DNA from: a virus
IMG/VR virus record: IMGVR_UViG_2788500098_000001
Strand: one strand, 5' to 3'
Length of the DNA stretch: 64,000 bases
In this document: positions 1 to 64,000 of the stretch, in pieces
Numbering within the stretch: the stretch's first letter is position 1
Layout of the letters: every line of letters begins with the position of its first letter
Position numbers and translations under genes: made by a program
The notes under the pieces: model-generated
What the model was told of the DNA's origin: nothing
Database searches by the model: none
What the model saw: only the letters and a program-made list of their open reading frames with translations

Positions 1-8
1 GCTTATGG

Positions 9-40
9 AACAGGCGGGGGGGTACTCCCGCCTGTTTTTT
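9..40 (+). terminator. Intrinsic terminator
   Basis: AACAGGCGGG..CCCGCCTGTT stem followed by a T run. Confidence 0.85.
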
Positions 41-382
41 ACTACTAACGTGCAGGAAAAGAGCCTATTATGTTAAGACTACACTTCATGTGAGCCCATG
101 TTTTAGGAACATTTTCCGCTCTCCTTGGCGAGGCCATCTAATTCGTATAAGTGGGTACTGGAAATTTGCTGGGACTGGCCGCCTGAAATCGTTCGTTTCC
201 GGTGGTCTGGTGTCCAATTGACAAAGTAAGAGTTTGCATAGTATGACACTTATGTTCACGAAGTAGGCGTATTACCGTTGATATAGCACAACAATCGATG
301 GGGTGTTAGCTTACTGGTATGGTCTGTCTTGAAGAAAGTTCCATGTTCCAATGATTCTGAGATATGAGAAGGTGGTGAAAAC

Positions 383-940
383 ATGGCGAAGGCAAGAGAT
401 GTTGCTCGGTATATTCTGAGTCAAAGGCATGCACAAGGTCACATGACCACGACATTAACACTACAGAATTTACTTTATTACTGCCAGGCATGGATGCTTG
501 TGGCAAAGGACAGAGAACTGTTCAGCGAGCTGATAGAGGCAGGGGAGCATGGCCCAGTAGTACAGGATAGTTTTACCTCATATTGCGGGAGTCATAAGTA
601 CATTTTCCCACGAGAGATTCTTGATAGTGATGCCAATCAGTTGACTATCGAGGAACGGTCTCTCATCGAACATGTCATGGAATCATACAACGAAGTGGAG
701 GACGGTGACCTCGACGACAAGCTCGAGGAGATAAGTCATGCTGAGAATCCATGGTCTGATGCCAGGGAAACCGACGATAAGATCATAACACGAGAGAGCA
801 TGCTGGATTATTATTCCGCATTGCAGGCCGACCCCTCCAAGAGCCATGCGGCACCGATACCGAACTTGACTGACGTGTCTGACCGAACGTTCATTTCCCA
901 AGAAGATGGCGACTGGATGAGTTCCCTGCTGGCCGAGTGA
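383..940 (+). CDS. Panacea-domain (DUF4065/SocA-like) antitoxin-type protein
   Basis: A.DVARYIL, LQNLLYYCQAW, AGEHGPVV and SHAENPW motifs typical of DUF4065. Confidence 0.85.
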   Translation: MAKARDVARYILSQRHAQGHMTTTLTLQNLLYYCQAWMLVAKDRELFSELIEAGEHGPVVQDSFTSYCGSHKYIFPREILDSDANQLTIEERSLIEHVMESYNEVEDGDLDDKLEEISHAENPWSDARETDDKIITRESMLDYYSALQADPSKSHAAPIPNLTDVSDRTFISQEDGDWMSSLLAE

Positions 941-1391
941 CACATGATGCGAATGCATAGAAGCCACACTATAGGACAAAATAGTCAAACGTGACGAAAC
1001 CCATAGTCTTGGACGAGTTTCTTTACAGAGAGCCTGAACCACGGAATGCGTGTGCGAGGCAAGACTACCCCTGCCAATCTCCTCCAAGTCCAAGGTTTAA
1101 CGAAGCAATAGCACCTTAAAAGCAAGTAAGGGTTGCACTAGCATGAACCAAAACTGATAAACAGCTTCGGGCAGTAATGTAGCATCGTTGGCGTTTACAA
1201 GGCTTGTGTAACTAGATTAGCTGGTGACAGTGTCTGGTATCAGGTATGAGTTATTCGATATTTCATGTTGTTAAACTAGTGCTTGTTGGTTCATATTAGA
1301 GATTGTCGTTTATGATGATGTATAACGATAGTGACAGTGGTAGGGAATTGTTAGAGGGGGGATTTCCTGTCTTATGGGTCTGTTTTCTTTT

Positions 1392-1410
1392 TTGGACGCA
1401 TATTCATAGT
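1392..1410 (+). promoter_or_regulatory. Class A motif
   Basis: TTGGACGCATATTCATAGT upstream of the CDS at 1477. Confidence 0.75.
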
Positions 1411-1476
1411 GTCACTAGTTTACGTGTTTGTTACCAGTACACTGGTAATAGAAACAACTGTTATGAAGGGGCGACT

Positions 1477-2508
1477 ATGAACGTTGCAAACCAGTCGAAC
1501 GATGAGGTTAATGAAACCAGTAAGCCATTACCATCTAAGACACCAGGAAAGAAAACTATCAATATTCAACGCTTGTGGGTGTTGGTGGTTGCTGTCAGTG
1601 TTGTTGTGGTGATGGTGGTTGTGGGTGTTTTCTGGTATCAGCATGCTCAGCAGCAAGCTCACCAGAAAGCGTTTAGCGCTTGCACGAACGCGGGTACTCG
1701 TGCTGAGCAAACCAGTAAGCGGCTTACTCAGAGTGTGCAGGATGCTCGTACTCTGGTCTCAGGTGGTGAACAACAGGTAGCAGATCCTACTACAGTGAAA
1801 ACACTTGCTGATACGTTGCACACGGTGAAAGAAGATGAGCTGAGTGTTTCATGTGACCCGGGTATGAGTACTCGTGAGTTGGAACATAGTGAGCAAGCGG
1901 CTAACACGTGGAATACACGGCATGCGCAACTGCTCACAACTCTGGACCATCAACGTACTGTTGTGAATGCTTCTCGAGTGAAGAAAACTCTCGTTGATGC
2001 TCAAACCCAGTTGCATGCTAAGAAGGAAGAAGCTCGTAAACTGTTAGCTGATTCTGAGCATAAGGTAGCGGATAATACGTGTCGTGAAGCGTTACAGCAG
2101 GCTATAGGTGAAGCTGATCAACTTTCTTCAACTCAAGCAGATGATTATGTGAAAGCTGGAGCTAATCTTGATCGTACGATGAGTTCCGTCACCCAGAACA
2201 TGAACGCTACTATGCTTGTTGCTCAACAACCAGTAGCTACTACTCCTAATAATCCTGCTGCTGTGAATGCTCCCATGGGTACTCCGGGTCAAGGTTCTTC
2301 CCAGCCGCAAACCGGTAGTAAACCAATAACACCCGCACCGGTAACACCGCGAGCGCCAGCCCAACCACAACCAGCACCCGCACCAGCGCCTCGAGTTCCA
2401 GTTCCCGCACCACAGCAACCAGCACCAAGCGGTAATGATGATTGGGCATTATTCCCGGGAGGAGATCATCACTTAATTTGCAACAATGGCAATTGTGTTG
2501 GTAATTGA
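1477..2508 (+). CDS. Membrane-anchored surface protein (TM, coiled-coil/FIVAR-like, Pro-rich tail)
   Basis: One N-terminal TM, helical middle, PAP-rich C-terminus; start moved to ATG 1477 (GAAGGGG upstream, downstream of the class A motif). Confidence 0.75.
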   Translation: MNVANQSNDEVNETSKPLPSKTPGKKTINIQRLWVLVVAVSVVVVMVVVGVFWYQHAQQQAHQKAFSACTNAGTRAEQTSKRLTQSVQDARTLVSGGEQQVADPTTVKTLADTLHTVKEDELSVSCDPGMSTRELEHSEQAANTWNTRHAQLLTTLDHQRTVVNASRVKKTLVDAQTQLHAKKEEARKLLADSEHKVADNTCREALQQAIGEADQLSSTQADDYVKAGANLDRTMSSVTQNMNATMLVAQQPVATTPNNPAAVNAPMGTPGQGSSQPQTGSKPITPAPVTPRAPAQPQPAPAPAPRVPVPAPQQPAPSGNDDWALFPGGDHHLICNNGNCVGN

Positions 2509-2526
2509 ACCCATAAATAACTAACT

Positions 2527-2565
2527 AAATCCCCGGTTGTAACTGTCTATGACTGGGGATTTTTT
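2527..2565 (+). terminator. Intrinsic terminator
   Basis: AAATCCCC..GGGGATTTTTT. Confidence 0.7.
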
Positions 2566-2569
2566 ATGC

Positions 2570-2575
2570 GCATAG
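2570..2575 (+). promoter_or_regulatory. Class B motif (leadered)
   Basis: GCATAG 30 nt before the SD-preceded ATG at 2605. Confidence 0.5.
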
Positions 2576-2604
2576 GTATGGGTAACTCTATGAAAGGAGT
2601 ACCT

Positions 2605-5600
2605 ATGCGACAAACGTTGCGTAAATTTGGTATGGCGTTGATAGCGTTTATTGTTGGCGCTGCCACGCTTATAGGCGGTACTGTAACCGCTCAAGCTGCC
2701 ACTAACTCGGGACCAGGCTACTGGTTTAACCCGTTTAGAGAAGGACCAGTATTCGCTGGTAAACACGGTGTAGGACTAGGTGTATTAGGTATGAAAGACG
2801 GTTTACCTGTCTACTGCATCGAATCCGGTATACCTGCTGGTAGTTTAGATGGCAACTGGCAGCTAGCCGATGACATGAATTCAAGAATAGGCGCAACTCT
2901 AGTAGACCGAAATAAAGGCGATATGAGTGATATGACTCAAGCCGCCGTCCAATACGCTATCCATGATCATTTAGACCAAGGATCATCAGCTTGGAGTGTC
3001 TACAAACGACAAAGCCTTGAGGGTGCCAACATGGCAGACGTAGCCAACAGAGCAACACAACTATGGAATGATGCAGCACAAAATGTCCCAGACAGTGGTG
3101 CGATAGACTATCGATACACACAAGCTCAACGCGAAGGAGATATACGAGTTTTTATAAAAAACTCTGCTGGGAACTACGTGCAAGGGATACCTTGGCGTAT
3201 TGAAGTTTCTGGTCCAGTGAATGTAACAGGACCGACTTCTGGGGTGACTGGTCAAACAGAGACTGTTATCCATTGGAAGGCAACCGGTAACGGAGATGTC
3301 AGAATTCGTCCTTTCTATAAAGTTTCGACTGCCAAAAAGTTAGCGTCATCCTCTCAAGATGTATTCATGGCGGGCGACCCTCTAACGAAAAGTGGCAATG
3401 AGGTTCAGTTTAGGGTGCAGTTGAGTTTCCAGCCTACTGTTAGTACTCAGGTGAGTTCGAAACAATTAGCGCGTGGTGAGCCTGTAAAAGATAAAGTTAC
3501 TTCTGGTCTTAGTGGAGATGCGCCATGGGTGCCAGGCACCAGTGTTCCAGCGCATGGTTATTATTTCCAAAGTAAAGCTCCTATTGATTCGATACCGCAA
3601 ACTGGTGGTATTGAAAATCCTGAAAACGTGGACTCGTATTTAGCAAGAGTGAAACAACGTTATGGTGAGCCAGTAGCTACAGCAGATACTGTGTTTACTG
3701 GGCCGAATCAAACTAATGAGGTAACAGGACAAGCACGTGGTAGGCAGTATGTGAATCCTGAAGACGGTTTGTTTGGTAACTGGGTTTGGATTATACGTAA
3801 GAGTGATGCAGGAGCTGCTCAAGGTAATATTAAAGCCGATTATATTCACACAGCAGGTCAAGTACCTGAGTCTAGTGTTCATCATATTCAAACATCCGTT
3901 TGGTCTGAAGTTGCTGAACCTCATGCTATGACGGGTGCTGATATTCGAGATGTGATACATGTGACTGGGTTGCCTAAAGATTTGGGTGATTTCAAGGGTG
4001 GTAATGGTTTTGGTGCTGATGAGCGTAATGCGACAGTACAAGTATGGTGGTCAGGTGCTACCGGAGCGGATGAAGGTGTTAAAGAAGCAGACATGCGTTT
4101 CATGCCTTCCACACCACAAGCCCCGACACCTGATGCGAATCATAAGCTCTTACAAACACTGACGTATGATTTACGTAAGCTTATTGATTTAGAAGGTAAC
4201 ACGTATCATCAGCGTTTAGATATTCGGGTTGCTGGTGGTAATGCTGGTAGTCCTTTAGCTGATGGTTCTCACGTGTCGATACCGGGGACGAAAACCGGGT
4301 ATTACACGTTTGTTTTCTCGTATCCTGGTTGTGATCGTGTAGCGAAATATACAAGCGCTTATAATGATCAGTTCGAATCAACGTTCGTGACGAAAGAAAA
4401 GGCAACGATTGATTTGACTTCGAACACTAACCCGGATTCGGTGCTTGTGGGGGAAAGTTTCTTTGATGTTGCGCATATTGTTGGTGATTTGAATATTACT
4501 CAAGGCGCGTATGTTACGTTTGATGCGTATCAGCCGGTTGTTGGTAAACCTGATCCTAGTGTGGGTAAGATTCTTGACCAGGATAAGCATGTGTTGTCTG
4601 CTGACCAGTTAACTACGCTTCATCAAGGTCATTCCGTGGATGTTCAATCATCATCGATTCAAGCTCAGTCAAGTGGTACGGTGTACTGGCAGGCTGCTTT
4701 ACATGATGCTAATGGCACTATTGTAGCTACTCATGAGCTTGGTATTAAAAGCGAAAGCACGGTGATTAAGGGTGGTGGAACGATTAGCTCCATCGCTCAA
4801 ACTCAGGGTGCTGTGGGTGGTCCTGCCTGGGATATTATCACTGTTGCTGATAAAACGAATGGTGTAGGTCGAGGTAATATTCCTGCTGGTTCGATAGTGC
4901 GTGTATCCTACTATAAGCATGAAGGGCAAGCCCAACCTGTTAAGGGACAGCTGGTAGGTACGAAAGAGTTTCCTGTAGATATAGCTAAGCTTGGTGCTCG
5001 CCCTGGATCATATAGTTTCCAAGCGAATGTTGGTACGTATCCAGCTGCTGGCCAATATTATTGGGTGCATCAACTCATCGGACCTGATGGCGCTGTGATT
5101 GATGAAGGCCATTATGGTGATGATAGTGAGCGTACACCAGTACAAGAGTATGCTACGGATACTGCTAAGAAATGGTTGTCCACTAATGATGAGCAGTATA
5201 GTACGAAAACTATTGAAACCTATGATGCATTAACCCAGAAATATTATGCTCAATGGGGTTCAGACATGGAATCAAAGACTCGTGAGGGTCAAACCATGCC
5301 TGGTACGCAAGCACAATTTAGTATCTGGTCTCACACTGGTGATGTGACTCAAGACGCGAAGATTGTAGATGGTAAGCCTATTGATCTGCCGAAAGTTCCT
5401 ACGAATAAGCAGGAGCATTTCGAACAGAAAATCAGGTCTGAAACCTTCTCGCTACCTTCTTCCATTACTCCTGGAACCTATTATTATCGGGCGCGTGTCA
5501 CGAATAGTGTTGATGCGCAGCATTTACGTGATATAGGTGTCGCTTCAGATGGTCTTGTCTGGGAAGCTCCGCAACGAGTAGAGCGTGAAAGCTTTGATGT

Positions 5601-8118
5601 GATTCGCGTTACCTCTCGTGCTAGCGAAACCGCGTGGACCACAGACCAGCAGCATGTGGAAGAACAATTGATCGTGGATGGTAATCTACCTGCTGATAGT
5701 AAGTATGAAGTGGAATTATGGTCTCGTGATGCTAATGGTATAGCCGTGAAGAAAATCAGTTCCACTGGTGTTCAACCTATTCCTGCTGCTATTACAGGTC
5801 ATGGTGTGATACCAGTGAGTATGAACGCGCCTACAGAACCGGGAGGCTACCAGTTCCGTCATAAGATTTGGACTCCAGACCAGCAAGGCGGGCCAGTAGA
5901 AGCTAGTACTGCTGGCATCATATTGCCTCCTGATTGGGCTCCCGCACCAGATAAGCATGCTGGATATCAGCACAGTGAACTCATCGCTAACACGGATCAC
6001 GATGCTAGTGAACAATTCGAAATGATTCGTATCACTACTGATGTCACTGGTATGACAGGTATTCATACCACAGCGAACGGTGAGCATTATTTGAATGTCA
6101 CTAAAGGTGCTCAAACCAATGATCACGCTAAGATTGAAGGTCATGTGCCAGCCGGGTATAAGCTTGGATTCCGCTTGTATAAGCAGGCTCCTGGTGATGA
6201 TCCCACACAAGACAAGCAGATAGCTTCTATCGCGGCCACTGATGTAGCTGAAGCAACGACCGTATTACAATCCGCGCTCACTGATATCACTGATCCTGGT
6301 GACTATTACTGGCAGTATGTGTTCACTAAAGCTGACGGTAAGCCTTGGAGTCCAGACGGTGAACGTGAAGTGGTTAGTGATAAACGAATTAAAGCTGAAA
6401 GCTTCCATGCGGTGAGAGTCACTACCGCCACCTACCAGTGGAGCAGTAAACATGGTAAAGCCACAGACACTGCTATTATCGACGGCTGTCTACCAGTAGA
6501 CGCGACGATCGGGTTTGAATTACATGAGTATGAGTCTAAAACTCAAGCAGGGTCTCTATCTCCCGTGAAACTATCCGACCTGGGTTATAAGCCATGCACG
6601 AATGGTGATAGCACACAACAGGTTGTTTCCCGCGAGGTAAGCGTGCCGCAAGCTATCGACTATTATTGGGTGGAACATGTGCGCCTGCCTGGTGATGATA
6701 CTGATTTCCATCGAGGTGATGAGCGAGTACCTCACGAGTCAACTCGTGCTATCGATGCCACTACACAAGTGACACCACAAATCATGCTAGGTATGGCCAT
6801 TCACGATGACACTGACCTACAGCATATTCAATATGCTCAAGATGAGGATATTCGAGATGATCTCAAACCAAGTTTGAAAGCCTCATGGGAATTATGGAAG
6901 CAGGACACCACTAGTGATGATAGTGCTAAGGATAAGCTGGTAACCACGATCGATAAGGAGGGTGTGCCTCTCAGTGACGGGCAAGCAAACGCTTCCTCGA
7001 GTGACATTATCCCTACCGATGTGGGCATGTATTATTGGCGTATCCGTATCAGCGGGCCTGACGGTAAGCTCATCAAGTATGGATCTGCTCGTGATCTAGC
7101 GGAAACCTTCCGTGTGATTACAGCAGTCAGTCATACGCAACGGCTCATCCAGTCTGGTACACCCGCTACCGACCAGGTCACGATTACCGGTCCTGTAGCA
7201 CCTGGCACGATGGTGTCCTGGAAAGCATGGCGTCAACAGCCTGGTGACGGGTCAGCAGATGAGCAAGTCTTAGACTATTATGATCCCGCTCATGGTGCTG
7301 CCATTGTTGAGGGTGCTCAAGCTCGTGGTGCTCTCACCACAGGTAAAACAGTGATTACAACACCTCACGCTTATAAGGAAACAAAACCTGGGGATAGTAT
7401 TTACTGGCAGTTCAGTATCACCAGCCCACGGCGAGATGATAAGAATATGCTAATGACTCCAACCCTAGGTAAAGATGGTGCATACACTACGCATCATTTA
7501 ACCCAGGCATGCCCGACCACATTACAAGCTCCTCTTCCAGGACAACAGGAAGAAGCTAGTACACCTGATAGTAAGTCGTGTGTTTTACAGCCTCTATTCA
7601 CGGATAAAGCCCGGGTTGAGGATGAAACCTTTAACGTTATCAAGGTTACGACTAAAACTAAAGGCGAAGCCATGGTAGGTGACATGATCCATGACACAGC
7701 ATTGATTGAAGGTACTGTACCGTCAAGCACGAAGTATTGCATCGCGTTTGAATACTGGAAGCAAGACAAGGGTTCTGATGTGAGCTTGGATAAGCTGGAA
7801 ACCACTACTGATTGTGTGCCTGTACCTGCTGGCGCACATGAAGTACAAGGACCTGAGCATAAAGCGGTACATGCTGGTCTTCACTATTATAGGGAACGCT
7901 TGCTGCCATCAGAGCATCGGGACGGACCTCCGATAGTGTACGGTCAACCACGTGTCCCAGGTGAAAGCGTGAATGTGAAACAACCGCCATTACCAGTAAC
8001 GGGTACACGGTTAGCGGGTATTCTAGTGGTTGCCGTGCTTATGGTTCTTGTTCTCATTGGTATACATGCCAATGCTAAGCGCAGTAACCGTATAGCACAC
8101 CATAGGAAGCAAGCATAA
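2605..8118 (+). CDS. Large sortase-anchored adhesin (signal peptide, thioester-domain-like N-terminus, repeated Ig-like/VaFE-type domains, LPVTG)
   Basis: AAAGGAG SD before ATG 2605; signal peptide; YCIE..TQAAV; repeated (H)DTA.I / D.R...E units; LPVTG-TM-basic tail. Confidence 0.9.
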   Translation: MRQTLRKFGMALIAFIVGAATLIGGTVTAQAATNSGPGYWFNPFREGPVFAGKHGVGLGVLGMKDGLPVYCIESGIPAGSLDGNWQLADDMNSRIGATLVDRNKGDMSDMTQAAVQYAIHDHLDQGSSAWSVYKRQSLEGANMADVANRATQLWNDAAQNVPDSGAIDYRYTQAQREGDIRVFIKNSAGNYVQGIPWRIEVSGPVNVTGPTSGVTGQTETVIHWKATGNGDVRIRPFYKVSTAKKLASSSQDVFMAGDPLTKSGNEVQFRVQLSFQPTVSTQVSSKQLARGEPVKDKVTSGLSGDAPWVPGTSVPAHGYYFQSKAPIDSIPQTGGIENPENVDSYLARVKQRYGEPVATADTVFTGPNQTNEVTGQARGRQYVNPEDGLFGNWVWIIRKSDAGAAQGNIKADYIHTAGQVPESSVHHIQTSVWSEVAEPHAMTGADIRDVIHVTGLPKDLGDFKGGNGFGADERNATVQVWWSGATGADEGVKEADMRFMPSTPQAPTPDANHKLLQTLTYDLRKLIDLEGNTYHQRLDIRVAGGNAGSPLADGSHVSIPGTKTGYYTFVFSYPGCDRVAKYTSAYNDQFESTFVTKEKATIDLTSNTNPDSVLVGESFFDVAHIVGDLNITQGAYVTFDAYQPVVGKPDPSVGKILDQDKHVLSADQLTTLHQGHSVDVQSSSIQAQSSGTVYWQAALHDANGTIVATHELGIKSESTVIKGGGTISSIAQTQGAVGGPAWDIITVADKTNGVGRGNIPAGSIVRVSYYKHEGQAQPVKGQLVGTKEFPVDIAKLGARPGSYSFQANVGTYPAAGQYYWVHQLIGPDGAVIDEGHYGDDSERTPVQEYATDTAKKWLSTNDEQYSTKTIETYDALTQKYYAQWGSDMESKTREGQTMPGTQAQFSIWSHTGDVTQDAKIVDGKPIDLPKVPTNKQEHFEQKIRSETFSLPSSITPGTYYYRARVTNSVDAQHLRDIGVASDGLVWEAPQRVERESFDVIRVTSRASETAWTTDQQHVEEQLIVDGNLPADSKYEVELWSRDANGIAVKKISSTGVQPIPAAITGHGVIPVSMNAPTEPGGYQFRHKIWTPDQQGGPVEASTAGIILPPDWAPAPDKHAGYQHSELIANTDHDASEQFEMIRITTDVTGMTGIHTTANGEHYLNVTKGAQTNDHAKIEGHVPAGYKLGFRLYKQAPGDDPTQDKQIASIAATDVAEATTVLQSALTDITDPGDYYWQYVFTKADGKPWSPDGEREVVSDKRIKAESFHAVRVTTATYQWSSKHGKATDTAIIDGCLPVDATIGFELHEYESKTQAGSLSPVKLSDLGYKPCTNGDSTQQVVSREVSVPQAIDYYWVEHVRLPGDDTDFHRGDERVPHESTRAIDATTQVTPQIMLGMAIHDDTDLQHIQYAQDEDIRDDLKPSLKASWELWKQDTTSDDSAKDKLVTTIDKEGVPLSDGQANASSSDIIPTDVGMYYWRIRISGPDGKLIKYGSARDLAETFRVITAVSHTQRLIQSGTPATDQVTITGPVAPGTMVSWKAWRQQPGDGSADEQVLDYYDPAHGAAIVEGAQARGALTTGKTVITTPHAYKETKPGDSIYWQFSITSPRRDDKNMLMTPTLGKDGAYTTHHLTQACPTTLQAPLPGQQEEASTPDSKSCVLQPLFTDKARVEDETFNVIKVTTKTKGEAMVGDMIHDTALIEGTVPSSTKYCIAFEYWKQDKGSDVSLDKLETTTDCVPVPAGAHEVQGPEHKAVHAGLHYYRERLLPSEHRDGPPIVYGQPRVPGESVNVKQPPLPVTGTRLAGILVVAVLMVLVLIGIHANAKRSNRIAHHRKQA

Positions 8119-8137
8119 CTGCTGAATGCTAACTATA

Positions 8138-8178
8138 GGGGAGGGTGAATACTGTTATAGTGTTCACTCTCCTTTCTT
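8138..8178 (+). terminator. Intrinsic terminator
   Basis: GGGAGGGTGAATAC..GTGTTCACTCTCCT stem followed by TTCTT. Confidence 0.75.
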
Positions 8179-8351
8179 ACTGAATCTGACAAACAATGCT
8201 CTGGTAATTAATTTCAGTACGAATAGACGCAAGATACAATGGGATAATTATGTGCTTACCAATATCGTTGCAATTTGAGGGCAAACAAAGTTGGACTTGG
8301 TTCATCATTATTGAAGATTTATCTAAATAAACGTATAAGCGTGATAATCCG

Positions 8352-8363
8352 CGCATAAATGCG
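8352..8363. promoter_or_regulatory. Palindromic operator candidate CGCAT-AA-ATGCG
   Basis: Perfect palindrome 14 nt before the XRE gene; related GCAT-A-ATGC at 8839-8847 before the second XRE gene. Confidence 0.45.
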
Positions 8364-8377
8364 TATTCTTAGTAAGT

Positions 8378-8608
8378 ATGGGACAAAAGACAATCAAAGT
8401 TAGTGACTTCAATCGGAAAATAAGTAAATCAATCAGATCAGGAATGGGCGTACGTCGACTTTCAGGCAGAGCACTAAGTAGGCAAATTGGTCGAAGTGAG
8501 ACCTATATAAGGGCACGCATAAAAGATGAAGCAGAATGGGCACTTTCAGACATTGAGCTTATCTGCCAAGCGTGGGACATCAGCCCAGAAAAGCTGTTTA
8601 CTGAGTAG
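8378..8608 (+). CDS. XRE-family HTH regulator
   Basis: LSGRALSRQIGRSETYI..W.LSDIE.IC pattern. Confidence 0.85.
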   Translation: MGQKTIKVSDFNRKISKSIRSGMGVRRLSGRALSRQIGRSETYIRARIKDEAEWALSDIELICQAWDISPEKLFTE

Positions 8609-8888
8609 TTTTTCTGGAATCCTCATATCTTTTGCAAAACTCAAGATTTGCCCCATCGTAAATCGACTAGGGTTTCGCTTAAGCATCCTTTGTTGTAGTT
8701 CTCGCCACAGTGAGAATACGTGCCATAACAGCAGTCTTATCACACCGTCTCATTACGATGTGAGCTTCTTTTACAGTGTACTGGTTACTCCCAATTGCGT
8801 GAAATCTATCTATCTGTCTGCTTGTCTTGAGCGCACTTGCATAATGCGATAGTGTCTTGAACTTATTCGTCTTTTTTCAAGAACTAAT

Positions 8889-9140
8889 ATGGTGAACATG
8901 AGAGATAAAAAATATAGATCTAACGATGCCGTTTCTTCTTATATGAGAGATGTCATGAAACGTAAAGGCATCACACAAGACGACATGGCAAGAGCAAGCG
9001 GTCGCGCTCAGTCATATATAGCCAAGCACCTTATGGAACACTCCACATGGAAGATAGACGACATCGAGGCAATAGCACCACTCTTCGGGTACCCCAATGC
9101 GTTATCTCTTATGTCAGCTGCTTTTGACTATAAAAATTAA
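8889..9140 (+). CDS. XRE-family HTH regulator
   Basis: ITQDDMARASGRAQSYI..WKIDDIE pattern. Confidence 0.85.
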   Translation: MVNMRDKKYRSNDAVSSYMRDVMKRKGITQDDMARASGRAQSYIAKHLMEHSTWKIDDIEAIAPLFGYPNALSLMSAAFDYKN

Positions 9141-9480
9141 TCTTACCTATAGTGAACACTTTGCCACGAACATCATAATTGCGCGATTCGCACGTATACG
9201 AAGTACAACATAGCGAACAAACTCAGTCCTCCCGCCCCAATAATTCCTAACTTACGAACTCGTTTCCTTGTCATTGATAACAAGGTGGTAGCTTAAGCGG
9301 TAGGGTACACCTCATTTCGAGTACAGCGAGGTTGTAATTGATATATTTTGAACCATACTATTTTTACGTTTGTATAGGATGCGAGAAAACAAGCATGCAG
9401 CTTGTATAGTGCTGTTTCAAGGATACAACTTGCAGTGTGCTTCGAATGACTGAGATTGCTCAAACAAAGTATGAGAATAC

Positions 9481-9698
9481 AATCCTGTAGTGTTTTCGAG
9501 TGAGTGTGACCCAGAGCTTAGTGTTTTTTAATGATGATGATGATAAGTACATTCTTAATCGCATTGTTAAAGAGTATGGTAATGCGACTGGGAGGGATCT
9601 TGAGTGCAAGAGTCACAATGAGGTCCCGTGGTTGGGTGTTGTCGATAATTGAGCGCATCCCTTATGAATTGGCTTTTTACCATGGGACTTTTACTTAA
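9481..9698 (+). pseudogene. Decayed Panacea (DUF4065)-family gene, 3' part
   Basis: With two frameshifts reads DPELSVF/NDDDDKYILNRIVKEYGNATGRDLECKSHNEVPW../ERIPYELAFY, matching the Panacea C-terminal pattern. Confidence 0.65.
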
Positions 9699-9824
9699 AT
9701 ACGTGACTTGAACTACTGCAAAGTTTCTGGAAGCTGCTACGTAAAAACTATTCTGGTTGAGAAGAAGCTATGCCACGAATACGGCACTTGAAGCATCCAA
9801 ACGTTCTTACGGTATATTCACTCT

Positions 9825-9878
9825 GTTGCGGACAATTGGTGCGTACTACGATGGAAGTACGCACCAATTGTCCGCAAC
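9825..9878. repeat. Perfect 23-bp inverted repeat with 8-nt loop
   Basis: GTTGCGGACAATTGGTGCGTACT-acgatgga-AGTACGCACCAATTGTCCGCAAC. Confidence 0.95.
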
Positions 9879-9933
9879 TATTGAAGGGTAAAACTGTGTG
9901 CTAACCATGCTCTTCGTTGGTATTACCTTTATT

Positions 9934-19522: not shown

Positions 19523-20095
19523 ATGTCTATTGCCTTGTTTGCAAAACAACATCGACGAGTTGAATTGATGAAGGGATATGATGCTATGCCAGATGCTACT
19601 TTGCAGGAATGCTGGCAGAGGCCTTTTTATCTGTTTGCTCGAGGTAAAGGGCGTGCCTGTCGTAAAGAGCTATGGATGTTTGGTGTATTCGTAGCTATTA
19701 TGTCTCAAGGCTTGTCAAGATTGTTTGATTCTGGTGCTCTGATTATTATTCCTACACTGTTTTCCATAGTATGTTGTATTCCTCATTATGCTCTCATGGT
19801 TCGCCGTTCGCATGATCTGATGCTGTCAGGCTGGCTGGCATTGCTACCGGTAGGTTTAACGTTTTTAGCATCTGTTATTGTCACATGCGAAAACATGCAT
19901 GTTGGAGATGAAAGTCTGTTCGGTGGGTTAGCAATAGTGGCCATAGTGTTGGCTGTTCTTTCGCAGGTTCCGCTTTTGTGTTTTCCTTCCCGTTATCCTA
20001 AAACAGTAGAGGATACAGTAAATGATGAAGAACGAGATAATAGTTGGAATGCTGTTAACAGTATTCAAGTAGGTGATACTACTAGAACGTATTAA
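19523..20095 (+). CDS. DUF805 membrane protein
   Basis: F..KGRA.RKE.W and L.VRR.HD..LSGW motifs. Confidence 0.85.
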   Translation: MSIALFAKQHRRVELMKGYDAMPDATLQECWQRPFYLFARGKGRACRKELWMFGVFVAIMSQGLSRLFDSGALIIIPTLFSIVCCIPHYALMVRRSHDLMLSGWLALLPVGLTFLASVIVTCENMHVGDESLFGGLAIVAIVLAVLSQVPLLCFPSRYPKTVEDTVNDEERDNSWNAVNSIQVGDTTRTY

Positions 20096-20116
20096 CGTAT
20101 AAGCTGTTGAGCGAAT

Positions 20117-20160
20117 ATAGTGTCCCTCATCAATATTACAAGGTGGGGGACACTATTTTT
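20117..20160. terminator. Terminator between convergent genes
   Basis: ATAGTGTCCCTCAT..GTGGGGGACACTAT followed by a T run. Confidence 0.75.
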
Positions 20161-20458
20161 CTGGTAATTCCACTTGGTAAATGTTGCTACTGATTCGCCA
20201 TACTGATGATAATAATGGGCGATGAAATAAGATAATCGTACGTTTAACGAGTTGACGGCGCATAAATCCACCTAAAGTGGAGTACTGGGCTATTATTTTA
20301 CGTTGTCCTATCTTACTTATTGTTGCATCTACTGGTCTGACAACATTCTTGTCTGTCGTGTTTTCTCCTTGAGGTAAGTAAACGAAAGATACTCTACTTC
20401 CTACTTGCATGTTAAAGGTTATTGGATGTCCATCAGCATACACTTGTATTACACTCAT
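20153..20458 (-). CDS. Hypothetical protein
   Basis: ATGA-coupled to the upstream gene. Confidence 0.65.
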   Translation of the reverse strand: MSVIQVYADGHPITFNMQVGSRVSFVYLPQGENTTDKNVVRPVDATISKIGQRKIIAQYSTLGGFMRRQLVKRTIILFHRPLLSSVWRISSNIYQVELPEK

Positions 20459-21420
20459 GATTTATCCTTTCCGTCTTCGTTAATATTGAGCGCATTAGCA
20501 TCCATAAGAGCATCATGCCAGCGGTTTGCGTACTCGGGTAGTGTAGGTCCTTGCCCTGGTGCCCCCCATGCAAGTACATGAGGTGTTCCATCAGGATTAG
20601 ATACTAGTAAATCGTAAACGAATTTAGTGGGCGCTTGAGTTTCGGCTTTTTCGTGTAGAGTGACGCTTACTCGTAATACTGCGGTGTCTGATGTGTTGCC
20701 TTCGCGATTAATTTTTCCGCGCTTCAAATATGCACCATGATCAATCGTGGTGGATTGTGCTGAACCTAGCATGAGTGGCTGATATGTTGCATTCGCATCA
20801 GGGTCGGATACCACGACTTTTAAACGGTCGGGGTCGGTACTCATCCATGCTTGCCCCCATTGGGTTACTAACGTTTGTAGCGCAGCTGATGGTTGTAAAT
20901 CATTTAATGTGTCAGCCCAGCTTAATGTGGTGTCTGGTTGGCTTTGTGATATAGGAGGTAACGGGTTTGCACTCACTCCTGCTACGGGTATACCGTTATC
21001 TGTGACGGTAACATGTACTTTCCACCATCTGTTTTTCTTGTTTTCAACAGTTAAATTATGGGTTCGTACGTTTGCTTGCGTATGACCATCACTCAGCGTA
21101 TAAGGTTGTGAACCATCCCAGCTGACAATATGCGCGCCTTCTCCTAATGGATCACCATGTGTCAGCCAGGTTTCTACGCTTGCGTAAGCTGCTTGTTTAC
21201 CTGTTGGATTGAAATCTGGGACGATTGGTTTCGGCGCTGTTGGCTGGTTGACGATTGCGCCAACAAGATAGATAACCAGTATGAATTCGATAATTCGGAT
21301 AACACGCCACCATTTAGTGCGTGCAGCCACTAGTTTTACGAATTGTTTATCCGGGTTTTCTTCTGGTTTCTGATGGGCTCGTTGCCAACCATAGTCTGTT
21401 TGCGTTCGTTTTTTCCACAT
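20455..21420 (-). CDS. Conjugal transfer protein, TcpC/VirB8-like
   Basis: One N-terminal TM then two tandem beta-rich domains; transfer-cluster context. Confidence 0.55.
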   Translation of the reverse strand: MWKKRTQTDYGWQRAHQKPEENPDKQFVKLVAARTKWWRVIRIIEFILVIYLVGAIVNQPTAPKPIVPDFNPTGKQAAYASVETWLTHGDPLGEGAHIVSWDGSQPYTLSDGHTQANVRTHNLTVENKKNRWWKVHVTVTDNGIPVAGVSANPLPPISQSQPDTTLSWADTLNDLQPSAALQTLVTQWGQAWMSTDPDRLKVVVSDPDANATYQPLMLGSAQSTTIDHGAYLKRGKINREGNTSDTAVLRVSVTLHEKAETQAPTKFVYDLLVSNPDGTPHVLAWGAPGQGPTLPEYANRWHDALMDANALNINEDGKDKS

Positions 21421-21429
21421 GTTCTCTAA

Positions 21430-21454
21430 CTATGCGAACGATAAAGCTGCATAG
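21430..21454. promoter_or_regulatory. Divergent pair of class B motifs
   Basis: CTATGC 21430-35 is 9 nt from ATG 21420(-); GCATAG 21449-54 is upstream of 21489(+). Confidence 0.75.
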
Positions 21455-21488
21455 AAAGTAAAGACAATTCTTAGAGAAAGGTATCATA

Positions 21489-21851
21489 ATGCGTAATTAT
21501 GGTGGGTTTATAGCTGCCCCGCAAATTGTTGGTCCGTTGCGTGATGGTGTCCAAAAGTTTGTTTCCACTATCTCCAGTAATAGTGGACTCATGACATTAC
21601 TTATGGTAATTGGCGGTATTGTTATCGCAGTTTGTATTGCATTGTTACTGCTGAGAAAGTTTTGGCCACAAACCCCTATAGGAAGACAAATGAATGAAGG
21701 TAACAGCAGTGTCGTATGGTGTATCGTAGCTATTTTACTGGGTACTGTACTTATTTTACCTGGTCAAATTCTACCCTTCCTCACAGCAATTATCGCTAGT
21801 TTAGTACAGTGGGTTATTCTAAACCCTTTGAGTATGATTTTCGGTATTTAA
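21489..21851 (+). CDS. VirB2/pilin-like membrane protein
   Basis: 120 aa, 2-3 TMs, first gene of the transfer operon. Confidence 0.5.
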   Translation: MRNYGGFIAAPQIVGPLRDGVQKFVSTISSNSGLMTLLMVIGGIVIAVCIALLLLRKFWPQTPIGRQMNEGNSSVVWCIVAILLGTVLILPGQILPFLTAIIASLVQWVILNPLSMIFGI

Positions 21852-21853
21852 TC

Positions 21854-22255
21854 ATGCTGTTTGATTTAACGCGAATTTCAGGCGAGCGCGTCAGCCAGGT
21901 TGATGAGTTGAAAGTGGCAGGACGTATTTGGTTGCGTTCTACTGATTTATTGCTCATCGGTGGTGGTGCTGTGGTGGGTGTGATGATAGCTCAGAGTATT
22001 CGTATGCTTACGGTGAGTTGGATTCCCTATTTATTGATACCTGTGTGTGCTTGTGTGTCGTATGTGTTGTTTTCGCGTAAGCGTTCTGTTGCTGGTGAAG
22101 TGCATGCTCGCCGTTTTGATCGGTGGCGTGATAAACGGCGTGCACTTGATGGAGAGTTTATTTTACCTGGTTCTAGTCGAGCGTTTAGTCCGAATGGGTA
22201 TCGGTTGATTATGCAGCATGCTCATCCTGTGTATGCGCCTCGTTCGTATTCGTAA
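21854..22255 (+). CDS. PrgI/VirB3-like membrane protein
   Basis: Two central TMs and a basic tail; lies between the pilin-like and VirB6-like genes. Confidence 0.5.
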   Translation: MLFDLTRISGERVSQVDELKVAGRIWLRSTDLLLIGGGAVVGVMIAQSIRMLTVSWIPYLLIPVCACVSYVLFSRKRSVAGEVHARRFDRWRDKRRALDGEFILPGSSRAFSPNGYRLIMQHAHPVYAPRSYS

Positions 22256-25200
22256 GTGTTGGCTGTTAGGAAGCTGTGGTGTTTTGTGAGTAGTGTGACA
22301 GTGGCTATTGATTCGTTGCCTGTTTTGCGCTGGTCTGATGTGACGGGAGCGTTGACTAATCGTACTGATGGCATGATTGAGATGATTACCAGTTCGTTTA
22401 CGTCGATTCCTTCTAATCTTGAGGGCGTGTTTTTGTCTGTTGGCAATAACTTGTGGGGGTCGGCAGCTCAACTGGTTAAATTGTCGAGTGGTGTTGATTT
22501 GACAGCTACGTTTGGTCCTGTTGCTAACCGTTTTGCTGGCACTATTTATACGAGTTTGACGGGCGACTGGATGATTTTGTCGCTTATGATTGTGTTTGTT
22601 TTGGTTGCAAGTTTGATAGCCGTATATCGTGGTCAGGGTGTTCGAGTGTTGGGTAAACGGTTGTCGGCTCTCATCTTGGGATTAGGTTTATTTGTGTTTA
22701 TGGGAGCCTCTTCAGCTGCTCATCCTACAACTGCTGCTGCTGGTACACCATGGTGGATTACCAGCACTGTTACTTCTGTGGTTGGGCAGGCTGGAGGTGG
22801 TGTTGGCTCAGCTTTATCGCATGGTATGGATGCTTCCAATTCTTTCCTTGCGACTGATAATTCTGGTAAGAATGCGCCTGATCAACTGTCATGTCGTAGA
22901 TATTTAGCTCAATTACGTAAAGATGCGGCACAGGAAATGAAAGATCCGGTGATTGATTCGTTGAGTCGCATGTGGGAAGAAACCGGATTACGCATGTGGA
23001 CGCGCGCCCAATATGGTTCTGGTGATAATGGGACGCAAGTGTTTTGTCGTGTTTTAGAAACGCGAGCTGGTGTTCCTTCAGAACAGCAAGCGCAGATATC
23101 TAATAAAGCTCTTGGGGTGGCGAAAGATAAAATCACTTTAGATCAAAATGCTGTGGCCTGGTATCCGCGGCTTATGATTATTACGAGTGAAAAACCTGAT
23201 TCTGATAAAAGTGGTGAGCAAGTTGCTGACGCGAAAATGATTGATCGTATGGTCACTATGTTTGACACGTGTGGAGTTACCAGTAAAGGTGAAGTGTATG
23301 TTCGTCCTGGATTCCAGTTTATTAATGCGATCCAGGGTAAAGACCGTGGGATAGGTAAAACTGAGGATTCTGCGCGTGATTTGAGGGCGAATTGTTCAGC
23401 TGTTTTAACTGGTGTTACTGGTCGTTCTGATGCTCCAGAAAATTATCGGATGATTCTTCCTGGTACGCATACTCCGAAAGTAGGTTTTATTAATAAGGAT
23501 GGTGATTTCGAAGATATTAAAGACGGGCACGGTCCTGACGAGGATACGAGTAGACAGTATGCGAATGATGCTGGTGGCGCTCAAATCCGACAGTTAGTTG
23601 GCAAGTTTGATGTGACCGGTAAATCCAGTTGGACTACGCTTGCTGACAGTGATAAAACGAATCCGGGTACATCTGCTCAACGACAAAATGCGATCAGTAC
23701 GTTCAGTCAACAACGTAGTCCTGGTAATTTAAGTGATGTTGGTGGCTCGCTAGTGTTTGTAGTCTCAGGTTTAGTGAACCTACTGATTTGGGGGATTCTT
23801 TTCGGTGTAATGCGTATGGTTGCTACGATTATGAGTTTTCTGATGAGCGCTGGTGGCTTGTATTTCGGTTTGCTAGTATACGCGATTATTCCTGATAAAG
23901 GTGGTAAAGCGTTAACCAATGCTGCTAAACAGTTGACAGGCATGTGTGCTGGAGTTTCCATTCTTGGTATTATTGCATCACTGGTCAGTATTATCGCTAA
24001 TGCTCTCATGATGGGCTTAGGGTTTTTCACATCTAATGGTAATACGTCCTCTACGGTAATGCTCATGAGTATATCTTCATTAGTGGCTGCTCCTATATCA
24101 TTGTGGACGTTGAAATACTTGTGCGAACATGTGTTTAACATTGGTAACCCGTTTAGTTTGCAAGCATTAGCTAAAATCATGGGTGGAGCCACTATTTTTA
24201 ATGGTATGAAAGCTGCTGTTGGAGGACTTGCTAGTGGTGCGGCAACACTGGTAGCTGGGGGAGGAGCTATGTCCGCGGTTGCTGCTGCTACTCGAGCTTC
24301 TCAAGCTGGAATGCGTGGCGGTTCAATACTACCAACATTAGCTAATGCAACCAGTAGTGGATGGGGTTCAAATAAACGCAACCAGGGTAAGAATAGTAAC
24401 CATCAGCATCTCAACACGCATGGTAGTCTTGCTGATCAGTCCACGATTCCTATGAAAAGCAATCAGAAGATAGGAAAACCACAAGTCAAGCAAGTGCCGC
24501 AAGACACACACTCTGTGCAGCATACTCGACAAGAGCTTCAACAAGCGAATCAAATCATGAAAAACAGCTTGTATGAGCAGGCTTCTCGTGAAGGTCTTTC
24601 TGGTAGCGAAGCAGATGAGCGTGTCAACCAGCTTATGCGAACACGACGCTCCGCTGATACTATCGGACAGATTGCCGATGATATTCATCAGGCTCATGCT
24701 CAACAATCAGTATCACATCACAGGCAACGAAACCGGTTGACCCGTCCTACACCTATGGTTCCACCACAACGAATAAGTAAACCAACTCATACACCATTAC
24801 GGCAGGCAGCGAAAATTGCTACGCAACCGTATCAAGCTTTCGCCTGGGCTGCGAAACAGCATCCAATAACCAGTTCACTGATGGTGGCAGGATTAGCACC
24901 CAACCTGCTACCTATCATGGCTGGAAGCATGCTCCTAGGTCATTCAGCTCTACACGAGCGTGGTCTCATCCATCGCGCAACTGTTACCATGGGAACACGA
25001 TTAAAGCAGCCACTCAGTCAAGCGGAACAAAGTTTACGCCACACTGCTACTAATCTTCCACCGGTGCGACCACCATTTAGGCCAGCCCATGACTGGACCA
25101 TTCCCTTGGAACGTTCACGTGCTTACCAGCAAGTGGAACAAGCACACCAAACATACAAGCAACAACAGCCCCCTGAACCAAAGGCTCACCAACCATCATC

Positions 25201-25357
25201 ACACAGGATGCTGCAAGCACAACAACCCTTACAAACAGCAAGGAAACCATTAAAAGAACATCAACAGCAAACAATACGAACAGTAGACGTTAAACAAGCA
25301 AACACAGGACAACCTAAACGTGACGCGCCAACACAATCCGAACACACACCACAGTAA
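22256..25357 (+). CDS. VirB6/TrbL-like polytopic transfer protein with long Q/H/P-rich tail
   Basis: Multiple TM clusters, large extracellular loop, low-complexity C-terminus. Confidence 0.65.
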   Translation: MLAVRKLWCFVSSVTVAIDSLPVLRWSDVTGALTNRTDGMIEMITSSFTSIPSNLEGVFLSVGNNLWGSAAQLVKLSSGVDLTATFGPVANRFAGTIYTSLTGDWMILSLMIVFVLVASLIAVYRGQGVRVLGKRLSALILGLGLFVFMGASSAAHPTTAAAGTPWWITSTVTSVVGQAGGGVGSALSHGMDASNSFLATDNSGKNAPDQLSCRRYLAQLRKDAAQEMKDPVIDSLSRMWEETGLRMWTRAQYGSGDNGTQVFCRVLETRAGVPSEQQAQISNKALGVAKDKITLDQNAVAWYPRLMIITSEKPDSDKSGEQVADAKMIDRMVTMFDTCGVTSKGEVYVRPGFQFINAIQGKDRGIGKTEDSARDLRANCSAVLTGVTGRSDAPENYRMILPGTHTPKVGFINKDGDFEDIKDGHGPDEDTSRQYANDAGGAQIRQLVGKFDVTGKSSWTTLADSDKTNPGTSAQRQNAISTFSQQRSPGNLSDVGGSLVFVVSGLVNLLIWGILFGVMRMVATIMSFLMSAGGLYFGLLVYAIIPDKGGKALTNAAKQLTGMCAGVSILGIIASLVSIIANALMMGLGFFTSNGNTSSTVMLMSISSLVAAPISLWTLKYLCEHVFNIGNPFSLQALAKIMGGATIFNGMKAAVGGLASGAATLVAGGGAMSAVAAATRASQAGMRGGSILPTLANATSSGWGSNKRNQGKNSNHQHLNTHGSLADQSTIPMKSNQKIGKPQVKQVPQDTHSVQHTRQELQQANQIMKNSLYEQASREGLSGSEADERVNQLMRTRRSADTIGQIADDIHQAHAQQSVSHHRQRNRLTRPTPMVPPQRISKPTHTPLRQAAKIATQPYQAFAWAAKQHPITSSLMVAGLAPNLLPIMAGSMLLGHSALHERGLIHRATVTMGTRLKQPLSQAEQSLRHTATNLPPVRPPFRPAHDWTIPLERSRAYQQVEQAHQTYKQQQPPEPKAHQPSSHRMLQAQQPLQTARKPLKEHQQQTIRTVDVKQANTGQPKRDAPTQSEHTPQ

Positions 25358-25451
25358 GAACAAATGAGCACATGCCATTAACCAGTGGGAGAAGACGACT
25401 CTCGAACACTCCCATCCTCTCCCACTGGCGTACCTAGTTCACAAGCTGAGC

Positions 25452-25457
25452 GCATAG
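25452..25457 (+). promoter_or_regulatory. Class B motif (leaderless)
   Basis: GCATAG-8 nt-ATG 25466. Confidence 0.7.
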
Positions 25458-25465
25458 AAACAGGC

Positions 25466-26266
25466 ATGGATATTCTCACAGATAACATTTCACCCTATTG
25501 GCTAGCAGACCCTCTCATAGCACAAGCCAATAGGAAGACCGTAACACGTATGGTTTACGGAAACCAACAAGTACCCCTATCATACATAACTGGATTACCT
25601 TCTTGCCCACTACCGGTACTAACCGTGGAAGGCGCTACTCCAGAACACAACATGTTCAACGGCTTATACGCTTTACCCTTCATATATTTACCTGAAGAAA
25701 TATGGTTACGCCGCCCAGGAGAACTCCTCGCTGTCTATCACATGCGAATCATAATCGCTCTGGATATGCTCAACCTACTTACCGTAGAAGACGGCTTATG
25801 GTTTACGCCCATCCCAGAAGCCCCTAACACACCAGAGCAAGTAAATCGCTTTACCCGATGCTACACACGACAGCACACGAGCAATGAGTTCAATACGATA
25901 CGCAATCGCATCGCAGAACAAATGACACAAACCTGGCCTGAAGGTTACTCATTCGAACAAGAATGGCAGTTTGCTGACAGTCTGGCTGACTTATCAATGC
26001 GAGGTTCAGCTGTACTCATGGCACAACGAGCGCTCGCATTAAGTATGGAAGGAGGACAAACTGCTGAATATGCTGTCTCCTTGCTGCGTGAAGCACAAGC
26101 GTGTTACGGAGCATATTTCAATCCCACAAGCATGGATCCGCATAGTGTGCGTGAGTGGATGACAGCACACCGTGACGATGCTTATAACCTGTTTGATCAA
26201 CTAGTAACCGTTGGTTTAGAACGACAGGAAGTTGCTAATACAGTCCGGGAGGTGCTTGATGACTAA
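25466..26266 (+). CDS. Hypothetical protein
   Basis: Long ORF; start reassigned to the in-frame ATG after class B motif. Confidence 0.75.
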   Translation: MDILTDNISPYWLADPLIAQANRKTVTRMVYGNQQVPLSYITGLPSCPLPVLTVEGATPEHNMFNGLYALPFIYLPEEIWLRRPGELLAVYHMRIIIALDMLNLLTVEDGLWFTPIPEAPNTPEQVNRFTRCYTRQHTSNEFNTIRNRIAEQMTQTWPEGYSFEQEWQFADSLADLSMRGSAVLMAQRALALSMEGGQTAEYAVSLLREAQACYGAYFNPTSMDPHSVREWMTAHRDDAYNLFDQLVTVGLERQEVANTVREVLDD

Positions 26267-26405
26267 TGAAATACGAAATAAGCAGAATGAGCGTGAAAAA
26301 AATAAGTTTGTTTCTGAGAGCTCACAACACAAGTGGGGTTTATGGATTGGTATACTCGCCCTGTTCATACTGCCAATTGAACTGTTACTCAGGATATTAG
26401 GATGA
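26259..26405 (+). CDS. 48-aa single-TM protein (not in ORF track)
   Basis: GGAGG SD; MTNEIRNKQ..WGLWIGILALFILPIELLLRILG; overlaps both neighbours, ATGA coupling. Confidence 0.7.
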   Translation: MTNEIRNKQNEREKNKFVSESSQHKWGLWIGILALFILPIELLLRILG

Positions 26406-27097
26406 GAGTAAAACGGTTTATCTTTCGATTATGGTCAAACTATAAGGCTATCAGATATACCACTATCATGCTGTCGACAGTAGGTTCCACTGGGGGATTC
26501 GCATGGCTGGTGAACCGGTTGTCCGCATGGCGCAACCGATTAGAAACAAGCATCGATAGTCCGGAGTTTATAACCAATGAAATCATTGATGAACAACATT
26601 CGCGTTGGCCAACCATATCATTTGATTGGCGTTTAGCGAGCGCATACTGGTGGGTGGTAGCACTGATAATAATTTTTATTATCGTGTGGATAGTTGCTCA
26701 TATTCGTGTTGCATCTCCTCATAATGGGTTTACTCGTGATCCTCGTCGTGAGTTTACTGTTGCCGACCGTCAATGGATTGACCAGTGTACGGCGCGTCAG
26801 TGTGAGTATCGGATTGGTTTAGGATTGTTGAGATGTAATCGTCGGGCTGAACAGTTAGATCATTGGTATCCGTGGTCTAAAGGTGGAGCGACAGACCGTC
26901 ATAATCTGGTGAACTTGTGTGCGCATCATAATCGTAGGAAAAGCGATAAAATTCCTACTGTATGGTCAACGAAACTGTTATATCATGCTCGACTGCATTA
27001 TTTCCCACCACAATATCGTGGTTTTACTAAGCCTGATGGTATTGATTATCGTATGCTAGATACCGATACTAGTATCATTGATGAAGATTACGTGTAA
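26402..27097 (+). CDS. Membrane-bound HNH endonuclease
   Basis: Two N-terminal hydrophobic segments; CEY..C..DHWYPWSKGGAT...NLVNLC..HN..K. Confidence 0.88.
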   Translation: MRVKRFIFRLWSNYKAIRYTTIMLSTVGSTGGFAWLVNRLSAWRNRLETSIDSPEFITNEIIDEQHSRWPTISFDWRLASAYWWVVALIIIFIIVWIVAHIRVASPHNGFTRDPRREFTVADRQWIDQCTARQCEYRIGLGLLRCNRRAEQLDHWYPWSKGGATDRHNLVNLCAHHNRRKSDKIPTVWSTKLLYHARLHYFPPQYRGFTKPDGIDYRMLDTDTSIIDEDYV

Positions 27098-27108
27098 TGC
27101 AACGAACT

Positions 27109-27128
27109 TTGGACGCATATTAAGAAGT
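27109..27128 (+). promoter_or_regulatory. Class A motif
   Basis: TTGGACGCATATTAAGAAGT upstream of 27183. Confidence 0.85.
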
Positions 27129-27182
27129 AGTTACCGCAAGGTAATCAACCTATATATTCATGAGAATGAAGGGACAACATAA

Positions 27183-27599
27183 ATGACAGCATATACACTA
27201 GTGGTGGATTCTAACGAGAGTCTACCGCTACCTATAAGTGTTCAAGAATATCAGAAGAGGACGGAACATGTTGTTAGTGAGTTAGCCGATATTAATCCAG
27301 ATTGGAGCGCTCAAGCAGCAGAACGTCTCGCTGATTTTGATGATTATGGTGGTACGGTCCACGATTTTGATGGAGCTATGCTCCACGTATATGAATTATG
27401 GTCTCTTGAACATACCGGCTTTCCTGCTTCATTCGGGTCAGGATGGTATTCTCCTGACGGCATGCTCAACGTGTGCATGGAGGACATAGACCTTGAATCA
27501 GCTATTGACTATGCTCATATGCTCAACCGTACCATAATTCGCATATGGTATTGCACTGAAGGACAAATACCGGGTCGATTCCAGTTGTTTACTTTGTAA
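27183..27599 (+). CDS. Hypothetical acidic protein
   Basis: AAGGGA SD, 138 aa. Confidence 0.75.
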   Translation: MTAYTLVVDSNESLPLPISVQEYQKRTEHVVSELADINPDWSAQAAERLADFDDYGGTVHDFDGAMLHVYELWSLEHTGFPASFGSGWYSPDGMLNVCMEDIDLESAIDYAHMLNRTIIRIWYCTEGQIPGRFQLFTL

Positions 27600-27645
27600 G
27601 TATTATTGCTTCTGCTGTTTTAAAGCATACTGTAAACTACTGCTC

Positions 27646-27651
27646 GCATAG
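27646..27651 (+). promoter_or_regulatory. Class B motif (leaderless)
   Basis: GCATAG-8 nt-ATG 27660. Confidence 0.8.
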
Positions 27652-27659
27652 GTTCGAGC

Positions 27660-29027
27660 ATGCCTTTTAATCCGTTTGCAGATACGAGCACTGCTTCCTC
27701 GAACGATTCTCCTGTAAGAGACTCATGTTCTGAGGCTACACCACAACTTTCAACCGCACCATCGTTACCAATGCAGGAGCGTGAACTGTCTGATGTGCCT
27801 GAGGCTTTTAATGATGGTCTCATAGTTGAGCAAGATGGTGATCCTGTTGAGCCTATGAGCGACGAGGAAGCTTGGGAAGCTGCTTGGGCTCCTGTTGAGC
27901 CTATTCGTTCTGACACGAATATGAGTGCTGATGATACACCTACATTCTGTGACGAACTGAATACTCTTAGTGATGATGACCTTATGAACCGGCATCACAA
28001 TGATGATAGTGATAGTACGAGTGTTCACGGATCATGGGTAGAACAGCTTGATACACAAGGAGAAGAACCGCTTGATTTAGACTGGCGGCAAGCCGACGAT
28101 GATGAGCCTACAGGACCTATTGATCTTGAAAGCGATATTGATGCTATCAGCAATGAGGAAGACGACTGTAGTAGTGAGGAACAATCTGCTGTCGACTGGA
28201 ATGAGTTCATAGATGATTCTCACGAATGGTCAGATGAAACTGAAGAAGAGAATACTCCTAAGCACCATTGGTTAGAACAGGTCAAAGCATGGTTCTCACG
28301 ATCATGGAAACCAGTTGTTCTCATCGTTATACTGCTTGCTCTCATTATCGGCTCTGGTGTTGGCGTTCGATCATGGACTGCTCATCGCTCACATCAAGCT
28401 GCTCTGAGAAAACAAGATTCGATTTGTCAACAATTATTGGATTTACGAAAAACGTGGACGCGCTTAGAACATGATGCTCAGTCTCTCACTATTCAAACGG
28501 GATCTACTCCTAGTTTTTCCTGTTCGGCTGATTATGAGACTATGAGCCGACAGGTGCAACAAGCAAACCAACAGATTACACGCACCCAAACACTCATACA
28601 ACAAACTATTGCTCAACGATGGCAAACATGGAAACCTCGATTGCAACAAGTTTCCAACCAGTTTCCTCAATCCAGCGATACAACCAAACATGATGCGCAA
28701 CATTTAGCAGTTCAACAGCCTCATACGATCGGTGAGCTGACTAGCATGGAACATCAAGCTCAAGCACTCATAGTCAAGGCTGAACACGAGCATAAGAGTG
28801 CAGAACAAGCAGCTCAAGCTCAACGCCAACAGGAAGAAGCACAACGCTTACAAGCCCAACAACAGTCTTCTCAACCCGCACCTTCACCAGTCAAGCCAGC
28901 ACCTCAACCACGATACATGCCATCACATGCTCAACCTAAAAACCCAATCCAACCAGCTCCCGCACCACAACCAGCACCACCAGTTATGCCTGTTCCTCCA
29001 CAAGGCAATAGTGATGTTGACATGTAA
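27660..29027 (+). CDS. Membrane protein: acidic cytoplasmic N-terminus, TM, coiled coil, Pro-rich tail
   Basis: D/E-rich first 200 aa, one TM, Q-rich helices, PAP tail. Confidence 0.8.
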   Translation: MPFNPFADTSTASSNDSPVRDSCSEATPQLSTAPSLPMQERELSDVPEAFNDGLIVEQDGDPVEPMSDEEAWEAAWAPVEPIRSDTNMSADDTPTFCDELNTLSDDDLMNRHHNDDSDSTSVHGSWVEQLDTQGEEPLDLDWRQADDDEPTGPIDLESDIDAISNEEDDCSSEEQSAVDWNEFIDDSHEWSDETEEENTPKHHWLEQVKAWFSRSWKPVVLIVILLALIIGSGVGVRSWTAHRSHQAALRKQDSICQQLLDLRKTWTRLEHDAQSLTIQTGSTPSFSCSADYETMSRQVQQANQQITRTQTLIQQTIAQRWQTWKPRLQQVSNQFPQSSDTTKHDAQHLAVQQPHTIGELTSMEHQAQALIVKAEHEHKSAEQAAQAQRQQEEAQRLQAQQQSSQPAPSPVKPAPQPRYMPSHAQPKNPIQPAPAPQPAPPVMPVPPQGNSDVDM

Positions 29028-29135
29028 ATAATAGCGGTACTCGTTTGGTCCACAGCTCTACTATCACATATGATGCCGTTCGTGTTTTCCTGGCACGAAC
29101 AGCATCATACGTGTATCTTTTGCGACTATATGGTT

Positions 29136-30215
29136 TTACAATCGCATTGGCATTATAATTTGTACTGGATCGTCTTCAGAACCTTTTATTTGAATCGGCT
29201 GTTTCGGGTTTTGTACTCGTATACAGACTGTATCGTTTTCGAGTGCGCTGAGCGCATCAATAAGATAAGAAGCGTTTAATCGCAAGGGTTGTGAACCACC
29301 CTCTACGCTAGCAGCCAACTGCTCATCGCCTTGCAAATCAGCGCCATTCAACGCTATCGTAAGACCATCACGTGTTGAAGACAACTTCACAGGCGTATCC
29401 TTTTGGAACATATCAATCGTTTTTAATCGTTTAACAGCCCCTAACAATGAACTACGATCTGTTTGTATAATCCATGAAGCATCGGTCGTGGGATGAAGCT
29501 TCGACTCAAGATTCGGATATGTGCCTGCTATCAATGGGAACACATCAACAGTACGTTCGCCAACAATTTCGATAACTCGATCGGTAACACCGAATTGTAC
29601 AGCTTGAACACTGACCCTTTTCAACCATTCGGCACTGACCAGAACATCTCCCTGCCACTCACAGTTGTTAATACTATTTTGTGCCATCCTATATCGGTCT
29701 GTGGTTTGAACAGTCAATTTTGATCCATCACCCAACAAATGAATTGCTGTTAACACGGGGGGCGTATCTTTTCCGGGATGACCAGCTGCGTGCACAACAC
29801 CTGAGACCAGTCGAGATAAACTCCCAGCTGTTAACGGATACAGTCGCTCAGGCAGTACAGGCCATGGCATTATATCTGCTTCTCTCATTACAGCCATACT
29901 GAGTTTAGTGTTGCCGGCACTTAACAACAGTTGATGTTCTTTTGCGTTAAAATCCACATCTACTTCACCAGCAGAAAGCACACTAGTAAGAGCCGATAAC
30001 CATAATCCATTAACCACGATTTGACCAGCTGAGAGAACATCACCATTTACCATGGTCTTACTCCACCCCGAAACACCACCAGTGGTCAACACCAATTGAT
30101 CAGGAGGATTAAAGTCCATGCGCAGCATTTTGTTTGCTGATTGTTTTCTATCAATTACCCCTGTTACATGTTGTGTAGCGTTCGCTAACTCTTCAGCATC
30201 AACTAATGCTCTCAT
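29136..30215 (-). CDS. dnaN: DNA polymerase III beta sliding clamp
   Basis: TTDRYRMAQ, LIAGTYPN, LNASYLIDAL and C-terminal IIMPMRL; AAAGGA SD before MRALVD. Confidence 0.9.
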   Translation of the reverse strand: MRALVDAEELANATQHVTGVIDRKQSANKMLRMDFNPPDQLVLTTGGVSGWSKTMVNGDVLSAGQIVVNGLWLSALTSVLSAGEVDVDFNAKEHQLLLSAGNTKLSMAVMREADIMPWPVLPERLYPLTAGSLSRLVSGVVHAAGHPGKDTPPVLTAIHLLGDGSKLTVQTTDRYRMAQNSINNCEWQGDVLVSAEWLKRVSVQAVQFGVTDRVIEIVGERTVDVFPLIAGTYPNLESKLHPTTDASWIIQTDRSSLLGAVKRLKTIDMFQKDTPVKLSSTRDGLTIALNGADLQGDEQLAASVEGGSQPLRLNASYLIDALSALENDTVCIRVQNPKQPIQIKGSEDDPVQIIMPMRL

Positions 30216-30251
30216 ATTTGTTCCTTTCATATTTTGATGAAAAAATTTCTT

Positions 30252-30268
30252 ACTATATATATGCGTCA
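30252..30268 (-). promoter_or_regulatory. Class A motif
   Basis: TGACGCATATATATAGT upstream of dnaN. Confidence 0.85.
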
Positions 30269-30272
30269 TATG

Positions 30273-30278
30273 GCATAG
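30273..30278 (+). promoter_or_regulatory. Class B motif (leaderless)
   Basis: GCATAG-9 nt-ATG 30288. Confidence 0.7.
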
Positions 30279-30287
30279 ATGCGTAGC

Positions 30288-32615
30288 ATGTGGTTTCAAC
30301 TTGTACCTATTCCTAAAAGTCAGCCCGATGATCAGCAAGCTTTCCTCAAACGAGCAAGACGTGCTGCTGAAGCACTTGGATTGACCACTAGACCAACCTT
30401 CGATACTTTTATGGACGCGGCTCACCATAGTGATGGGATGATAGTGGTTGCTTCCGGCTCCTACCGGTGGATACATGTTTGTGACAGTATGGATGAACAA
30501 GCGGTTCAAGCAGTGGCAAAAGCATGCGATAGTACAGCTATCGCGTGTGATAAACCCGTCATTCTTAATGAACATCTCGTGTGGGCTCATGCGGTTGTGC
30601 CGGCTTCTGCTACCTTGTCTCGAACCGCGCGCGATGAACTCGATACTGGAGAAGAAGTACGCGTAGATCCACCTGCTAACGGGCTTGTATACTTACAAGT
30701 TCGACGGCAAGGGTTCATAGAAACTCGCCGCGCTAAAAACTGGTTGGCAGACGAGTTTAATATGAGTCCTGACACGTCTAAACTCCAAGAAGCAGGAGTA
30801 GGAGTCAGCCGTATTGGTGCCGCGATGCCAAACCGTAAAGATGCGTTAACCCTAGCGGCATCTACGGCTAGCGCACTAGATTTAGGCTTAACTGGTTCTG
30901 GTGCTCATGTAAGCCGACCAGGGGTAGGACTGTTAGTTTCGAGCGCACTTATCTTGGCTTGCTCCCTGCTTTGTATCATGGTTTGCGGCATCATTTGGCC
31001 AGCTTTTTTCAGTATCACCTGTTTTGGTATAGCTCTCATACGGCGTATGCGCATGCATGCTGATGCGGATTTGTATCAACGACCCCGTCACCGTTGGCTA
31101 CCATGGCCACGCATGCGCCGATCGCAAGCAGCTGATCTTAAAACACGTTCTGCTGGCGATGACCAGAACTGGCAAAGTAAAAAACGTGTTCATGCTTATG
31201 CGTATCAGCGCAGCACGTTGCCTATTCCAAGTGGAACCTTATTAGCGTTATGTCGTCCAGCTGACCGAGAGGGCAGTCAAACACGACTCAGTTTTTGCCC
31301 CCAGAATCTCATCCATGCCGACGGACCACGAGTTGGTGTCGATGCAGTTCAGCGGGATGTGCGTATACCATCTACCGCAGTATGGGCAGGTATCAGCTTG
31401 TTTGGTGGTCCCGGTGGCGGAAAATCGAATACGATGCACGGTCTTGAACGATGGGCAGTGGAACATTGTACCAGCTCAGATGCAACCATCATATTCGAAT
31501 CCAAAGGCTCAGATTCTGTACCTATTTTAAACCAATTACTTCAATCTCCACGATTAGTGGACTTAAATAATCCAGCAACTCCCATGATCTCATTACTAGG
31601 AGAAGGAACAACTGCACGCCAAGCAGACAGGTTTGCCTCACACATGAAAACCGCTTTAGGCGAACAACAAATAGGCCCAGCATCACGCCTTTACCTCCGC
31701 GACGCCGTATGGCTAGCATTAGAAACACTTAACAAACCATCATTACAACAAGCCTGCACAGCAGCAGGACTCATCCAAGCCCCCAACACATGGATAGACT
31801 ATGCGATGATCATCCTCGCAGGACAAGGAGCACAACAAGCAAGGGCACTCGCACATGCCACTACTATGGCAATTCCCCATACCCCTGCCATTCTCCAAGC
31901 ACTAGAACGCTTACACGGTGCAGTCAATCCACAAACAGGACGGCCTTCAATATCAGACAGTGAGCTTATTAAACGATTAAATGCCCCTATGAACAAAATG
32001 AGTTTACTCGCTCAAACACCAGCCATTAACAGTACACACAGAAAACTAGTCACATGGCGTCAAATCATACAACAACATACAACGCTCATTATCAACATGG
32101 GCGGCAGCGTACAACCCATAAACGATAGTCATGAATCACTACCTGATGACGTAAAAACATTGATAGGAGCCCTCCTCTTATCTGGCCTAAGAGAGGAAAC
32201 AGAACGCACATGCGCCGGCTGGCAAGATGATAACAAACACGTACGAATCTTCATAGACGAACTCACCGAAGTACTTGGCCCACATTCCAATAGAACCTCA
32301 AACACTGAAGTATTAGAATGGCTACGCAGTAAAGGACGCGCCTTTGGCGTTGAACTTACCACCGGAACACAATACCCAGAACAAGTAGACCAACAAACTC
32401 TCAACCTACTCCTCGGATTCGATACGGTTATCTGTTTCACTCTTAGAGACATGCAATCAGCAACTACTTTGGCTCAAACTCTGAGCATAGAACCTGAACA
32501 AATCCTACAGCTAGCAAAACATAATGCTCTTATCAAAACTGTCTCTAATCAAGCAGTCACCCTCCCAACAATGGCATTAGCCATACCACATTTTGATGCA
32601 GGAGCACCAGCATGA
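30288..32615 (+). CDS. VirD4/TraD-like coupling ATPase
   Basis: TM pair, GGPGGGKS Walker A, IFIDEL Walker B, GRAFGV.L..GTQ. Confidence 0.7.
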   Translation: MWFQLVPIPKSQPDDQQAFLKRARRAAEALGLTTRPTFDTFMDAAHHSDGMIVVASGSYRWIHVCDSMDEQAVQAVAKACDSTAIACDKPVILNEHLVWAHAVVPASATLSRTARDELDTGEEVRVDPPANGLVYLQVRRQGFIETRRAKNWLADEFNMSPDTSKLQEAGVGVSRIGAAMPNRKDALTLAASTASALDLGLTGSGAHVSRPGVGLLVSSALILACSLLCIMVCGIIWPAFFSITCFGIALIRRMRMHADADLYQRPRHRWLPWPRMRRSQAADLKTRSAGDDQNWQSKKRVHAYAYQRSTLPIPSGTLLALCRPADREGSQTRLSFCPQNLIHADGPRVGVDAVQRDVRIPSTAVWAGISLFGGPGGGKSNTMHGLERWAVEHCTSSDATIIFESKGSDSVPILNQLLQSPRLVDLNNPATPMISLLGEGTTARQADRFASHMKTALGEQQIGPASRLYLRDAVWLALETLNKPSLQQACTAAGLIQAPNTWIDYAMIILAGQGAQQARALAHATTMAIPHTPAILQALERLHGAVNPQTGRPSISDSELIKRLNAPMNKMSLLAQTPAINSTHRKLVTWRQIIQQHTTLIINMGGSVQPINDSHESLPDDVKTLIGALLLSGLREETERTCAGWQDDNKHVRIFIDELTEVLGPHSNRTSNTEVLEWLRSKGRAFGVELTTGTQYPEQVDQQTLNLLLGFDTVICFTLRDMQSATTLAQTLSIEPEQILQLAKHNALIKTVSNQAVTLPTMALAIPHFDAGAPA

Positions 32616-32621
32616 AGTAAC

Positions 32622-32639
32622 GTGACGCATATAGTATGT
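32622..32639 (+). promoter_or_regulatory. Class A motif (leaderless)
   Basis: GTGACGCATATAGTATGT directly followed by ATG 32640. Confidence 0.85.
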
Positions 32640-33512
32640 ATGAAAACATTATCATTTGAAGACAGAAACAAGTTAGACAAAAAAGTCAGCTCTTTATCAT
32701 GGACACAAGAAGCGCTCGCATTCGGTTCAGATCAGCGCAGACTCGTTGCTTCATGGGTTGTTGACACGGATTTAGTGGATTCAATTATTAGAGATTTGTT
32801 CCCGCAACCTAACCAGTGTGAGCAGATGATTGAGTTTACTAAGCCCCGCATCATTGAGAAAATCATTGGTGTTGAGCTTATTTCAAAAAGTGACATGTGG
32901 AATTGGAATAATCTGTGGGATCCTACGCGAACGACTAGTTTTTGTGCTTGGGTTCGTCGTACTAGTCGTGTTATTGCTCTTCGCAATGCTCGCCGAGAGC
33001 TACATAAGCGTACGATTGATGACACGACATTTGAGAACGAGGAGGGTTATAACAGAGTTTGGGATGATGCTAAGAGTACTAATATATTTGAATCTCATGT
33101 GGAAAGTATTTTCGATACCGTACCGTCTTTAAAGGTTCCGCGTCCAGTAGGTGAACAACGCAAGCAATTGTTGAGTCTGCTTTCTCAAACGTCTGCATAC
33201 CATACTGTTCGTTATGCGCAGCGTTTAGGATGGTGGGATTGTTCATTGGACGAGGTAGACGATGAAGTAAGTGCAGCACTATTACTTACTCCAATCAACT
33301 ATAAGCAGATGGAGATACTACCCAAGATGCTACCTTCACATTGGCAGTCTTTAGGCCATTTATATGCGCCAACCCAAGCTAAAGGTCGAGTAAGTGTAGA
33401 TGAAGCCGGATTACGGCGAATGGTTTCAGAGATAGCTCAACAAGACCATTTATTAGAATGGAATGTTTGGTTACGATTAGGTACTGCTGCCGCTCAATTA
33501 GCTGTGGGTTAA
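32640..33512 (+). CDS. Divergent sigma-70 region-2-like protein
   Basis: WDPTRTTSFCAWVRRTSRVIALRNARR resembles sigma region 2.3-2.4 (FDP.R..SF..W...IA.N...R); no clear region 4. Confidence 0.55.
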   Translation: MKTLSFEDRNKLDKKVSSLSWTQEALAFGSDQRRLVASWVVDTDLVDSIIRDLFPQPNQCEQMIEFTKPRIIEKIIGVELISKSDMWNWNNLWDPTRTTSFCAWVRRTSRVIALRNARRELHKRTIDDTTFENEEGYNRVWDDAKSTNIFESHVESIFDTVPSLKVPRPVGEQRKQLLSLLSQTSAYHTVRYAQRLGWWDCSLDEVDDEVSAALLLTPINYKQMEILPKMLPSHWQSLGHLYAPTQAKGRVSVDEAGLRRMVSEIAQQDHLLEWNVWLRLGTAAAQLAVG

Positions 33513-33898
33513 CAGTAAGGGTTCGGACCTTCAAGCTGGAAACCTAAGTCTAATGCCATGGCAATCAGCCATGCGCTCCATCGAGCGCCTTTCGTACGTG
33601 CATCTAATATCCATCCTAGGTCGACTCGAGCGTATGATGATACTGTGCTTCCCGTCCATTGCACTGCTTGTTTAACGTGACGAATGGCTTTACTTCGCGT
33701 GGTATCGAAAATAGCTTGGTCTACCAACCATGCATGTATACTCAGCATGCGGCTATCAGTTTCACAGGCTTGAATTAACCAGGGCAAACACTGTGTACCA
33801 TCAGTTTGAGCTAACTGTCGTAAGTGTACAAGTAGTGCTGCTCGTTGACGACTTGCTTGCTGATTTGCTTTACATCCTACTGACGCGTCCACGGCCAA
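33509..33898 (-). CDS. Hypothetical protein
   Basis: Overlaps the ParA-like stop; TTG start. Confidence 0.65.
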   Translation of the reverse strand: MAVDASVGCKANQQASRQRAALLVHLRQLAQTDGTQCLPWLIQACETDSRMLSIHAWLVDQAIFDTTRSKAIRHVKQAVQWTGSTVSSYARVDLGWILDARTKGARWSAWLIAMALDLGFQLEGPNPYC

Positions 33899-34659
33899 TG
33901 ATTTCTCCTTTGTGTTGAAAAACTATCAGGTTTAGCACCTGCCCATATGGCTGCATGCTGCAACCATGGTGGTTCATTACCATGCTTCCAACCTGGTTGA
34001 CGTTGATCAATCATGCGAGCGCTTTGTTCGGTCCATTCGTCTGTGCCTCCCCATTGTGCGAGTCCTTGCAAGAGTTGGCGCCATTCTTTGTTTTTTCGGG
34101 CTTTCAGGTGAGTGGATACTGGTGAGACAGCTAGTATTTGTTCGGGTTTATTGATTTCGTGTAGCGCATCTAGTCCGTCGTCGAGTTGTGAGCCTGTTTG
34201 TCCGATTCTGAAGAGTATGCGTGCTGCTCCGTGTTCGATGAATGGTCGTATTACACCTCCTGCGAATTGAGATGTGTCTTGCCACATGGTTCGGTCTATT
34301 CGGTCCGCGTCCACGATGATACTGTCGCATGATTGGCGTAATGCGACTAGTGCTGAACCGTATAAATCGGTAATGGTGTCTGCTTGTGCTTGAACTGGTC
34401 CTGGTAAGAAAGCGAATGCTGTTCCTGTTTGTCGGGGCATGAGTAGTGCGTGTGATAGTCCGAGGAGTTCGGCGCGCTCTAATCCTATCCCTCTGTCAAT
34501 TTGTAGGAAGGCTCTTTGTGATTGCTGTCCTGGATTACCGTCTACTAGTACAGTACGGCAGCCCGATAGTCCTAATGCTTGTGCTAGTGCTCTGGCAGCT
34601 GAGCTTTTGCCCAAACCTCCTGATCCGCCGGTGACAAAAGTTACAGGTGCGTTAGTCAT
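33877..34659 (-). CDS. ParA/MinD-family ATPase
   Basis: VTGGSGGLGKS, LVDGNP, IIVDA. Confidence 0.8.
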   Translation of the reverse strand: MTNAPVTFVTGGSGGLGKSSAARALAQALGLSGCRTVLVDGNPGQQSQRAFLQIDRGIGLERAELLGLSHALLMPRQTGTAFAFLPGPVQAQADTITDLYGSALVALRQSCDSIIVDADRIDRTMWQDTSQFAGGVIRPFIEHGAARILFRIGQTGSQLDDGLDALHEINKPEQILAVSPVSTHLKARKNKEWRQLLQGLAQWGGTDEWTEQSARMIDQRQPGWKHGNEPPWLQHAAIWAGAKPDSFSTQRRNHWPWTRQ

Positions 34660-34667
34660 ATTGTCTT

Positions 34668-34673
34668 CTATGC
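34668..34673 (-). promoter_or_regulatory. Class B motif (leaderless)
   Basis: GCATAG-8 nt-ATG 34659. Confidence 0.8.
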
Positions 34674-34679
34674 GAGAGC

Positions 34680-34697
34680 GTGACGCATATATATAGT
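34680..34697 (+). promoter_or_regulatory. Class A motif
   Basis: GTGACGCATATATATAGT upstream of 34736. Confidence 0.85.
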
Positions 34698-34735
34698 GTA
34701 AACATTTTCGGAATATAGACAGGAGGAAATAGCTT

Positions 34736-35263
34736 ATGGAAACGAATGTAGTGTTGGGGCAGTCGATTCCTCAAGGGAAGGTAAACCAACCGGTATTCGA
34801 TTCTAAGGAGGAGAAGGTACCAGTTCAGACTCATTCTGTTCGTAATGGTAGGCATGTGCGCGCCAGTACTGTTCGGATTGCTAAGAAAGATATTGAACGG
34901 GTGTTGCAAGCTCAAGCTATGTTGAGCAAGTCGTTAGTGAAAACCACTGCTCGCGTTTTACAGCCAACAGGTGACCAAGCTGATCTAGTGGCTGTTGTTT
35001 TATCTGATAGGTATGTTAATGCGGTTCGTGTCGTAATAGCAGCACATGATCAGAAGAATGATATTCAGCGGGTGATTGATTTGGTTACCGTTTTAGGTAA
35101 GCATGCTGAGCAAGTGAAAGATGCTGCAAAATTGTGTATTGCGATCAACCCAAGTCTTAAGGAACGGCTTACTGTCAAGGGTAAAGACATGGAGTTAGCT
35201 CAACATATAGCGCAGGCTGCTCCTTCATTATCTGTTGATGAGCTTCGGGGAGTCATCAGATGA
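34736..35263 (+). CDS. Hypothetical protein
   Basis: AGGAGG SD. Confidence 0.8.
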   Translation: METNVVLGQSIPQGKVNQPVFDSKEEKVPVQTHSVRNGRHVRASTVRIAKKDIERVLQAQAMLSKSLVKTTARVLQPTGDQADLVAVVLSDRYVNAVRVVIAAHDQKNDIQRVIDLVTVLGKHAEQVKDAAKLCIAINPSLKERLTVKGKDMELAQHIAQAAPSLSVDELRGVIR

Positions 35264-35586
35264 AAGCGCAAACGTTAAGCCTTACTCAAGTGTCGAATTT
35301 GCTGCACTGTCCGCCTCGGATTATATCGATTTTGGAGGCATGTAAGTGGTTTCCTGTGCGCCAAGAGGATGGTTCGTATTCTGTAGCCGATGTGAAAACA
35401 AGCATGAGACAGCATCCGTGGTTACGGCAGTTGAATATCCCCATGTGTGAGCGTGAGCTTGCCCAGTTGAATCCAACACTGAGGATACCTAGAAAACGTG
35501 GTGTGATCGCTGCTGGGCGAACTTACTGTCGGTTATGGGAAATACTGGATGCTTCTTTCCATGATTTGAATACCCGCGAAGAGTGA
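35260..35586 (+). CDS. MerR/excisionase-like winged-HTH protein (tentative)
   Basis: LSLTQVSNLL..P..I..L...F.....G.YS..DV pattern; ATGA coupling. Confidence 0.45.
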   Translation: MKAQTLSLTQVSNLLHCPPRIISILEACKWFPVRQEDGSYSVADVKTSMRQHPWLRQLNIPMCERELAQLNPTLRIPRKRGVIAAGRTYCRLWEILDASFHDLNTREE

Positions 35587-35596
35587 GGATAGGTTT

Positions 35597-35791
35597 ATGT
35601 TCAGGCTACGGATTGAAGTATTCAAGTCAATAGGGTTTTTACACTGGAACCGTTACTGGTGCCCGTTTGTGTTGGAAGGAGGAGCAACTGTAGGTGAGTT
35701 TACCTGCGGATGGATTCGACTGTCAGCTGGTACATGGGTTCAAACCTGTAATACTCGTTTAATTTCGTGGCTTGAACGAATATGCCAGTAA
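35597..35791 (+). CDS. Small hypothetical protein
   Basis: GAGG SD, operon position. Confidence 0.45.
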   Translation: MFRLRIEVFKSIGFLHWNRYWCPFVLEGGATVGEFTCGWIRLSAGTWVQTCNTRLISWLERICQ

Positions 35792-35855
35792 CCAACGTAC
35801 AATAACGGTGAAAATATCATAATGATCATAAAGAACAACTAATGAAGGAGAAACA

Positions 35856-36155
35856 ATGATGAAAACAAGTGAGCAAGGTGGAATAGATTACGGTATTCAA
35901 CGAATCGAAGACGGTGCTTATCTAGCAGATGATAACGCTGACGGTAGCGCTCCCGAATGGGTGTATGAGCCAGCTGATGCAACAATGTTCAGCACAAAAG
36001 AAGAAGCGTTAAGCTTTGCGGCTTTGTGTGGGGTAGCAGATGATCCTGATGAAGGGCTACCAACATTAGAGCAAGCGTATACGGTAACACAGATTGCTTG
36101 GCAGAGTGAGGAAGATTTACAGCCAGACGATATCGATCAACAATTATCAGATTAA
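35856..36155 (+). CDS. Hypothetical acidic protein
   Basis: AAGGAG SD. Confidence 0.75.
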   Translation: MMKTSEQGGIDYGIQRIEDGAYLADDNADGSAPEWVYEPADATMFSTKEEALSFAALCGVADDPDEGLPTLEQAYTVTQIAWQSEEDLQPDDIDQQLSD

Positions 36156-36258
36156 ACGGTATACCGAAATTACGTTGAGGCCATATGCTGACACTATATG
36201 CCTGCATATGGCCTCAACTGATGCAACAGCGTATGAGAACGCGTAGCAAAGAACATTA

Positions 36259-37521
36259 CTACAGGTCAGTATATACAGCTTTAATCCAGGAACGCATTTC
36301 TGTCAGTCTTTTAGGTGTAACCGTTTCCATTTTCCCAGTTTGCTTATTATATGTTCGCCGCGTCCAAATAGTGTGTGCTAAACGTTTGTCTCCTGGTTCT
36401 AGTTCAAGAAAACATTTAGCTGCTTCAGGAGTTAATGCCCTATGGTAGGCCACCATCCGTGCCACATTGCCTTGTCCGGAACCTGAAGAGTATGCTTCCA
36501 GCTTGGTTATACCACGGTCTTTACTAGTGAACGCACGTGAGTTTACCAGGCTCTTAGCATACTTAGTATTACCAGTACGATTTCGGACTGTACCGTTACC
36601 ATAACATAATTCCCAGAATGCTTGCGCTTGTATGTGCGGCTCATTATCTAACTCATGTAATGCTTCCGTGATTTGCCGTGTAGTTTTCCTGTCGGGAACA
36701 CCATTTGTTGGCTGGTATAGCATACGAAGATACGAGCGTGCAGCCGCACCCTTGGATTCACGTTTCGCTAAGGTTTTAACAACAGGTATTTTCTGTCCTG
36801 TTGAATCTCGTAGGAACCGTCCCTTTTGATCACGCTTGTATACTTTCCTGCGTTCTGTGATTACATGTCCGGCAGCATCACGAGCATCTTTCGTATAGTT
36901 GATAAACGCCCACGCACTATCAGCAGTATTCGGATAGCCTGCTCGAATAACATTTTGTGCAGCTTCAGCATCCTCATAAAATAAATCTTTGAGAATTGTA
37001 ACCGCCTGATCCTGGTTTTTACGGTGTCGTAAACTATTAACTATATGAGAAGCAGGAATATAACGTCGATTAGGACTTGATTCAATTGCGTTGCGCCGCT
37101 GATATGGTGAAGCTAACCTGAAGGCTTGTTTCACTATTCTTTGCCGATACGCTTCCGATGGTATGCCAGTCAAATCAGCATTCAACGTGTCACGTACTGC
37201 CATTCTCACGTTTTTGTCAGCACGTAAAACCTGAGCATTTAATCTAGGATAACCCTGTGCTTCAACATACAAGATTTGCCCATTTTCATCTACCAATTCG
37301 AGCCCAGTGCCTCGAATAATCACAGACTGAGTGCCTTTAAGAAGCTCCAAAGTCTCTTGTGCAGAAAGTTGAACCTCTGGTTCCTGAATTCGTGCACGCG
37401 TATTTACTTCATCCAATACTGGTAAATCAGCACAATGCTTTCCTACCATCACATCGAATTGGCCACCAACACCACCGGGACTGCCAGCTGGCTTACGAGC
37501 AGGTTCACGCATCTTACTCAT
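36259..37521 (-). CDS. Basic hypothetical protein with N-terminal GGQ(Y/F) tag
   Basis: AAAGGAG SD; ARKPAGSPGGVGGQFD..DLPVL; internal RDQKGRF. Confidence 0.8.
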   Translation of the reverse strand: MSKMREPARKPAGSPGGVGGQFDVMVGKHCADLPVLDEVNTRARIQEPEVQLSAQETLELLKGTQSVIIRGTGLELVDENGQILYVEAQGYPRLNAQVLRADKNVRMAVRDTLNADLTGIPSEAYRQRIVKQAFRLASPYQRRNAIESSPNRRYIPASHIVNSLRHRKNQDQAVTILKDLFYEDAEAAQNVIRAGYPNTADSAWAFINYTKDARDAAGHVITERRKVYKRDQKGRFLRDSTGQKIPVVKTLAKRESKGAAARSYLRMLYQPTNGVPDRKTTRQITEALHELDNEPHIQAQAFWELCYGNGTVRNRTGNTKYAKSLVNSRAFTSKDRGITKLEAYSSGSGQGNVARMVAYHRALTPEAAKCFLELEPGDKRLAHTIWTRRTYNKQTGKMETVTPKRLTEMRSWIKAVYTDL

Positions 37522-37563
37522 CCTCATATACTCCTTTAGACAAGAACATATTTACAGGAGTAT

Positions 37564-37575
37564 CTATGTGCATAG
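37564..37575. promoter_or_regulatory. Class B motif (+) overlapping an ACATAG variant (-)
   Basis: CTATG-TG-CATAG; GCATAG-9 nt-ATG 37585. Confidence 0.75.
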
Positions 37576-37584
37576 CAGCAAAGC

Positions 37585-40500
37585 ATGGGTAGAACGTACA
37601 AACGTCAAGCAAACCGTCGGACAAAACAACAAACACCAGTAGTCGTGTCATACCACACGCCTATTAGAATAATTACCATCATAGTGTCCATATTGCTCAT
37701 CATGTTCGGACTACCAGGCATGCTACTAAACAGCATTGGTTTCTGGTTCGCATCTGTCATGGCACGAAAACCAGAATTAACCGGATTTGATGCATGGCGT
37801 CAACCTGAACCATCAAGTCCACGCGAACAACGTGCTCTACACAGTTACCGAAAAGCTAAAGCATGGTTCGCTCGATGGCAAGATTTTGACCCACGTTCAC
37901 CAATATTCATGTGGACAGTAGGCGTGGGTGCCACATTCGCTAGCCTCCAATACCTGTTTGCATGGTATACCAACACAACTAACACACTATGGATGACCTG
38001 GTGGTCATTAACTGGAACAATGATTGGCACAAGCTTATTTCTCGCAGCATGGATAGGTGCCAAACATACGTCTATGACACGAACACACTGTACTTTCAGA
38101 CCAGTAAAGTGGACCAAAAGCCGATCAACTCAATGCTTAGGTTTTGCACTCGCTGGCATACTAGCCAGTTTACTGGTATGGGCATTAACCGGCTGCTGGC
38201 CTTTCCTCGTCGGATTACCATGCTTGTTAACTCCTATACCAATAACACATAGTTGGAAAGCTGCTCGCAGTCAATTTACTGCTGATATAGAGTCAGCAAC
38301 CATGTTAGATCGTTGGATACAACAAGTGAAGAAACCATCGTTCCGCTCGCGTCCCATGATGGTAACACAAACACAAACAAGCCCCTCAGGTGAGCGAATG
38401 TTTCTCATATCAGTCTCCCATCCCAATGAGTGGGTTAACCAGGCAACAAGAGATGATTTACGCCCATATGCCAACAGTGAAAACCTGGATTTAGCTTTCG
38501 TTTTCCATGGTGACGATAAGCTTCATGCGCTTGCGAACATTGCTCCCTTACAAACCCCAGATCCGATAGCACTAACAAGCAATAAGGTGAGTTTAATGGT
38601 ACGCTGCAACATGGAAACAGCGCGCCTTGGATTCAATTACGCCACTTGGCCAGGCTCTTCAATATTACTACCCGTTGGTTATAGTGACAGCAAGGCAGCT
38701 GCTTTCGTATGGAAAATAAAAGGCCCACAACCTGATTGGATGCAAGTACAAAGCAGTTGGTTACGCGGCTCAACGGACGGCGAACTAGGGGATTGGGGTT
38801 CACTCATTGGATTACACATGATAGTGGATCCTAGTTACACTCATGGTTGGGTATATCGGGGAGAAATAGAAAACATCAGTTTTGATGATGATAAAGCTGC
38901 TCGCTACAGGTTCCAGCAGTTCAGCACCACTACTGATACAAAACATTATCTATCACTCATAAGCAACCATGAACGCGATCTTGACACCTGGGATAATGCG
39001 TTAAAAACAGTGAAACTACCACCGCCTGTAGCTATCCTTTATGACAATGCTGAACGCTTTGAAACACAAGATTGGGCTCTACAAGTTACTCCTATGGGTA
39101 TCAGTCAACAAGGTGGTTTCCAGGCGACGGATTATATGAGTATTGATTTACGTCCTGCCATGGGAGACAGTACAATAGCAGACGTACTTGGAATGCCAAA
39201 CGCGACTGTTCGAGACTCATGGTATACACGTTACTTTCGTTTTGTGCAATCAGTGCCAGCAGTTAATCCACGTATACCAACAGTATTGCGATCCGTAAGG
39301 GGATCTTCAGCCGCTCATGCTCTGTTAGCACAAGTAATAGCTTCTCGCGCGTTTGCATCTATTCTTAAACGACCTGCGCTCGTAGGTAAACCTGAACAAA
39401 TGTCCAACACTGACGAATGGACATTATGGAGAATACCTGTTGAACTCACTGGGGGAGTAACCCCAGCTGATGCAAGACGCGCACAGCCCAGACTCAAATC
39501 TATGATGGGTGCTGATATCGCGTTATGGCAATGGCTTGATGCCAGTCACGTTATTCTATGGGCAGGCAACCAATGTCCCACACAAACTAACCAATGGCGC
39601 TATCCACAGTGCGCAAAACAAGCAGTGAAACTATTACTTGATGATGCTTGGGCTCAAGCCGGTGCTACTACTAAAGATGGGCGCAGCATCACCACCATCT
39701 CATATGCTCCAGCTAAAGGAACACTCAAAAAAGCTGTGTTCACGATACCAGCGGGATTACCTCCCGATAAAGTTGAATCATGTGTAGACGGTTTCTGCTC
39801 AAACGCAGGATTCTCTTATTCTAAAACCCTTCCATCCGCGCAAGCAGGACAATCCATCATGCTTGTTAGCGAGCGCATGCCGTTACCGGAGTATGTTGAA
39901 GCCAATTGGAATACTATTACTGGTGAAAGCTTACAATTACCGTTTGGAGTGTTAGATGACGGTAGTACAGCTGTTTGGAATCCTCATGATACTCCTCATC
40001 TGCTTGCTTCCGGTACTACTGGTTCTGGTAAAAGTTCTGTGTCTCTCACCTTGGTTCAAGCGGCTTTACGGCAAGGTATACAAGTAGCAGTAACAGACCC
40101 AAATAAAGGAGCTAACGATTTTAGGCCTATCCGCGATAAACTGATAGCGTTTGAAGATACATTAGAAGGTTGTTGTGCGCTCACCTCATGGGCTGTTTCA
40201 CAGATGCGTTATCGCGTACAATTAATAACAGAACATGGTGGGGGAGACTATGATTCTCTGCCAGAAGCTATTAAGCCACCTAGATTGTTAATTCAAATAG
40301 ACGAGTTTAATTCGCTGCTAGTTAAAGATAAGTCTAAAACCGCCAACCCTTTGGGAGATCCGGAAATTGATAATCAAAATACGTTGACAGACTGGTCTAA
40401 TGGGATTCGTACCAAAATTGGTTTCAACGTATCAACTTTACTAACCCAAGCTCGTTCAGCAGGAATCATGCTCTTATTAGGCGCTCAACAATTAAATGCT

Positions 40501-40896
40501 GGAGATTTAGATCTGCTACCACAAGCATCTACAGCGAAAAGTATGTTAGGACGCATTTTCTTAGGTAATGGGAATACGGCTGGTAACGTGAGTCAAAACA
40601 ATGTTAGAGAAGCAAACCGTCTTTTACGTCAAAGCGCAAGAAATGGTGGTATGCCTAAGGGACGCGGCCTATATGAACGTATGGGCAGATCAGTAGATAT
40701 GGTGCAATGCTGGTATTCTGGGCAAGGAGAAGCGTTAGCTCACTCATGCAGCCAGCTGCCGGACGCGAAACCGGTTGATCTGAGCTCATATATGCCCGCT
40801 AAACCAGAATTAGTAGGAGTTGTTACACCTGCCGATAATGATCGCGTGCAAGTCAGTTTAACTTCCACTACTGATGATTGGATTCTAGATGATTAA
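37585..40896 (+). CDS. Membrane-anchored FtsK/SpoIIIE-family ATPase
   Basis: Several N-terminal TMs; TPHLLASGTTGSGKS, IQIDEF, ARSAGI.LLLGAQ. Confidence 0.9.
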   Translation: MGRTYKRQANRRTKQQTPVVVSYHTPIRIITIIVSILLIMFGLPGMLLNSIGFWFASVMARKPELTGFDAWRQPEPSSPREQRALHSYRKAKAWFARWQDFDPRSPIFMWTVGVGATFASLQYLFAWYTNTTNTLWMTWWSLTGTMIGTSLFLAAWIGAKHTSMTRTHCTFRPVKWTKSRSTQCLGFALAGILASLLVWALTGCWPFLVGLPCLLTPIPITHSWKAARSQFTADIESATMLDRWIQQVKKPSFRSRPMMVTQTQTSPSGERMFLISVSHPNEWVNQATRDDLRPYANSENLDLAFVFHGDDKLHALANIAPLQTPDPIALTSNKVSLMVRCNMETARLGFNYATWPGSSILLPVGYSDSKAAAFVWKIKGPQPDWMQVQSSWLRGSTDGELGDWGSLIGLHMIVDPSYTHGWVYRGEIENISFDDDKAARYRFQQFSTTTDTKHYLSLISNHERDLDTWDNALKTVKLPPPVAILYDNAERFETQDWALQVTPMGISQQGGFQATDYMSIDLRPAMGDSTIADVLGMPNATVRDSWYTRYFRFVQSVPAVNPRIPTVLRSVRGSSAAHALLAQVIASRAFASILKRPALVGKPEQMSNTDEWTLWRIPVELTGGVTPADARRAQPRLKSMMGADIALWQWLDASHVILWAGNQCPTQTNQWRYPQCAKQAVKLLLDDAWAQAGATTKDGRSITTISYAPAKGTLKKAVFTIPAGLPPDKVESCVDGFCSNAGFSYSKTLPSAQAGQSIMLVSERMPLPEYVEANWNTITGESLQLPFGVLDDGSTAVWNPHDTPHLLASGTTGSGKSSVSLTLVQAALRQGIQVAVTDPNKGANDFRPIRDKLIAFEDTLEGCCALTSWAVSQMRYRVQLITEHGGGDYDSLPEAIKPPRLLIQIDEFNSLLVKDKSKTANPLGDPEIDNQNTLTDWSNGIRTKIGFNVSTLLTQARSAGIMLLLGAQQLNAGDLDLLPQASTAKSMLGRIFLGNGNTAGNVSQNNVREANRLLRQSARNGGMPKGRGLYERMGRSVDMVQCWYSGQGEALAHSCSQLPDAKPVDLSSYMPAKPELVGVVTPADNDRVQVSLTSTTDDWILDD

Positions 40897-40928
40897 CACT
40901 CTTACCTAGCATCCAATAAACAATCAGA

Positions 40929-41138
40929 TTAGCGTTGCGAAAACAAGCGAGTCAAACGATTACCCCACACTCGCATAATCCACCAAGGACCAATAAACAG
41001 GGCACCAGTAAAGAACAAGCTTGACCATAAACGAGATGAACTGCCAATAGCTAAAACAATCAACCCACTGGCAACCACCCCTAAGAGAAGAGTAAACCAA
41101 CGCGAACAACCTTGTTGTTTTTCATTAATTTTGTGCAT
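40929..41138 (-). CDS. Small 2-TM protein
   Basis: Leaderless start directly after class A motif. Confidence 0.7.
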   Translation of the reverse strand: MHKINEKQQGCSRWFTLLLGVVASGLIVLAIGSSSRLWSSLFFTGALFIGPWWIMRVWGNRLTRLFSQR

Positions 41139-41157
41139 ACTTTATATATGCGTCCAA
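41139..41157 (-). promoter_or_regulatory. Class A motif (leaderless)
   Basis: TTGGACGCATATATAAAGT-ATG. Confidence 0.85.
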
Positions 41158-41201
41158 TTTGCATGCCCAACTATCGAAAGGTGAAACACTATCACTTTCA
41201 C

Positions 41202-41207
41202 GCATAG
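41202..41207 (+). promoter_or_regulatory. Class B motif (leaderless)
   Basis: GCATAG-8 nt-ATG 41216. Confidence 0.75.
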
Positions 41208-41215
41208 TTTCCAGC

Positions 41216-43771
41216 ATGACAGCTATAGAAACAGCAGGCACATTTGCTAGACATCAAGGACAAGGATTCGTACGTACCATCGACGGGTCCGCATGGCTCT
41301 ATTGGACACTACCTTCACAACCCAGCGTCAGAGACGCAGGATCATGGTCCGATAAACTCAAAGCTGCCCGCCCAATCCAAGTAATCCTCCCTGCACTAGC
41401 AGCATTAGCACCACGAGTTCCACTCATGGGACGTAAAGTCGCCAAAAGTTTCTACCGGCACATCCACATCCTAGCTATAGCCACACCACAACCATACAAA
41501 CCCAGCGACAATCTAGACACCGAAAGCCGAATACGACTACAACGAATATACGCAAACACCCCAGAACACGACCGCTTCACACTCGTCGGCGTTCGACTAA
41601 ACAGCGGCGGTGAAAAACACCAAGGATTTTGGAGCAAAGTAGCATCCTGGATCAACCAAGCCGAAACAGACGAAGACGGAACAGGCATACCAGACGAAGC
41701 CTTCAACACCGACCGAACACGTATCCAACACATATTCCAAGACGCAGGATGCAGACCACCAACTGAACACGAAATGCGCCGCGCACTAGCCTGGTGGCAA
41801 ACCAACCGAATGCCAGAAACCGTACCAATCATGGTAGAACACGAACACATGCACACCTTCCCCAACATCCAATCATGCCGACTAGGAGAAGACCTAAGAA
41901 ATACCCGCATCGACTGCACCACCTGGAGCAAACGAATACAAGGCTCATACCCAATGACCATCGTATCCTTAGGATCCCTACCATTCCAAGGCCAAGATGA
42001 ACGCAACGAACCAGACGCAGACTGGGCAGCCACACTACTCGCAAGCGCTCGCGGTTCTGGGCAGGGTGCTTTAGCATTATCTATTAGGGGTTTAGTTGAA
42101 CCCGGTGAAGCTAGTAGAGAGCAAATTGATAAAGATAAGCAGAATGTGCTTGATAAAACATTGAAGCAGCTAGAAGATAATCATAAAACTAATGTTAGTG
42201 TTGCTAATGATTTATCTGAAGTTGATGACATTTACCAAGTGAATGGTCGCCCGTGGCCAACATTGATTGATGCTCATGTGCATGTAGCTATTCCTGATGT
42301 GATAGATCAGCCTAATAAAGTCATGTATCCGGGAGAGGTTCGTTTAAATCCAGATCGGCAGGAAGCTGCGTTTCAAGATATGATGATAGGAAGTAGCATT
42401 TCATATAATCCTTCTCCTGTTTATTGGCCAACCCCGATTTTAGCGTTTGCTGGCCTGTCTGGAAGGTCTGTTGCAGGCGAGGATATGGGACGGGTGCGTA
42501 AAAAGGTTAAAGGTCGTTCGATACCTCTTCCAGGTGCTCTTCCTGGCGCTCTGCTAGGTTTTTCCGAGTCTGATCGCCTTCCTGTGTACTGTTCGCCGTT
42601 CGCATCTAGGTTTTTGCATTGTCCACCAGGGTTACTTGTGTTATCACGAACCGGTGGTGGTAAAACACGTGTTATGCTTCATTTAGCTTCTCAATGGTCA
42701 CTATTACGCAATCCTGATAATCCATCACAAGGTATTCCTGGAGTGTTTTTTGATCCGAAACCGAATTCTGATGATTTTGAACCATTCGTACATAGTCAAA
42801 ACGGTAATATTTACAGGCTTGACGATCCTAAATCTGAAGCGTTACTCGACCCGCTACGTTGCATGCCTGCCACCATGGGAGAAGAACGGGTACAAACAGC
42901 AGTGGAACTGTTGGGACAAATTCTAGGTGGCGAATACGGTGACAGACAGCTTGAACTCGCGTTAACCTCTATTATTGGGTATGGAATACGACATGGGGCA
43001 GACTGCACAGGTATAGCCGTACAACTAGCCTATGAAGCGTACGAAAATAAAGCGACAGATTACGAAACAATTAGTCCGAAAGTCGCTACCATTTATCCTG
43101 AGCTCAAACGTTTTGCTTTAAACCAGCCGATGTTTCGACTCATATACGGCACAAAACCCGGTGGAATGCAGTTAAGTATTTCTAATGGTTTGACACTCAT
43201 TTCTGCTGGCACTATGAACATTATTGGAGAGGGAACACAATCAGTTCCAAACGCAGTACAACGATGGGTAGTGCGTATGGCAGCTTTAGGTGGTGCCGCA
43301 TCCATTATCGGACGGAATGGATATATTGCCATGGATGAAGCTTGGTCACTACTCGGGGACCCGTATGGAGTTTCTGTAGCCAACCGCATGGGACGACTTG
43401 CCCGCGCTCAACATTACATGTTCATGATGGCATCCCAAAAGGTTGACGAATTCGCAGATGCAGGATTAGAAGATTTCGTCGGACGTTTCATTGTTCTCGG
43501 TATGGGGTCAAAAAATGAGTTAGCAGGGCGTAAATCTCAAGCTGAATCAGTGCTGATGCTTACCAACCAACAACATAATGATCGCATGAGAGAACGTATC
43601 ACTCATGATCAAGTTACAGATACAGATTCTAATACTCCTGATTGGGATAGCTTGTTTGCCTTGTTTGACCCAGACACTGGTCAACTCTTACGAGGCTCTA
43701 TCGGATACTATATAGGCGTTGACCGGTCAGCTATTCCTGTAGAAATTAACGTGTCTAACACTCTGGTATGA
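41216..43771 (+). CDS. VirB4/TcpF-like conjugation ATPase
   Basis: SRTGGGKT, FFDPKP, AMDEAWSLL, RLARAQ....MASQ. Confidence 0.82.
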   Translation: MTAIETAGTFARHQGQGFVRTIDGSAWLYWTLPSQPSVRDAGSWSDKLKAARPIQVILPALAALAPRVPLMGRKVAKSFYRHIHILAIATPQPYKPSDNLDTESRIRLQRIYANTPEHDRFTLVGVRLNSGGEKHQGFWSKVASWINQAETDEDGTGIPDEAFNTDRTRIQHIFQDAGCRPPTEHEMRRALAWWQTNRMPETVPIMVEHEHMHTFPNIQSCRLGEDLRNTRIDCTTWSKRIQGSYPMTIVSLGSLPFQGQDERNEPDADWAATLLASARGSGQGALALSIRGLVEPGEASREQIDKDKQNVLDKTLKQLEDNHKTNVSVANDLSEVDDIYQVNGRPWPTLIDAHVHVAIPDVIDQPNKVMYPGEVRLNPDRQEAAFQDMMIGSSISYNPSPVYWPTPILAFAGLSGRSVAGEDMGRVRKKVKGRSIPLPGALPGALLGFSESDRLPVYCSPFASRFLHCPPGLLVLSRTGGGKTRVMLHLASQWSLLRNPDNPSQGIPGVFFDPKPNSDDFEPFVHSQNGNIYRLDDPKSEALLDPLRCMPATMGEERVQTAVELLGQILGGEYGDRQLELALTSIIGYGIRHGADCTGIAVQLAYEAYENKATDYETISPKVATIYPELKRFALNQPMFRLIYGTKPGGMQLSISNGLTLISAGTMNIIGEGTQSVPNAVQRWVVRMAALGGAASIIGRNGYIAMDEAWSLLGDPYGVSVANRMGRLARAQHYMFMMASQKVDEFADAGLEDFVGRFIVLGMGSKNELAGRKSQAESVLMLTNQQHNDRMRERITHDQVTDTDSNTPDWDSLFALFDPDTGQLLRGSIGYYIGVDRSAIPVEINVSNTLV

Positions 43772-43786
43772 CGCATATATAATGGT
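43769..43786 (+). promoter_or_regulatory. Class A motif (leaderless)
   Basis: TGACGCATATATAATGGT-ATG 43787. Confidence 0.85.
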
Positions 43787-44041
43787 ATGGCAAATATTAC
43801 GACATTAACAACAGCACAAGCTGTCAGTTTAGAGCACATCATCCAAATTATGCGTTCATATGGTTTTGACCATGAAGGACAGGGAATACGTTCTTCGAAC
43901 GTTCATATCGAAAATCATGAGTCATATATTGTTTTTTGGCTGGAAAGTGAACAATCAATAGCCAATGGAACATTAAATAGGAACGGCAAAGGCTTGTGGT
44001 GGCTTCGAGAAGAAGCACAACAAACTATTCACGTCCAGTAA
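43787..44041 (+). CDS. Hypothetical protein
   Basis: Leaderless after class A motif. Confidence 0.7.
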   Translation: MANITTLTTAQAVSLEHIIQIMRSYGFDHEGQGIRSSNVHIENHESYIVFWLESEQSIANGTLNRNGKGLWWLREEAQQTIHVQ

Positions 44042-44177
44042 TAATATGGTACAAGCCTATAATGATACCGAGGATGTAACCAATAACATTGATTATAAAA
44101 TTGAATGCCCACTTGAAAACAACCAAAAAAATCAATCCAATAATGGCACCGATAATGAACGCTATAGTGAAAACCAT
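44025..44177 (-). CDS. Small hydrophobic protein
   Basis: AAAGGAAGG SD after class A motif; MVFTIAFIIG.. Confidence 0.65.
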   Translation of the reverse strand: MVFTIAFIIGAIIGLIFLVVFKWAFNFIINVIGYILGIIIGLYHIITGRE

Positions 44178-44195
44178 AATGAACACCTTCCTTTC

Positions 44196-44213
44196 ACTAT
44201 TTATTATGCGTCC
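44196..44213 (-). promoter_or_regulatory. Class A motif
   Basis: GGACGCATAATAAATAGT. Confidence 0.8.
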
Positions 44214-45259
44214 GAATTTTGCATCATCCATTCATTATGCCACTGTTCAACCATTTTCGGATTCAAATGAAGGCTTTTTGCAACTTTCTTCCTATCAAGA
44301 TCCTTCGCGAATACTTCATTAAACAAAGCCTGTAAATCCAGTTTTGCTTCAGCACTAGGTTCAACACCGATAGACGGTATATCCTCTTGTACCTCTACTT
44401 TTTGTTCAACACCAGCAGATAAGAGATCATTAACTCTCTCTCCACGAAGAACTTGCTGCCCCCTTTTAAACATGACTTCAAAATCTTTACGACCGTTATA
44501 TACTCTTCCATCAGGAAGCCGTTTTACACTGTCAGGACGCTTTGTATGAGGATTAGCGTTACGCCCATCTGATAGTCTCATACCTCCACCAAAAGAAACT
44601 CCTCGAACAATTTTATCGTTGATAAATTCCATCATATTCTCATCCCATAGTTGATCACGTATATGCGATGGAGGCAAACCTCGTGTATGATGATCAATTT
44701 GCCATTGTTGAACACGTTGTTGGTATCGTAAACCAACTCTCATTTTATGCTCAGTCAGATTCCATGGTGGTAGTCGTAACACTCGTTGTATTTTCACTGG
44801 TGCTTTAACTGCGCTTGCAACGAGCTGAGGACTATAACAACGAGTCGGATCTATCGCTATCGCCTGACGTAACCCAGCTAATCTTTCAAATAAATATCGT
44901 TCAGCTTCGCGTTGAGCATCAGAAACATTCAGCAAAAACTTGTTTAATTCACGAACCAATGGGCCAGGTTGATCATTACTCCCTAATGCTTGTTCAACTA
45001 GCGCCATTTCTTGCTCTGGAGTACAAACCGGCTGATCGCGATAATCTGCGCTCAACCCAGGTTGAGTAGCCCGCAAATTAGATGCTAGCCACCGCCATTG
45101 TTTGTCATGACTGTCTAACTCGTTATACAAGCTGATTCTATTGCGTTTTGACTTCGGATTGTTTAAAACAGGCAAATCGCTTATATCATGCGACTTATAG
45201 TCATACTGTCCACCAGTGCCACCAGGGCTATGTTTTGGTTTTCGTGATGTGTTGCTCAT
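44204..45259 (-). CDS. GGQ(Y/F)-tagged protein with sigma-70-like region 2 and C-terminal HTH
   Basis: RKPKHSPGGTGGQYD tag; GLRQAIAIDPTRCYS..RVLRLP resembles GL..A...FDP.RGY..R.IRIP; C-terminal LDRKKVAKSLHLNPKMVEQW HTH. Confidence 0.5.
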   Translation of the reverse strand: MSNTSRKPKHSPGGTGGQYDYKSHDISDLPVLNNPKSKRNRISLYNELDSHDKQWRWLASNLRATQPGLSADYRDQPVCTPEQEMALVEQALGSNDQPGPLVRELNKFLLNVSDAQREAERYLFERLAGLRQAIAIDPTRCYSPQLVASAVKAPVKIQRVLRLPPWNLTEHKMRVGLRYQQRVQQWQIDHHTRGLPPSHIRDQLWDENMMEFINDKIVRGVSFGGGMRLSDGRNANPHTKRPDSVKRLPDGRVYNGRKDFEVMFKRGQQVLRGERVNDLLSAGVEQKVEVQEDIPSIGVEPSAEAKLDLQALFNEVFAKDLDRKKVAKSLHLNPKMVEQWHNEWMMQNSDA

Positions 45260-45268
45260 GACAAGCAA

Positions 45269-45274
45269 CTATGC
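45269..45274 (-). promoter_or_regulatory. Class B motif (leaderless)
   Basis: GCATAG-9 nt-ATG 45259. Confidence 0.75.
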
Positions 45275-45276
45275 GC

Positions 45277-46389
45277 TCATTCATCTTGAATGATGATCGC
45301 TCGTATAGTCGCTACTAGTTGATTCGCCTGATCCCGATACTTTTGATAACCTTTCGATCCTACTTGTGCTCCTCGAGGGCGAGTTTTCAGGTTCAACCGT
45401 TGGCATTCCTGATCCCAGACACTTTGCGATTCCACTCCGGGATATTGAAAAAGCTTTTGCTCGTATGCAAGTCCTGTACGAGCGTTTCTGAGAGTCATTC
45501 CTTCGCGGTTGAGAATGGCGTCAGCACGTAGATTCGGATGTTTTGCTACCAGATAGTCAGCAACCTGATGATCTAGAACTACAAGTTCTATGCTTTGTCT
45601 TAGATTTGGTTTAGGCCGTACTGATGCAAACAATGTTTTCAACTCTTGAGGATCGACCCCTGGTTGTATGATCTCTCCGTCAATTATACGTTTCAACATA
45701 GCTTGAGCTTGTTTGTATGTTACATCATGCTCATATAGCCATTGCATATTTGGTTTAAATTCTGTTAAACATGCTACTTCCGGGTTAGCGTTTTTATATG
45801 AACCTGTATATCTATCCATAATTTCTCTCTCTTTTCTATTTAAATATTTTAATGATTTACCAGAAAGCGCAGCCTTGGTTTCTTTCCACGCTTTTAGACC
45901 TCCGCAAGTACTATGTATGCCACTTTCATAGATTCCATTATGAAGGGGGAGGTATCGTGTTGTTTTTCTTTTTCCTTCTTTATAATCTATCCGTTGCTTA
46001 TTATTAATTGTTTTTACTGCTTCGTCCCAAATCTCTGCTTCCGTATCATCTGTGACCACGTGTCCGAGACTTCTTATTTCAGCTTTATGCCGCTCAAAAG
46101 CATAGCCAGCACGTAAAAGGGTAATCGGCACATGGAATTCACGCTGGAAAATATGTTCCAATTTAATATTTCGAGCTATGTGAACAGTATATTTTAAAGT
46201 GAGTGTACGTTCAGGATGAAGTCTCATCACGTCGCATATTGCATTAATGATAGCTTCATGAACAAGGTCTTCACTACGAGAGGGATTACAGATAAACGTG
46301 TTGAGCTTATATGCTGCACTATACTCATAGGAAGGATCTGAGTACTTTTGTATTACTCTTTCGAATTCGGCAGAAGTAATTGTTTTCAT
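45277..46389 (-). CDS. Divergent sigma-70-family protein (regions 2-3, possible region 4)
   Basis: SEDLVHEAI..A, HIARN, REFHVP...LGHVVTDDTEAE (like R.IRIP..LGR.PT.EE.AE), LKYLNRKEREIM. Confidence 0.6.
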   Translation of the reverse strand: MKTITSAEFERVIQKYSDPSYEYSAAYKLNTFICNPSRSEDLVHEAIINAICDVMRLHPERTLTLKYTVHIARNIKLEHIFQREFHVPITLLRAGYAFERHKAEIRSLGHVVTDDTEAEIWDEAVKTINNKQRIDYKEGKRKTTRYLPLHNGIYESGIHSTCGGLKAWKETKAALSGKSLKYLNRKEREIMDRYTGSYKNANPEVACLTEFKPNMQWLYEHDVTYKQAQAMLKRIIDGEIIQPGVDPQELKTLFASVRPKPNLRQSIELVVLDHQVADYLVAKHPNLRADAILNREGMTLRNARTGLAYEQKLFQYPGVESQSVWDQECQRLNLKTRPRGAQVGSKGYQKYRDQANQLVATIRAIIIQDE

Positions 46390-46408
46390 ACTTCTTATAT
46401 GCGTCCAA
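46390..46408 (-). promoter_or_regulatory. Class A motif (leaderless)
   Basis: TTGGACGCATATAAGAAGT-ATG 46389. Confidence 0.85.
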
Positions 46409-46493
46409 AATCGTTAAAAGGAGGTCAAGCACCAATTGATACAACGGACGCGCTCTGTTAGCACTTGGTAAACAACAGTGGATTGTCTCTATG

Positions 46494-46499
46494 GCATAG
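46494..46499 (+). promoter_or_regulatory. Class B motif (leaderless)
   Basis: GCATAG-8 nt-ATG 46508. Confidence 0.7.
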
Positions 46500-46507
46500 G
46501 TTCAGGT

Positions 46508-47578
46508 ATGGCACTACATGCAAATAGGAACGATCGTCGTCCATGTATTGAACTGTCCGCAACTATGGTCACACTTATGCTGGTTCTGCTAGCCATCCAG
46601 CTTGGATGGCAGTATGTTGGCACTGGCCTTGATCAGGACACTGTTTCTCAGCAGCTAGAGACGAGAAGTAAACAGCCAGTAAGTAGTCAGGTAGCAGACC
46701 GTATTGCTCCTATTCGTCATGATCCTCCGCCTTTGGAATCAGCTCCCATCCCCGGTGAGCTTTTTGCATATTTACGTATACCAGTTTTTAGCACACAGTG
46801 GAGGCTACCTGTTCAAGAGGGAGTGTCTACGCAAGTTTTAGACAACCTAGGCGCAGGACATTATACAAACACAGCATTACCTGGGCAAAAAGGAAATTCA
46901 GCTTACGCTGGTCATGCTACCGTAACTGACTTAGGTACCATCAATCGACTACCAAGTCATGCGGAAATTATCGTAGAAACTAGCACTGCCTGGTATATCT
47001 ATCAAGTGGTACAAGGTCAAGTGGTCCAGGACACCAATACTAGTGTTATTTCTCCTGAAGCCATTAAAACAGAACGTGGATTAACTCTTACGACCTGCTG
47101 GCCTATGCTATCTCTCACTCCTACTCATCAACGATACGTATTACACGCAGCTTATGAAGGATGGATAGCAAAAACAGATGGTATGCCAGAAAGTTTAGCA
47201 AACACTCATCTAACATCAACCGACCAAGTTGTTCGTACCGTTCATCAAATTTCTCGACAGATACAAGTGCCGTTTACTGGCATATTAGCGATTTGTTTCT
47301 TTATTATGTGGATGATTGCAGACACTATTGCTTGGATGCTGTGGCACCACCATAAATCTTTGCCCAAACAACACTACAATTTATTCTCCTGGATATGGTG
47401 GTTGCAAGCCGGCCCTCCTGCTTGCAATGGTTGGAAACTCGTATTCAGCAGAATTATCAGAATCGGCTTGTACATACTGTTATTTACGGCAATCACATTT
47501 GCTTGTTGGCATTGGTGGTGTCCTTATGTGGCGAGCAATATAAATATGTTTTCTAGCCCTCACCCTCTCATCAAATAA
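46508..47578 (+). CDS. Sortase (class E-like) with C-terminal TMs
   Basis: AYAGH, LTLTTCWP and RYVL catalytic triad context. Confidence 0.92.
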   Translation: MALHANRNDRRPCIELSATMVTLMLVLLAIQLGWQYVGTGLDQDTVSQQLETRSKQPVSSQVADRIAPIRHDPPPLESAPIPGELFAYLRIPVFSTQWRLPVQEGVSTQVLDNLGAGHYTNTALPGQKGNSAYAGHATVTDLGTINRLPSHAEIIVETSTAWYIYQVVQGQVVQDTNTSVISPEAIKTERGLTLTTCWPMLSLTPTHQRYVLHAAYEGWIAKTDGMPESLANTHLTSTDQVVRTVHQISRQIQVPFTGILAICFFIMWMIADTIAWMLWHHHKSLPKQHYNLFSWIWWLQAGPPACNGWKLVFSRIIRIGLYILLFTAITFACWHWWCPYVASNINMFSSPHPLIK

Positions 47579-47802
47579 TTAGGCTACAAATATACGTCCC
47601 GAATATTAAAAAATCTGTAACAATCAAACATCAATCAGGTTATCTTGTTGTCCTTTACCTGTTTATCTCTAATTGTTCAACAGATATAAGCAGTCAACAG
47701 CTAAGCATGCTCTATATAAAGAGCAGTGAATTCTATAAAACAATACTAGAAAACGGTACGTATTTTAATCCGATAAGCACATTTTAGGACGCGCTCCTCA
47801 AA

Positions 47803-47822
47803 TTGGACGCATATATATAAGT
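47803..47822 (+). promoter_or_regulatory. Class A motif heading the phage-type operon
   Basis: TTGGACGCATATATATAAGT(GAAGCC). Confidence 0.88.
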
Positions 47823-47860
47823 GAAGCCATTAACCAACGCTTATAGAGGAGGTCAGCATA

Positions 47861-48400
47861 ATGGCTAGTAAAACAATGAAAGATATCAGCGATGAACTCG
47901 CTGATGGGGAAATTACCCTGTATGAGGCTGCTGAGCAGATTACCTTAGTGACGTCTATGCAAAAGCTGTTAAAACAGCGGCTTGATGCATTAAAAGAATT
48001 TGTTACGGCATCGCTCGACCCGAAAGAGCATTTGACTACACATACGGGAGTGGTCACATATAAGCGTGGTGCTGAGCCGAAATGGAGAGTGAAAGACCCG
48101 CAGGCTTTCGCCATATGGCTTGAAGAGCATGGTGAAAGTGAAAGCGTGGAGCAAGTGCTGGTACCTGCCGAGCATGTAACACAGCCAGCTGCGATCGAGC
48201 ATCTTGTACATCAATATAAGGGTGAACAGCCTGACGGAGTGGAGTTCGCTGGCGGAACAAGCGACACCATAGCTATAAGCAAAGTAAAAGCTTGGTCTGA
48301 CATTTTTGAGGATCAGCAAATGGTAGATGCCGCAGCACAAATGCTTGGTATTGAATCAAGTGCAGCAAACAAGGAGGAAGACGAATGGGACAAGATTTAA
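47861..48400 (+). CDS. Phage-type protein, possibly Gam/Gp157-like
   Basis: GAGGAGG SD; coiled coil then VTYK..W.VKD..AF..W; precedes the recombinase. Confidence 0.45.
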   Translation: MASKTMKDISDELADGEITLYEAAEQITLVTSMQKLLKQRLDALKEFVTASLDPKEHLTTHTGVVTYKRGAEPKWRVKDPQAFAIWLEEHGESESVEQVLVPAEHVTQPAAIEHLVHQYKGEQPDGVEFAGGTSDTIAISKVKAWSDIFEDQQMVDAAAQMLGIESSAANKEEDEWDKI

Positions 48401-49227
48401 CATCTACTACTGAATCGATTTTACATGCTCAAATGCAGTGGGCGAAGCTTGCGCAAAGCAGCAATATTATCCCGGATGCTTACAAGGGGAAACCTGACAA
48501 TATCCTGGTGGCACTCGGATTCGGGCAGTCTATGGGGTTAAGTCCAGCGGAGAGCTTGTATCGGATTAATGTTATTAAAGGTAAGCCGACGATGAGTGCC
48601 GAGCTGATAGCAGCTCAAGTACGTAAAGCAGGTCATAAGCTGCGCATCACCAAAGATGAGAAGAATGTGAGTGTGACAGCAACCATCATCCGCTGTGATG
48701 ACACGGACTATCCAATTAGTGTGACACGAGATAAAAACTGGGTAGCAAGTATGGGGCTGACAGACAATCTCAATTACAAGAAGCAGCCGATGACTATGCT
48801 GACATGGCGTGCAATTAGTGCTGTAGCACGGGAAGCCTGCTCTGAAGCTTTATATGGTGTGGCGTACACGCCTGATGAAATGCAAGATTTCGAATTCGAT
48901 AGTGACATTGATATGAAATTGGAAACTACTAATCCTGAATCTTCCACACCTACCGCTGATGATACAGAAGCCCCTGTGTCAGCTGAAGTGATGGCTTCTA
49001 ATGAGCAGAGGACTAAGGTCACGCAGCTTATGAAAGAGGGTGGTGTCACTAATGGCGAGCAAGCCCAGACTGCTTTTCAAGCGCTTACAGGTAAGCCACT
49101 AACCTCAAGTAAACAGCTAAGCGCTGAAGACGCTGAAACCTTACTAAGTGCCCCTGATCTTGTGGTGTCTCGCACCAAGGAAGCACTATGTATGAAGTTT
49201 CGCAGTTTACATAACATCGTGTCCTGA
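48385..49227 (+). CDS. RecT/Bet-like single-strand annealing protein
   Basis: IPDAYKGKP.N..VA...G..MGL, VIKGKP, Y..QP..ML.WRAI, LYG..YTPDEM. Confidence 0.75.
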   Translation: MGQDLTSTTESILHAQMQWAKLAQSSNIIPDAYKGKPDNILVALGFGQSMGLSPAESLYRINVIKGKPTMSAELIAAQVRKAGHKLRITKDEKNVSVTATIIRCDDTDYPISVTRDKNWVASMGLTDNLNYKKQPMTMLTWRAISAVAREACSEALYGVAYTPDEMQDFEFDSDIDMKLETTNPESSTPTADDTEAPVSAEVMASNEQRTKVTQLMKEGGVTNGEQAQTAFQALTGKPLTSSKQLSAEDAETLLSAPDLVVSRTKEALCMKFRSLHNIVS

Positions 49228-49258
49228 TCTTGTGGTGTCTCGCACGAAGGAAGCACTA
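49153..49258 (+). repeat. 36-bp direct repeat / 34-bp insert / 36-bp repeat
   Basis: CCTGATCTTGTGGTGTCTCGCAC(C/G)AAGGAAGCACTA at 49153-49188 and 49223-49258, 35/36 identical. Confidence 0.95.
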
Positions 49259-49275
49259 GCAAGGAAGGTGACAGT

Positions 49276-49566
49276 ATGAGTATACAGAGTGATATCTGTC
49301 GTATTACATATGAGGAGCATACCGATTGGGCATACTGGAATGTGAAATGCGATGCGGTGGGATGCAATACAACTGTCGCAGTATCAAAGTACCCACTACC
49401 AGATAATGCGTATGACCACGACTTAATTGATGTGGATAAGGCTTGTTCTGCCGAGGAGGCTAAAGACTACGCAATCAGGGAAGCCGGTTGGCAGTTAGGG
49501 ACCAGAGGCATTCAGTGGGGACACGTCTATTGTCCCAAGCACCGCAGTCCTACAGAAAATGAGTGA
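49276..49566 (+). CDS. Phage-type Zn-binding hypothetical protein
   Basis: CDAVGC..W..YCPKH. Confidence 0.7.
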   Translation: MSIQSDICRITYEEHTDWAYWNVKCDAVGCNTTVAVSKYPLPDNAYDHDLIDVDKACSAEEAKDYAIREAGWQLGTRGIQWGHVYCPKHRSPTENE

Positions 49567-50066
49567 TTATAATGATGGAATTAGGCTTTATGCAGGATTA
49601 TTACACGAAATCTGACATAAGTAAAGCATATTTTTACTGCGATACATGTCATATGGTCCGGTATCGATCTGACTTGTGCAAGGATACGAGTAGACCGTGT
49701 CCCCTGTGCGAGGATACATCAAATCTGTATGAGCGGTATATGACCGCATTAGATACTGTAGATGCTCGCTGTAAGTCGCGGAACGATCATTATACGGGCG
49801 ATAGCCAAGGTTTTCCCAGCCTAGGACCGATATTCGCTGGTAATCCTCTCGGAACAACCACGCACATACGTTTTTCCCTACAGGATGATCCCACTACCTA
49901 TCCATTACTTGCTACTCGCAAGACAATCTCAACTATGTGGAAGGCCGACTATCAGGATTTGCTCTACTCCATACTCACAGGACAGGATTTAGCGCCGGTT
50001 CGCACTCGAGCTGAGCGGCTCGTCGATTTGGTGGTCAGAGACATGGCAAGTAGGAGCGAATCATGA
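49563..50066 (+). CDS. Zn-ribbon hypothetical protein
   Basis: CDTC..CPLC; coupled start. Confidence 0.7.
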   Translation: MIIMMELGFMQDYYTKSDISKAYFYCDTCHMVRYRSDLCKDTSRPCPLCEDTSNLYERYMTALDTVDARCKSRNDHYTGDSQGFPSLGPIFAGNPLGTTTHIRFSLQDDPTTYPLLATRKTISTMWKADYQDLLYSILTGQDLAPVRTRAERLVDLVVRDMASRSES

Positions 50067-50674
50067 TCAACGGCGGTAAGCGAATGCTTGTGACAAAATC
50101 GCAGGCTCGACAGCTAGTTAAATGGGCGAAATCAGATACGAATCCTGCGCGGCAGAGAATTACCAAGTACGGAAGATACGCATACTATACCAACTCTTTT
50201 CTTGCGATCCGGTGGGATTTGGAAGATTTGAATGTGCCTGATGGGTCATGGATCGGGCTAGCGGTAAATTGCGATGTGCTCGATGATGAAAACACGAAGT
50301 TTGACTTAGACACTGATCACAATATGGCTGACTGGTGCAAATTAGCACCGCGTCGTGCTCACTGGGATTTGATGGATACAGACCGGTGGAATCAGCAGGA
50401 CAGATCGAGTAGGTATGCTGCACGTTTAGAGGAGCTGTTTGTGTACCCGGATGTGACATACAAAGTCAAGTCGGTATCTTTCGACCCACAGTTTCTTACA
50501 GAATTTTTATCCTTTTTCGCAGCTTCTTCCGGTCCTCTCCCGGTAGAAATGAGGCCTTCTTCGAGCGAAAAGCCGGAGACAGAGGCTTGGATTTTCCGAG
50601 CGTCAATCGAGGACAGGGTGACAGGACTGCTCATGCCAATGAAAAAACACTATGTCGACGATATTAAAAATTAG
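50063..50674 (+). CDS. Phage-type protein resembling a truncated sliding-clamp fold
   Basis: YYTNSFLA, FDPQFL..FL, C-terminal TGLLMPMK. Confidence 0.4.
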   Translation: MINGGKRMLVTKSQARQLVKWAKSDTNPARQRITKYGRYAYYTNSFLAIRWDLEDLNVPDGSWIGLAVNCDVLDDENTKFDLDTDHNMADWCKLAPRRAHWDLMDTDRWNQQDRSSRYAARLEELFVYPDVTYKVKSVSFDPQFLTEFLSFFAASSGPLPVEMRPSSSEKPETEAWIFRASIEDRVTGLLMPMKKHYVDDIKN

Positions 50675-50703
50675 ACATATCGATAAACGGAGGACTAAAT
50701 CAA

Positions 50704-50889
50704 ATGAATCATGCTCGTATCGCGGGATGTAAATGCAAGTCGTGCACGAAGGGTGACGGCTGGTGTCCTGACTGTCGGAAAACCGCTATTTATTGTCCTA
50801 AAGCTGACAGGCATTGGATAGCATGCAATGACCCGGTTGTACGCGACCGAAAATACGCAAAACGAAGAGGTCACTGGTGGAACATTTGA
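50704..50889 (+). CDS. Small Cys-rich protein
   Basis: GGAGG SD; CKCKSC..CPDC..CP..H..C. Confidence 0.6.
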   Translation: MNHARIAGCKCKSCTKGDGWCPDCRKTAIYCPKADRHWIACNDPVVRDRKYAKRRGHWWNI

Positions 50890-50914
50890 ACCGCCAGAAA
50901 ATCAAGAGGTCAGT

Positions 50915-51874
50915 ATGAGTCTTACGACGGACATCCCAATGTTGGCAATAAAGTATAAGACTTTTCGAAGAAAGAAATACACAATGACTAACGAAAATCT
51001 CATTAGAGAATGGTACGAAGAACTCGATATTAATGATTTTCGATATCTACATATTCGTGTAGTCATGGAAAACGGGGACATTTTTTGTAACAAATTGTCC
51101 CCAATGTCCGACGATGACTATGCTGTAGGTGTCAGCGTAGATAATGAAAAGCTCCCTCTTGAAATTCCGATTCTCATGCGATCTTGCGCTGAAAAGTTTG
51201 TACGATATTCCTTTACCGGAATCCCCAAACCTGTACAACGTTTAACTAACTGGGAGCCTTGCCTGGGTGTTCAAGAGGTATCTCTTGTCTATGATGAGCG
51301 CGAATGGACTGTAATAAACCTTGAAGATGCATGTCCAGGTGATGCGGTCGTCATCAATAACTGTCGATACAGCGTGCAAAGTGCACCAGATCAAGGTCAT
51401 ATAACAATACGCACATATCCTCAATGTGTGGTGGAAGTTTCGTGTGATGCTGTGACTGTTGCTTTACGACCTATATCAACACCACTAATACCAGCCAATC
51501 CTGGATTTTATATGAATAAAGACCAATCCATCTGGATGTACACACGATATCGTAAATGGTGGTGTCTTGCAGGCGAAAATGATTCGACTGAACAGGTGGC
51601 ACCCGATGACATCACACCTATATGTTTTAAGCAAACAGCTACTCCACCATTTGAAACCACTGATGCAATACCAGATAGCGCACAAGTGGAATTTTATAAG
51701 TGTAAAAAAGGCAAAATTTGGATGCGCACACAATATAAAAATTGGTACGTACTCAATGCTTGGAATCGTCCTGTCAAAGTAAAGCCAGATAAGCCCACAA
51801 ACTATATGCCGCTTAGGCGTGTGACTCCTGTGCAGGTCGAAAAACAGAGAGAGCAGAAAATTGGACGCATATAG
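50915..51874 (+). CDS. Phage-type hypothetical protein with tandem C-terminal repeat
   Basis: FY..K...IWM.T.Y..W occurs twice. Confidence 0.7.
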   Translation: MSLTTDIPMLAIKYKTFRRKKYTMTNENLIREWYEELDINDFRYLHIRVVMENGDIFCNKLSPMSDDDYAVGVSVDNEKLPLEIPILMRSCAEKFVRYSFTGIPKPVQRLTNWEPCLGVQEVSLVYDEREWTVINLEDACPGDAVVINNCRYSVQSAPDQGHITIRTYPQCVVEVSCDAVTVALRPISTPLIPANPGFYMNKDQSIWMYTRYRKWWCLAGENDSTEQVAPDDITPICFKQTATPPFETTDAIPDSAQVEFYKCKKGKIWMRTQYKNWYVLNAWNRPVKVKPDKPTNYMPLRRVTPVQVEKQREQKIGRI

Positions 51875-51880
51875 ATAAGT
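51861..51880 (+). promoter_or_regulatory. Class A motif (internal promoter)
   Basis: TTGGACGCATATAGATAAGT(GAAGCC). Confidence 0.88.
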
Positions 51881-51933
51881 GAAGCCATCGTTTAAACCGG
51901 TGTCTTCTAAAAAGCATAGTTAATAGTTGTTTT

Positions 51934-52455
51934 ATGCGAAAGAACAGGAAAATGATGAAATTAATTAAAAAAGTAAACTATATAGACGATAAATATTGCA
52001 GCGTATATGAGTGTGATAAATGTCATGCGTATCTCTTTGATAAGATTCTGCTTTCACGCGGTGACTTGAATGAAGAGGTATGCGAGCCAGAGTGCGCGTT
52101 TTGTAACGCTAATGCTTTGCTGTCCCAACAATATTGGATGGCTCTCTGTACGGTAGCTTGGACTTGTCAGCCGAACGAAAAATTTGTTGAAACTGCTCCA
52201 GCTTTCCCGTCTTTTGATAATGTGCTCGCCTATGACGGCAATATCGTAGGTGTATTGCTGAAATTAGACTTCCGAGGACGCACTGTCTTCGCAGAAGCAT
52301 CATCAGTGCGGACTCTCACTATAAACACCACGGAATTTAAATCGATATTAGATGACAATGGCACTGATTATAATCAGCGGACTTTGGCTCAAGCGGTGGT
52401 TGACTTGTGCCGTCATGATTTACGGGAAAGAAATAATCGCAATGATGCTGAGTAA
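51934..52455 (+). CDS. Zn-finger hypothetical protein (paralog 1)
   Basis: CDKC..CAFC; near-duplicate of the next gene. Confidence 0.75.
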   Translation: MRKNRKMMKLIKKVNYIDDKYCSVYECDKCHAYLFDKILLSRGDLNEEVCEPECAFCNANALLSQQYWMALCTVAWTCQPNEKFVETAPAFPSFDNVLAYDGNIVGVLLKLDFRGRTVFAEASSVRTLTINTTEFKSILDDNGTDYNQRTLAQAVVDLCRHDLRERNNRNDAE

Positions 52456-52989
52456 ATGGATGGAATGCTTAGACGGGAAAGAAATAGAACAATGAGGCTA
52501 ATTAAAAAAGTATATTATAAAGACGATGATTATTGTGGCGTATATAAGTGCGATAAATGTCATGCTTATATCTTTGATAAGATTCTGATTTCATACGATA
52601 TCAATGATCCAGAGGTATGCGAGCCGAAGTGCGCATTTTGTGACCCTGACGCTTTGCTGTCGCAACAATATTGGATGGCTTTGTGCACAGTAGTTTGGAC
52701 CTGTCAGCCGGACGGAGATTGCGTTGACGCTGCTCCAGCTTTCCCATCTTTTAAGTATGTAACCGCCGATCAAGGATCTGTCACAGATTCATCTCTGTGT
52801 TTTACCTTCCGAGGAATCTACATTGATGCACACGTGAATTCTGTGCGTCCTTGCACTCACAGCAAGCAGTTTAGATCGATATTAGACGACAATTGCAATG
52901 ATTTTGATCCGCGCTTTTTGGCTCAGGCCGTAGTTGATTTGTGTCGTCATGATTTACGAGCCAGAAATAATCGCAAGGAGGCTGAGTAA
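52456..52989 (+). CDS. Zn-finger hypothetical protein (paralog 2)
   Basis: Shares LSQQYWMALCTV.WTCQP and AQAVVDLCRHDLR. Confidence 0.75.
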   Translation: MDGMLRRERNRTMRLIKKVYYKDDDYCGVYKCDKCHAYIFDKILISYDINDPEVCEPKCAFCDPDALLSQQYWMALCTVVWTCQPDGDCVDAAPAFPSFKYVTADQGSVTDSSLCFTFRGIYIDAHVNSVRPCTHSKQFRSILDDNCNDFDPRFLAQAVVDLCRHDLRARNNRKEAE

Positions 52990-53519
52990 TGGCTGGAGAA
53001 ACACTAATCACCATGGTGGGTAACCTCACCGCAGATCCTGAAGTACGTACCACCGGTAATGGCGGTACTGTAGCTAATTTCACGATAGCTTCCACCCCGA
53101 GACTGTTCAACCGCAATACAGGGCAGTGGGAAGACGGCGATGCTCTCTTCATACGATGCTCTGCTTGGGATTCGCAATACAATCCAACCGCATCAAACAT
53201 TCAAGCCAGCTTAGCGAAAGGCATGCGAGTTATCGCTCAAGGTACGCTCTCTCAGCGCTCCTACCAAGACAAGCAGGGTGCAAAACATACGGTGATGGAA
53301 ATGCATGTGCTTGAGATTGGTCCTGCTCTTACTCGCAATAACGCTCAAGTGGTACGCAACCCGTCGCAAGGACAAGGTGGCTTCCAAGGCGGACAGGCTC
53401 AGCCTCAATCTACCCAGTGGTCGCAATCTGCACCAGCTGGATCTACGCAGAATAGTGATCCGTGGGGGACACCTGACGATGGTGGGTTTGGAGGTAATAG
53501 TGATGAGCCAGCATTCTAA
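52989..53519 (+). CDS. ssb: Single-stranded DNA-binding protein
   Basis: MAGET.IT.VGNLTADPE.R, ANFTIASTPR, acidic DEPAF tail. Confidence 0.97.
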   Translation: MAGETLITMVGNLTADPEVRTTGNGGTVANFTIASTPRLFNRNTGQWEDGDALFIRCSAWDSQYNPTASNIQASLAKGMRVIAQGTLSQRSYQDKQGAKHTVMEMHVLEIGPALTRNNAQVVRNPSQGQGGFQGGQAQPQSTQWSQSAPAGSTQNSDPWGTPDDGGFGGNSDEPAF

Positions 53520-53640
53520 CCCTTTCTTCGAGGCTGAGCAGCCACCAGAGTACGAGTACTGCGAGTACTGCGGTAGTCCCCTTAATGTCAGCCACCAGTG
53601 TATGAGCCACTGCCACGGATACGAGGAGAGCTTCCTATGA
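53503..53640 (+). CDS. Small Zn-ribbon protein
   Basis: GGAGG SD; CEYCG..H.C. Confidence 0.55.
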   Translation: MSQHSNPFFEAEQPPEYEYCEYCGSPLNVSHQCMSHCHGYEESFL

Positions 53641-54050
53641 CACGGAATCGTAAGAGCGCGAAGCAAGCTGGAGCACGCTTTGAGAAAGCCGTGGCTGACT
53701 ACTTGGCATGGGCTTTAAACGACCAGCGGATCGAACGCAGACACTTATCAGGCAGCGAAGACCGGGGTGATATTACCGGTGTCATGCACGACCAGCAGCG
53801 CGTCGTCATCGAATGCAAAAACACGACCCGCATGGACGTAGCTCAACACTTAGCAGAAGCTAAGCAGGAAGCCGGGAATGACGACGCACCCTACTGGGCT
53901 TTGATACAGAAAAGGCGTGGTATCGGCATGAGCGATATAGAAAGCACCGGACAGCAGCTAGTACTCATGACCTTAGAACAATACGCGCTGCTCTTGAACC
54001 ACGGACAACAACTCGGACCAGAAGCAGAACAGGAATTCAAGAGGTATTAG
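53637..54050 (+). CDS. Phage Holliday-junction-resolvase-like PD-(D/E)xK nuclease
   Basis: K.AGARFE..VA.YL, DRGDITG, VIECKN. Confidence 0.8.
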   Translation: MTRNRKSAKQAGARFEKAVADYLAWALNDQRIERRHLSGSEDRGDITGVMHDQQRVVIECKNTTRMDVAQHLAEAKQEAGNDDAPYWALIQKRRGIGMSDIESTGQQLVLMTLEQYALLLNHGQQLGPEAEQEFKRY

Positions 54051-54052
54051 AC

Positions 54053-54451
54053 ATGACTCAAGAAACGATAAAAATTAAGCGATTTGCTGATAGACCTGTA
54101 ATTGACTCCGGCATCAAAGAAGGCGTGGAATGGTGTATTTACGAGTCTCCACTAGGGTGGTGGACATGGTATGGATACGCGAGATTATCCGATGATCACC
54201 CATGGCGCAATCAAGATTTAGTCTCGGTCATGCCCGATGAGGATCTACCACATCCTGAAGTACATGGTGATATCAGTTACGGGCCAGATGATGAGGGATG
54301 GATCGGCTTTGACACGATACATGCAGGAGACTACATGCGATTTGATTATGGAGCCGGGGTCGAAGAGATCGAGGGACATCGCTGGACCATAGACGAAGTG
54401 AGAGAAGAAATCTTCCGCTTGATTAAGCAAATAATACAGGTTAGGGGGTGA
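54053..54451 (+). CDS. Phage hypothetical protein
   Basis: GYAR...HPW, VHG..SY, W.GFDT.HAGD. Confidence 0.7.
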   Translation: MTQETIKIKRFADRPVIDSGIKEGVEWCIYESPLGWWTWYGYARLSDDHPWRNQDLVSVMPDEDLPHPEVHGDISYGPDDEGWIGFDTIHAGDYMRFDYGAGVEEIEGHRWTIDEVREEIFRLIKQIIQVRG

Positions 54452-54452
54452 G

Positions 54453-54848
54453 ATGGTGACTGACTATCGGATTATTGTCACGGGCGGTAGACATAGGCAT
54501 CGTAAGGAAGACGGGCGGAAACTACTAGCCGTACTTGAGACCATTAAAGCTCAAAGGTCTGATCCTTGTCGGCTGGTGATTGTGCAAGGAGGATGCCCCA
54601 CTGGTGTAGATGCCATGGCTCGAAGCATTGCAAGAGAGTATAAGCTACCAGTCGAAACCTACACAGCTGACTGGGATAAGCATGGGCGTGCTGCTGGTCC
54701 TATCCGCAATCAGATAATGGCAGACGCTGGCGCTAATTTGTGTCTCGCTTTCCCGGATACAGACAAATCACCGGGCACGTGGGATATGATCCGGCGTGCT
54801 TGCGCTACAGGAATCGAAACCCGCATTTATCCAAAGGTAATGTCATGA
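54453..54848 (+). CDS. SLOG/YspA-like (DUF2493) protein
   Basis: IIVTGGR, VQGGCPTGVD, ADW.KHGRAAGPIRN, GT.DM. Confidence 0.9.
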   Translation: MVTDYRIIVTGGRHRHRKEDGRKLLAVLETIKAQRSDPCRLVIVQGGCPTGVDAMARSIAREYKLPVETYTADWDKHGRAAGPIRNQIMADAGANLCLAFPDTDKSPGTWDMIRRACATGIETRIYPKVMS

Positions 54849-55329
54849 CGAGCATGTGTCCTACAGTGTTAGACCCTGCATCTGGTGGCAGGATGATGTA
54901 TTTCGACAAGCACGATCCACGTGTACTCTTCGGCGATATTCGAGACGAGTCTTGGGAGCTGTGTGATGGTAGGCGCTTTGATGTGCACCCTGACCAACTT
55001 ATGGATTATCGCAAATTACCGTTTAAAGATAACTCCTACCGGTTAGTTGTTTTTGACCCACCTCATCTAGAGCATGCCGGAAGTAATAGCTACATGGTGA
55101 AAAAGTATGGGAAATTACCGGCAGACTGGAAGCAAAATCTGACAGACGGTTTCACGGAATGTTTCCGAGTTTTAGCTGGGGGGGGGTACTCATTTTTAAG
55201 TGGAATGAGACTCAGATTGCTTTACGTGAAGTGCTTGCTTGCACGCCGCAGCGGCCACTTTTCGGGAATCGCCAGCCCAAGCAGACAGGCACGCATTGGA
55301 TTGTATGGATCAAGGAGGCGGACTCTTGA
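54845..55329 (+). pseudogene. Phage-type amino-DNA methyltransferase split by a frameshift in a G9 tract (55178-55186)
   Basis: VLDPASGGRM, FDPPH; continuation VLIFKWNETQI..LFG..THW is out of frame and G10 restores it. Confidence 0.85.
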
Positions 55330-55484
55330 AATCATGGCTTGACGAGTACACGCTTAGCATCGCTCGAGAGCTACGCAAACCCGCAACACGAAAACAGTAC
55401 TTACAAAGGTTACGCAATCTTGACCCAGAATACAAGGAACAAAAAGATAATGCCGAAAAAACTATCACTCGCATATTTTCCTGA
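55326..55484 (+). CDS. Small hypothetical protein
   Basis: AAGGAGG SD before TTG overlapping the MTase stop. Confidence 0.45.
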   Translation: MKSWLDEYTLSIARELRKPATRKQYLQRLRNLDPEYKEQKDNAEKTITRIFS

Positions 55485-55712
55485 CGCTAAAAGGAAAATT
55501 GAAGACTTACGAGGATAACAATATGGACTCCTAACCGTCATAAACTATGCCGGTATGAATAGTGGGCGTCAACCGCTATGGCTGTGCAAGTGTGAATGCG
55601 GAAAACAGACGAATGTAACAGAGCCCATCTCAAAAAAGGGAACACAAAATCCTGCGGGTGCCTTAAATCGAACCGTAAGAAACTACGAACACACAAAATA
55701 CATGATTTATAG
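55450..55712 (+). pseudogene. Decayed phage Cys-rich domain (type found N-terminal to HNH/AP2 endonucleases)
   Basis: EDLRG*QYGLLTVI..LWLCKCECGK../HLKKGNTKSCGCL with one stop and one frameshift. Confidence 0.75.
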
Positions 55713-55715
55713 GAA

Positions 55716-56606
55716 GTGATGACGTTGGCTAGACGTGGTTATGCAAAATTCAAAAACGATTTTTACATCAACGGTAAAGCTCGTGAGCTGCGAGCTGTCT
55801 GCCCATCAGCGTTAGGAGCTTTCGTATTTATAGTCACGTATTGTTCCGATAATCTCACAGATGGCAGAATCAGTGACAGAGATTTGCGTTACACGTTAGG
55901 TGTTACGAGTGAGGAAATAAAAGCCTTATGTTCGGTAGAAATGCTTGAACCTGATAGCGCTGAAGGTTATATGGTTCATGATTACACTGACCATAATTCA
56001 ACACGTAGTCAAGTAGAAAAAAAGAGTATTGAAAATACTCAATATTATCAAAAAAAGAAAAAACACTCCTATTCAAGTTCTAGTGAGGGTCACTTCAGTA
56101 ACGATTCAGATACCATTCAGCAATCTGAAAGTGATCTTAATCGGACTAAACACAAGAACACAAGAACACAAGAACATTCATCTAAAGATGAATCCCCCTA
56201 TAGTCCCCCACAAGGGACAGATTGTAACGGTGTTTCCAGATGGGAACCATCTGAGGAACCGAACTTGCAGTTCAAACAATTCTGGTCATTGTATCCCAAT
56301 CATGATTATCCAGACGCTGCTGTACGCGAGTTTCGACGGGTGCGCCGTAAAGGAGTAAAACTCGAGGCTCTTATGCAAGGAGCACAGATTCTTGCTAACG
56401 AGCATCGTGACCCTAAGTATATTCCTACGGCCAGCAGGTGGCTTCATGATGGAGGATGGAACAACAAGCCTAAACCTCCAGGACAAGCTCAACAAACGGC
56501 ACCAAATCGTAGTCAGCAAAACCAGGATGCAAATGCAGCCTTGATAGTCCGGTATGCGCAAGAGGAAGCTGAACAAGCAGGAAGGGAGATTACTGATGAG
56601 CCTTAA
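55716..56606 (+). CDS. Phage-type replication initiator
   Basis: GYAK..NDFY.NGK, YCSDNLTDG.I, Y.VHDY..HN; F..FW.LYP, YIP....WL..G.W; CACAAGAA x3 at 56151-56174. Confidence 0.75.
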   Translation: MMTLARRGYAKFKNDFYINGKARELRAVCPSALGAFVFIVTYCSDNLTDGRISDRDLRYTLGVTSEEIKALCSVEMLEPDSAEGYMVHDYTDHNSTRSQVEKKSIENTQYYQKKKKHSYSSSSEGHFSNDSDTIQQSESDLNRTKHKNTRTQEHSSKDESPYSPPQGTDCNGVSRWEPSEEPNLQFKQFWSLYPNHDYPDAAVREFRRVRRKGVKLEALMQGAQILANEHRDPKYIPTASRWLHDGGWNNKPKPPGQAQQTAPNRSQQNQDANAALIVRYAQEEAEQAGREITDEP

Positions 56607-57096
56607 TCTTGCTGAAAGCACGCTCGTACTAGCGAAGATACGAGCTCACCACGGTAATGCTCCCATAACTGATTTAGAGGCTCGTACCTTCCAGGAAGAG
56701 CTTCGTGCTGATGCTACCTTGTCGGATGCTTTGGAAGCGGTGAAAAACTTTTACGCGGCTAATACAACAGGCCGCTGGATGCTTAGCGGTGACGTGAATG
56801 CTGGTATACGAGCCATCCGAAAGAAACGACTACCTGAGGAAGCACAGATCGATAAACTCATGGCTCAAGCAAGCATTGACTCGGATCATGCTCTCACCTA
56901 TCGTCGCCAGCTCATTAAAGCAATGAGTATGGGACAGGATATTACACAGGCGCACGCTCTCGCGGTCGAAGCATCACACAGACTGGCTATCGAAGCACCT
57001 AAGCCGGACCACAAGCCCAAACCGGAGAAGCAGCTCACCGGGACGGTTAGAGCCGCAGACATGAACCTTGAAAACATGATTGGAGGAACACTATGA
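56596..57096 (+). CDS. Putative helicase loader/loader-inhibitor-like protein
   Basis: L..LAKI..H..PI..L.A..F..EL..D..L.DA.EAV..FY; directly after the initiator. Confidence 0.5.
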   Translation: MSLNLAESTLVLAKIRAHHGNAPITDLEARTFQEELRADATLSDALEAVKNFYAANTTGRWMLSGDVNAGIRAIRKKRLPEEAQIDKLMAQASIDSDHALTYRRQLIKAMSMGQDITQAHALAVEASHRLAIEAPKPDHKPKPEKQLTGTVRAADMNLENMIGGTL

Positions 57097-57371
57097 GCAG
57101 AATGTATCGACCGAACATGAATCGGATTTTATGGAACATTAGTGAACTAATAATGGATTCTTTATTGGCTGATTTTTTATTTTGGAAGCACGAGTGGGCA
57201 TGGATGGCGTTGGAATTGTTTTTCTGTGCGTTAAGTATTTACTTGATTGTTTTTGAGCTCAGAAATTCATACGTACTTGTCGAATCAGGACATATTGAAG
57301 TTGGATACAACATGGAAATCATTAATTCCCACAAGGAGCGGTATAAGCATAAAGCAAAGGAGATAGCATGA
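57093..57371 (+). CDS. Small membrane protein
   Basis: Coupled, hydrophobic segment. Confidence 0.55.
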   Translation: MSRMYRPNMNRILWNISELIMDSLLADFLFWKHEWAWMALELFFCALSIYLIVFELRNSYVLVESGHIEVGYNMEIINSHKERYKHKAKEIA

Positions 57372-58054
57372 GTACCAAAAAACCAGACAGATTACTGTGG
57401 ATTGATATTGAGACAGGCGGACTAGACCCGAACGAATCCCCATTATTGGAGGTAGAGCTGAGAGTCACTGATCGCATGGCTGCCACAGAATTTGAGCGCA
57501 TCCACCGTCTAGTGTCAATTACTGAGGACAGTCATATCACACTGGACCAGGAAGCTGAAAAAATGCACCGCGAAAACGGGTTAATATGTGACCTGAAAGA
57601 ACAAGGCATTGATTATACACGCCTATACTCCGACCTGTCAGCATTCACTATCCAAGCCAGTAAGCATGCTCACCTCATACCAGCCGGTTCCAGTCCTCAT
57701 TTTGATCTCGAGTGGATGGATAAGCAGTATCCCGGTGCTTTATTCGGTATAAGCCACCAGCATGTGGACGTGAGCAGTATCCATATTTTCCTCGACACCA
57801 TCAACCCCAAACTGATGAACAGTATTCGCAAACATGTCCCGTCTACGAATCATCGCACCTCACAATGTTTGGACCGTGATATAGCACAGTACAAGCTGAT
57901 GCTTGGAACCCTAACCAACATGATAAGTGACACTACTGCGAGCGCACATACTTGCGTGAGCATCTACTCAATGACAGGTGAAGCATTTTCTGATAATCAG
58001 CGTACGCTGCTCTCAATGCCCATGAAACCGTGGGAGGTAAAAAGTAATGCGTGA
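57368..58054 (+). CDS. Oligoribonuclease-like DEDDh exonuclease
   Basis: LLWIDIETGGLD, GSSPHFD, H.HVDVSSI, HR. Confidence 0.85.
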   Translation: MSTKKPDRLLWIDIETGGLDPNESPLLEVELRVTDRMAATEFERIHRLVSITEDSHITLDQEAEKMHRENGLICDLKEQGIDYTRLYSDLSAFTIQASKHAHLIPAGSSPHFDLEWMDKQYPGALFGISHQHVDVSSIHIFLDTINPKLMNSIRKHVPSTNHRTSQCLDRDIAQYKLMLGTLTNMISDTTASAHTCVSIYSMTGEAFSDNQRTLLSMPMKPWEVKSNA

Positions 58055-58271
58055 CATGTTTTGGATAAGCTGTATTAGTTTCTTCATCCTGTTAGACATG
58101 GTTTGCGCGGGAATGGAATACCAACAAGCTGCTTGGGGACATATATTGGTCACAATGTCTTGTGCTTTAGTGTTCGCTTGCACGCTTTATTTGAAGCACT
58201 CCTCAAGGAAGCTGCTTACCAGGATTGTTTCTGAAGACAGGATTAGCTCGATAACAGAGGAACCATTATGA
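58047..58271 (+). CDS. Small membrane protein
   Basis: GGAGG SD, two TMs. Confidence 0.6.
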   Translation: MRDMFWISCISFFILLDMVCAGMEYQQAAWGHILVTMSCALVFACTLYLKHSSRKLLTRIVSEDRISSITEEPL

Positions 58272-58618
58272 GCCAACCGAGTGCAAAGACATGTCGTCTA
58301 GTAGATCGGAGAGATAACTGCCGATGTATCCGATGCGGCAAAAACTTGGAAATGGTAGCTGGTAGTCGTCATCACAGAAGACTGCGCTCGCATCCTTGGC
58401 CGGGCCTACATTTGCCGTCGAATCTCGTACTGCTGTGTGGGTCTGGGGATACGGGCTGCCATGGTTGGGTGCACGCTCACCCGTCAGAAGCCCGTTTAGA
58501 AGGTTATATGGTGCATGCTTGGGAATATCCGCAATCGAAGCCTATTTATACCATGCGCCACGGGTGGGTGCTTTTAGATGATGAGGGTGAATATCACCCA
58601 GTAAACATGAATAACTAA
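58268..58618 (+). CDS. HNH endonuclease
   Basis: RDNCRC.RC, HHRR.RSH, NLVLLCG....GCHG.VH. Confidence 0.88.
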   Translation: MSQPSAKTCRLVDRRDNCRCIRCGKNLEMVAGSRHHRRLRSHPWPGLHLPSNLVLLCGSGDTGCHGWVHAHPSEARLEGYMVHAWEYPQSKPIYTMRHGWVLLDDEGEYHPVNMNN

Positions 58619-58634
58619 CAGAGAGGAGTAAATA

Positions 58635-59045
58635 ATGGATAATGAGGGAAAGAATCTTGGGAAAGTTTTCGCTATTTATAATAGCGAGTATCCGGTTTTC
58701 GGAATTGAGTTTATTCGTGTAGAGGATGAAGATCAGATTTATGAGGTTGCTCAGCAATCAAGTGAGCTTTTTAATGATGAGGAAATTGATGTAATTCGTG
58801 AAAGACTTATAGCGATTCGGGTCGAGTATTTAGATGATTATGAGGATTTAGACTCTCCTGATGCGATTAAAGCTTATTCGCAATACGGATGGCAAACGTC
58901 TGAATCTGAGCTTGTGCCCGATGGGAGTTTATCGGATGGCGACTCGATTAGCAACTCTGATTTATCTACGTATCAAGAAGACCAATACGACCGGTGCGAG
59001 ACAACGTACCCGGATAAATATAACCCCGGGGCGGTGGAAGCATGA
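58635..59045 (+). CDS. Hypothetical protein (paralog of the next gene)
   Basis: Shares LDD..DL.SPD and TYPD.Y.P. Confidence 0.7.
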   Translation: MDNEGKNLGKVFAIYNSEYPVFGIEFIRVEDEDQIYEVAQQSSELFNDEEIDVIRERLIAIRVEYLDDYEDLDSPDAIKAYSQYGWQTSESELVPDGSLSDGDSISNSDLSTYQEDQYDRCETTYPDKYNPGAVEA

Positions 59046-59428
59046 CACAACAAATGAATATCAGCGACAAAGTGTTTGTGGTTATGGCAGGAGATGACCC
59101 TGAGGATACGCAGCTTGTTCGGGCTGAGAGTGCTAATAAGGCAAGGTCTATGTGTGACGGCATGTCGATGGTGGAGTACAGGTATTTGCGTGCTAAGAGG
59201 GTGCCGTGGCTTGATGATTTTGTTGATTTGGGTAGTCCTGACGTGATTATGGCTTGTTTGCGGCATGAGTGGTTTGTGGATAATCATGGTTTTATCCCAG
59301 AGTATAGCGATAACGAGCTTATAGATGCAGACGTTATAGCTGCTGAAGGTGAATCAGGCTATCGACGGTACGCACAGCTTATTGGAGCTACTTACCCGGA
59401 CCGGTATAAGCCCGAGGAGGCGGCATGA
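59042..59428 (+). CDS. Hypothetical protein
   Basis: ATGA coupling. Confidence 0.7.
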   Translation: MTQQMNISDKVFVVMAGDDPEDTQLVRAESANKARSMCDGMSMVEYRYLRAKRVPWLDDFVDLGSPDVIMACLRHEWFVDNHGFIPEYSDNELIDADVIAAEGESGYRRYAQLIGATYPDRYKPEEAA

Positions 59429-59679
59429 GTGAGACAGAGTATGAGGTTGATCGTGCGACTGGCGAAACATGGCATTCTCACGGTGAGGGGGCTGCGATCT
59501 CGCACGAAATCTGGGCTGATGATCCTGCTTTACCGTCCCTTAACGTGACCAAAACAGGCGGGATGCTGTGCGTAGAGCTATACACGGAGCACGGGAGCAT
59601 GAATACCAGCATCAGCGTCACGAATACAAGAAGACTGGCTCAATGGATACTCGAGCACACGAGTGAGGAGGAAGCATGA
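59425..59679 (+). CDS. Hypothetical protein (paralog of 60068-60349)
   Basis: Ends SVTN.RR.AQWILEHTSEEEA. Confidence 0.7.
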   Translation: MSETEYEVDRATGETWHSHGEGAAISHEIWADDPALPSLNVTKTGGMLCVELYTEHGSMNTSISVTNTRRLAQWILEHTSEEEA

Positions 59680-60071
59680 CACGACAGATAGATCATATGG
59701 ATACAGAGAATATGGTATGCCCTTATTGCGGGTATGAGGAGGACGAAACGTTGGAGTATCCCGACTATGGTGTTGAGGAGTGCCCAGAATGCGGGCGTGA
59801 GTTCGTTTTTTCATCGGATACGATACGATACTTCTCTTCATCCAGGTACTCGGGAAGGACTAGTGAAGGGTACGCTTTCGGGCCAAAGATGGGGGCCTCG
59901 CACCTAGTCAAGAAGTGTGGATTGTGCGGCAAGGTGCTCGATAGTGATCACGACTATCCAGCATTGTATCAACGGTGTCCCGTTTGTCAGAAGATCGTAT
60001 GCCATGAGTGTGAGGCGGACCGCAGACCGTGCTGCGAAGAATACAAGCGCTGGAGCGAGGAGGAAGCATGA
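59676..60071 (+). CDS. Multi-Zn-ribbon protein
   Basis: CPYCG, CPECG, CGLCG, CPVC..CHEC. Confidence 0.75.
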   Translation: MTRQIDHMDTENMVCPYCGYEEDETLEYPDYGVEECPECGREFVFSSDTIRYFSSSRYSGRTSEGYAFGPKMGASHLVKKCGLCGKVLDSDHDYPALYQRCPVCQKIVCHECEADRRPCCEEYKRWSEEEA

Positions 60072-60349
60072 AGATCACAGGCGATACGCCACTTAAAGAG
60101 TATTTCGTCGATCAGAACGGTGAAGTATGGCAATATTGCAGATGGCGCACTCTCAATGAAAGAGCTGTGAAATTCAACGAGACCTGGTCTGATGCTCCTA
60201 CTCCGTCTCTTAGTGTTATCAATCTTGACCAAGAGCTGTGTATAGAGATATACACAGAGCAAGGAGGAATAAGTCACAGTCTCAGCGTCACGAATGCGCG
60301 AAGAATGGCTCAATGGATTCTCGAACACACGAGCGAGGAGGAAGCATGA
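60068..60349 (+). CDS. Hypothetical protein (paralog of 59425-59679)
   Basis: Shared C-terminal half. Confidence 0.7.
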   Translation: MKITGDTPLKEYFVDQNGEVWQYCRWRTLNERAVKFNETWSDAPTPSLSVINLDQELCIEIYTEQGGISHSLSVTNARRMAQWILEHTSEEEA

Positions 60350-60534
60350 TAGGCCCAATTATATTACTGATAGCAGCCGTACTTGGCTTCATAGCATCGA
60401 TGATTGCGATGAAGCGGGACGAAAGCGATTCTTATGTTGCACCACGCTTGTGGGGTACCGCAGCGTTTTCTTGTCTCGTAGCCGCATGTGCTGTTTTCTT
60501 TATGATAATGATTAAGGTTTTCGGATGGGCGTAA
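60346..60534 (+). CDS. Small 2-TM protein
   Basis: MIGPIILLI.. Confidence 0.65.
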   Translation: MIGPIILLIAAVLGFIASMIAMKRDESDSYVAPRLWGTAAFSCLVAACAVFFMIMIKVFGWA

Positions 60535-60598
60535 AAACGTTCGAAATAGTGGCAGTTAAAGTGATCATCGACGAAGACCGTTGTACGGGGGAGAAGGC

Positions 60599-60832
60599 AT
60601 GATAGGCAAGATCATTTTGCTGATAGTAGCACTGATTTTCTTCATACTGTACATGATGGCATTGCTACAAATAGTTTGCTACATAGTAAGCATGATGGCA
60701 CTGGCGGCAATGACAGTCCTGTTGCCGCTTGATAGCGAATCGAACAAATTTCTCTTTGTTTGTTCGTCGAGTGCTGCGCTTGGGATTGTCTTGTTGATTA
60801 TGGTTTTTGGCTTGATGTCGAGGTTCGTATGA
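60599..60832 (+). CDS. Small membrane protein (paralog of the previous gene)
   Basis: MIGKIILLI.. Confidence 0.6.
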   Translation: MIGKIILLIVALIFFILYMMALLQIVCYIVSMMALAAMTVLLPLDSESNKFLFVCSSSAALGIVLLIMVFGLMSRFV

Positions 60833-60914
60833 GTGAACAAAGTAAGCAGTCTCACACTTTGCAAAAATATCAAAGTGCAAGACAACCTACCCGAATAAAA
60901 ATAACCCAAGAAAA

Positions 60915-61112
60915 ATGAAAAGCATGGCAGTCAAGATTCGGTTTTTGCTGATATTAGCGATGATTTGTTACACAGCATGGATGGCAACAATGATACTGCA
61001 TGAGTTCTTTGATAAGAAATCAACCAAATTACTCTTGGTTGAGCGGTGGAGTCGCTCGATTGGGATTGTCATATTGATTGACCTAATCACGGTAGCGTGG
61101 ATTCTTGCATGA
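60915..61112 (+). CDS. Small 2-TM protein
   Basis: Two hydrophobic segments. Confidence 0.5.
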   Translation: MKSMAVKIRFLLILAMICYTAWMATMILHEFFDKKSTKLLLVERWSRSIGIVILIDLITVAWILA

Positions 61113-61163
61113 GTATCGAGTATAGGATGTCTTGCTAGCGCTTCATCGGAAATTCGTTAGAAG

Positions 61164-61811
61164 GTGTACCTAATAATGAGGATGCGTGATATAGACGTAC
61201 GACAGGCGATGCGTTCTACGTTGCAACACCGCAAGGAAAATGAGTCGGCACTCATACTGGACGAGTTTGATTTGTGTGGTGAGGTACGAGTCGATATCGC
61301 GGTTCTCAATGGTCATTTATGTGGGTATGAGCTTAAAAGCGCAAGCGACAATCTCAAAAGATTGCCGAAACAGGTGCGATATTATTCAGCGGTGCTGGAC
61401 TATTGCAATCTTGTTGTAGCTGAAAACCATCTTGATGAGGCTTTAAACATGATCCACGACTTCTGGGGAGTATACATCGCAAGACAAACCAGTAATGGAC
61501 GGACCTTCATCAGGAAGCTGCGGAATCCAAAATCAAACAAATCTAATATAGATCCACACGCATTGGTCCAGCTCTTATGGAGAGACGAAACCATTGATAT
61601 TCTGACTCATTACGGTTTCGACCGGGGTGTTCGCTCTAAAACTAGAACTACATGTTGGGACAGGATGGTGGACAGCTTTTCTCTTCCTCAACTACGAAAA
61701 TTGGTACACACCCAGTTAAAGACGCGCACCAATTGGAGGTGTGACAATCTTTCTCTTTCAAACCCAGACACTACGCCAGAAATAGAAGGTCACACGCTGA
61801 CCTGTGATTAG
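61164..61811 (+). CDS. sce7726-family PD-(D/E)xK-like protein
   Basis: MRD.D.R, RVDIAV.NG...GYELKS.SDNL.RLP.Q...YS.V.DY, L.QLLW..E, RTNWR. Confidence 0.85.
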   Translation: MYLIMRMRDIDVRQAMRSTLQHRKENESALILDEFDLCGEVRVDIAVLNGHLCGYELKSASDNLKRLPKQVRYYSAVLDYCNLVVAENHLDEALNMIHDFWGVYIARQTSNGRTFIRKLRNPKSNKSNIDPHALVQLLWRDETIDILTHYGFDRGVRSKTRTTCWDRMVDSFSLPQLRKLVHTQLKTRTNWRCDNLSLSNPDTTPEIEGHTLTCD

Positions 61812-62043
61812 CCTGGATGCGAAGAGCAAGCCAGCGTGGTGAATACTGCTGCTTCGAAAGGCATTCAAGTGCTGTAGAAGTGTGGACTGATAAGTACGGA
61901 ACAAACTGGTTTCAAACATCAAATGGTAAAGAATAGTGTCCCGAACATCATTATGAAGTAACCCCAGCGCTCGCAAGCACGGGAAGAAAAGCATGCAAGT
62001 CATTACAACTTGAAAACATAGATTTAGCATTAGCATATCAATA
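61780..62043 (+). pseudogene. Decayed phage Zn-binding gene fused to the sce7726 3' end
   Basis: TLTCD*PGC..(shift)..W..NWF..E*CPEH, same family pattern as 49276-49566. Confidence 0.55.
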
Positions 62044-62228
62044 ATAACTGTATGCACTCAAAATCGCTGGGTTTTCGCTATTGATTCCAGCATATAGCTG
62101 TCAATATATACCTACCAGATACAGATAGCAACCAGAAAGGACACTAGCATGTTATGTTTGCTTTTATGGACACTATCGTGATATAATAATAACATTAGTT
62201 CATTATTAGACATTGCTTTGGCTATATT

Positions 62229-62273
62229 GAGTTAAGGGTTCTAAGCATGCACTTGGAGCCCTTAACTCTTTTT
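62229..62273 (+). terminator. Intrinsic terminator
   Basis: GAGTTAAGGGTTC..GAGCCCTTAACTC followed by TTTTT. Confidence 0.8.
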
Positions 62274-62393
62274 AATAAGAGTCGTGACTCGACATTTCAG
62301 TTTATAAACATTTGGCTGCCAAACTATCCTAATGAGTATAATTTGAATACATACGTACATCAGATATATTGTTTTACAGACATACTAAGGAGC

Positions 62394-62582
62394 ATGATTA
62401 TGACAATACAATCGCAACAGCTTCCATGGTCTGTACAAATGAACGAGAAATCACGACAACTTTTAGAGAATCCTGAAGAATATTTTCGTAGGGCTGATGA
62501 AAACAATTCCAAGTCTATCAACGAAGAGAAAATTTCTTTCAAGAAACTGTTTTCTCATTTAACTCAGGTCTTCCATTCTTGA
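62394..62582 (+). CDS. Small hypothetical protein
   Basis: AAGGAG SD, TATAAT upstream. Confidence 0.45.
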   Translation: MIMTIQSQQLPWSVQMNEKSRQLLENPEEYFRRADENNSKSINEEKISFKKLFSHLTQVFHS

Positions 62583-62742
62583 GCACAGGCGATGATTAAA
62601 TCATCCTGAGAACAATAAGCTCAACAAGCAGGTTCCATCTAATTTGTTCAGATAAAACCTTTGCATAATGTATTGAATTTACCGTAACACTCTCAGCAGG
62701 TGATATACACAACAACCGCATTAAACAGCATTGAAAAAACAA

Positions 62743-64000
62743 CTACAGCATAATGTCTTTGCTAATCACGTCAGCAACTTCGTTAGTACGTTGTGGCCAC
62801 AGATCAGCATACGTGTCAAGAGTCTCCGTAGCTGAAGCATGCCCCAAAACTGCCTGTAATGTTTTCACATCTGCACCAGCTTTAATAGCCAATGACGCGT
62901 ATGTATGACGCAAGGAATGAACAACCAGACCATCTATGACATCCATACCTGTTTTCTGCAACGCTGGAACCCAAACACGCATCCTCCAATTATTTGTTGT
63001 TTGCCGTCCGCCACGAGGACCACGAAACAGGTAATCCGAATCAGCATGACCAGACAATAACAATCGCAAACAGGGGAGAAGCGGCTCAGGAATAGGTACA
63101 ATCCTCGTCCTATTCCCCTTCGGCAAGGTTTCCACTAAACGCGATTGTGCGTCAATAGACTGCGTCCTTAAAATACGTATACTTCGTGATTTCAAATCAA
63201 CATCAGCACACCGAAGCGCGAGCGCTTCACCTATTCGTATACCCGTGTATGCAAGCACATACACTAAGCTAGCGTTCGGCGCGTCCATTGCATCTGCCAG
63301 TGTTTTTACTTCTGTTGGAGTTAGATATATACGTTGTATTGCTTGTTTAACACGAGGTATCTTGACCGGGTTAACTGGATTATCGTTAATCCAGTGCAAC
63401 CGTACTGCTGTATCAAGTATTGATTTCAAAACAATTTTTACAATGGACCGTATAGAAGCTGCTGCTAACGGGCGAGCCTGGCCTGTTTTCCCAGCATACG
63501 GGGCAGTACCTTGGCCTAATTGAGCTACCCATTGTTGAATACCATCGACTGTGATTTGTCCTACTGGTACCTGTCCCCATCTAGGTAGTATCCATGTTCT
63601 TACTTCTCTGCGGTACCTGGCTTCAGTAGAACCTTTAATGGTCCCAGGTAAGCCTTCTAACCAGATGTCAGCAACCTTGCTCAATGGATTCTTTTTGTCC
63701 TTGTTGTTCACATATTTACCGGACAGAATAGTGTCTTCGCATTCTACTTGAAATAATTCTGCTTCAGAACGGGACGCGAAATTCTTTTTTTGACGTTTAC
63801 CGTCCGACCACCAGTACACGCTCCACCGTAAACCCTTCCCATAATCAGTTGTCCTGAACTCTGTAGGTACAGCGGCTTTCATAGGGTCAGAAGCCCTAGT
63901 TAAAGCGCGTTTTACCTGGCTTGACGGTGCGACCTTTACCTTATTACCGTCGGGTAATGTTGTATAAACACTTTTTAACCAACGGTCGTATATCCATGCT
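62743..64000 (-). CDS. int: Tyrosine recombinase/integrase (5' end beyond the window)
   Basis: TGIRIGEAL (R), HSLRHT (HxxR), LGHAS, TLDTYA (Y); frame stays open to 64000 (..AWIYDRWLK..DPMKA). Confidence 0.95.
   Translation of the reverse strand, partial: AWIYDRWLKSVYTTLPDGNKVKVAPSSQVKRALTRASDPMKAAVPTEFRTTDYGKGLRWSVYWWSDGKRQKKNFASRSEAELFQVECEDTILSGKYVNNKDKKNPLSKVADIWLEGLPGTIKGSTEARYRREVRTWILPRWGQVPVGQITVDGIQQWVAQLGQGTAPYAGKTGQARPLAAASIRSIVKIVLKSILDTAVRLHWINDNPVNPVKIPRVKQAIQRIYLTPTEVKTLADAMDAPNASLVYVLAYTGIRIGEALALRCADVDLKSRSIRILRTQSIDAQSRLVETLPKGNRTRIVPIPEPLLPCLRLLLSGHADSDYLFRGPRGGRQTTNNWRMRVWVPALQKTGMDVIDGLVVHSLRHTYASLAIKAGADVKTLQAVLGHASATETLDTYADLWPQRTNEVADVISKDIML

What the first reader, a model, noticed from the sequence alone, without database searches (positions are those of the whole stretch)
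44204..45274. A third sigma-like protein is a class B gene carrying the shared N-terminal tag: possible transferred jump-start sigma
Seen: this protein starts with the RKPxxSPGxxGGQYD tag. It has GLRQAIAIDPTRCYS..RVLRLP (like GL..A...FDP.RGY..R.IRIP of region 2.3-2.4) and a C-terminal HTH (LDRKKVAKSLHLNPKMVEQW). It lies just downstream of the class A sigma-like gene but has its own class B start. Inference (speculative): it is made late with the transfer machine and delivered to the recipient to fire class A promoters. This would solve the problem that both other sigma-like genes are themselves under class A control.
Basis: inference. Interest (0 to 1): 0.8.

Follow-up and report, generated by a model that had tools for sequence, protein, structure and literature searches.

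The report
Address-tagged sigma-like protein of a conjugative element
A conjugative element of an insect-gut bifidobacterium encodes a very diverged sigma-factor-like protein that starts with the same short address tag as the element's anti-CRISPR protein, so it may be handed to recipient cells to start the element's genes, though this is untested.

Summary
Window 44207-45259 (-) encodes a 351-aa orphan protein with no Pfam, NCBIfam or PHROG match. It has three parts.

1. An N-terminal tag, RKPxxSPGxxGGQ[YF]D..DLPxL. Four window ORFs carry it, six in the genome, always at residues 5-9. One of them is an AcrIC5 anti-CRISPR.
2. A helical core.
3. A C-terminal three-helix HTH.

The core is homologous to the untagged upstream gene at 45277-46389 (hhalign 98%, E=1.7e-14). 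That paralog links to sigma-70 region 2 (hhalign against ECF sigmas E=5e-5; language-model score 0.95). Foldseek's top hits for the AF2 model (pLDDT 86.6) are mostly sigma factors, but none is significant. I put sigma ancestry at about 70% and true sigma function at about 35%.

The gene has its own class B start, GCGCATAG 10 nt before the ATG. All six orthologs examined keep such a start, and the element's VirB4-like and FtsK-like transfer genes have the same kind.

Delivery into recipients is untested. The tagged AcrIC5 makes it plausible. I give the full "jump-start sigma" reading about 12%.

The parts
44207..45259 (-). CDS of the tagged sigma-like protein (P0001, 351 aa; stop codon at 44204-44206)
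   Evidence: About 30 family representatives in 1.84 billion proteins. AF2 model pLDDT 86.6.
45155..45259 (-). N-terminal tag, residues 1-35: MSNTSRKPKHSPGGTGGQYD...DLPVL
   Evidence: Shared by 4 window ORFs and 6 in the genome. Present in 26 of 33 family members and 0 of 9 members of the paralog family. pLDDT 45-76, no regular secondary structure.
44765..45037 (-). Sigma-2-like helical domain, residues 75-165. Includes the region 2.1-2.3-like stretch around DPTRCYS.
   Evidence: hhalign of A4 against A6, E=1.7e-14. Merged core against ECF sigmas, E=6e-4, in the same register as the paralog's E=5e-5 match.
44408..44764 (-). Sigma-3-like three-helix domain, residues 166-284. It holds a family-specific insertion (SDGxxAxP...NGRxDFE) and the family's most conserved residues (RVGxRY, RDRxWDE).
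44207..44356 (-). C-terminal three-helix HTH, residues 302-351
45269..45276 (-). Class B promoter-like motif GCGCATAG, 10 nt upstream of the ATG. It overlaps the stop codon of the upstream gene.
   Evidence: Conserved 8-10 nt before the ATG of orthologs in six other genomes.
45277..46389 (-). Untagged paralog (P0002, 370 aa), the better-preserved sigma-like gene. Leaderless.
   Evidence: Pfam Sigma70_r2 E=0.088 and TIGR02937 E=0.019. Language-model features 0.95 to SigF/Sigma70_r2 clusters. hhalign against ECF sigmas 67%, E=5e-5.
46396..46405 (-). Class A motif GACGCATATA, 6 nt (AGAAGT) before the P0002 ATG at 46389 (8 nt counted from the CGCATA core, the measure used)
   Evidence: GGACGCATA is conserved before P0002 orthologs in four other elements.
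12242..12607 (-). Tagged anti-CRISPR: tag plus AcrIC5 domain (121 aa)
   Evidence: Pfam PF22147 AcrIC5, E=6.2e-26, 90.7 bits, residues 57-112.
17446..18123 (-). Tagged orphan protein (225 aa), directly upstream of the FtsK-like ATPase gene
36259..37527 (-). Tagged orphan protein (422 aa), divergent from the FtsK/TcpA-like coupling-type ATPase gene at 37585-40896
44025..44231 (-). Small two-TM ORF (68 aa) that overlaps the 3' end of the target by 28 nt. Possibly co-transcribed.
   Evidence: A 51-aa hydrophobic ORF follows one close ortholog (L011).

Best explanation
The gene encodes a very diverged member of the sigma-70 superfamily. It is the address-tagged paralog of the untagged sigma-like gene just upstream.

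Architecture: a disordered N-terminal tag (1-35), a family-specific helical segment (36-74), a sigma-2-like domain (75-165), a sigma-3-like domain with an insertion (166-284), a linker, and a three-helix HTH (302-351).

Expression: it is transcribed from its own leaderless class B start (GCGCATAG, 10 nt, ATG). The element's VirB4-like, FtsK-like and ParA genes have the same kind of start, so it is probably made together with the transfer machine. Read-through from the class A promoter of the upstream gene may add to this.

Inferred function: a DNA- and probably RNA-polymerase-associated transcription factor for the element's own CGCATA-type promoters. The tag puts it in a small cohort of element proteins, which includes an AcrIC5 anti-CRISPR, that one partner recognises. 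I think that partner is most likely the transfer apparatus.

Shown: the tag, the paralogy, the promoter motifs and the HTH fold. Inferred: sigma ancestry (about 70%), RNA polymerase binding (about 35%), and the tag as a transfer address (about 40%).
For: Paralogy:
- hhalign of the P0001 family (A4) against the P0002 family (A6) gives 98.3%, E=1.7e-14. P0001 75-240 aligns with P0002 1-156 (E=4e-17).
- The G466 ortholog of P0002 matches the A4 profile at E=4e-22.

Sigma link:
- P0002 family against a 22-sequence actinobacterial sigma alignment: 67%, E=5e-5 over regions 2.1-2.3. The positive control (ECF against group 1) gives 97.6%, E=4e-12. Reversed controls give E 0.2-0.4.
- P0002 language-model score of 0.95 to SigF/Sigma70_r2 clusters.
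- Foldseek with the pLDDT 86.6 model puts sigma factors first in the PDB and makes them 20 of the top 30 in Swiss-Prot, colinear over residues 65-350. Three of the top 11 AFDB cluster hits are sigma entries.

Promoter code:
- CGCATA occurs 53 times against 31 +/- 6 expected.
- 15 of the 53 lie 4-10 nt before the start of an ORF of 60 aa or more, against a mean of 1.9 for 180 permuted hexamers.
- GACGCATATA occurs 13 times in the element and 4 times in the other 1.6 Mb.
- The motifs are conserved before orthologs in elements of 66% GC.

Tag:
-.
- Tagged AcrIC5.
- A tagged LPD28-like protein in G466 at E=6e-5.
- In 236 genomes of the host family, the tag and the P0001 family occur in the same 7 genomes.
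Against: - No Sigma70 HMM reaches significance for P0001 or any of its 33 relatives.
- VIA-align over 48,161 chains did not rank sigma-2 or sigma-3 domains above generic hits.
- P0001 lacks the region 2.2 and 2.3/2.4 motifs that its paralog keeps.
- The direct A4-to-sigma comparison reaches only E=0.02.
- Nothing here shows RNA polymerase binding, promoter recognition or protein transfer.
- The receptor of the tag is unknown.
Confidence: 0.5

Rival explanations
1. The tagged sigma is made late in the donor, passes through the mating channel by means of its N-terminal tag, binds the recipient's RNA polymerase core and fires the class A (GACGCATATA) promoters. This starts the element before any of its genes has been expressed.
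For: - It has a class B start like the transfer genes.
- Its tag is shared with an AcrIC5 anti-CRISPR and other orphan proteins, a cohort that would make sense as early-acting cargo.
- The class A core GACGCATA is conserved even in elements of 66% GC, where the following bases do not form a TAnnnT -10 box. This hints at a dedicated factor.
- The tagged and untagged paralogs always differ in the tag: 26 of 33 against 0 of 9.
Against: - No evidence of translocation.
- N-terminal signals are not known for conjugative type IV systems (my own knowledge).
- P0001 is the paralog that has lost the sigma -10 recognition motifs.
- In this low-GC element the class A motif contains TATAAG/TATAGT, which the host's housekeeping sigma might read.
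- Read-through from class A cannot be excluded.
Confidence: 0.12
2. A sigma-derived regulator that acts only in the donor, as an alternative late sigma, an anti-sigma-like decoy or an HTH repressor/activator of CGCATA promoters. On this reading the tag serves something other than export, such as recruitment to the transfer complex at the membrane, timed proteolysis, or binding to a common chaperone.
For: - Paralogy to the sigma-like P0002 and the HTH.
- Two related promoter classes and at least two sigma-like paralogs fit a donor-side cascade.
- An earlier check in this scan on a similar actinobacterial tag argued against a strict free-N-terminus export signal (e1-2628465; not verified here).
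Against: - It does not explain why an anti-CRISPR, whose target is the recipient's immunity, carries the same tag.
- In the three elements examined the tag is always N-terminal, 25 of 25.
Confidence: 0.25
3. Not sigma-related. The protein would be a novel helical protein with a generic HTH, for example an anti-defence or DNA-binding establishment effector, and the sigma resemblance would reflect a common all-helical architecture.
For: - All direct sigma signals for P0001 are sub-threshold.
- The conservation pattern, with hot spots RVGxRY, RDRxWDE, SDG and NGRxDFE, is unlike that of sigma factors.
Against: Independent weak signals all point to one family, in a consistent register:
- Foldseek in three libraries.
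- Language-model features.
- HMM and profile matches through the paralog.

Reversed-sequence controls score far worse.
Confidence: 0.13

Closest known systems
Sigma-70 family, group 3/4 (SigB/SigF/FliA-type and ECF sigmas; Pfam Sigma70_r2, r3, r4; TIGR02937)
   Same: - Colinear order of helical sigma-2-like, sigma-3-like and C-terminal HTH parts.
- Region 2.1-2.3-like sequence, seen through the paralog.
- Encoded next to element-specific promoters.
   Different: - No significant HMM match.
- Region 2.2 and 2.3/2.4 motifs are lost.
- The HTH has three helices rather than the four of sigma-4.
- A large insertion sits in the sigma-3-like domain, which is also the most conserved part.
- It carries an N-terminal tag that no sigma is known to have.
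Sigma-like regulators of Gram-positive conjugative elements and phages (Tn916 Orf7; phage SigF-like late sigmas). Recalled from my own knowledge.
   Same: A small, diverged sigma-like gene inside a mobile element, tied to expression of transfer or late genes.
   Different: Those proteins are recognisable by Sigma70 HMMs. None is known to carry an address tag or to be transferred.
Proteins delivered with the DNA: polyvalent proteins and the ArdC-N 'header' domain (Iyer et al. 2017, PMC5512222); phage N4 virion RNA polymerase and T4 Alt, both cited there
   Same: The idea of supplying anti-defence and transcription functions as protein at the moment of entry. One tagged protein of a related element resembles LPD28.
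   Different: Here the cargo domains are separate small proteins, each with the same short disordered peptide. They are not domains strung in one giant polypeptide behind a folded header.
Type IV secretion translocation signals (C-terminal Arg-rich tails of VirB/D4 substrates) and phage T4 capsid-targeting sequences. Recalled from my own knowledge.
   Same: A short shared terminal peptide on otherwise unrelated proteins of one element.
   Different: N-terminal and Gly-rich, with an invariant GGQ[YF]D core. No receptor or transfer has been shown. The host is Gram-positive.

Membership tests
Sigma-70 family | Match to Sigma70_r2 / TIGR02937 HMMs above the curated cut-off | tested here: not met
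   P0001 has no hit. None of the 33 family members hits at E<=0.01. The paralog P0002 reaches only 13.1 bits, E=0.088, against a cut-off of 24.
Sigma-70 family | Profile-level homology of the core to sigma region 2 | tested here: inconclusive
   A4 against ECF sigmas, E=0.02. Merged core, E=6e-4. Paralog family, E=5e-5 (67%). Positive control, E=4e-12. Reversed controls, 0.2-0.4.
Sigma-70 family | Colinear sigma-2 / sigma-3 / sigma-4 fold | tested here: inconclusive
Sigma-70 family | Conserved region 2.2 (core binding) and region 2.3/2.4 (-10 melting and recognition) residues | tested here: not met
   In the hhalign register P0001 reads AQREAERYLFERL...YSPQLVASAVK. P0002 keeps EDLVHEA...HIARN at the same place.
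Sigma-70 family | Binds RNA polymerase core and directs promoter-specific initiation | not testable with these tools
A biochemical test is needed.
Conjugative translocation or address signal | The same short terminal peptide on unrelated proteins of one element, conserved in related elements | tested here: met
   Four ORFs in the window and six in the genome. Eleven in G466 and eight in G459, carrying a variant tag. All are N-terminal.
Conjugative translocation or address signal | Tag-dependent recognition by the coupling protein and transfer into recipients | not testable with these tools
   No receptor has been identified. A mating assay is needed.
Polyvalent-protein-associated domains (LPD) | Tagged cargo carries domains of the polyvalent-protein repertoire | tested here: inconclusive
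   One tagged G466 protein hits LPD28 at E=6e-5, 23 bits, below the cut-off of 27. P0001 itself has no such hit.

The most novel reading that the evidence does not exclude
A conjugative element ships a sigma-like transcription factor as protein, marked by an N-terminal address tag, into the recipient together with a tagged anti-CRISPR. There it reprograms the recipient's RNA polymerase to read the element's private CGCATA-type leaderless promoters. This would be the conjugation counterpart of phage N4's injected RNA polymerase.
Probability: 0.12. Interest if true: 0.9.

Novelty: new variant of a known kind. Interest (0 to 1): 0.6.

Why it matters
How a conjugative element expresses its first genes in a naive recipient is known only for a few Gram-negative plasmids, which use single-strand promoters and transferred PsiB or primase. 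For Gram-positive elements neither a protein translocation signal nor transferred regulators have been defined.

This element family offers a compact, testable system with four components:
- a private promoter code in two classes;
- two paralogous sigma-like proteins that differ in one address tag;
- the same tag on a known anti-CRISPR;
- presence in Bifidobacteriaceae of insect guts and, as a variant, in Bifidobacterium.

If the tag proves to be an export label, it would identify a set of early-acting effectors, most of them orphans, and give a handle for delivering proteins by conjugation. If it does not, the system is still a clear case of a mobile element with its own sigma and promoter system.

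Tried and rejected
- Pfam, NCBIfam and PHROG scans of the target found nothing.
- An HMM search of PDB sequences with the family profile found only a chance hit, CspZ at E=0.21.
- A word-index homolog search with the 33-sequence profile was swamped by candidates.
- A scan of genome contigs with conserved peptides found no relative. A sample of 400 genomes of the phylum had none.
- A 5421-aa protein with 13 'tag' matches turned out to be a eukaryote-type WxxW/mucin repeat, so a chance likeness.
- hhalign against a group-1 sigma alignment gave nothing. A genuine ECF sigma as a single sequence failed the same test, so that test was uninformative. I replaced it with a 22-sequence ECF-type alignment and controls.
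- The ESM Atlas shape search gave only TM 0.2-0.3 noise. BFVD gave no significant hit.
- No att repeats were found around the G466 and G459 elements.
- No RNA holder is listed among public runs, so expression could not be examined.
- Ten further tagged proteins from other samples had no Pfam domain.
- The consensus scan found no sigma-70-type promoter or terminator between the two sigma-like genes.

Full report
**What is there**

The finding's interval holds one gene on the minus strand. The ORF listing reports 44204-45268 from a TTG. All close relatives begin MSNxSRKP, so the start is the ATG at 45259, which gives 351 residues (P0001). It follows the stop of a 370-aa gene (P0002, 45277-46389) by 17 nt. 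A 68-aa two-TM ORF overlaps its 3' end by 28 nt.

The surroundings are a Gram-positive conjugative element. It has:
- a membrane-anchored FtsK/TcpA-like ATPase (37585-40896);
- a VirB4-like AAA_10 ATPase (41159-43771);
- a second FtsK-like ATPase (15352-17292);
- a class E sortase, ParA, a DnaN-like clamp and a tyrosine integrase at 62743-63882.

The genome is 1.74 Mb. Its family holds 236 species genomes, dominated by one genus of 151. An earlier scan note on a look-alike element names that genus Bifidobacterium. Insect-gut metagenomes hold the DNA.

**The tag is real**

RKPxxSPGxxGGQ[YF]D followed by DLPxL opens four window ORFs, with starts at 45259, 12607, 37527 and 18123. Two more stand elsewhere in the genome, at the start of contig C10 and the start of C8. 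These are probably further parts of the same element.
- Between the target and the other copies the tag codons differ at synonymous positions, so selection acts on the peptide.
- Related elements in two complete genomes of the big genus (G466 and G459, 66% GC) carry 11 and 8 ORFs with a variant tag, M[VT][MV]DRNNRSH[RK]PKG[LT]PxGxAGT[FY][DE]...D[VI]xPP.
- In all 25 cases the motif begins 5-9 residues after the initiator.
- Tag-only matches to the family profile also hit many unrelated small proteins from metagenomes.
- In 236 genomes of the host's family, the tag and the P0001 family occur in the same seven genomes.
- A 13-fold 'tag' repeat in a 5421-aa protein is an unrelated WxxW repeat.

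One window protein with the tag is a recognisable anti-defence protein. ORF 12245-12607 is the tag plus Pfam AcrIC5 (E=6.2e-26, 90.7 bits). AcrIC5 orthologs in Actinobacteria and their activity against an actinobacterial type I-C system are published (PMC7913775). A tagged 152-aa protein of G466 resembles LPD28, a domain of the polyvalent proteins proposed to enter recipients with the DNA (E=6e-5, below the cut-off; PMC5512222). Most other tagged bodies are orphans.

**The body: family and fold**

P0001 has no Pfam, NCBIfam or PHROG match. An exhaustive profile search of 1.84 billion representatives finds about 30 relatives of similar length. Of the 33 aligned, 26 start with one or another version of the tag.

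With this alignment AlphaFold2 gives a confident model (pLDDT 86.6):
- a loosely modelled tag (1-35);
- helices from 38 to 281, with a conserved loop insertion at 220-255;
- a low-confidence linker;
- a three-helix bundle at 302-351.

For the core no search gives a significant hit, yet the top of the lists is largely the same family:
- SigB, SigA, sigma-S and sigma-28 in the PDB (E 0.4-2).
- Sigma entries among AFDB clusters.
- 20 of the top 30 Swiss-Prot hits, which are RpoS, SigB, SigF, SigG and HrdD, colinear over residues about 65-350.

**The paralog gives the better link**

The family profile matches a second, untagged protein in G466, G459 and G438 (E=4e-22 to 2e-12). These are the orthologs of the window's P0002. 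Profile-to-profile, the P0001 family (A4) and the P0002 family (A6, nine sequences) align at 98.3% probability, E=1.7e-14, with P0001 75-240 on P0002 1-156.

P0002 is the less diverged of the two:
- Pfam Sigma70_r2 E=0.088 and TIGR02937 E=0.019 on residues 12-124.
- Language-model features of 0.95 to SigF/Sigma70_r2 clusters. Shuffled proteins reach that level about once in a hundred.
- hhalign against 22 actinobacterial ECF-type sigmas that I collected gives 67%, E=5e-5 on regions 2.1-2.3.

In the same test a real ECF set finds group-1 sigmas at E=4e-12, and reversed alignments give 0.2-0.4. P0001's own family reaches only E=0.02. The merged core reaches 6e-4, in the same register.

I therefore rate sigma ancestry at about 70%. 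Against a working sigma:
- P0001 has lost the DLxQE and IARN-type motifs that P0002 keeps.
- The family's invariant residues (RVGxRY, RDRxWDE, SDG, NGRxDFE) sit in the sigma-3-like domain.

**Promoters**

- CGCATA occurs 53 times in the window against 31 +/- 6 in shuffles.
- 15 of the 53 lie 4-10 nt before the ATG or GTG of an ORF of 60 aa or more. The mean for 180 permuted hexamers is 1.9, and this hexamer is the maximum.
- Class A is GACGCATATA. It has nine exact copies in the window, including those before P0002, the 32640 gene, 41138, 43787 and the phage-like operons.
- Genome-wide the decamer occurs 13 times in the element's contig ends and 4 times in the remaining 1.6 Mb.
- Class B is nCGCATAG followed by about 9 nt and the ATG. 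It stands before the VirB4-like gene (start then at 41216), the FtsK-like gene (17229), ParA (34659), four further genes at 18186, 21420, 25466 and 27660, three of which (18186, 21420, 27660) have counterparts in the related G466/G459 elements, and the target: TGAGCGCATAGTTGCTTGTCATG.
- P0001 orthologs in six other genomes all have GCGCATAG or CGCATAG 8-10 nt before the ATG. P0002 orthologs have GGACGCATA.

So the target has its own class B start and belongs, by promoter type, with the transfer genes. The consensus scan finds no terminator between it and the class A-driven P0002, so read-through is also possible. In the 66% GC relatives the conserved core is not followed by a TAnnnT -10 box. 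This suggests a dedicated factor but does not prove one. The position of the conserved CGCA, just upstream of the TA, is where sigma region 3.0 reads extended -10 elements. That would fit the conserved sigma-3-like domain, but it is my speculation.

**How it most likely works**

- Shown: a tagged and an untagged paralog; two related promoter classes; a tag cohort that includes an anti-CRISPR.
- Inferred: the two paralogs are the element's own sigma-type factors for CGCATA promoters. The tagged one is made with the transfer machine. The tag hands its bearers to one partner.
- The most economical partner is the mating apparatus, because an anti-CRISPR is most useful if it arrives with the DNA. 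I put that at about 40%.
- The whole chain, in which the protein is transferred, binds recipient RNA polymerase and fires class A promoters, I put at about 12%.
- A donor-only regulator with a tag that serves another purpose (25%) and a protein unrelated to sigma (13%) remain open.

**Novelty**

I found no paper that describes this family, the tag or a transferred sigma. The nearest published idea is the ArdC-N 'header' domain and the polyvalent proteins. This scan has met the same kind of tag before on a Bifidobacterium element (e1-2947753) and similar tags on actinobacterial megaplasmids. New here are the sigma-like identity of one tagged body, its untagged paralog, the tagged AcrIC5 and the conserved promoter code.

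Noticed in passing
window 12242-12607 (-): A 121-aa ORF made of the N-terminal tag plus an AcrIC5 anti-CRISPR domain (Pfam PF22147, E=6.2e-26).
   Followed up: partly
window, 15 sites (e.g. 17229, 18186, 21420, 25466, 27660, 34659, 41216, 43787, 46389): CGCATA lies 4-10 nt before start codons and marks an element-wide set of probably leaderless genes. It implies shorter starts than the longest ORFs for the VirB4-like gene (41216 rather than 41159) and the FtsK-like gene (17229 rather than 17292).
   Followed up: partly
window 44025-44231 (-): A 68-aa ORF with two hydrophobic helices overlaps the target's 3' end by 28 nt. A 51-aa hydrophobic ORF follows one close ortholog (L011). This is the position of an anti-sigma gene in ECF systems, but I did not test that.
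   Followed up: partly
G000 C10:1-18227 and C8:1-25000 (outside the window): Further tagged ORFs (C10:175, C8:633) and class A motifs (C10:323, C8:485, C8:12513) stand at two contig ends. The element is larger than the window and is probably split by an assembly break at a repeated tag-coding segment.
   Followed up: partly
L030-L033 (G466) and L034-L036 (G459): In these 66% GC relatives the P0001 and P0002 orthologs lie about 48 and 34 kb apart, at opposite ends of the block shared with the window and in the same orientation. They would become neighbours, in the window's order, if the element circularised. No att repeats were found.
   Followed up: partly
L016 / L036 (G459:C1:1399389-1400450): The P0001 ortholog of G459 sits in a 680-709-aa open frame. 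The tag is preceded by about 358 in-frame residues without a stop, which means either a run-on frame in GC-rich DNA or a fusion.
   Followed up: no
window 29136-30590 (-): An element-encoded 484-aa protein has DNA polymerase III beta-clamp domains in its C-terminal half and an unknown N-terminal half.
   Followed up: no
It shows no relation to the P0001 or P0002 families.
   Followed up: partly
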